Shown piece after piece: positions 1-64,000 of a DNA stretch of 64,000 nucleotides. The notes beneath the pieces are model-generated. The model did no database searches and had not been told where the DNA came from. It was given only the letters and a program-made list of their open reading frames with translations. The stretch is from positions 2,108,001-2,172,000 of the forward strand of contig CDLV01000007.1 in assembly GCA_001244265.2 (NCBI GenBank), written 5' to 3'. Each line of letters opens with the position of its first letter. Within the stretch, counting starts at the first letter, position 1. This DNA is from Microbotryum violaceum. Taxonomy: Eukaryota. The translations under genes were made by a program, and so were the position numbers.

Positions 1-2
1 TC

Positions 3-5370
<5,368 letters not shown>

Positions 5371-5417
5371 CATCGGTCAAAGACGCACGCTGCCACGTGC
5401 GCCAGCGACACCCTTAA

Positions 5418-10597
<5,180 letters not shown>

Positions 10598-10736
10598 TAA
10601 CTCCGCCGCCGCACAAACCGCCTCTGCATGTGGTGCGCTAGTGATCAACACCTTCGCGCCCAATGATCCCAAGACACACCGCTCTCAATGCCTCGTTCAC
10701 AATCACCGATCCTTCGACCAACTCTGCTCCTGACTT

Positions 10737-11022
<286 letters not shown>

Positions 11023-11623
11023 TGATTGACGGACGACCAATCCAATCCGGCAACATCACCCACTTTGTCCATCTCGAAGTCCAATTCAATGGGCACACTC
11101 AGAGCCTTTGTGCTGATGTGACTCAACTCGGAACTTACCCTCTCGTCCTCGGAATGCCATGGCTCCGCCTCCACAATCCCATCATCGATTGGAAACGGAA
11201 CACTCTCGTATACTCTTGCCAATCCTGTGCTCTGGGTCATACTCAGCCCATCAATGTCTCGATTGAAGGAGCTCCTCTTGTCCCCTTGGACCACAACCAT
11301 CTTGACATCTCTTTCGCTTCAAGCTTCGCCTTTGAACGCCTCGTCAACAACAGCGATAACCATCATGGACTACTGTTCTACGACCCGGCATCCCACCAGC
11401 TCTCGTCATCAATCCCCGCCCCCTCTCAAAACACAACACCTCCTTTTGGTCCCCTCTACCCTCTCTCCGAAACTGAACTCCAAACCCTTTTTTCATGGCT
11501 CAAGGAAAACCTGTCCAAGAATTTCATCCGTGCCTCCACGTCGCCCGCAGGTGCCCCCGTCTTGTTTGTGCGCAAGAAGGATGGATTGCTTCGTCTGTGT
11601 GTGGACTACCGTGGCCTCAATAA

Positions 11624-12264
<641 letters not shown>

Positions 12265-12267
12265 TGA

Positions 12268-13508
<1,241 letters not shown>

Positions 13509-13511
13509 TGA

Positions 13512-18686
<5,175 letters not shown>

Positions 18687-18689
18687 TGA

Positions 18690-23135
<4,446 letters not shown>

Positions 23136-23270
23136 TCTCTAAGAATTCTATACACTCTACATTAGTCGCTGCTACAACAATGCCTCCTGATCCACTTGGG
23201 CTCACCTGGACACTCTACATTACTAGTCACTGAGGAGAGACTAAGAGTGCCCAGGCGCATGGGCCTTACA
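23136..23270 (-). repeat. Partial LTR of the Gypsy-B/C family, minus strand
   Basis: Reverse complement reads TGTAAGGCCCATGCGCCTGGGCACTCTTAGTCTCT...GTGTCCAGGTGAGC...GTGGATCAG, homologous to the B/C LTRs; cut off at the end of Copia-3. Confidence 0.88.
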
Positions 23271-24341
23271 CCTCCTTCTTATCCTCATCCCTCATTTGGT
23301 CTTGACTCTGACACAACTAAAGAAGAAGAAGGAGAGAGAGAGAGAAGAGCTACCAAGAGCGACTCGATATGAAGGCAGAAATATACCCCAAGTGCCGGGT
23401 TTCCCTGTCCGTCACGGACGGATGGGACACAGCGGAAAGGAGTCATTTGGAGATCTTGGCAAAGACAGTCTGATGGAAGACGACAGTTAAATAGGAGTTG
23501 ATGATGGAGTGAAACAAGGCAGTTGGAAATGGGAAGGTCCAAGCTTCAAGTTGGAATCTTGACTATGACAGATACCCAACAACACTGCCGAGCACGAAGA
23601 TCGCATTCAACTCTACCGACGGCTCGCTGAGGAAGCTGGACGAGTACACGCAAAGCTGCTTCGACTTTGCAGGAGTTGGAGGCTGATGACTGCAACCCTC
23701 CACACGGCTGGCGGAGTCCGGGATGGCCGAGGCTTTCATCGAGGCAGGCAGGTCAGTGACGGAAGGGTATTCTACATCGGGGGCTAAGCAGATGAGAGTA
23801 TGAGGAGCATGGGGCGACGGAGGCGAGCAGGCGATTTGAGGACGAATTTGTAATGTAGTACATTTGGGCATCCTAGCCCGCCCCCCTATTCCGAACCGAA
23901 TCGGCCCAATAGGGCGGTCAAAAGCAGAGCAATTTGGCCAAAGAAATATTGGCTTGGCCGAATTGACAGTTCGAGGGTGCGTATATTGCACACCATGGGA
24001 TTGGGCTCCAGCCTATTGTCCACTCCGAGTCGCCTGTTCATCAACCTCCGGTTCAAACACTCCCGCCCGCCCGTCTTCAGGCCAAGGCCATCACTTCACA
24101 TCCCGAGCATCAAACCGTTGATCAGCCTCAACCTCCCCCGCCCTGACCTTTCGCGCACCTCGTGCAATTAATTTCACACACGGCCTCACCGCGACGTCAT
24201 TCAACCGTGCTCGCGAACGACTGGTTCAACTTCGGAGTCCGTCCGCCGCCGTTCGTCAATCTTGGCTTCGGGACCCCTCATGCCCCTCAGGCACTGACCC
24301 ATACATACGTTTTCCACCTACAGGGTTCTACAAATTCAACC

Positions 24342-26736
24342 ATGTCGTATCTACTAGACTCCTTGCCCATCTCCAGTAGCGCGGGGTCGAGCGGAGAGCC
24401 GGCCCGAGCTCCTGCCCCACGAGCGGGATGTCGGAGGCGGCCGTCCAACAAAACGCCGCGCTTATCGACCTCGATTTCGGCGTCGGCCCTCTCACTTGAG
24501 GCCTTTGTCACAACAGCCACTTTCGAGGATGTTGAAACCTTGCCCAAGACGACTATCAAACCTCTCATCCTGAGATCGACAACCTCTAGCTCGACGACGA
24601 CCACGCTCGCCTCGATTGGATCCTCACCGCGATACGATCAGCCCGAGTCGAGGGCAGCGTCAAAGCCGCAGGCCTCGTCGGATGGATCGACCGAAACGGC
24701 AACGACAAATCTCCCTGTGACAATCAAGGTCAGAAGCAGCAATGGGAACAAGGGCAAAACCACCGGCCGGCCCTATTTTGTTCCTGCCGATCCTATCGCA
24801 ACATCCTCGAACCCGATCCCGTCCAAGCCACCTCGCAAACAATCGACGTCAACCGCTTCCCACGCTTCCGCCAAAGCCACCCTTCAAGCTATCGATACAA
24901 AACGACCTCCGGTCCCTAATTTGCATCGCTCGAGCTGTAACATTTTGATGCACGACCTCGTGGCTTTGATCAGCGACCTCAGATCCATCGCTGCGACGAT
25001 CGACAATCCGACGATGTCTACGGATGAGAACTCTTGCCCAACCCCAATGGCGACCAATCACGAATCATTTGACCCTGTCTCTTCTGCTGGCGTCAAAGTA
25101 GTTTCGTCGCCAAGTCGACTGAGATCGCGTACCCAGCCAATGCCGAGACCTTTGAGTGTACAGGCCCTATCTTCGACCCCACTGCGATCATCCCCAAAAC
25201 CAATCGGGCTCGTCGCGCATGACGATAAGCTGACATACTCGATCAACTCTTTACGGGGCCCCGCCAAGTCAATGACGACGATGTTGACGGAGAAGAAGAA
25301 ACGGTATGATAACGTCTCGAGGTCAACGTCGAGGGACAAGAAGCCGTCGCGGAAGAGAGAAACGCCGATCGCGCACGGATTTGCGGGCGAACCGATCGAG
25401 TACCGATCGATGCAAGAGGTGCGTTCGAGGTTAATCCTTCGTGAGAATTGTGATGCCTGTCCCTCTTCATTGCTGACTTCCAGCTTCCCCCTTGATCCAA
25501 TAGCTGCTCGAAGCCTCGGGATTTAAAGACACCCGCGTCGTCACACCTGTTTCAAAACCCAAGCAAGCAAACCAGATCCCCGACTCTTCTCTCGGGATGC
25601 CCATCCCGGGACCTTTTCCTTTCTTGACCTCGCATTCGCAAGGTAACAACGCCTCGCCGACCTTGGTCGAAGGGCTCTCGGCACCTTCGTCGCAATACTT
25701 TGGCAGCCCTTCGTCGTTGCACCCGCCTTTATCAAAGGGGCATAAACTGTCGATGCTGTCATTACGAGGTTTGTTCTCCCTCTGGAAAGCAGAGGACGAA
25801 GCCATCTCTTCGACCTCCTCACAAACCCATCCTGAAGATCGGATCCGACGCCAAGGACCTCACTCGAACGCAGCCGATTCAATCGAAGAAGGGGACCCCG
25901 TCCAACATTGCGAGTATTCGACACTATTTATAGAACGGAAAGCGCAGTTCTTGGTTAAGACACAAGCTTGGGTCGACGAAGTCGCTCGTGAGGCAGCCGC
26001 CTTGAGCATTTCCCCGGCGATGTTAAGGGCTTCTCTGCAGCCCAAATCGTTCGCTTCGATTGTAGCGCAGGAGGAGAAGGAGGAGGAAGGTCGAGGAAAC
26101 GAGGTTCTGCATGCTTTGGGGAGCGATCTGGAGATACGCAAAGAAGCATTGATGTCGTCGCGTCATGAGGGTCTGGTGATGTCGCCCTCGGCGTCGAATC
26201 ACTATCAATCGTTCGGCGTCGCCGCACTTGGAATGGAAGGTGCCAAAGCGAGGAACCACTGCCTTGACATCGAGGCCCAACTCCGAGATGCGACGACATC
26301 TGAGGACGAGGATCTCGCCTTTGTCGGCGATCGCTTACCTCGCCTACAGCATGATGATGTCCGAGTCGTCTCTGAGCGTGATGATGAATCGACGCATCCC
26401 ACACCCCGTCGCCCACAGCAGATCGCTCAAGTGTGCCCCGTGCCACTCGGCTCGAACCCAACCGAGCCCCCGACATCACTCTGGGCCTCCTTGCGAACCA
26501 AAGCATCGAATGCGATGCTTTCACTCTACACCCCCGCCGAACCACCTCTTTTCGAGGGTGGTAAAGCCGCCGAAGAAGCTCGTCGCTCCGGGGCCCCGAA
26601 AGCGATTAGGAAAGCCGTTTCGACCTCAGCTTTACAACCTGTCTTGTCGACGGGAATGCGTTTGGAAGGATTTGATGAGGGTTTTGATTGGGATCGGGCG
26701 AGGAGAAGTATTCAGGCGGTGCAGAGGGGCCCATAA
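24342..26736 (+). CDS. Hypothetical Ser/Pro/Thr-rich host protein, join(24342..25418,25504..26736), about 769 aa
   Basis: Two long ORFs joined in frame by a GTGCGT...GCTGAC...TAG intron (25419-25503), giving YRSMQELLEASGFKDTRVVTP; no transposon motifs. Confidence 0.75.
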
Positions 26737-26945
26737 GAGGAAAGATCTGTTTTTTGAACGTTGGGGGTATTACTTGGTCCATTCTTCTTGACTGTGGTAC
26801 CGTTATTTGTTGTTCCAACCAGTGGGAACCCGTTAAATTAACGGGAGGGTGAAATTCAAATAGCAGGAGAATTGAACAGTCTACATGATTTCAACAGAGG
26901 TTAAATAAACCCACTACGAAGTACAGCAAAGAAACAGTTCTTCAT

Positions 26946-28600
26946 TCACAAACAGCCTGCCCGTTGCTTGTTGCCAAAACGGTCGTCGTCGCAGAGTCGG
27001 TTTAACTTGGCTTCAAACGCTCGTGCAATGAGTTCCGGTCGGTTGCATGCTTGGTCGTTCAGTCCCAGTGCAGCCTTGATTTCAGGCCATTCGGGGTTGC
27101 ACGTCACCGTGATGAACAGCGAAGGCTTTCCGTATTTTACGACGCACGCCATCGCATCTTGGTAACGCTGAGTGTTCTCGCGCGGTCTATTCTTGAACGT
27201 TGAGCCCAAAATCACCGAACATCCAATTTGATCCGGGGTCAAGCTGATGATGCCTTGGCCCGTGGTGAGGCGGAGGTTTTCTTGATCCAACTGGAGGTAA
27301 GTTGAGTCGATCGGTCTCGACCTGGGAGTATCCGTCATCACGAACGCCAGGAAGGCACGTTGGGTGCAATGCGGGATTGAGAAGTACTCGTCGCGTTTGT
27401 GCAAGTAGTACGCAAATAACTGTGAACGCGAGACTCGCCACCTCGATCCCCTTTATTTGAGCTTCGTCCTAGGCGTTCAAACGTTCAATGTCAGTCTGTG
27501 TATGCGCCTTAACAGAATGGAACATCCGAGAAAGAGCCGAAAGGGCTTACGTTCACCATCACCATTCTCTGCGTCCCCTTCGTCCTCGTCGCGGTCTTTT
27601 GGCAAAGAGTGGCCCAATTTGGTTGAACGCGCAAAGAGGAATGTTGAGGTGGAAGCTATCTTCCTCTGCGGGGAAGAATAGTGGGTAACGGAGAGGCATC
27701 GCAGACGGATGGAGCGAGCTAACGATTTGGTACTTGGGCCGACCATCGGGACATCGATCACCGTGCACCTGGAGAATAAGGTCTTGAGGTCCACGATCTC
27801 CCGTGTTGGTGTCGGAATCGCAGATAAGCATCGCCATTTCGGTGCTCGACGTAGGAAGGTTGTGGGTGCGTCGGTCTCGGCCAGCTGATAGGCAGAGGCA
27901 CGGGACCCACTCTTTGGCCTAACCTGCGCGAGCTTTGGCCGATGCAAATTCCCTCACAAAGCGATTGCCGGTACGCAACGTAGACTCGAGCTTGGTCAAA
28001 GTAGATCTTGGTATGCGACTGTCTGCGCCGTCGGGTCCAAGTTGAGTGTCGGTGGCCTCGGCCGGGCAGATGAGCCATGTTTTGGCAAAGGTTGGGCGCT
28101 GATTGATGGCAGGAACTAGGGCGCCGAGAGTGGGCCCAGTTGATGGTAAAGGCGTCAAAAAATCCGAAACCTGGGGGGTCCTTGAGTGCCTAGTCGAGTC
28201 TGGTCAAAGTGGGCAGCGAGCGAAGTGAAGACAGCGCGTTCAACTTGTTGTACGACCGGGCATTCTCGCGGAATGCAACAGCTTCTGTGTGGGTCGAGCC
28301 GTTCAGCATGTGGGCCTACGACGGACTGGAGAGACTGACCGGTATCCGACCCTTCAAGCAGCTGTCGATACTCGGGATTGGGCCGGAGAGAGGAGGTAGC
28401 TGCACCTTGCCCTGCGAACAGCACGTGCTGTAGTGTCCGGTCGACTTCGACCTTTTGTACTCCCAGTGTCGAGCTTTGTAGTTGATACACACGGCCATCT
28501 GGGGCCAAGGTAGTCGCGGATGGGAACATGGGGCTTGAGTGGCTTGAGCTCAATTCGAGGCCTGCGCACTTGCCTCTGCGCAGGAAGAGGTGGCGGTGGG
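26946..28600 (-). mobile_element. Helitron Rep remnant (N-terminal part, frameshifted, truncated before the helicase)
   Basis: CCSQGKVQLP, PLRYPLFFP and YQDAMACVVKYGKPSLFITVTCNPEWPEI...RPELIARAFEAKL are typical Helitron Rep segments. Confidence 0.88.
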
Positions 28601-29004
28601 GCGAGCTCAGTGTCGGTTCGGCCATCGGGCCATCGCGCTGACCACGCTGTCCGTTCTACAAAGCTGTACGGCGGCGCTTATACGGCAATACCAAGATCGG
28701 TTGAGTTGTTGTCATTATGCGCGGGGAACTGATTCTGTTGATCGGAGCGGGACGAAGAGGAGAGGAGAGCAGCGGACCCAGCAGCGGGCGCTCGAGCAGG
28801 CCAGGACCTACATGCCGCCCGCATAAATTGAAGTTCTAGGGCTGGGTCACTATAATTGTTTTGGCCCTGTCACTAATAGGCGACAAAAGTCGGACCCTCG
28901 GTCACGAAGTCTATCAAATAAATAAATAAAACACTCATTATTGTCACTGTCACTTATGTCACCAGATTTTCGCCTGTCACCTGTGTCACCAGCACTCAAA
29001 TGCT

Positions 29005-29103
29005 GTCACTAATGTCACTAAGTCCAATATTTGGTCACTAATGTCACTAAGTCCAATACTTGGTCACTGATGTAACTAAGTCCAATATTTGGTCACTAAT
29101 GTA
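29005..29103. repeat. 29-bp tandem repeat, about 3.3 copies (subterminal)
   Basis: Unit GTCACTAATGTCACTAAGTCCAATATTTG at 29005, 29034, 29063 and partial at 29092. Confidence 0.9.
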
Positions 29104-29340
29104 GCTGAAAATGTTGTACATCGGAGGACTAGGTCGTTGACATCGGCTACGATCATGTTTGTCGCTTTGAGGTTCGGTTATTGGGATGCGGATAGGGAAT
29201 CGAAGAAGCATCCAGACATTGCCACGAGTAAATGGTGCAATTACCAATTACGCGCGCGCGTTTACCCCCGAAGCTTGACCCATCTACCCAGGAAGTAAGG
29301 TGCAAAGTTCACTTGCAAATGGTGCATTCTTCGCGCACCT

Positions 29341-29523
29341 CAGCTTTTCTGGCCTTTTGGCTTAGACCAAGTGTAGTATCTGTTCTTATCAGTTTTGATT
29401 ACTGATCGTTGTCCACGAACAACATCCAATCAAATCTTATCTTTCATTGCCAGGGTGTTCAGTTCTTGGGCTTGCCCTCCTGCCTCCCAAGATGTCCGTG
29501 CTATCTCACTTCCAGCACGGTAC
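29341..29523 (+). ncRNA. U2: U2 snRNA-derived sequence (full length, probably non-functional as an snRNA)
   Basis: GGCCTTTTGGCTTAGACCAAGTGTAGTATCTGTTCTTATCAG matches the conserved U2 5' region including the branch-site pairing GTAGTA. Stem IIa ATCAG/CTGAT, stem III tip GGGCTTGCCC, stem IV CCGTGCT/AGCACGG. Sm site and loop IV are degenerate. Confidence 0.85.
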
Positions 29524-32500
29524 GTCAGTGGCGCCATTTTGTCTCAAGCCCTCCTGGACTTGATTTTTCACACTCGAGGGATAGCCTATTGGCCCCGACG
29601 ACCGCGCCTAACTCCACGCATGAACAACCGCAACAATAACGACACCAGCAATGCCACCCCCGGTGCTATAGCACCTAATTGTCCTCCCGACCCCACCGGC
29701 GTCACCGCCACCGCCCAAACCAGGTCGTACTCCGCGGCCGTCTCCGCCCGTTCCCATGCGAAGACCAACGCCACCCCCGCCACCGCGACCACTGTCGCCT
29801 CCCACCCGATGATTCACAACATCGCCAACTGTGTAATCATCAAGACCCCTCCCGCAACCACCTCCGAGAAAGTGCTCTCAGCACTCGATCACCACTACCC
29901 GTCCCTTGCAGGCGCCATGCCCTGCGTCATCAAGGGACAACACGGCATCCGATTCCCTAAGGACGCTGACATCGCCGGCCGGGTCGCGAATGGTCTGACT
30001 GTTGGAAAGACCTTGTGCCAAGTCGAGAAACTATTCTCAGCCACTACTGGTGTAATTCAATGCACCCTCTCTGGCTTCTTCTCCGATGTAGAGGCCTCCG
30101 CCTCTTTGACGAGCAGATTGCCGAGGCAAGGTCCTCCTTCGCCGCACTCATTACATCGGCAAGACTAGGCACATCTCTGGGGTGTATGACTTTGTTCTTG
30201 CCCTTGAGGACCCAAACAAATTGCCTCCTGCGTCCATCTCCATTGTACGTGACGGCGTGACCGAGCGAATCCCGCTCAGGATCACCGGTGGCATGCGCCA
30301 CTGTGTTTTCTGCCGTTCCGCGGCCCATGTCCGTAAGGACTGCCCTGTCGCCCCGGCGTGCAAGTCGTGCGCAAGCACCTCGCACGCCAGCCAGCATTGC
30401 CCGGGCCGGCGCCTCGCGTCGAGCCCCCAGGGCACTCCCGAGTCACGTCCAGCGCAAGCCTCCACCGTGACCAAAGCCCCCCCGGCCTCCAAGTCGATCC
30501 CTGCAGCACCCGCGCCCGACCGCGCGTCGAAGACCAAAAAACGTCGAGTGGACCCTGACCAGGACCTGGCTGCCCAGCCTCAAGATCCATCCAACAGGGC
30601 TCAGCCCGAACCCCTGTCGGAGACTCCTCGCCCCGAGTTCTCCTTCAATTTACCCCCCAACTCCGCCCCCCTGCCCGCCTCCAACCAGGGAACTGCCCCT
30701 CCCCTCGTTGAAAAATCCTCCGAGTCCCCCAGCTCGGAGACGACCCCTCCGCCCCCAAGCCCTCCCCCGGCCACGCCAACGCCAAAGATGATTGTCACTC
30801 GTTCCCAGTCGATTGCCGTCCTATCCACGCCAGCCACTCGTGACGACCCTCCCACTACGCCTGCCCCCGAAGCCTCCGAGCCAACCCCCCGGCCCCCCTC
30901 GCTGTTGCCCTCAGCCGCGCCCAAAGCCTGACCCAATGCCACCGACGCCGACGAAGATGCCAACGAAGAAGCCAAAGACCAAGAAGCACCCCCCAAGGAC
31001 GCGGACGACGCTATGGAGCAACATGATGAGCACAACTAAGATCCCAAATGTGTCTTTTGTTGCTGCCAATGTGCAGTCTATCAATGAAAATCGTAAGCGT
31101 GCCTCTCTTTTCTCCAATCTCTGCTCCCATAATGCCGATGTCTTTCTCCTGAGCGAAACGGGCCAACCTTCCCCGGAAAGGGTCGCCAGTGGACTCAGGA
31201 GTGCCAAGACTTAAAGCTCCCCGCTCTTTTTACTCCTCTCAACAACACTGCCATACTCTGGAAGAGCGACTCCGTGGTCATCACTATTGATCCCGAGTCA
31301 CCTCCCAACACTCTTCGCCTTTTTCTCTTTCCCGGACCGAGTCACCGACGCCACCTTTCGTGTGGGAGACTCAAAAATCCGGGTTGTATCAATATACGCG
31401 CCTTCCTCCGACAAGCCAGACAAAAAGTGTTTCCTCTCACATCTCAGCACCGCCCTCCGACAAGTCGTGCGCGACGACCCCTCGCTGCCTGCGCTCCTAG
31501 TCAGGGGGGGGGGACTGGAATTGTGTTGAGTCCCAACCCCTCGATTCGGAGAACCAAAATGGGACAAATTATGGGGGCCAGGAGATGCGCGACCTTGCCA
31601 CGGCCAACAACCTCTTTGACGTCTATCGGCTCCACCATCCCAAAGGACGAGCCACGACAAATCGCTCAGCGCCCGGCACGTGCCACCGCCTTGACCGCAT
31701 TTATGTCTCGCCTGATTGGGTCGACCTCTTCCATGACCACAAAATCTGGGCTCCTGTCCTCAAATCGACGCACTCGATAGTGGTGGCGCGGTTCCAAGTG
31801 CCAGGCGCAATCGACATTGGTCCGGGCTGGGTTTGCACGTGATCGAAGGCGACGCGACCTGCGAGTACCTCATTTCCACTGTCCAGACCCTCTACAATGA
31901 AGCCCTCCTCCAGACGCCCGACGACCCATCAGCAGCTTGGACGTCCACCAAACAACACTTGCTGCCCGAGCTTCAGGCTCTGGCTCGCACACTTGCCCGC
32001 TTCCGACGTGGAGGATCGAAGGAGAAGGCAGATCACTCGCGCTACGGTGCGGCTTTGTGGTCCCGCATTGATCCTTCCCTCGCGGGCCCATCTTCCATCT
32101 TCATCCGCCTACGCAAAGTGCGCGCATCCGACCTCATCCCTTCCCTCTCGGTCAACAATGTCGTCCACTCCGACCCCGACTCGAGGCCGCGAACGAGGTT
32201 AATGACGTGGGCGTCGGGCGGCGGCCGTTCGCGCTCGGACCCATTCTCAGCGTTCGGCTGACTCGGCCGCATGGGAACAAACGAAAAGGTGGTCGCGTCC
32301 ATGGAATTTCGAACAAAGGAAGAAAAAAGAAAAGGAAAGAGGAAGAAAAGTGTCTAATCGATGGTGGCGCTTGATTAATCGAGCGAGCTTTTTACCTATT
32401 CCTTTATTTCCTTTTTATTTTATTTATTTTTATTTTTATTTTTAGAAAAGCGCAAAATAAAATAAATAAAAATAAAAACAGGAAATAATGGCCTTTTTCC

Positions 32501-32998
32501 TCAAAGATGAAAAGCAGCTTTTTTTTTCTAGTTTTTGTCTAGACAAGAGAAAAAGGCAATATGATCAAGGTAGCAGAGCGTCTAGTACTCTTTTCTTTTT
32601 CTTTTTCTTTTTCTTTTCTTTTTCTTTTTCTTTTTCCTCGCGCGCTTATTTTCGAAATAAAAACAGAAAAGAGTCGGGAGTGATTTATTGTTTTTTGCAA
32701 GATCTGTCCAACAGAGCTCAGCCCGATTCTCTGTCGAAGAATGCCCGCCCCGAGTTCTACTTTATTCGCGATTTTGTCGGGGTTCGAGTCACTGAAGAGG
32801 CGGGTGTCCGAAGGTGTGATGGCTTGGACGCGTCGAGTCGCGCCTCGTCACACTCGCCGAGACGCCCGCTGTTCCGACGCCCGCCTTTGCTGTAGTTGAC
32901 CTTGACGCTCTGGACAGGTCGATCTGGTGTGGTTTCGAAGTCGTGTATCTTGCTTTCGTGCGCTCTCCTTTTTCCTACAGAAAAAAGACAAAAACTGG

Positions 32999-33043
<45 letters not shown>

Positions 33044-33788
33044 CGCCCGCAGGCCGGCGCTCGCTGCGCCAACAAACCGCAGTAGCGCCCAGATTGTCGG
33101 CGAGCTTCAAGCGGCCGTGGCATCTTTTCACAGCGAGCCACTGCACGTTCCATCGAGTGGATCTTTTAAACTCTTCTCTTACTTTTCGAATAAGCCAAGT
33201 TATTACTATTATCTAGTCCTAAAAATAAAAGATGAATGAAGTAGTTAATGCAGAGACAAACTAGTACTAGACATAATCGGATTTGAACCGACACAGTGTG
33301 TAACTTATGCCATAGGACAAACCATACTTATATAATAATAAACCTCTACTAGACTGGCCCCTCAGGCAAGTAAATATGTTATTCTCTCTGTTCATTCCCT
33401 TAGGTTATTGGCCTTTTATTTTCATCCTGACTCTTTAGTTTTCCGCCAGATCCAACAAACCAGCAGTATTTAGCGGAATTGAAGTACTTGCATATTACGT
33501 AGATAAGTAAACAATTATTGTACTCGCCCGACTCTTGTTCCCATCACTTTAGATTTTTTTATCTCAGCCCGACTCTTTTTCTTTTCGTCGCCCATTTTTC
33601 GTCTTTTTTGCTTTAGCAAAAAGCAGCCCCGCTGCTTTTCCTTTTTTGTCTAAAAAAACTAAAGATGAAAAAGGCGCTTATTTTTATTTTTTTGTCCTGG
33701 ACAAAAACAGCATATTTTTTATTTTTATTTTTTGCCTTAGCAAAAAGCGCAAAAATATGCTGCTGCTGCGAGACAATTTCTAAAATAG

Positions 33789-33829
<41 letters not shown>

Positions 33830-36738
33830 AGACAAAAAAATGGGCGAAAAAAGAAGGAAAAATAAGTAGATAAAATTAGCACTACTAAGTTAATGGCAGA
33901 CTATTTTACTTCGGTCCGGCGGTTACTCTTCGTTATTGAGGACGTACAATTCGCGGAGAGCTGACCTCACCTTCTCTGCCCCTCTTGATTGTGCGCAGAC
34001 GGTGCTGGTGATCAAATACGTTATCCCAAGTAGAAAACAGTAGACAAACGGAAGATTTGAGATTAAAGATATAAATTAATCCCTCTTTTCTGTTTTTATT
34101 TCGAAAATAAGCGCGCGAGGAAAAAGAAAAAGAAAAAGAAAAGAAAAAGAAAAAGAAAAAGAAGGGCAATTGGAGCCGCTAGCAAGTACTTCGAAGGGGT
34201 CTACGAGGATCGCGCTATCGATGACAACGCCTTGGAGAAGATCATCGACGGCCTCGCCTCGACTCGCCTATCCCATGCCGATTCGGACAAGCTCAAAGGA
34301 GCGTACCCCCTAGAGGAGATGACAAAGGCACAAGAGGCGTGTAAGTCGAACTCCTCGCCTGGACCCGACGGTCTCCCGGTCGAGTTTTACCGCGCAACGT
34401 GGACAGCCACAGGCCCCATCCTCCGCGACGTCATCAACTCGATCCCCACCGACGACGCCAGTTCTCGAACGTCGGCCCGCCACACTGCCCACATCCACCT
34501 CATCCACAAGCGCGGCGAGAGGGATCGGCTGGTGAACAAACGCCCCATCTCACTTATCAACGCTGATGATCGCATCATCTCCCAAGCCCACAACCAGCGC
34601 CTTGCCCCTCTGCTCGAGACCCTGATCGGCTCGACCCAGCGCGGTTTCGTTCCGAACCGCTGGATTGGCACGAACATTGCCAAGGTGCAGTGTCTCATGG
34701 ATCCTGGGCTCCCGGGTTCAGAGCCGGTGTCCGGTTTGCTCGCAGTGATGGAATTCGAGAAGGCTTACGACCGTCTTTCCCACGTACATCAATGCCGTCC
34801 TCAGCGCCGTTGGCCTTGGCCCGAAAGCCCGCCAATGGTACCGAGCGACTTATACAAACCAATCCGCCTCGATCTACCTCAACGGATGGCTCTCGGCCGC
34901 GTTCGATATCCTCTCGGGAGTTTGACAAGGCGACCCGCTGGCTCCGTCGCTCTTTGTTCTCGCAATTGAGGGCTTCGCCGTACAGATACGATCACAAGTC
35001 AAGGGCATCGCGAGCCCGGGACTCCCAACCATACGAGAACTTCTCTTCGCCGGCAATGCCTGCTGTGCTCTCCACGACACCTCGGACCTCAACCACCTCA
35101 ATCGGGCGATCGAGCTGTACGAGCGGGCAAGTGCCAGCAAGCTCAGCAACGCCGAATCTTTCCTCTATCCCCTCGGGTCATTCAGGGACCGTCCGATCCC
35201 TTCACACCTCGGGTCCTGGCGTCTCAGTGACTTGCAGTTTCGTTACCTGGGAGTGCAGGTTGGGGTGGACATCGCCGAGGATGCGGGCTGGGAAGAGGTC
35301 AAGTCCGCGACCGTCGCCCGGATACGATCCATCCCGATGTACAACCTTCTGTACGCAGCAAAATGTTCGATAATCAATATCTACTGCTACACGAAGATTC
35401 TCTACTACAATCGCTTCATCCCAGCTTCCAAGAGCGTTGTCAAGGAGATTGAGGACGCGGTCATGATCGCTATCCACGGTCGAGCCTCGGACGGATCTCA
35501 GAAACCCCCGAAGGTCTCTCGCCTGCGCCTCTGCACCCCTCTTGACCACGGTGGCTTCGGTTTGATCGACTTACCCCAGCGTCTCGCGATCGATCACGCC
35601 AAGTGGGTCTTTCATCTTCGGGACCCGAACGGCTGCTTCATTCGGCACCTCTTCGACATCCGCACTCGCCTTCAGGCGGCGAACGAACGCACCCCCTTTA
35701 CCTTGTCCAAATCGGGCCCCAACCCACATCGTCGCTCGTGGGTCTGGATCTGGTGGGCCTACTTTTGCCACCCTCCTCCACAGTGGGAACGCGCGGTGAG
35801 GAAGACGAAGGTGCTGCTCCCTCCACGATGGATCCGCTACTTCGAAGCCTGGGATTTGGTGACAACGCTCAACCCCCCCCCCCCCCGAACTTTCCAAGAG
35901 CCTGAATCTCGAGCAATGGGCAACACACATCCTCTACTTCCCAGCAGACCATGGAATCCAACTCTCGGTGAACCCGACGCTTTTCCGAGGACCCGATGGC
36001 GAGGTGATGACTCCGTATTTGTTTGTGAACGCGTCCAAACGCCACCAAGCCTTCCTCTACCCTCCTATCCTCTCTGTCGGTCATCAGAGGGTTTACTGTC
36101 TCCCCGAGCAACGCTGGAATGCCTGGTGGAAGGCGCTACGCAAGGTTCGCAGGGTTCTTTCGGACGCCAAAGACACGGCCCACCTCCTCTCCCTGGGGTC
36201 ACTTCATCCAGGTAGCCAACTCGCTTCTTCAAACAGCCCTTTTCTCCACAATCGATCTACCGCATGTGCTATGTGCCTGTCGGAGGCTCTGGAGACCCTG
36301 GCACACCTAGCGGTCGGTTGCCCGTTTGCCCGCCGCCTCTGGTCTGCGCTCACTCCTTTCCCACACCCCCACTTTGTTCAGTTCGTGTGCCCGGTCGTTT
36401 CTCGCTCGGAACGCCGACTCGTCGAGCTGTGTCTACTCTTCTTCCATGCGATCTGGAAGCTCTCTCGTCACCGCCGATTTTCGTCGGATCCTCTGGAGCC
36501 GATCGCCGAAACGGCATTCGAGGAGCTCCGCGCGTCCATCCAGAAGTCCAAGGGACGATTGGTTTCGCTGTAATCACCTAAGGGGGTTTTAGTGGGTATG
36601 GTTGATTTTGTTCCAAGGTCAACGAGTCCTACACTACTGGCCTAGCCAGTGTGCTTAACTGCATTTCCTCCGTCTTTTCCGAGGATTTTTAGGCATTAAT
36701 ATAGATATGCTGTTAATGAAATCTATTAGTTAAAAAAA
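29524..36738 (+). mobile_element. LINE-a: near full-length L1/Tx1-like non-LTR retrotransposon, degenerate; ORF1 about 29620-31039, ORF2 about 31023-36573
   Basis: ORF1 has two CCHC knuckles (CVFCRSAAHVRKDC, CKSCASTSHASQHC). ORF2 has APE (AANVQS, LSET, RLDRIYVS), RT (SPGPDGLP, RPISLIN, FEKAYD, QGDPL, YLG) and a C-terminal CxxC...HLxxxC; ends in A7 at 36732-36738. Confidence 0.92.
32187..34163. other. About 2-kb A/T-rich mosaic insertion between the LINE endonuclease and RT domains
   Basis: ORF2 reads VHSDPDSR then resumes AIGAASKYFEG at about 34166. The insert holds A-tracts of about 39-40 nt and internal inverted repeats. Confidence 0.8.
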
Positions 36739-37344
36739 GCAAGTTTGGTGCGTTTGCCCCGGAAGAAAGGTGCGTTTACCAATTAAGGATGGTGCATCTA
36801 CCACGTAGCGGGGCAATCCGCTGTATCTCGTGTAGTATGCCATGTATCACCTTGAAACTTGACGAGCTCTTTTACATGATCACCAAGTACGTCCACCTTC
36901 AGTAAGGAGCACTCTCACCCGGATCTCATGTAGTTGAAAATCGTGCCCGTACTCCCCCCCCCACGGGCTCGACGAAGGCCCCCAGGCATCGAAATATTCA
37001 CTCTTTCTTTTACTGGGTACTACAACGGGTCAAGTGATCCGACCATGCGTGTCACTGCCCGAGCAAAGTAGGCCCTGCATCCACTGCACAGCCGCGCATC
37101 GCCGCCAGCGAAATTGCTCAATCTTGTCTGGGTGCACGTAGCCTGCTTGACGCGTCGCGTCGCGCCAAATGCCTACTTCTACTTTCGACTCATGTTCACC
37201 GTGCCACGCCAGTTCCTGCCATCCGTTGCCATCGACCGATACTCGCCTTGGTTCCGTGTCCCATACGTCATGTCCAGTCAGCAGATGAATGCAACGCTCC
37301 AGAACAAGGGTGGCTGACCCCGCATTGGGACCCGACCAATCGAC

Positions 37345-38600
37345 ATGACCCGCCCACCTGCACATGGCACCTCCCAGATGTCCTCGACTATGTCTACCCA
37401 GAAGAAAGACTTGGGCCAGCGGGAGCCCGATATCATTGACCAATCTCCCTCAGTGACGCACTCCAATCAAATCTCAATGACTCCTGAGGGCTGCTCCGAC
37501 GCTGTCGACTCGAACGCCGACTCAGACCCCGCCGTCGACGACTCCGAAGCCAGCTCCTCCGATGGCGGCGAAGAAGCCATGGATCGACTGCGCCAAGTCG
37601 TCAACCTCCTCGAAAATTGTGCACCCAATCATCTACACCTGGAGTATGACACAATGCAAGCCAAACGTCAAGCGACCATGTCGTCGAACCTCCTCTGGTC
37701 GGCGGAAGAGAAAGCCGACTACGGGCAATGGCCGCTGATTCTTGGTGAGTGAAGGAAAGCAGATGAATGGACGCTCAAGGACACCATACCAATTCTCAAG
37801 CTTCCTTTGTACATGGCCACCGAAGTAGGTCGATACTGGTTCCAAGCATAAGCAGTCATTGATGGCTAGTTGAAGTTGCTGATTAGGAAGCAAAACGGAC
37901 AAAAGTCTTCCTCACCGATCCTCCTCCTATCCTTCATTGGCGAAACCAACCGGAACAGGAGCACGAATGGATAGCCTGCAAATACGAACGTTGCCTCGCC
38001 GTAATAGAAACATCTCACGGTGCTCCATCGATCTCTTTCCATCAGCATCCGGCGGATCACCTGACATTGTGCCCGGTCATTGGGTGCTGGTTGAGGCCCG
38101 TCTGTCCGACCACACCTTCCGCTTCCATGACTCGCTGCGGCGATCTAAAGAAAGCGTAGACGACCCGAACATTTCATCGCCGGAACAAAACTTTGCCAAT
38201 TGTTTCAAGGTGAAAGGGAGAAGCGACTTGTGTGGATCGCGCTCACCTGATAGGCTGACTATAATCCGCCGAGCTCATGATCGCAGAACATCGTTCCTTT
38301 CCTCACGGCTCGGGTAGAAGGCCCCATCCCTGGTGTCACCGGAGACAGTGACCGGCCCAAAATCCCGTACGCAGAGTGGGAGGGAGTGGTCGTGAAACCG
38401 CGAGTACCGAAGAAGGGGGACTTGATGCCTAGGACAGAGTTTACGCGACAGCCCGATAGCAACGCTTGCGGCGTCTTCGTTTGTCGAACGATGGAAACCT
38501 TTAGACTGGAGCTGGAGCCCACTCAAGCCACTACAGGACAACTTCTATGCTAACCAATGCGCATACATGTTAGACGTGGTTAAACATACTCGCTTGCGGT
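37345..38600 (+). pseudogene. Ulp1-like (C48) SUMO protease remnant, intron-containing; boundaries approximate
   Basis: GHWVLVEA (about 38075), FHDSL and QPDSNACGVFV (38449-38481) give the His-Asp-Gln-Cys catalytic order of C48 peptidases. Confidence 0.7.
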
Positions 38601-40599
38601 GTGACACGGAGTTGGAAGCAAATTCTGACCCCCCTCCCCTCGATTTGCAAGAGGGGAGTGGAGCTCCTCCGCCGGTTCTCGGTCAGTCATCCTACTGTTG
38701 ATCTCAACGACCTGATCTTAGTGATAGTTCGAGATTGCTTGATATTGAGGCTGACACTCTTGTGTATGCAGAATCTGTCCCACTCGCGCTCAAGGAGAGT
38801 TCGCCGGAGCTCGAAGAGAAGCCCTTGGGATCGGGAGCGCCCGGCATTGAATTTTGCGCGCCTACCCCCGTTCTGATTGACCCTTCGGTCGGCACAATTT
38901 ACACCTCTGAGCCCAATCCCGACGCTCAATGTACTTCTCCGTTGATTTCACGAAGCCCGCGGCCCAACCCGGCACCGCCAATTGCAACGATTGGTTCGAT
39001 GCCAGATGCGCCGCCAATGAGACTCCCGAGGGTCGTAAGGTTCGACCCTACTCCCCCTCTGCCGGTGTCTGAGGCACTCGAGGTCGTTGCTTGCTTGCCA
39101 AGGTATCAAACACGTACATTGGCCGTTCGACCACGCTATATCCAAAAGCCCCAAGCCCTCGCCAATCGAAGCGCAAGAGGGAAGAATCTTTTTTCAAAGC
39201 TGCGCGGCTTCGCTGAAGCCTTGCACTCAATGCCTGGCCGCAATACAAATCTGATGTTGGAGTCAATTGCTCAAGGTATGGGCTCTCCCAAACTGCATCG
39301 GACCCTTCCTTGTCATCAGAACACTCACATTGGTCATGGTTCATTTTGAGCAGCTGCAAGAAGAGGAGTGAGGTCGTCGATCCTAAGCTGTGCCATTATG
39401 AGTAGAACGGAAGGATGTATATACATACATATAATGAGATAATGATCGCGGCTAGTGACATTTGTGAGAACACTTGGTGATGTGCTACTAGCTTTGTTAG
39501 GACATGTTCACGGATGGTTTGGAAAGGCAGTCAATGATCTTCCTTGTCCAAATTCAAGCTGAGGCAGGAAATACGGCGAGGAATGCTATAAAAGGTGTCC
39601 CACTGCATATGGACACATCCCGCAGCTCCGAGATGATTGTTCGTCTTAGTCATTGTATTGCAGCCTAGGGTGGGGGGGGGCTACTCGGTCCGGGGTCCGG
39701 ACGACTCGGCCGCGGCGTGGACGAGAGCCGGCCCGGGTGCACGCACGATTTCCAACTACATGGGATCCTGATGAGAGTGCTCCTTACTGAACCGGGGGAG
39801 GTAAATGTCCAAAAAATGAGGTGAGCCTCGACCCATTTTGAGCCAAAAATGTCCAAAATTGCGGGCTGCCTAGCCGATTTTCGGGTCCACAGAATGTCCA
39901 AATTTGCGGGCCGCCTCTGGCTGGGCTTTCGGGGGTCCTCGGCAGCCTGCATGCCTGCAGGCCACCGGCGTGCCACGGCCCACGGCCCACAGCCGCGTGC
40001 ACAGCCCACTACAGTCCGGCTAAGGAGCATATCAAAACTTAGAGGCGCGTGGGCTGGAGTCGTGACCCGGCGTTTTCGTGTTCGTAAAATAACGCGCCCC
40101 CGGAGAGGGCGACGGGTTCCTGAACCTCTGACGGAGTACATGACACCAACTGACAGCGTCAGCTAGAATTACTAAGAACGTGCCATGGGTCGGGTATACA
40201 GCACCGAGTTCTCGAGTCAGGCGTCGGTTCACATGAATGAGACGTGTAAATGTGCCAAACGTTAATGATCATTGCAGACAATGAGATCGAGCCAGAGCCG
40301 GGGTATAAATGCATAAGTTGAGATCACTCGACATTGCCCATGTCACAGTCCGCGTCTGGACGCGTTTGTGCAGTGTTCGCATGTGGTCGTCAGCGCCGGG
40401 GACCCACATCGCGCGTTCACCGAAGTCAGCTATAAGGAGTGGTCTCAGTTGACGTTGAGAGATCGGGACTTCCGTGAGCGACTTGGGCGCGACCTGCAGT
40501 GGCTAGGCGTGGTGAATGTGTCCACCGCTGAGAGACATGGGAATCAAATGGCATGGAATGTCAGTATTCTCCCACAGATCTTTCACGGTGGGAAGAGCG

Positions 40600-42900
40600 T
40601 TACAACCCACGATTAGATGACTTTTTGTCGTTGGCCTAAACGGCATCTGCTTGGTCGAGAAACTTGTCCTTGATGCGCCCAAGGCTGAGATATCTCGTCA
40701 TCGCAACGGTGAGTGTAAATCTGCCGGGTTGACGGTGACGAAGAGGGTGTACATACCGAACGCGTTGACGTTTCCGCGGATCTCATTCCTCATGTCGAGC
40801 ATCTGCGCAGTTGTGCCGTGAATTTTGTCTCCGACACTTTGCAATTCCGCTATAATACGGTTGATATGCTTCTTTGCTTCTGTTGTTGCTCTGTACATTT
40901 TCGTGTCCTTGGATTTTTGGATCATTTCGGACACAGCATCCATGTCGATTTCGAGCAGTGCTGCTGCGACTCGAGCCACCTTCTCTTTGGGGACCCGACA
41001 AGCGAGTTGGCGAAACACTTCTCGTCGGCGGAGCACGTTCGAGACGATGAATGGGAAAGACGGGTCGGATCGAAATCGCTGTCGTATAGATTGAGCAAAT
41101 GGTTGACTTGCTCGTCCAGAGAAACCTTGAGGTTGCGCTCGACACAGAAACCGACGGGACCAAATGGATCAAGGTGTGGCCACAGCTTTGAGAGCACGAG
41201 CTCGTCCGAGGGTTCCCACGAAGGGGCGTCACCTGTCGGAATGACATAGGTGGGCTTATCCTAGTTGAGATAACGGAGAGCTTTCTCAAGAGCAGCCATG
41301 AGTGAATTGGTGAATTGGTTCGTCGGTAGGGGGTGGCGGCACATGGACGTGTTCGAATACTACTTCATCAGAGTCGTTATGCAGTGCGTTGTTGCGTAGC
41401 CTTCAAAGAGCGATGATTTTGGTTCCACTGTCTCTGCGGTCACCACATTCGCCAAAACTACGTCGGGCACGAGACCGTCTCCATCCGCGATTTGTCGATC
41501 CGATACTTGGGGAGCAACCCAGACGTAAGCCGAAGTCAGAGTCGAAGCTGAAACCGCCGTAGAAGCTGAAGAGGTCGGGTTGAGCGCACCCGCCCGGGCC
41601 GGAACTGCGTCGAACGAACTGTGCAATCGCCATCAAAGGAGCGGCAGAGTGCGCCGAATTCTTGCTTTCGTTGATCAACCACCTGAGCATCTTTTGGATT
41701 CGATTCTGCTTCACGATCATGGGTCGACACTTGTCAGCTCCGTAAGGTTGGGGCTCCCTTCGCAGAATAAAACGTAAACACTGTCAGCGAGTTCCTCGAC
41801 TGACATGGGCAGTACATCGGTGAGCGAAGCGGTGTTCTGGCTGAAGATGAAGGTGTTTCCGCGCGTAAGTTCTTGTTGAGCTTTCGGGATATCCGAAACG
41901 AGTTAGCTTGTAGACGATCTTGTAGGCTCTGGCGCGCGCAGTGACCAGGTGCTCAAGCTGACTTGCGTTGGAAAAGCAATCTCGGACATCAGCGGGGACG
42001 TGATCCAGTGTGGGATAAAATCCGTTGCTCAACGATCGAGGGGGCTTAGTCGGTGGCCCTGTGGCAGGGAATAACCGTTTGAAGCAGTCTGGACAGAGCG
42101 AGCACTGAAGCGTGTTGTTCGTGCGCGAGAGTACGCGATCTGATCGATTAAATCGCTCGGTCGATGGAGACGTCGGGGATGGATGAGTGCAAAAAATCGT
42201 AAGTCGGAGGTCCGTCCGTAGTGTAGAGTTGGTTGATCCCCTCCAGGTCCTTGATCCCTCACCCTTGTTGTCGTCTTCAGGCACCCATCTTACGTTATGC
42301 CCAAAGACTCTCTCGGAACACACCAGGCAGCAGAAAAGACGGGAACGAGCGTCGGTGAAGTAATCATTCCATTTAGAACGGTTCTCGGTCTTGAACTGAT
42401 CGGATGCTGGCGCAACATGCAATGCCACTTTACAAAAAAGGGATCTTCTTGTGCGGGTTCGGGATGCAGCGGTGGACGTCTGTGCAGCGTTTGTTTAGAG
42501 TCAGTCGCTGAGACGTTCTCGCGATTCGTCTGGACCTCCTCGTTCAGTCAGGCTCGAAGCACGTCAACAGGTTTTGATGCGTATGCTCTATGGTCGGAGA
42601 AGCAACGACGACGGGGCCGAGTCACGGGACTCGCCACTTGTTGCCTTCTGAAAACATGCCCATTTGAACAAGCATTACAGTGGGGATCGCACGACCAAAG
42701 GAGCGCTTGTAGGGATAGCTCTTTCGCGAGCGGGTTCCTCCTGGAGTATCCTTCCACGTGGTGCGCCCGGCGAAAAAGCTCCTTCAAGTTCAGGAGATCC
42801 ATGCTGAAGTTGATGTTGCTGCACACGAGCTGCCCAAGACTGCCTTTGACAACCACATCATCGTTTGATCGGTGCGACGGGAGGATCGGCTGTCGCTAGT
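40600..42900 (-). mobile_element. Second Helitron/Helentron-type Rep remnant, heavily frameshifted
   Basis: MRNEIRGNVNAFGMYTLFVTVNPADLHSP, LWPHLDPFG and upstream CxxC motifs (CLVCSE, CPDC) resemble the Helitron-like Rep N-terminus; no helicase seen. Confidence 0.75.
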
Positions 42901-45775
42901 GATGGACGCGAGGCTTAACACGTTGCCGAAATTCGAGCGTTGTGCACTGCAGTGGGCTGACCTCGATGGTGCGGAGGTGTACAAGATCAGAAAGTAGTGA
43001 CATGACGGCGGTTGTGTGATAGCCTGTCTTAGAGATGCGAGGAAGCTCCGTCCAAGTCAGCACAAAGCAGTACATATGTAATGATCGGCGCGCTTAGCCG
43101 GGGTCCTCCTATCCGGGGGAGCATTGTTCAAACCGATCGGCGCTGAAATCAGGCTCCCCTATTGCGCTCTTAGGCAGGGTCCCCCTGCGGGGTAGCTTTG
43201 TTTAAACCAATCGGCGCTAAAAACGGGCTCGCCTATGGAACTTAAACAGCCACGCGCGTGCGGTATTTCGGTCATTTCGTCCAATAAAATCTCAGAAGTG
43301 TACCCTTTTCCACCTCGGGCAGACATAAAACATACGCCTCAACAGGCGCGCGCGCAGCGCCCCCTCACACGCCTTCCAAGTCACTGCCGCATCGGGGTGC
43401 AGCCTTGCTACCCGAGGGCGCCGACTTGGCCCAGGTTACACCCAACTCTCTGCTTCGAGTCGATTCTGTGTACACACAACACTCTAACAGCTGCTAGATT
43501 AATTGGTGTTAGAAGTGGGGTCTGAGAGCCTAACTCATTGCTATTAGTCTTGGTTAATGCTTTATTCTGCGCGCGCGCATATCTTTGTCTTTGCGTCTTT
43601 TTTTCCTTCTGGGTTCCTTCTCCACGCTATTCTCATCATCTCACTCGTGTATCTCGGAGCTGAGTCGTGGAGTACCTCTTAGGTTAGTTACTGCAAAGCC
43701 ACGCTATTCTCATCATCTCACTCGTGTATCTCGGAGCTGGGTCGTGGAGTACCTCTTAGTCCTTGTTGCAACAGGTTATGAGCTCAACGGGCGAATCCGA
43801 CTTCCCCAACGGGTCGGGCAATCGCTTGTATCTCAAGGACACACAAGGGTACAAGAGCTGGTCACAACGTGCGTTTATCAATCTTCGAGCCGACAAAGTA
43901 TGGGATGTCGTCAATCAATCCATCGACTCCCTTGTCGCGGACTATCGGTCCACGCTCGTTATCGCACATGCAACTGCGTCCGTCGCGCCAGTTGAACCAG
44001 CCTCCTCCGGCTTTAGCGGGCTTGGGGGGGGGGGGCTCTGGTTCTGCGCACTCGGACGCCTCGCCCAGGCTCACCAGCGTTCAAGTTGCGGACAAGGTCG
44101 CGGAATATCGCGAACGGGCCATCCGCCGCAACGATTTGGCATGCAAGTACATCGCCAATTCGATCTCTGAGGAACAGATGTCTCACTTGATTCATCTTAC
44201 CTCGGCGTACGAGATGTGGGACACCCTCCGTGGTCTCCACTCTCACGGTCGCCCGAGTCGCACTATGGACCTCCTCAACACTCTAGCGCAACCTTACTCT
44301 GGGGATATTCCTTTTAAGGAATTTGTCAACGAGGTCAAGATCGCCATGACCGATTTTCAGAACCTCGGAGCTCCGCTTCCGCATTGGCTGTTTGCAGGCA
44401 TGCTCGTTCGGTCGCTCCCAGCCCAGTATGACTCGATCGTTGGGAACCTTGCCTCCAACATTGACATCCACATGGATTGGAACACGTTCTATCCGAAACT
44501 CCTGATGAATGTCGAAATGGCTGATTCCCGAAACAAACAAAAGGAATCGTTATCCGCTCGGATCGTTGACAATACTAGCCTCGTCGCCCGTATTTCCACC
44601 ACGGCGCAAAAGGACTACTCCAAGTCGTATTGTTCGCGCTGCAAAGCACTGGGACACGAGCGTGGTTGGCGTCTCTATCCAAGCAGGAACAAGGATGCGA
44701 GCGCTCCCGCTTCCTCGGACTCAAATTCGAACGTAGCTGCCATTGGTGTAGATGAATCTGCATTGATGACCTACACTTTCCCCTATTCGCGAACGATGCC
44801 ACGTTTTCCATGGATCATTGACTCGGGTGCTAAGGTCCATTGCGTTGGAGACAAGTTGGTCCTATCGGACGTTGTCTCTGAGCCTCTCAAGAATTTCTGT
44901 CGCCAATCAATCTCAAATTGAATCTCCCGGTCATGGCTCAGTGACGTTTCTTACCTCATATGGCGCTCGTATCACCATTAAGAGTCTACTACATGCCCGG
45001 TGCTCAATGCGGTTTTATCTCCATCGACCGTCTGTTGGAATTGATGACGTACGCTGTTGGTCCCCAAAGCAATCTCATTTTCAGCATCCGCGGCAAGTCG
45101 ATTCTGCGCTCGCTTCCTGGTCGGGGGTATGTCATGGGTGCAGCTCCCGTTCAGCCTATCATGTCATCCTCACCGCCTTCAATGGTCGGAGCCAATCGTC
45201 TCACTGGAACCTGTACGTTGATGCAAGCACATCGGAAGTTGGGCCATCAATCTCCTGCGGCGATCGTTTTGGCCGTCAAATCCGGGGCTATCACTGGCAT
45301 CACTCTGAAGGACGAAAAGGTTACTCCTTGCTTCTCGTGCATCCAGGCCAAGTCAAAGCGATCACCCTTCTCCAACAAGAGTACCAAAGCGCCTCATGCA
45401 CTCTACCGCGTCTTCATCGATCTCGGGTTTGTCAAACATCCCAATCACCATGGCAATACTATCTATCTCGCTATTGTGGATCAGTATTTGATGGCTAAAT
45501 GGACGATTGTGCTAAAGGACAAGAGGGCTGAGACAATTATCAAAGCATGGTCAAAATTTCAAGCCGAGTCCGAGCGTCAAACGGGTCAGAAAATCAAGAG
45601 GGTCAGATCGGACAATAGTCGTGAATTTGACAACTCATTGTTCCGGGCTCTTCTTGAAAAGCAGGGCATCATCGTGGAATTCACGGCCCCCTATACTCCG
45701 GAGCAAAATGGTCAAGTAGAGCGACTCAATGGATCTCTCATGGGTCTCGTTCGATCAATGCTCCTCAACTCCGGT

Positions 45776-46013
45776 TGTAAGGCGCGCGCGCGCCTTACTA
45801 CGGGCCACAGGTATTAGAAATAGAGATCGCGCGCACCTAGCTTCTTCAGTTCCCTCCCCATCGGGCTGACACCAGAAGCTAGGTGAGTACTGGTGTTCCA
45901 TATCTCAGCACTCTCGTATATCGGGCTGACACCAGAAGCTAGTTGCAATCCATATAACTTGCACCTGTCAGCTAGGTCGCCAGTGAGGCTCGAGAGCGAT
46001 CTCGTGCCTTTCA
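45776..46013 (+). repeat. Solo LTR (238 bp, Gypsy-like ends) inserted in Copia-2 integrase
   Basis: TGTAAGGC...GCCTTTCA with TSD CCGGT at 45771-45775 and 46014-46018; host frame LLNSG resumes as LPMRFW. Confidence 0.93.
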
Positions 46014-47690
46014 CCGGTCTTCCCATGCGATTCTGGCCAGATGCTCTGGCCGTCGCGACATTTGTTCTCAATCGTCAACCACATCCTCGTATTCAAGGAA
46101 AAACGGCAATCGAAGTTCTTCTCGGCAAGAAGCCTAGTCTTGCTCATCTTCAGCCATTCGGATCTACGGCGTTTGTCCACGTTCCCAAGGAGCGTCGCTC
46201 CAAGCTTGCACCTCGCTCCATTCAGGGAGTTTTCATCGGGTACTCCGGTGAATACAACTACCGTGTCTGGGTCCAATTGTCGAAACAGGTCTACGTTTTG
46301 TGTCACGTCACATTCCTTGAGACTCCTTCGGTTGTCACTTCGTCTCAAGATTGTGCGGACGCTTCTGATCCCGTTCATCATTCTCAACCTCCTCATCTTC
46401 CTCATCCTCCGCCAGATGTGTTGCCGTCTACACCAACTTCACCTGTTGTGGATCCAACTTTGCCGGATCCACAGCCTCCTCCGGTGGTTCCAATTGAAGT
46501 TGGTCAACAGGGGGGGTATCTTGCAGTCGTTCCTCGTAAGGATGACAACAATGACGACAACGATGGACTCGACGATGGACCTGATAACTATCATGACGCA
46601 GAAGAACCACTCGACGGTGAGGCGGAAGTCGCTCTCGCTCCTCGTGAAGGTTATGCCATCGTTCGCACTGGTCCAAATCCTGGCCAATTCGAGAATGTTG
46701 ATCCTTCCAACATCCTTCCTGCTGGTTCTCGTTATCGACCTCAACCTCCGGAAAATATACTTCCCATCATTTCGGCCATCATGGTTGATGTCTTGGATAC
46801 TCCACCCATGTTCCACGACAAGCTTTCCTATGATGCCTACTGTGCTGCCGTGTTTGCCGAAGAAGACATCGAGATACCCAAGACATTCAAGGAAGCCATG
46901 AAGTCACCCTATCGCAACCATTGGAGTGCGGCAATGGTCTCAGAACTTCTACAATTCGATCATCATGGAGTCTTTCAGGAAGTCAAGTGGCACGAAGGAA
47001 TTTGGGTACTCGGCACGATCTGGGTCTACAGTATCAAGCGCGATGCAAACAGCAAAATCATTCGTTTCAAAGCTCGTCTCGTTGCTCAAGGATTTGCTCA
47101 ACGCCCAGGCATTGACTACCATGACACCTACGCTCCTGTCGCTTGTTCTTCGAAGATTTTGTTCTTGATTGCTCTGGCTGCTGCTCAGGGCCTGTATCTC
47201 GAACAGTTCGATTTTGACTGCGCCTTTCTCAACGGCAAGATGACCAAGGATGTCTATGTTCGATACCCAAAAGGATGGAATCGTCCTCAATCCCCTGGCA
47301 AGTGCCTCAAGCTCGTGGGTTCCATTTATGTCACCAAACAGGCGCCCCGTGAATGGTATCAAGCCGTCAATGATCTCATGGTGTCTCGAGGCTTCATGAG
47401 GGCAACTGCCGATGCTTGCCTCTACATCAAGCATTCGGGCACTTCGTTTGCTATCATCACTCTCTATGTTGACGACGGTCTCATTGCGTCCAACAATCAG
47501 TCCTTCTTGGACTCCGAGCTCGGATCGCTTCACAAGGCCTTCCAGCTCAAGCGTCTCGGACCCGTCTCCTACTTCCTGGGCTTCGAAATTCATTGCACCA
47601 AAGATTACATCCTCGTTCACCAAAGCAAGTATGTCCGCACTATGCTCGAGAAGTTCGATTTTGCTTCTCCATCCAAGCGCCGTGCTGTCA

Positions 47691-50965
<3,275 letters not shown>

Positions 50966-52223
50966 CGTGCAGTCACGCCCATGGACGATCGCCCCTCGCT
51001 TCGAATTGATGCTATTCCGTTTGCCGATGTGTCATTGTACCAATTGGCTGTGGGTTCCCTGCAGTATGCGTCCACTCGATGTCGACCCGATATCGCGATT
51101 GCTGTTCGTGCCGTTGCTCAAAAGAACTCCTGTCCAACTGTCGACGATTGGGCTGCGGTCAAGCGTATATTTCGCTACCTCAACAGCACCATTGATTTGG
51201 GAATTCTTTATCGAAACAGTTCCACAACTCGATTGATGGTCTACTCCGATGCCTCGTTTGCGGATGACCCGGAATCTCGCAGATCGGTGGGAGCCTATGC
51301 ATCAATGCTCGCTGGCGGCGTTATCTCCTGGCAGTCGAAGCAACAATCTATGATCGCTACATCCACTACCGAAGCCGAAATTCTCTCTGCATCCTCAGCC
51401 ACTCGTGAAGCAATCTGGCTCCGTCGTTTAGCTGGTGATGTCGGCATTCCACAAGCACAGCCTACTATCATTCAAGAGGACAACGCCGCATGCATCCAGA
51501 TCGCCAAGGATCCGGTCGATCACATGCGAACCAAGCACTTTGACATTGCTCATTTGTTCGTTCGAGAACGGGTTGCTTCTGGCGAGGTCGAACTTGAATA
51601 CTGCCCTACCCACGTCAATGCCGCGGATATTATGATGAAGCCTTTGGGATTTCAACGCTTTGATCAACTTTGTGCGCTACTTGGAATGGTCTCGTTAGTC
51701 TCTTTGACCGGTGGGAGTGTTAGAAGTGGGGTCTGAGAGCCTAACTCATTGCTATTAGTCTTGGATAATACTTTATTCTGCGCGCGCGCCTATCTTTGTC
51801 TTTGCGTCTTGTTTTCCTTCTGGGTTCCTTCTCCACGCTATTCTCATCATCTCACTCGTGTATCTCGGAGCTGAGTCGTGGAGTACCTCTTAGTCCTTGT
51901 TGCAACAATTGGGAAAGCAGGTAGTAGATGCATTCCTTCCTTCATATTTTTCTCGCATCTTCCGGATGTCGTCAATGTCACGTGTCCGAAGCGGTCGCGC
52001 GGGATTTCGGTCCCGAGATCGAAGGGTCCGAGCACACGCGTTGGCGGCAGTCGGCAGTCGGCCACGCGCGCCGAGGCCTAGCGGAACATGCGAGGGACCT
52101 TCCACTTGACTCGCCGCCTCACCTCGTTGCTTTCGCTACAGCTCATTGTAGCGTCGCCATCGACTGTACAGGCCCCACGGCTCGCGTTCGTCCTCTTGCT
52201 CATGCACTTGACTCGGCGTCGCC

Positions 52224-54150
52224 ATGCCGCCGAAGAGAAGATACAAGTCCAAACCGTCGGTCTACAAATTGCAAGTCACCTTCTGTGCCTCCGAGTCGCG
52301 GTGTGCTACGGATGTTGAACGCTTGGCCCAACTAGGGTTCATCTCTTCGACCGCTTCAATGCCGATGACCGCCTTCTCATTTCGACTGGTCGAGCAGGCC
52401 CACGCGAGCTGGAAGGTCAGCCCCCGCGCTATCACCGGCTATGCGGACGGCCTCAAAGAGTATTACTCCCGTTGTGGGTGGGGTCGGGGTCACTATACGG
52501 GACATCCTTGGGTGAGTTTGGACGCCGCCATCGTCTCATGGGCACATGCTTAAGGCCTGCCTTCCGCGCATACAGGACAAAGACCTTCGGAAGCAACGCG
52601 ATCGACGAGTACCGCGCTCTCGAAACATGCGAGGAGGACAGTGGGGACCTTCTCGCAGGCACCGTCGATTTGTTCCAACAAGTGTCCCGCGTGCTTCGGG
52701 CCAACGTGACTTAATCAACCTTGTCACGACGTCACATTGGATTGCGTGCTTGCATACGACGACAACTTCCAGCAAACGCGTGAGAAAAACTCGAACCACG
52801 ACCAGATTGTTCCGGACACTTTCTTGGGTGAGGAAGAGGTTCAGGCGATGAAGGCCGAGGTTGAAGCTTCGGTGCGGCCGACCAAAAACGTGAGCAATGC
52901 CGCTTTTTGCATTTGCCTTAATGGGATCGCTTACCTCTACACCCACCCACCCTCGTAGGCGTGCACAGAGTCGTGGAAGGCTGCCGACGACGGAGCTGCT
53001 CCGACCACTCAGATCGTACTATGCGCTTGCCATCCTCAAGCACATCTCAGAGCCCCTTCCTGAAAACGCCAAGATCGGAGTCTTATACGACATTGCTTGT
53101 AACTTTAAGCACCATATTGAAAAGGTATGCTTCGATCACGACGCGTCCCTTCCTCCTTAGTCTCGTTGGCACAGACCAAATGTGCCTACTTTCTAATCAT
53201 TTGTCACCAGAGGCAGCTCCTGCCAAAGCTTTTCAAGCGACTGGAGTTCGCCACGAGCGTCTTCCATGCATACGCCCATATCTGGTCCTGCCAAGTCGAG
53301 TTCAACCCCTGCCTCATTCCGAACTTCGGGTTGACTGATGGAGAGGGCTGTGAGCGGGCTACGGTCGCTCATTCCGAGGAGTAGCAGCTGTGCGCGCCAA
53401 GGATCGAGTCGGTGAGGAGAAAGCGCGGATCGGCGCCGAGGTGCGGCAAGCTTTGGCTTGGATCGAAGACGAAAAGACTCGTAGCACTAGTCTCCAAACA
53501 CTTTGGAATAACATGTCGGGTAAGTTTCAATACAGCGTGCTCCATATCACCTCTTATGTCGCCCTGACATCTTTCAAACCATCCCAACAGATACCGTTCC
53601 TGAATCGATCGACCCAGCTGATGCCGAGTCCATATTCGGCACTGAAGATGTTGAAGAGATCCGAGACCGCGCGCTCATTAGACTGGATCGCCGGATGGAG
53701 CTTCTTCAGCTGCGCGAATGTTCTTGGTCCCAGAACGACCATTCCTTCAATGTTTGGCTCGACACTCGCGGGCAGTCAGAGGGCGATTCCGAGCCCATGC
53801 GTCCTGCACTGTCAGAATTTTGTGGTTTACATCAGCGATTGAACGCGACGGGAAGGATTGTCGAGAAAGCGAAACATCACCAGCTACCTGCACATAATCG
53901 ATCGGGAACACGCGTTCCTATGGAGACATCTGACCTCGACTCGGCGCGGCCTGCACCGCTGGCCCGTGACGTTCAGCAAGTGCGGGTCATTCAGGCGCAG
54001 ATGGATATGAGCGACGAGACTCAACTCGCAAAGGAGGTGGGGCCTTTCTCCGCATAACTCCTCGAGCAGGACGGTGAGATGGGCAGCTCTTCGGGTGAAA
54101 GCTACGGCGATGAATTCGCTGGTCAGGAAGACGAATACTTCTCGGGCGTT
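52224..54150 (+). pseudogene. KDZ transposase, degenerate, with introns and an internal deletion; ends approximate
   Basis: CxC-type segment (LAQLGF...AFSFRLVE), YDDNF, VLYDIACNF, FHAYAHIWSCQ and GLTDGEGCER are characteristic KDZ catalytic-region motifs. Confidence 0.88.
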
Positions 54151-57100
54151 TAGACCAGCTTCTGATGTAGATTGAATTAGTGGAGCAACTTAATGTTGAA
54201 ACAATGGACATGGTGGTTGCAAACTAAAGTCGTCTCAATTGCGGTAGGTGAGAGTAATAACACCGTCTTATAGGAAGAAATATTGTCAGACCTAATCTCT
54301 GGGCTGCGCCTGCCTTACTAGGCTCCCGCCGGGTGACTGGCCGGGTGACTTTTCAATCAAAGTGCATGCAACTGCTCGAGTACCTAGAATATCTTCCACG
54401 TGAAAATAGGTGATTGGGTTTGGTCAATATAGAGAATGTATCTCCTACCTTCGGACAGGGTTGAATAACAAAGTTGGCATGTGCGTATGGCTGGGCGGCT
54501 CTCTCTATGAGGATTCCCGCTCGAAGGATTCGACTTCCTGCCATGGCGCGTCAAAAGACCCTTTGCACCGATCCCGATCCCTGCTACTGAGACTTGCGCC
54601 TGTTTTAAGAAGAACTTGGTGTCAAGATCTCAAGCTCTAGTTTAGTTTATGCTTGACGGGGGCAGAAGTGCTGACAATTCATTTTAGTGCGGCGAATGCA
54701 AGAATTTTCTCTGCTTTGAGCACTCACTGTGGGGCCTGAGGATTGGCGGCCTACCTCATTGATGAGAAGGAGTGTTTTTTCAAGTAAGAGGTAGGTATGA
54801 GCGACCATCGATCATGTCTCGGAGTCAATTGAGGTTCTCGCTCCAAGAGCCTGTTACAAGCCTAAGCCTTCCATGTTTTCACCGAACCTATTATCGAGTT
54901 CGACCCACCTCTCATCAAGCACGTACTTTGTCGCTACTTCGCAAATTACGACTGATTACCTACGTGTTCCGCTCCGCTTGCGCGTTCAGAATTCAGGGGC
55001 TCAGATCAGTTTGCCTTCTTCTGGGAGCGCGCGCCGCTTGAAGTCAGCCGGCCGGGGTCGTCACCGTGGCCCAGCAGCTCTGATTGGCACTTTGGCGAAG
55101 ACCGAGCCCGGCCAGATGCAACCCTTGCCCGTCCACCTTAGTGCTAATAGATTATAAAAAGATGCTAAGATACACTGCAATTAGTGGAAGCGCGTTGCGA
55201 ATTCTGTTCATTCATTCTTTGCTCAAAGAGTCACTTCCGGAAAGCAGACGCTCCGTCTGGTCCACGGATCAGGGAACACTCCATTCTCACTGGGCAATTC
55301 AACTCTACATAGTACTTCGAGAACAACCCAGCAGAACAAGAAGGATAACGTTTGTGAGCAGGGTTACGTCCCTGGCACATCCCACGTCAACAAGGAGAGG
55401 TCGGTCTCGAGCGGCCCAGGGGAAGATTAGGTACGAAGGGCAACGAACAATCACCCTCTCCGCCTTTAGTCACCAAGAGCCGGATGCATATGAAGCAAAA
55501 CTATAAAAGAACGATTGTGGTGGCCTGTGTTGTCCAACGAATTCTGGCCCTTCAACAGCCAAGATCTCCGCACCGCATGCGCGTCGACGAGTCCGGCTGG
55601 CGCTGAAAGCTCGGCCATCGTCACCTCACTCGCTGTACTCGTCGGAGCTCGTGTTCCGAGTCCACCGGTCAGCATCGCTGTCGCCGCCTTCATCGCCGTC
55701 GGCCATTGCCTGGTCTGCACTTGACCCGATTACCTCTTCCTCCAGCCTGAAGCTCAGCTCGCCTGCACGCAGCAATGGGATGATCCGATCCAGGTCGTCC
55801 CAACAACTTGAGCTTGCTACTCGGGCTTCGGAAATCCGCTTTGCGAAGGAGCGCGCCGCGCTGAGCGATGATTCTGGCGTTGTCCCTGAGGGCCTTTACG
55901 TCATAGACGAACTTGGGCAATTATATCTTCACGCCGTCCAGCACGGAGCGTTGGCGCAGCGCGGACTCTGAAGACAGCGAGTCGGGTCAAAATTAGGCAT
56001 GTGTATGGAAGAGTAGGCAGGCTGCACTTCTTGTACTCACGGAACAGTTCCTTGAGGATGATGTTGTACCATTGGCATTTGGTCTCAACGTTTTTTGTCG
56101 GCCACGGGTGCGTTCCAAGCTGTGCGCAGACATTCACTGATACATCCCTCGCTCCTGATGCGCGGCCTCCCTCCTCGTCTTGGGAAACTTGTGCGGCCCG
56201 CAACTTTTGACGATCGCGAGCGGAAGGTGCAGTATTTGGCAAACCTGCCGCGTCACCCGTGCCGCCAGGATTGTTCCCTCCTTGTTCGACCATGCTTGCG
56301 ATGCTTGCGAGATTGATGCTTGCTGGCGGAGCTAGATATGGGCCATCGATGCGTCCATGATCGGGGAACTTTGGGACGGTAAACTGGTTGGTTGGAGGAA
56401 GCAGATCCCGGCGACGAATGATAGTTGTACGACGCAGGATTCGAGATGGCCGTTACGCCAGCGAAAGTGGACGCTGGATCGGGTGCACGACGGTGTAACG
56501 TCAGAACAGACCGATGCTATACGCGATCGACGCGACGGCCACCCACGGACCCGAACAGTCGTTATATGCGGACTGATAGGAAGTCCGAGGCAAGGTGCGC
56601 GACTCGTACCTAGAGGCAGCATATGAACCTACGTGTCAGATGTGATCGTGAGCCGGTAGTCCAGGCAGAGCACCCGTGTCGATCGGCGGCAAACATACTG
56701 CTGTTCATCGCCGGAGCGCAGAACGTTGGCTGCGATTCGGGAGGTGGTTAAGTTGATTGGATTGACTCATCATGATAGGAGCAGCAGAAGTATGATTGAC
56801 CCGGCGTTTCGAAGTGGGCGTTCGTTTCAGACTGTCGCAAGGTGACGGATGCTCATTGTATAGTTCGTTACTTCGAATACGTAGTAGGGGGCGCTTGGGC
56901 AAAGCAGAAGAGTCGTGACGCGTCGACGTCCCGGCCAGTCCCGGCCCCAATTGTTCCGCGCGACCCGTGCCGAATCACGTGTTCGAGGTAGAGCTCTTGT
57001 TCAGCTTGCAGAGGACAATAGTAACTCTCAAAAAATATGCAAAAATCCGAATGCACTATTATTCGCCGGCTGTGCCTTTGTTTACAGGTTTTCCACCGAG

Positions 57101-58753
57101 TTGTAGTGGGAGTGAACGTCTCGGTAGCTCGACATCGAGGTGGGCATACCTGAACTGGGCCAAGTCGGCACCCTGGGGTAGCAAGGCTGCACCCTGCCGG
57201 AGCAGTGGCTTGGAAGGCGCGTGAGGGGGTGCTGCGCGCACGCCTGTTGAGGCGTATTTTTTAGGTCTGCCCGAGGTGCCATTTTCGAGGCTGGGACCCC
57301 CCATTTCTTGAAACGAAACCTTCAGCTCTAACGAGCTTCAGGGATAGCACATTCCAGGGTCGCCATCAGGTACAAGCAAGTAGACCGGGTCTAGACCGGT
57401 ACCTAGTACCTACCTAGGTACTTAGTGACATCAGTGACAACGATTTCTGGGACCCCCTTGTCATTAATTGGTCACTAATTGGTCAGTAATGTCACCTATT
57501 AGTGACTCAGCCCTACGCCCAACCCGCCCGAGCGGGATTCCCAGGCGCGGCGATGCATATATGAGCTGCGGCCAGATTTGCTTCATCACGAATTCACTGT
57601 GCGCTCTCAAAGGTATGAAGTGGTGCTATTAATAAAGTACATGATAACACGAGAAGGAAACCGCAAGCAAAGCCTGGTACCTGCACTCCAAAAGGTCTGC
57701 ACGGGATTCCCGGTCGTCACGCGCCTGGTTTACAGACGGGGTACGCTCCGGCCTGAGACCCTACTCCCTCAAGGTCGTGGATATCCCTAAGCTCGAAACC
57801 CTCCACTCTTGGAGGGCTTAGTTGAGCTTAGGATATCCCGCACTCCGCCTGCGTTCGAGCAAACTCGCGGGAAGATCCCGCGGAAAGGGCTTGCGCGTGT
57901 AGCAGGCCCATGGTACGGTAGTACGCTATCGTATATTGTACGGCGCTACCCTCGCGCCAAAGACTCGGCGCGGTTGTCACGCAATTTCGATGAGAGTGGG
58001 AGGGAAAAGGCGGAAAACGGAGAGAGTAGAGCGGGAGTATGCCTGGAACCTCATGTTGTTATTGAGCCCCTAAAACCGGTATCGGGATGCCAGAAATACG
58101 TCACGTGATTGACGGGGCATCGCGCCGTCCGCGCGTCAACGACCGCGAGACCACGCCTGCGCTCTGTAGAAGAAATGACATGCAAACCCACGCGCTTGCT
58201 ATACATTAAATCATACACAAACTGCTCAATAGTTGCGCACCCTGCCAAAAATCAACAAAAACTGTCCTCGGGCTGTAGCTCGACTTTTATGGTGCAGAAA
58301 ATGCGGAAAGGGTCGTACATGACTTCTGATCGGGACGCCAATAGCACAGACAGGTGCGGCAGACGCAATACTGTACTGGTTGAACAAAACTAATAATACC
58401 ACAAATCAGCAACCTCTTTTTCACCAAATACAACTCAAAGTTATTTAAACCTACATTCACTATAGGAACACAGTCAAAAACAGCGATTTTAGGTACATGG
58501 TCGCGGATCGACACTTTTTTTTCACTAGTTAGGGTAATTACACGTCTCTCGTTCGGGAACAAGCGATGTCCAGCGACGCTTTCCTTTCCCGGGATGCGAG
58601 ACCTCTTTCACGTGGCGCCACCAGCCGCTAGCTGCGTAGCGCCTAGTACTTCTGCCAACGTGCCTCACGGATGGAGAAGATGGCCCACGCCTGTTCGGCT
58701 CTTGCGTACAGCTTGCGCCCCACCATTCATCGCCCCCGCACCATCCTCGCAAA

Positions 58754-60335
58754 ATGCCAGCCACGACCTCTGACCCATCCAAACCGCTGTGGTCACTCCC
58801 GATCCGTGATCGACCACCCCACGGCTCCCTCCTGCGCGGTCTGATCTGGGCCTCCCTCTTCAACCTCGGCATTCTGCTCACCCACGTCCTGCAACTGCTC
58901 CTCTCCCCACTCCTCTGGCATCCTCGAACACGGTCCACGTTCCACCGTTGGACCAAAGCGCCTTTCGGAAGGTTGTGTGTGTGGATTAATCAGGCGTTCG
59001 CGCCTACGTCGTTTGTGATCAGTCGGGGAGCGGATGAAGTTGGTGGTGATGGGGTCGAGGATATCGAACAATGGATCACGAGGGATAGCAGGGGTAGAGT
59101 TACGAAGTTGGACTTACCCAAAAGGGCTGTTTGGGTGAGTCTAAAATACAGAGAGTGGCACCGCTGGAACGCATGCCCTCCTGTTCTCGGCTCGGCTTGG
59201 CTCCAAGTGGGGCACCGCCGCTAGTGTGCCCAGTTCGACCCCACTAACTCATCCCCCATCGCTCCCTTCTCAACAGATCTCTAATCACCAAACCTTGTGC
59301 GACTGGATTTTTATCTGGGCCTTCACCTACCTCTCCGACCACTCCAACTCGGTCGTCATCACTCTCAAATCGTCCCTGCGCAAGATCCCCATCGTCGGCT
59401 GGGCCTGCCACTTCTACTCCTTCATCTTCCTCGACCGTAAATGGTTGACCGATCAGGAACCGTTCAAAAAACAACTCAAACTGACCGCGGATGATCTGAA
59501 GAATGGGTTGGGGGGAGATGGGGAGGAAAAGTTGGCGTTGTTGATCTTCCCGGAGGGGACGTTGGTCACGGGAAATACGAGGCCGATCTCGGCCAAGTTT
59601 GCGCAAAAGATGCAAAGTAACACTTCCTGGCACAGGTACCAATTTTTCTTCTGTCTGTGCCTGACTTGAATTCGCTTTATCCCCTTCTGCCCAGTCCAAG
59701 ATCTCACCCACGTACTCCTCCCTCGCTCCACCGGCCTCTTCTACGCCCTGCGCGAACTCTCCCCTCGCATCCCCGATCTCCATCTTGTGGACCTCACCAT
59801 CGCTTACCCCGGAACACACCTCCCCACACCCCAAGGTTTCAGCCCAACCTGGCCCGAAGATTTTTACTCCCTTGGAATCTGGTTCCATGGCGTTCCACCT
59901 CCTGCGATACACCTTCATATTCGCGTGTTCGAAGTGAGTAAGATCCCTTTAGGTGCTGCTGGGAAGGTGGAGGAAGAGGAAGAGAATCGGAAAAGATTTG
60001 ACGAGTGGCTGCGTGAGAGATGGGGTGAAAAGGACGAGTTGATGAAGAAGTTCGTCAAAGAAGGGTCCTTCACGGGTACGAAGGAAGAAGAGATGGGGAA
60101 GCGAACGAAGAGCGTCGAATGGCCCGTCGAAGTGAGATATTCCTTTTGGGAAATTCCCGGAGCATTTTCGTTCGGATTGCCCATCTTAGCTCTACTGGTA
60201 TTAACGGGCCTATGGAAGGGATGGTTCTCCGGTGGACGTCACGGGGAGTTGTTGGACAAGGTCTCGAGACCTTGTTGCGCTGAAGCGGCGAAGAAAGCAT
60301 TGGAGGCGAAGAAGGCGCTCAGCGGGGAGCTCTGA
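58754..60335 (+). CDS. Lysophospholipid acyltransferase (PlsC/LPLAT family), join(58754..59134,59277..59616,59695..60335), about 453 aa
   Basis: NHQTLCD (NHx4D), FIFLDRKW, IFPEGT and LLPRSTG motifs; two GT-AG introns with CTAAC/CTGAC branch points restore one frame. Confidence 0.92.
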
Positions 60336-60502
60336 AGAGGTGTGGTGTTTGTGGGTTTGTCGCTTCTTGAATTTTGGGAACCCTAAGCAAAATTTCAAGG
60401 GTATACCAGATTAGAAGGGTATTGTCAATCTACGCTTGTGCCTATCAAAATCGCCGAAAAAGTCCCACTCGGAACCGAAAAAGTCCCAAACAGAGAGCGC
60501 CT

Positions 60503-62424
60503 TCAATGATGCTCAACTGCGTCCATGGTACACAACGGAAGAGTGAGGTTCTTGAGTTGCTTGTTGCTGTCGAATAAGCCCCAGTAAGGCTCGAAACCAC
60601 CGAGGTAGGTTTTCCACTATGGGGATGAACGAGCGAGAAAGGGTGGTAAGGCTCAGCCTGGCTGCGCATGAGGCGGTGCAAACGAGGATGGATTTACAGG
60701 TTCGTCATAAGCCGAAGCGAAGAAATATTCTTTAAAGATGAAACCGGTCTAACTCAGCAGCATTTACCAATATATGCTGAACGGGAACTTTCACTCACTC
60801 ATCCGTTGTTGATTCGCCTGACACAGGAACCCATCCAACAAATTCTGCAAACCCTCCACGCCCGGAACCGCAGGCATATACGCCATCGCCGGGTTGACCA
60901 AAGGGAGTGCATCGGTCGGCCAACCAATTTGAGTGACGAAGGAAGCAAAGTGGGGGCGTCGAGGTAGTTGGGCCTCTATTTTGGGAAGAACTTGGGTATT
61001 GTAAGTTGAGGTGATCCAGGTGGAAGCTTGGAGGGAGGGGATGCCGCTGAACACCGGTTGCGTGTTGGCCATGATGACTGGTGGAGACAGGAAACAACGG
61101 AGGGGAAATCAATCATCAGGAGTGAGATAGAAGGTGAGGTTGAAAGGCCTACAATCGACACCAGCAACAAGTTGAGGCGAGATGGAGAAAGCGTCCTCGG
61201 CCGTCCCGACCGGGACAGTTCGAATCAAAGGAAGATCATTCAAGCGAGCTTTTAACTGTCCGGCGTTCAACACGTCAAAAGTCAGTGGTTTGAAGTCAAG
61301 CTCCATGAAAGAAAAAGAAAATGACCAACATCAGAGACATGGTTGGTGAGAATCTGCGTCGCTCGTTGTCGATTCGCGGAGTGGAGGACGTAGCTGTGCT
61401 CAGAAAGATGACAGCGAACGACGCGGGTCAGTTATATGGCGTGATGTAAACAGTCCGACCGCGATCGAGTACTCACTCATTTCCCACAACAATACCACGG
61501 ACACCATTACCACCAAAAGCTCGAATTGCGGCCCAAACGGTTTGTCTAAAGGAATCGATGGGGAGAACTTTAAAGGTCAGTTCCAACTGCTGCACAAGCT
61601 AGCCTCATCTTCACCGTTCGGTTTCACAGCGACTCACTTTTGTCGTTCAATCCGCGACTGATCTTGCCCAAGTCCGAATCCCAAATAGACTCCCATAAGA
61701 ACTCTGGTTTCTCTAATCGCCTGCAAGACCATCTGGGACTGATTACACGCCACATCGACCAACCTCAATCTCGTTGTCAATTGTGATAGCAGTTGCACGT
61801 CCTCGGTGACGTTCAATTGCGAGACGAGGCAATTGGGTTCTTGGGCTTGGTAAGGGGTGTAGGTGAGACCGTAGAAGGAACGGGTGAGGCGTCGGTCGGG
61901 CTCGAATTGAGAGGGGTCGGAAGGCTTTGAACGGACGACTTGGGCTGTGGCGGGGATGGGGATGAAGGGTGGGGCGGTCAGATTGGTGCCGTTGATCGGA
62001 GTACCAGAGTTGGAGCTAGCGTCGTCGGAGCGCGATCGGTTTGCGCGTGGACCACTTTTGGTGAAGTGGCAGCCGGCAATCCCACCCGCGATCGCACTGG
62101 GCAGAGAGACAAGCGGCAAAAAGTGGGAAGGGGCAAGAAGACCTCAGCTTCGGTTCCACTCTCCTAGCTCGACGTCACCGCACGATCATCCAACACATCG
62201 GGCACTCACCCAGCAATTAGGAAACTAACAATGACTACAACATACAAGGAACGACGATGCGCTTTCCTCTTTTGATTCTGCGCGGACCAAGGGTTCCTCT
62301 TCTCATCCGTCGGAGCCTGCATCTCGGCCTCCTTCACGATCGAGGAAGCATCGAGGCGACTGTAAGGCATCATATGGGAAGAATAGAGAGCCGAGAAAGG
62401 TCGGGGTGGACTGGGTGGGATCAT
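60503..62424 (-). CDS. Membrane-anchored glycoside hydrolase family 17 (beta-1,3-glucanase-like) protein, multi-exon
   Basis: N-terminal TM segment (LYVVVIVSFLIAG/AIAGGIAG), FYGLTYTP...DVQLLSQLTTRLRL...CNQ, MANTQP, GWPT, YFFASAYDEP, EPYWGLFD; GT-AG introns. Confidence 0.85.
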
Positions 62425-63374
62425 GGCGACGGCTCGAGGTGGTGATGGGTGTGAGAAGAGGGTTGTGGAGGGCGAATGATTGTTGAAGTCGATGAGGGAC
62501 CTGAATTCGCATTCACCCCCTGTCTTGTCGGAGTAGGCTGCCGATGCGACGTCATTACTTCGGTCCGAAGAGGGCATCTTGCTGGACGGTACTGTAATGG
62601 AGAGGACGCTCGCACGAGTTTCGTCGATTCAAGAATACTGATCCGAATGGATGAAAGGCGGCACTGAGATGACCCCAATATTTGTGAGGACCGAAGAAGA
62701 GTGAGGTGTCCAGATGGGGGTTATGTGGCAATAGCCCAAAATACTTCACAAGTGTCCCAGTGAGGAGAAGCCTGATCTCACATGGTGGAAGCTCTCCTCG
62801 GCTATCGGAACGTGCGTTGCAAGACATGCGCTTACGAATCTGAATCGAAGCCCTCGAAGAGGAAGAAGAGGAAGAAGAGGAAGATACCGTCATCATCGAC
62901 TTGGTGAGGGAATGTCGGGTTCATTCCGCCAAACACTCTGCCTCGAATGACGACCTTCCGAATTCCGAATCATTCTGGTGCCAAATCTGGATCCAAATGT
63001 ATGACAAGATTTCAATGCTGAATTCTCTCCCGAAGGGAAGATCCGTGTTCGACTTCTAGCGAAAATCCCGACCCCAACCGAGGCACTATCGAAGGAGACC
63101 GAAGCCTACGGAAGCAGCTTATTTTTTACATTATTTTGGACCAGAGAAAGTACTGATGGTGCCCAGGTTCCTTTTTTCAGCCCTTTTCCCGTTTTAGGTT
63201 CTAAAAAGGGAACCGGGGGTGAAAAAAGCTGATTCTCATCGATGGGAGACCGAAGACGTCGGCGCGCCCCACGAACTCCCACGAATTGCGGCTTGGACTC
63301 GTGCAAATCATTAATCACGAGCAGCGCGCCCAGTCCTTCGCCGACCTAGAAGACGAGCGAAGCAGCCCATCAGC

Positions 63375-64000
63375 ATGTCCCTAGCGCGATCGTGCGGTCA
63401 TTTGGCGCGTCTTACCGGTGTGAGATCAACAACATCTACAGCACCCTCTTACTTCACACGGCCGACAGCAAGCCATCGATCAATACATGCCTTCACACCG
63501 ACCGCACCTCGTTCGTTTTCCTTAGCCTCTCGCACGATTCCCCGTGACGTTACTGGCTCAGCTGACCCCTTTCAACGGTGTTCTACAGTGCTGAAGAAGA
63601 AGGCAGGCAAGAAAAACGCTGCATCAGCCGTTTCCGATGCCTTTGACGCCTTAGAGTTCGAGGAGGACCTGATCGACGACATCGACAGCGAACCCACGAC
63701 CACCTCCACCTCCAACAACGGTAAATCAACATCCGACTACCCTTCCTTGCACGCCTACCTCTCTAAACGCCTCGAACTCCCCCACTTTGCCTTCAAATCC
63801 AACATCCCTTCCGTCTCCGCCGTCAAAGGGTTGTTGCACCTCACCGCGCGCGACGATCGTTCTAGGACCTTGCAACTGCTTAAACTGTGGCGTCAACGCA
63901 ACCTTCCTTACCCCAACAGCGAAACCTCGTCCGAATTCGTCCGTTCCTGGACGAGAATGAACGAAATCGAAGAGATGGTTCAAGTGCTCGCGCGAAGGGA
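63375..64000 (+). CDS. Hypothetical host protein, probable mitochondrial presequence, join(63375..63510,63589..>64000), runs off the window
   Basis: Arg/Ser/Thr-rich acid-free N-terminus (MSLARSCGHLARLTGVRS); intron GTTCGT...GCTGAC...CAG; open frame to the window end. Confidence 0.7.
   Translation, partial: MSLARSCGHLARLTGVRSTTSTAPSYFTRPTASHRSIHAFTPTAPRSFSLASRTIPRDVTGSADPFQRCSTVLKKKAGKKNAASAVSDAFDALEFEEDLIDDIDSEPTTTSTSNNGKSTSDYPSLHAYLSKRLELPHFAFKSNIPSVSAVKGLLHLTARDDRSRTLQLLKLWRQRNLPYPNSETSSEFVRSWTRMNEIEEMVQVLARR

Follow-up and report, generated by a model that had tools for sequence, protein, structure and literature searches.

Fusions between a small RNA and a LINE are known from mammals and Magnaporthe. 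In these, a full-length small RNA forms the 5' part and a LINE the 3' part in the same orientation, and they are explained as products of LINE template switching (accessible part of PMC2104539). The same text gives the hallmarks of such a chimera as a full-length cellular RNA in the 5' part, a LINE 5'-truncated at a random site, parts that are directly joined in the same orientation, and short flanking direct repeats, and most of the snRNA-LINE chimeras described there carry a 5'-truncated LINE part. For U2, just two template-switch chimeras are cited in human, both with Alu fragments (accessible part of PMC4494074). In the crocodilian SINEU, U1 or U2 has been added onto the 5' ends of retrocopies, and their mobilisation is attributed to Tx1 LINEs (Tx1-Mar). 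Host sequence upstream of an element can also be carried along by 5' transduction or co-transcription, as with R2 and rRNA or SVA and MAST2 (both in the same part of PMC4494074). The Keno elements of the Tx1 clade, which have an APE-type endonuclease, and the Utopia elements of the NeSL clade, which have a restriction-like endonuclease, insert at one U2 site and have U2 from nucleotide 39 on their 3' side (accessible part of PMC4640811). The literature searched, as far as its text was available, contains no report of a U2-headed autonomous LINE, nor of U2 in Microbotryum transposons.

The locus studied here lies in a window of Microbotryum DNA, by which we mean the whole 64-kb stretch that was analysed. 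A search of both strands of the window with cmscan at gathering thresholds gave a single U2 match (RF00004), at 29342-29534 on the plus strand. The match scores 104.8 bits, where the gathering score is 46, with an E-value of 4.2e-20, and covers positions 1-192 of the 192 in the Rfam model without truncation. The original prediction had read a U2-like sequence from stem I to stem IV at this place, and the Infernal search bears this out; the 193 nt are a full-length U2 snRNA-derived sequence. The branch-pairing region, which had been described as preserved, is indeed so: GTAGTA is present at 29373, and the copy agrees letter for letter with the Rfam consensus across the stretch spanning it. The Sm site and loop IV had been described as altered while the stems still pair. 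The alterations were found, the Sm region between stem IIb and stem III reading ...AAATCTTATCTTTCATTG... and loop IV UAUCUCACUUCC as compared to caUUgCAcUacc in the consensus. In stem IV the cmscan NC line marks one non-standard pair, and 11 such marks were counted by eye over the whole alignment.

The U2 snRNP needs an Sm site, which is defined by the motif RAU(3-6)GR, and a regular-expression scan of the 193 nt at 29342-29534 found no canonical site of this form. A TATA-like box (TATAWA, at most one mismatch) is absent from positions -100 to -1 of the copy, though the snRNA promoter of this fungal group may differ and the missing box therefore carries little weight. Because it has neither a canonical Sm site nor a TATA-like box upstream, the copy is probably not the working U2 gene, and both features appear to fit a retrocopy better. 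The RNA fold of U2 and linker has a z of -2.78, a value expected of any U2, and a scan for bacterial-type promoters and terminators, not relevant to a fungus, gave nothing.

The stretch first singled out, 29341-29620, consists of the 193-nt U2 copy and an 85-nt linker (29535-29619, plus strand) that reaches to the ORF1 ATG at 29620. U2 had been placed about 100 bp before this ATG on the same strand; the strand is right, and the actual gap is 85 nt. Judged from its sequence and from a comparison with the related LINE copy P0019, the linker could be the 5' UTR of the LINE, a 3' extension or flank of U2, or both. From CTCGAG (~29573) onwards, homology to the 13 codons that precede the Met of P0019 is possible, on the basis of codon compatibility only, and the ~38 nt at 29535-29572 are the part outside this possible match.

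ORF1 (29620-30931, plus strand) has an N-rich start, MNNRNNN, an RRM-like region and CCHC knuckles near 30300-30400, and is broken by one frameshift around 30100-30168. In the 5' part of ORF2 (30996-32183, plus strand), which has frameshifts, lie the AP-endonuclease region and the beginning of the region upstream of the RT. There was no Pfam match to Exo_endo_phos in the broken ORF2 pieces of this copy, and the region is recognised from homologues; P0004 and P0005, which carry PF03372, align to 30996-32183 at 61-94% identity. ORF2 is then interrupted by a nested AT-rich insert of 1985 bp (32184-34168). Within it are runs of A39 and A52, an inverted repeat (32593-32688 / 34071-34163) and a fragment of 65 bp (32698-32762) with 83% identity to ORF1 at 30581-30645. 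The 3' part of ORF2 (34169-36573, plus strand) holds the reverse transcriptase and a zf-RVT-like Cys motif, also with frameshifts, and its stop is at 36571-36573. It is followed by the 3' UTR of the LINE (36574-36738, plus strand) with a terminal A7 run at 36732-36738. In this broken copy RVT_1 reaches 26.2 bits in Pfam, under the cut-off of 29.6, and zf-RVT 22.1 bits, also under its cut-off; PF00078 is precomputed in 56 of the 60 homologues, as counted from the table, and these are up to 95% identical. With at least five frameshifts and the nested insert of 1985 bp the copy is dead. The LINE appears to be of L1/Tx1 type, a label given for its combination of domains, namely APE, RT, the sub-threshold zf-RVT and an ORF1 with CCHC.

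The start of ORF1 is the usual Met of the family: 11 of 12 related proteins, a set that leaves out P0019 and P0061, align from residue 1-17 at 29620-29674, and the twelfth, P0056, aligns from further in. With this Met and an 85-nt leader before it, the LINE part is not 5'-truncated, apart from a possible slight loss of 5' UTR.

Both ends of the insert lie in a repeat array. The 5' flank (29234-29341) is made of degenerate units of ~22 bp, at 29234, 29256, 29278, 29299 and 29321, the last of which extends to the first base of the U2 copy. In the 3' flank (36739-36812) a partial unit (GCAAGTTT) precedes three 22-bp units, which lie at 36747, 36769 and 36791. The units start with GGTGC, which is found at 29234, 29299 and 29321 on the 5' side and at all three positions on the 3' side. 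The presence of the same GGTGC motifs in both flanks had been pointed out in the original prediction and can now be stated more sharply: all three GGTGC pairs at exactly 22-nt spacing in the window fall within the two flanks, and when the 68 GGTGC sites were placed at random 20000 times, at least three such pairs arose in 0 placements and a triple in 1. The motif GGTGCRNTTACC, with at most one mismatch allowed, has five matches as compared to 1.44 expected, a count reached by 3 of 100 shuffles, and four of the five lie in the flanks. Direct alignment of the flanks appears only moderately convincing as support for their likeness. With one scoring the alignment reached 28, equalled by none of 500 shuffles and none of 438 other window segments; with another scoring and longer stretches it reached 17, equalled by 7 of 300 shuffles and 7 of 344 segments. 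Because both flanks belong to one degenerate 22-bp GGTGC array, U2 and LINE (29342 to 36738) look like a single insert, which agrees with the earlier impression that they were inserted as one unit.

No clean target-site duplication was found around the insert. The best candidate, GCAAATGGTGCATT and GCAAGTTTGGTGCGTT, is imperfect, ~14 nt long and situated inside the repeat array, and it leaves ~13 nt unexplained before U2. Self-BLAST of 29100-37000 and the outer flanks found no second copy of U2, LINE or flank array in the window, the sole match being the 65-bp ORF1 fragment within the nested insert. A permissive cmscan search (E<=10) of 28000-38500 gave 15 matches, with only one U2 among them, 29342-29534; the other 14 are far under their gathering scores. 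No U2 3' half follows the poly(A), as had also been predicted. Beyond the 3' array, GTGTAGTAT at 36830 was considered as a possible second, decayed U2 and rejected, having no cmscan match at E<=10 and an alignment no better than chance.

The LINE family is abundant in Microbotryum, and 392 LINE copies are given for M. lychnidis-dioicae in the accessible part of PMC4469406, which does not mention U2. Two proteins, P0001 and P0002, with 93-95% amino acid identity to the window LINE, lie on other M. silenes-dioicae contigs. Further carriers of U2 were sought through translated protein models, which seldom include untranslated leaders. A word-indexed protein database was searched with the translation of U2 and linker: of 21 candidates in the range of 144-461 aa, one protein, P0061, was matched, and in the range of 30-143 aa there was no match; proteins above 461 aa were covered via representatives at 50% identity. 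In a library of 1.84 billion proteins, P0061 was alone among 20 representatives in extending upstream of the ORF1 Met. The N-terminus of this M. silenes-dioicae protein is a translation of the 5' flank in the window, starting from an ATG at 29155. Because its start matches this flank, P0061 represents this very locus in a second Microbotryum assembly rather than an independent copy, and the insert is shared with M. silenes-dioicae. An independent second carrier of U2 and leader was not found among the translated protein models searched.

In the related copy P0019, which has 48-58% amino acid identity to the window in the ORF1 region, the C-terminus of copia pol (97% to window 4893-5000) is followed by the beginning of the copia LTR, then by 13 codons and the ORF1 Met. 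Because copia sequence reaches to 13 codons before the Met there is no space for a 193-nt U2, and this copy thus seems to be without U2 directly in front, unless the gene model hides an intron. The second LINE in the window, at ~49827-50846 on the minus strand, has no U2 near it (cmscan) and is uninformative, as its amino acid identity to the U2-linked family is ~24%. A metagenome scan, with an alignment of 19 ORF2 proteins of the family as query, gave 36 loci and 151,376 bases, with best-segment identity mostly 22-37% and three short matches at 62-71%. U2 was found at none of these 36 loci, which are distant and mostly short (blastn-short; nhmmer E<=1), and blastn-short gave one 13-nt chance match at E 0.34. 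Part of 29200-30400 is present in public sequencing runs (20 rows, 8 studies), with no RNA run among them.

We consider it most likely that the locus arose once, as a by-product of retrotransposition, and that it does not represent a new kind of element. The explanation we favour, with a probability of about 0.5, is that one retrotransposition gave rise to a chimeric retrocopy. In this reading a full-length, or nearly full-length, RNA of a Microbotryum LINE of the L1/Tx1 type would have been reverse-transcribed at a nick in the 22-bp repeat array, and the reverse transcriptase, on arriving at the 5' end of the LINE, would have switched template onto U2 snRNA. In a less likely variant, the template would be a read-through transcript that started at +1 of a U2 gene situated immediately 5' of the source LINE, i.e. 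a 5' transduction. The product, U2-linker-LINE-A(n), would have been integrated as one piece, and later decay would have added the frameshifts and the nested insert and removed the Sm site from the U2 part, which would be without function at this locus.

Several observations argue for such a single event. Full-length U2 begins exactly where the last 22-bp unit of the flank ends, and a border at U2 nucleotide 1 is expected, because both template switching and transcription from the U2 start predict it. U2 and the LINE point in the same direction, with 85 nt between U2 and the ORF1 ATG, and the 22-bp GGTGC array that flanks the insert on either side does not recur at that spacing elsewhere in the window. 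The lack of an independent second carrier among the protein models, and P0019 apparently being without U2 directly in front, point the same way. A one-off chimera was one of two alternatives in the original prediction, and it agrees with the little evidence that bears on the question, P0061 being the same locus and P0019 apparently having no room for U2. Against a single event are the LINE part, which is not 5'-truncated, unlike most described chimeras (PMC2104539, accessible part), the apparent absence of a clean target-site duplication, the best candidate being imperfect and in a repeat array, and the existence of the close subfamily members P0001 and P0002 on other M. silenes-dioicae contigs.

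A comparison with described chimeras gives a mixed picture. As in U6-, U3- and U5-L1 of mammals and WEIRD-MGL of Magnaporthe, the snRNA is full-length and 5' (U2 model 1-192/192), the LINE is 3' in the same orientation, there is an A-run, and the insertion looks like one unit. Unlike in these, the LINE is not cut at a random site and keeps the usual ORF1 Met with its 85-nt leader; the partner is U2; and instead of a clean direct repeat there is the imperfect ~14-nt candidate inside the array, where flank likeness is significant in one scoring and not in the other (comparison with the accessible part of PMC2104539). SINEU is similar in having U2 on the 5' end of a retro-element, attributed there to template switching and with a heritable head, but SINEU is short, non-autonomous and multi-copy with shared junctions, whereas the body here is an autonomous-type LINE and one junction locus is known. 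In R2 with rRNA and SVA with MAST2, upstream host sequence likewise joins the retrotransposed unit, and the insert would begin at a host transcription start (both from the available text of PMC4494074). No source locus for a 5' transduction, a U2 gene followed by a LINE, is known, and the process is indistinguishable here from template switching.

An alternative that we regard as unlikely is that a U2 gene or retropseudogene was there beforehand, and that the LINE landed 3' of it by chance, or by a preference with read-through from U2. Some LINEs, of the Tx1 group and others, are known to target small-RNA genes and to rely on host transcription (accessible parts of PMC4640811 and PMC4494074), the ~38 nt between the end of U2 and the possible P0019-matching leader could be U2 3' flank, and no clear target-site duplication brackets U2 and LINE together. 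However, there is none around the LINE alone either, as the sequences after 29534 and after 36738 share, by eye, just CAAG. Furthermore, the 22-bp GGTGC array resumes beyond the LINE, which is expected if U2 and LINE together split one array and unexpected if the 3' flank were sequence downstream of U2. The U2 copy also lacks a TATA-like box within 100 nt upstream and an Sm site, and P0019 sits in a copia LTR, which implies that the family is not strictly U2-directed.

It is also possible, if doubtful, that the U2 head is a family trait, inherited from a master copy of a Microbotryum LINE subfamily with a U2-derived 5' UTR, and that the window holds one decayed daughter. A complete ORF1 start and leader are unusual for accidental chimeras, the insert starts exactly at U2 nucleotide 1, and subfamily members with 93-95% amino acid identity exist on other M. 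silenes-dioicae contigs. The changed Sm site and loop IV, next to a 5' third that equals the consensus, could reflect evolution as a leader. On the other hand, there was no independent second carrier among the protein models, in the window or at the metagenome loci (0 of 36, at 22-37% identity and mostly short), the one match being the same locus, and the family member P0019 has no U2 directly upstream. Without an Sm site no U2 snRNP would assemble. Heritable U1 and U2 heads on retroposons are documented, but U2 promoters lie upstream of the transcribed region, which means that a U2 head brings no promoter (accessible part of PMC4494074). Somewhat less probable still is the fuller version, in which a LINE subfamily of anther-smut fungi has a complete U2 as heritable 5' head, with intact branch-pairing and stem I/IIa kept for a benefit at the RNA level; this would be nuclear retention, protection of the 5' end or contact with the spliceosome. 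The original suggestion of a head adopted for capping, stability or spliceosome contact finds no support; the U2 copy has no Sm site.

A site-specific insertion into a U2 gene of the Keno or Utopia type is very improbable: the element does adjoin U2 and its endonuclease is of APE type as in Keno (homologues with PF03372), but the upstream U2 is complete (1-192), the far flank is the 22-bp array and not U2 from nucleotide 39, the APE domain does not agree with the restriction-like endonuclease of Utopia, Keno is reported from animals only (PMC4640811, accessible part), and since no U2 fragment is found downstream at E<=10, insertion within a U2 gene did not take place.

If the single-event chimeric retrocopy is indeed a one-off, it is a tidy fungal U2-LINE fusion with an unusually complete LINE part, and it helps to show that template switching or 5' transduction occurs in basidiomycete LINEs, as in mammals and Magnaporthe. 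It is also a warning for annotation: in the gene model P0061 of M. silenes-dioicae, flank, U2 and LINE ORF1 are spliced together as a single 'protein'. Should the junction instead be common to many copies, this would be the first autonomous LINE with an snRNA head, as far as the available text of the searched literature goes. Such a U2-headed subfamily would be the autonomous counterpart of the crocodilian SINEU, and it would reopen the question that SINEU poses, namely what benefit a promoterless Pol II snRNA head has for a retroelement.

A scan of the whole 64-kb window on both strands at the Rfam gathering thresholds gave a sole match, U2 (RF00004), at 29342-29534 on the plus strand. The original prediction of a full-length U2-like sequence, stem I to stem IV, on the same strand as the LINE is borne out by this Infernal check with the U2 model, the match reaching 104.8 bits (E 4.2e-20) where the gathering score is 46, covering model positions 1-192 of 192 and not being truncated. 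The branch-pairing region is kept, with GTAGTA at 29373, and the 5' third as a whole (stem I, the branch-point-pairing motif, stem IIa) is nearly identical to the consensus. Three departures from a working U2 were found: the Sm-site region, AAATCTTATCTTTCATTG, has no RAU(3-6)GR, loop IV departs from the consensus, both of which had been noticed from the sequence, and GACC stands where the conserved GAUC precedes the branch-point region. There was no TATA-like box within 100 nt 5' of the copy, a weak point as the promoter type of the group may differ. Because it has neither an Sm site nor, for what this is worth, an upstream TATA-like box, the copy does not look like the working U2 gene of the fungus.

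A LINE-type, ATG-initiated reading frame begins at 29620, so that the U2 copy lies upstream of the ORF1 ATG as had been claimed, with a spacing of 85 nt from the end of the match instead of about 100. The LINE (29620-36573), called L1/Tx1-type on its domain make-up, consists of ORF1, which starts N-rich (MNNRNNN...) at 29620 and includes CCHC knuckles as well as an RRM-like stretch, and ORF2, in pieces with weak RVT_1 and zf-RVT matches, both under the Pfam cut-offs in this broken copy; a 3' UTR of 165 nt follows, with an A7 run (36732-36738) as its end. When family proteins were aligned to the window, ORF1 showed one frameshift and ORF2 four or more, and an AT-rich insert of 1985 bp breaks ORF2 between 32183 and 34169, a gap spanned by residues 349 to 351 of the related LINE protein P0002. 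This copy is dead. Within the insert (32184-34168) there are runs of A39 and A52, and arms of (TTTTCT)n/(GAAAAA)n make up an inverted repeat (32593-32688 against 34071-34163, 95%). One 65-bp piece of it, 32698-32762, has 83% identity to ORF1 of this same LINE (30581-30645). A rearrangement, a fault of assembly or a nested non-autonomous element could each account for the insert.

A 429-aa RT-proximal piece used as query (E<=1e-3, 5843 candidates) matched 60 proteins, many of them with PF00078 and PF03372 (AP endonuclease). Since 41 of the 60 are from Microbotryum (M. silenes-dioicae, M. intermedium, M. saponariae), at identities up to 95%, and two more from one Microbotryomycetes species, the window is assigned to Microbotryum or a very near relative, and the LINE is a member of a multi-copy family there. 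An account of the M. lychnidis-dioicae genome counts 392 LINE copies (PMC4469406). The window itself is nearly all retrotransposons (6374-26736, 43782-47701), among them chromodomain-bearing gypsy-type elements (8233-9966, 13734-17767) and more copia-type pieces (19320-22955, 43782-47701). A second LINE, at about 49827-50846 on the minus strand (ORF 48672-50852), has RVT_1 and zf-RVT and is of a different family, with only about 24% amino acid identity to the one studied and no U2 near its 5' side. Just 3' of the studied LINE, an inverted repeat of 59-61 bp, 87% identical and about 2.8 kb apart (36888-36946 and 39743-39803), is perhaps a pair of DNA-transposon terminal inverted repeats.

The GGTGC motifs that had been reported on both flanks are found at 29234, 29299 and 29321 on the 5' side and at 36747, 36769 and 36791 on the 3' side. 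Each unit measures about 22 nt, and units on opposite sides of the element are alike, GTTTACCCCCGAAG in the 5' flank being similar to GTTTGCCCCGGAAG in the 3' flank and AATTACCAATTA to GTTTACCAATTA, with CATCTACC common to both; the short tandem array is the same in the two flanks. All three GGTGC pairs with 22-nt spacing in the whole window are within these flanks, and when the 68 GGTGC sites were placed at random 20000 times, three such pairs never arose. Pairwise alignment of the flanks was significant with one scoring (28, reached by 0 of 500 shuffles and 0 of 438 window segments) and not with another (17, reached by 7 of 300 and 7 of 344). The U2 copy starts exactly at the end of the last 5' array unit. 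With the same array on both sides and this exact border, the simplest reading is that one insert, from U2 nucleotide 1 to the A-run, split one small array. The array agrees with the claim that U2 and LINE were inserted as one unit. No clean target-site duplication is visible around them: the best candidate, about 14 nt long, is imperfect, falls inside the array and leaves about 13 extra nt ahead of U2. A 29-bp tandem repeat (29005-29102, 3.4 copies, 92% matches) lies about 130 bp upstream of the array.

Template switching by the LINE reverse transcriptase is described as joining a full-length snRNA, in the same orientation, 5' of the LINE, as one unit with the A-run, with products reported from mammals and also from a fungus, Magnaporthe (PMC2104539). 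In the crocodilian SINEU, U2 is described as added onto the 5' ends of retrocopies, whose mobilisation is thought to be via Tx1-group LINEs (PMC4494074). Because the architecture matches such products and the U2 addition in SINEU, we favour a single template-switch event, 5' transduction variant included, at a probability of roughly 0.5. The reverse transcriptase would have switched template to U2 RNA, and U2-LINE would have integrated as one unit with its A-run. In the transduction variant the source LINE would be located just 3' of a real U2 gene, read-through from the U2 start site would transcribe it, and the whole RNA would be retrotransposed. Both predict the same 5' border and would differ only in the nature of the 38 nt at 29535-29572. 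Two features are untypical of the described chimeras: the LINE part lacks a 5' truncation, and the unit has no clean flanking direct repeat.

It is also possible, but rather doubtful, that the U2 head is a heritable trait of a LINE subfamily, for which the closest relatives, P0001 and P0002 (93-95% identical), leave room, being on other contigs with their 5' ends not visible. The ORF1 frame is open upstream across the linker and most of U2 (29377-30168), so gene models or partial ORFs of other copies could carry its translation. In a word-indexed database the 81 upstream residues found one protein, P0061, among 21 candidates of 144-461 aa and no match among proteins of 30-143 aa, and a 263-aa query matched 20 proteins in an exhaustive library of 1.84 billion representatives, P0061 alone extending 5' of the Met. 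This M. silenes-dioicae protein, a deposited 441-aa spurious gene model corresponding to 29155-30540, opens with translated 5' flank of the window, read from the ATG at 29155, skips most of U2 as a predicted intron, and continues with the U2 3' half, linker and ORF1. Starting as it does with that flank, P0061 is no independent copy but this very locus in a sister species or another assembly; all that follows from it is that the insertion is old enough to be shared.

P0019 represents a LINE of the studied family inserted in a copia LTR: a copia pol C-terminus (97% identical to window 4893-5000) is followed by the first LTR codons, 13 codons and the ORF1 Met. The copia element of the window to which this C-terminus and LTR start are near-identical (783-5009, LTR starts near 608 and 5100) is apparently intact, with a 1408-aa open frame with gag, protease-like barrel, integrase and RVT_2. 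Unless an intron is concealed in the model, the P0019 leader would be at most about 39 nt, with no space for U2. The codons right in front of its Met (LEKGNSYW) are compatible, codon by codon, with CTCGAG...TATTGG at about 29573-29592, a hint, from the protein and not from a DNA alignment, that the linker here belongs to the LINE 5' UTR. The bases before our insert, 29330-29341 (GCGCACCTC), resemble ACGCACTC before the P0019 leader, as read from window 5150-5164; with no more than two cases, this may be chance or a hint of a 5'-junction preference. The other 12 related proteins aligning to the ORF1 region begin at or near the Met and are uninformative on upstream sequence. U2 was seen in none of 36 distantly related metagenome LINE loci, which are too remote and short to weigh much (best-segment identity mostly 22-37%, three short matches 62-71%).

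That U2 and LINE arrived in two separate events, or that the LINE targets sites just 3' of U2, is likewise improbable, and the 22-bp array on the far side of the LINE argues against it. A Keno/Utopia-type insertion is contradicted and most improbable: these elements are described as inserting at one site within U2, which then resumes from nucleotide 39, Utopia with a restriction-like endonuclease and Keno known, in that account, from animals only (PMC4640811), whereas here a complete U2 is upstream only, the defining 3' flank is absent, and no second U2 piece turned up in 28000-38500 with cmscan at a permissive E<=10, in line with the earlier observation that no U2 3' half follows the poly(A).

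The feature is real and, spacing aside, was correctly described in the original prediction, and its most probable identity is that of a U2-LINE chimeric retrocopy, old and decayed, of an already known sort. Several independent U2-headed copies, if true, would clearly raise the significance of the finding.
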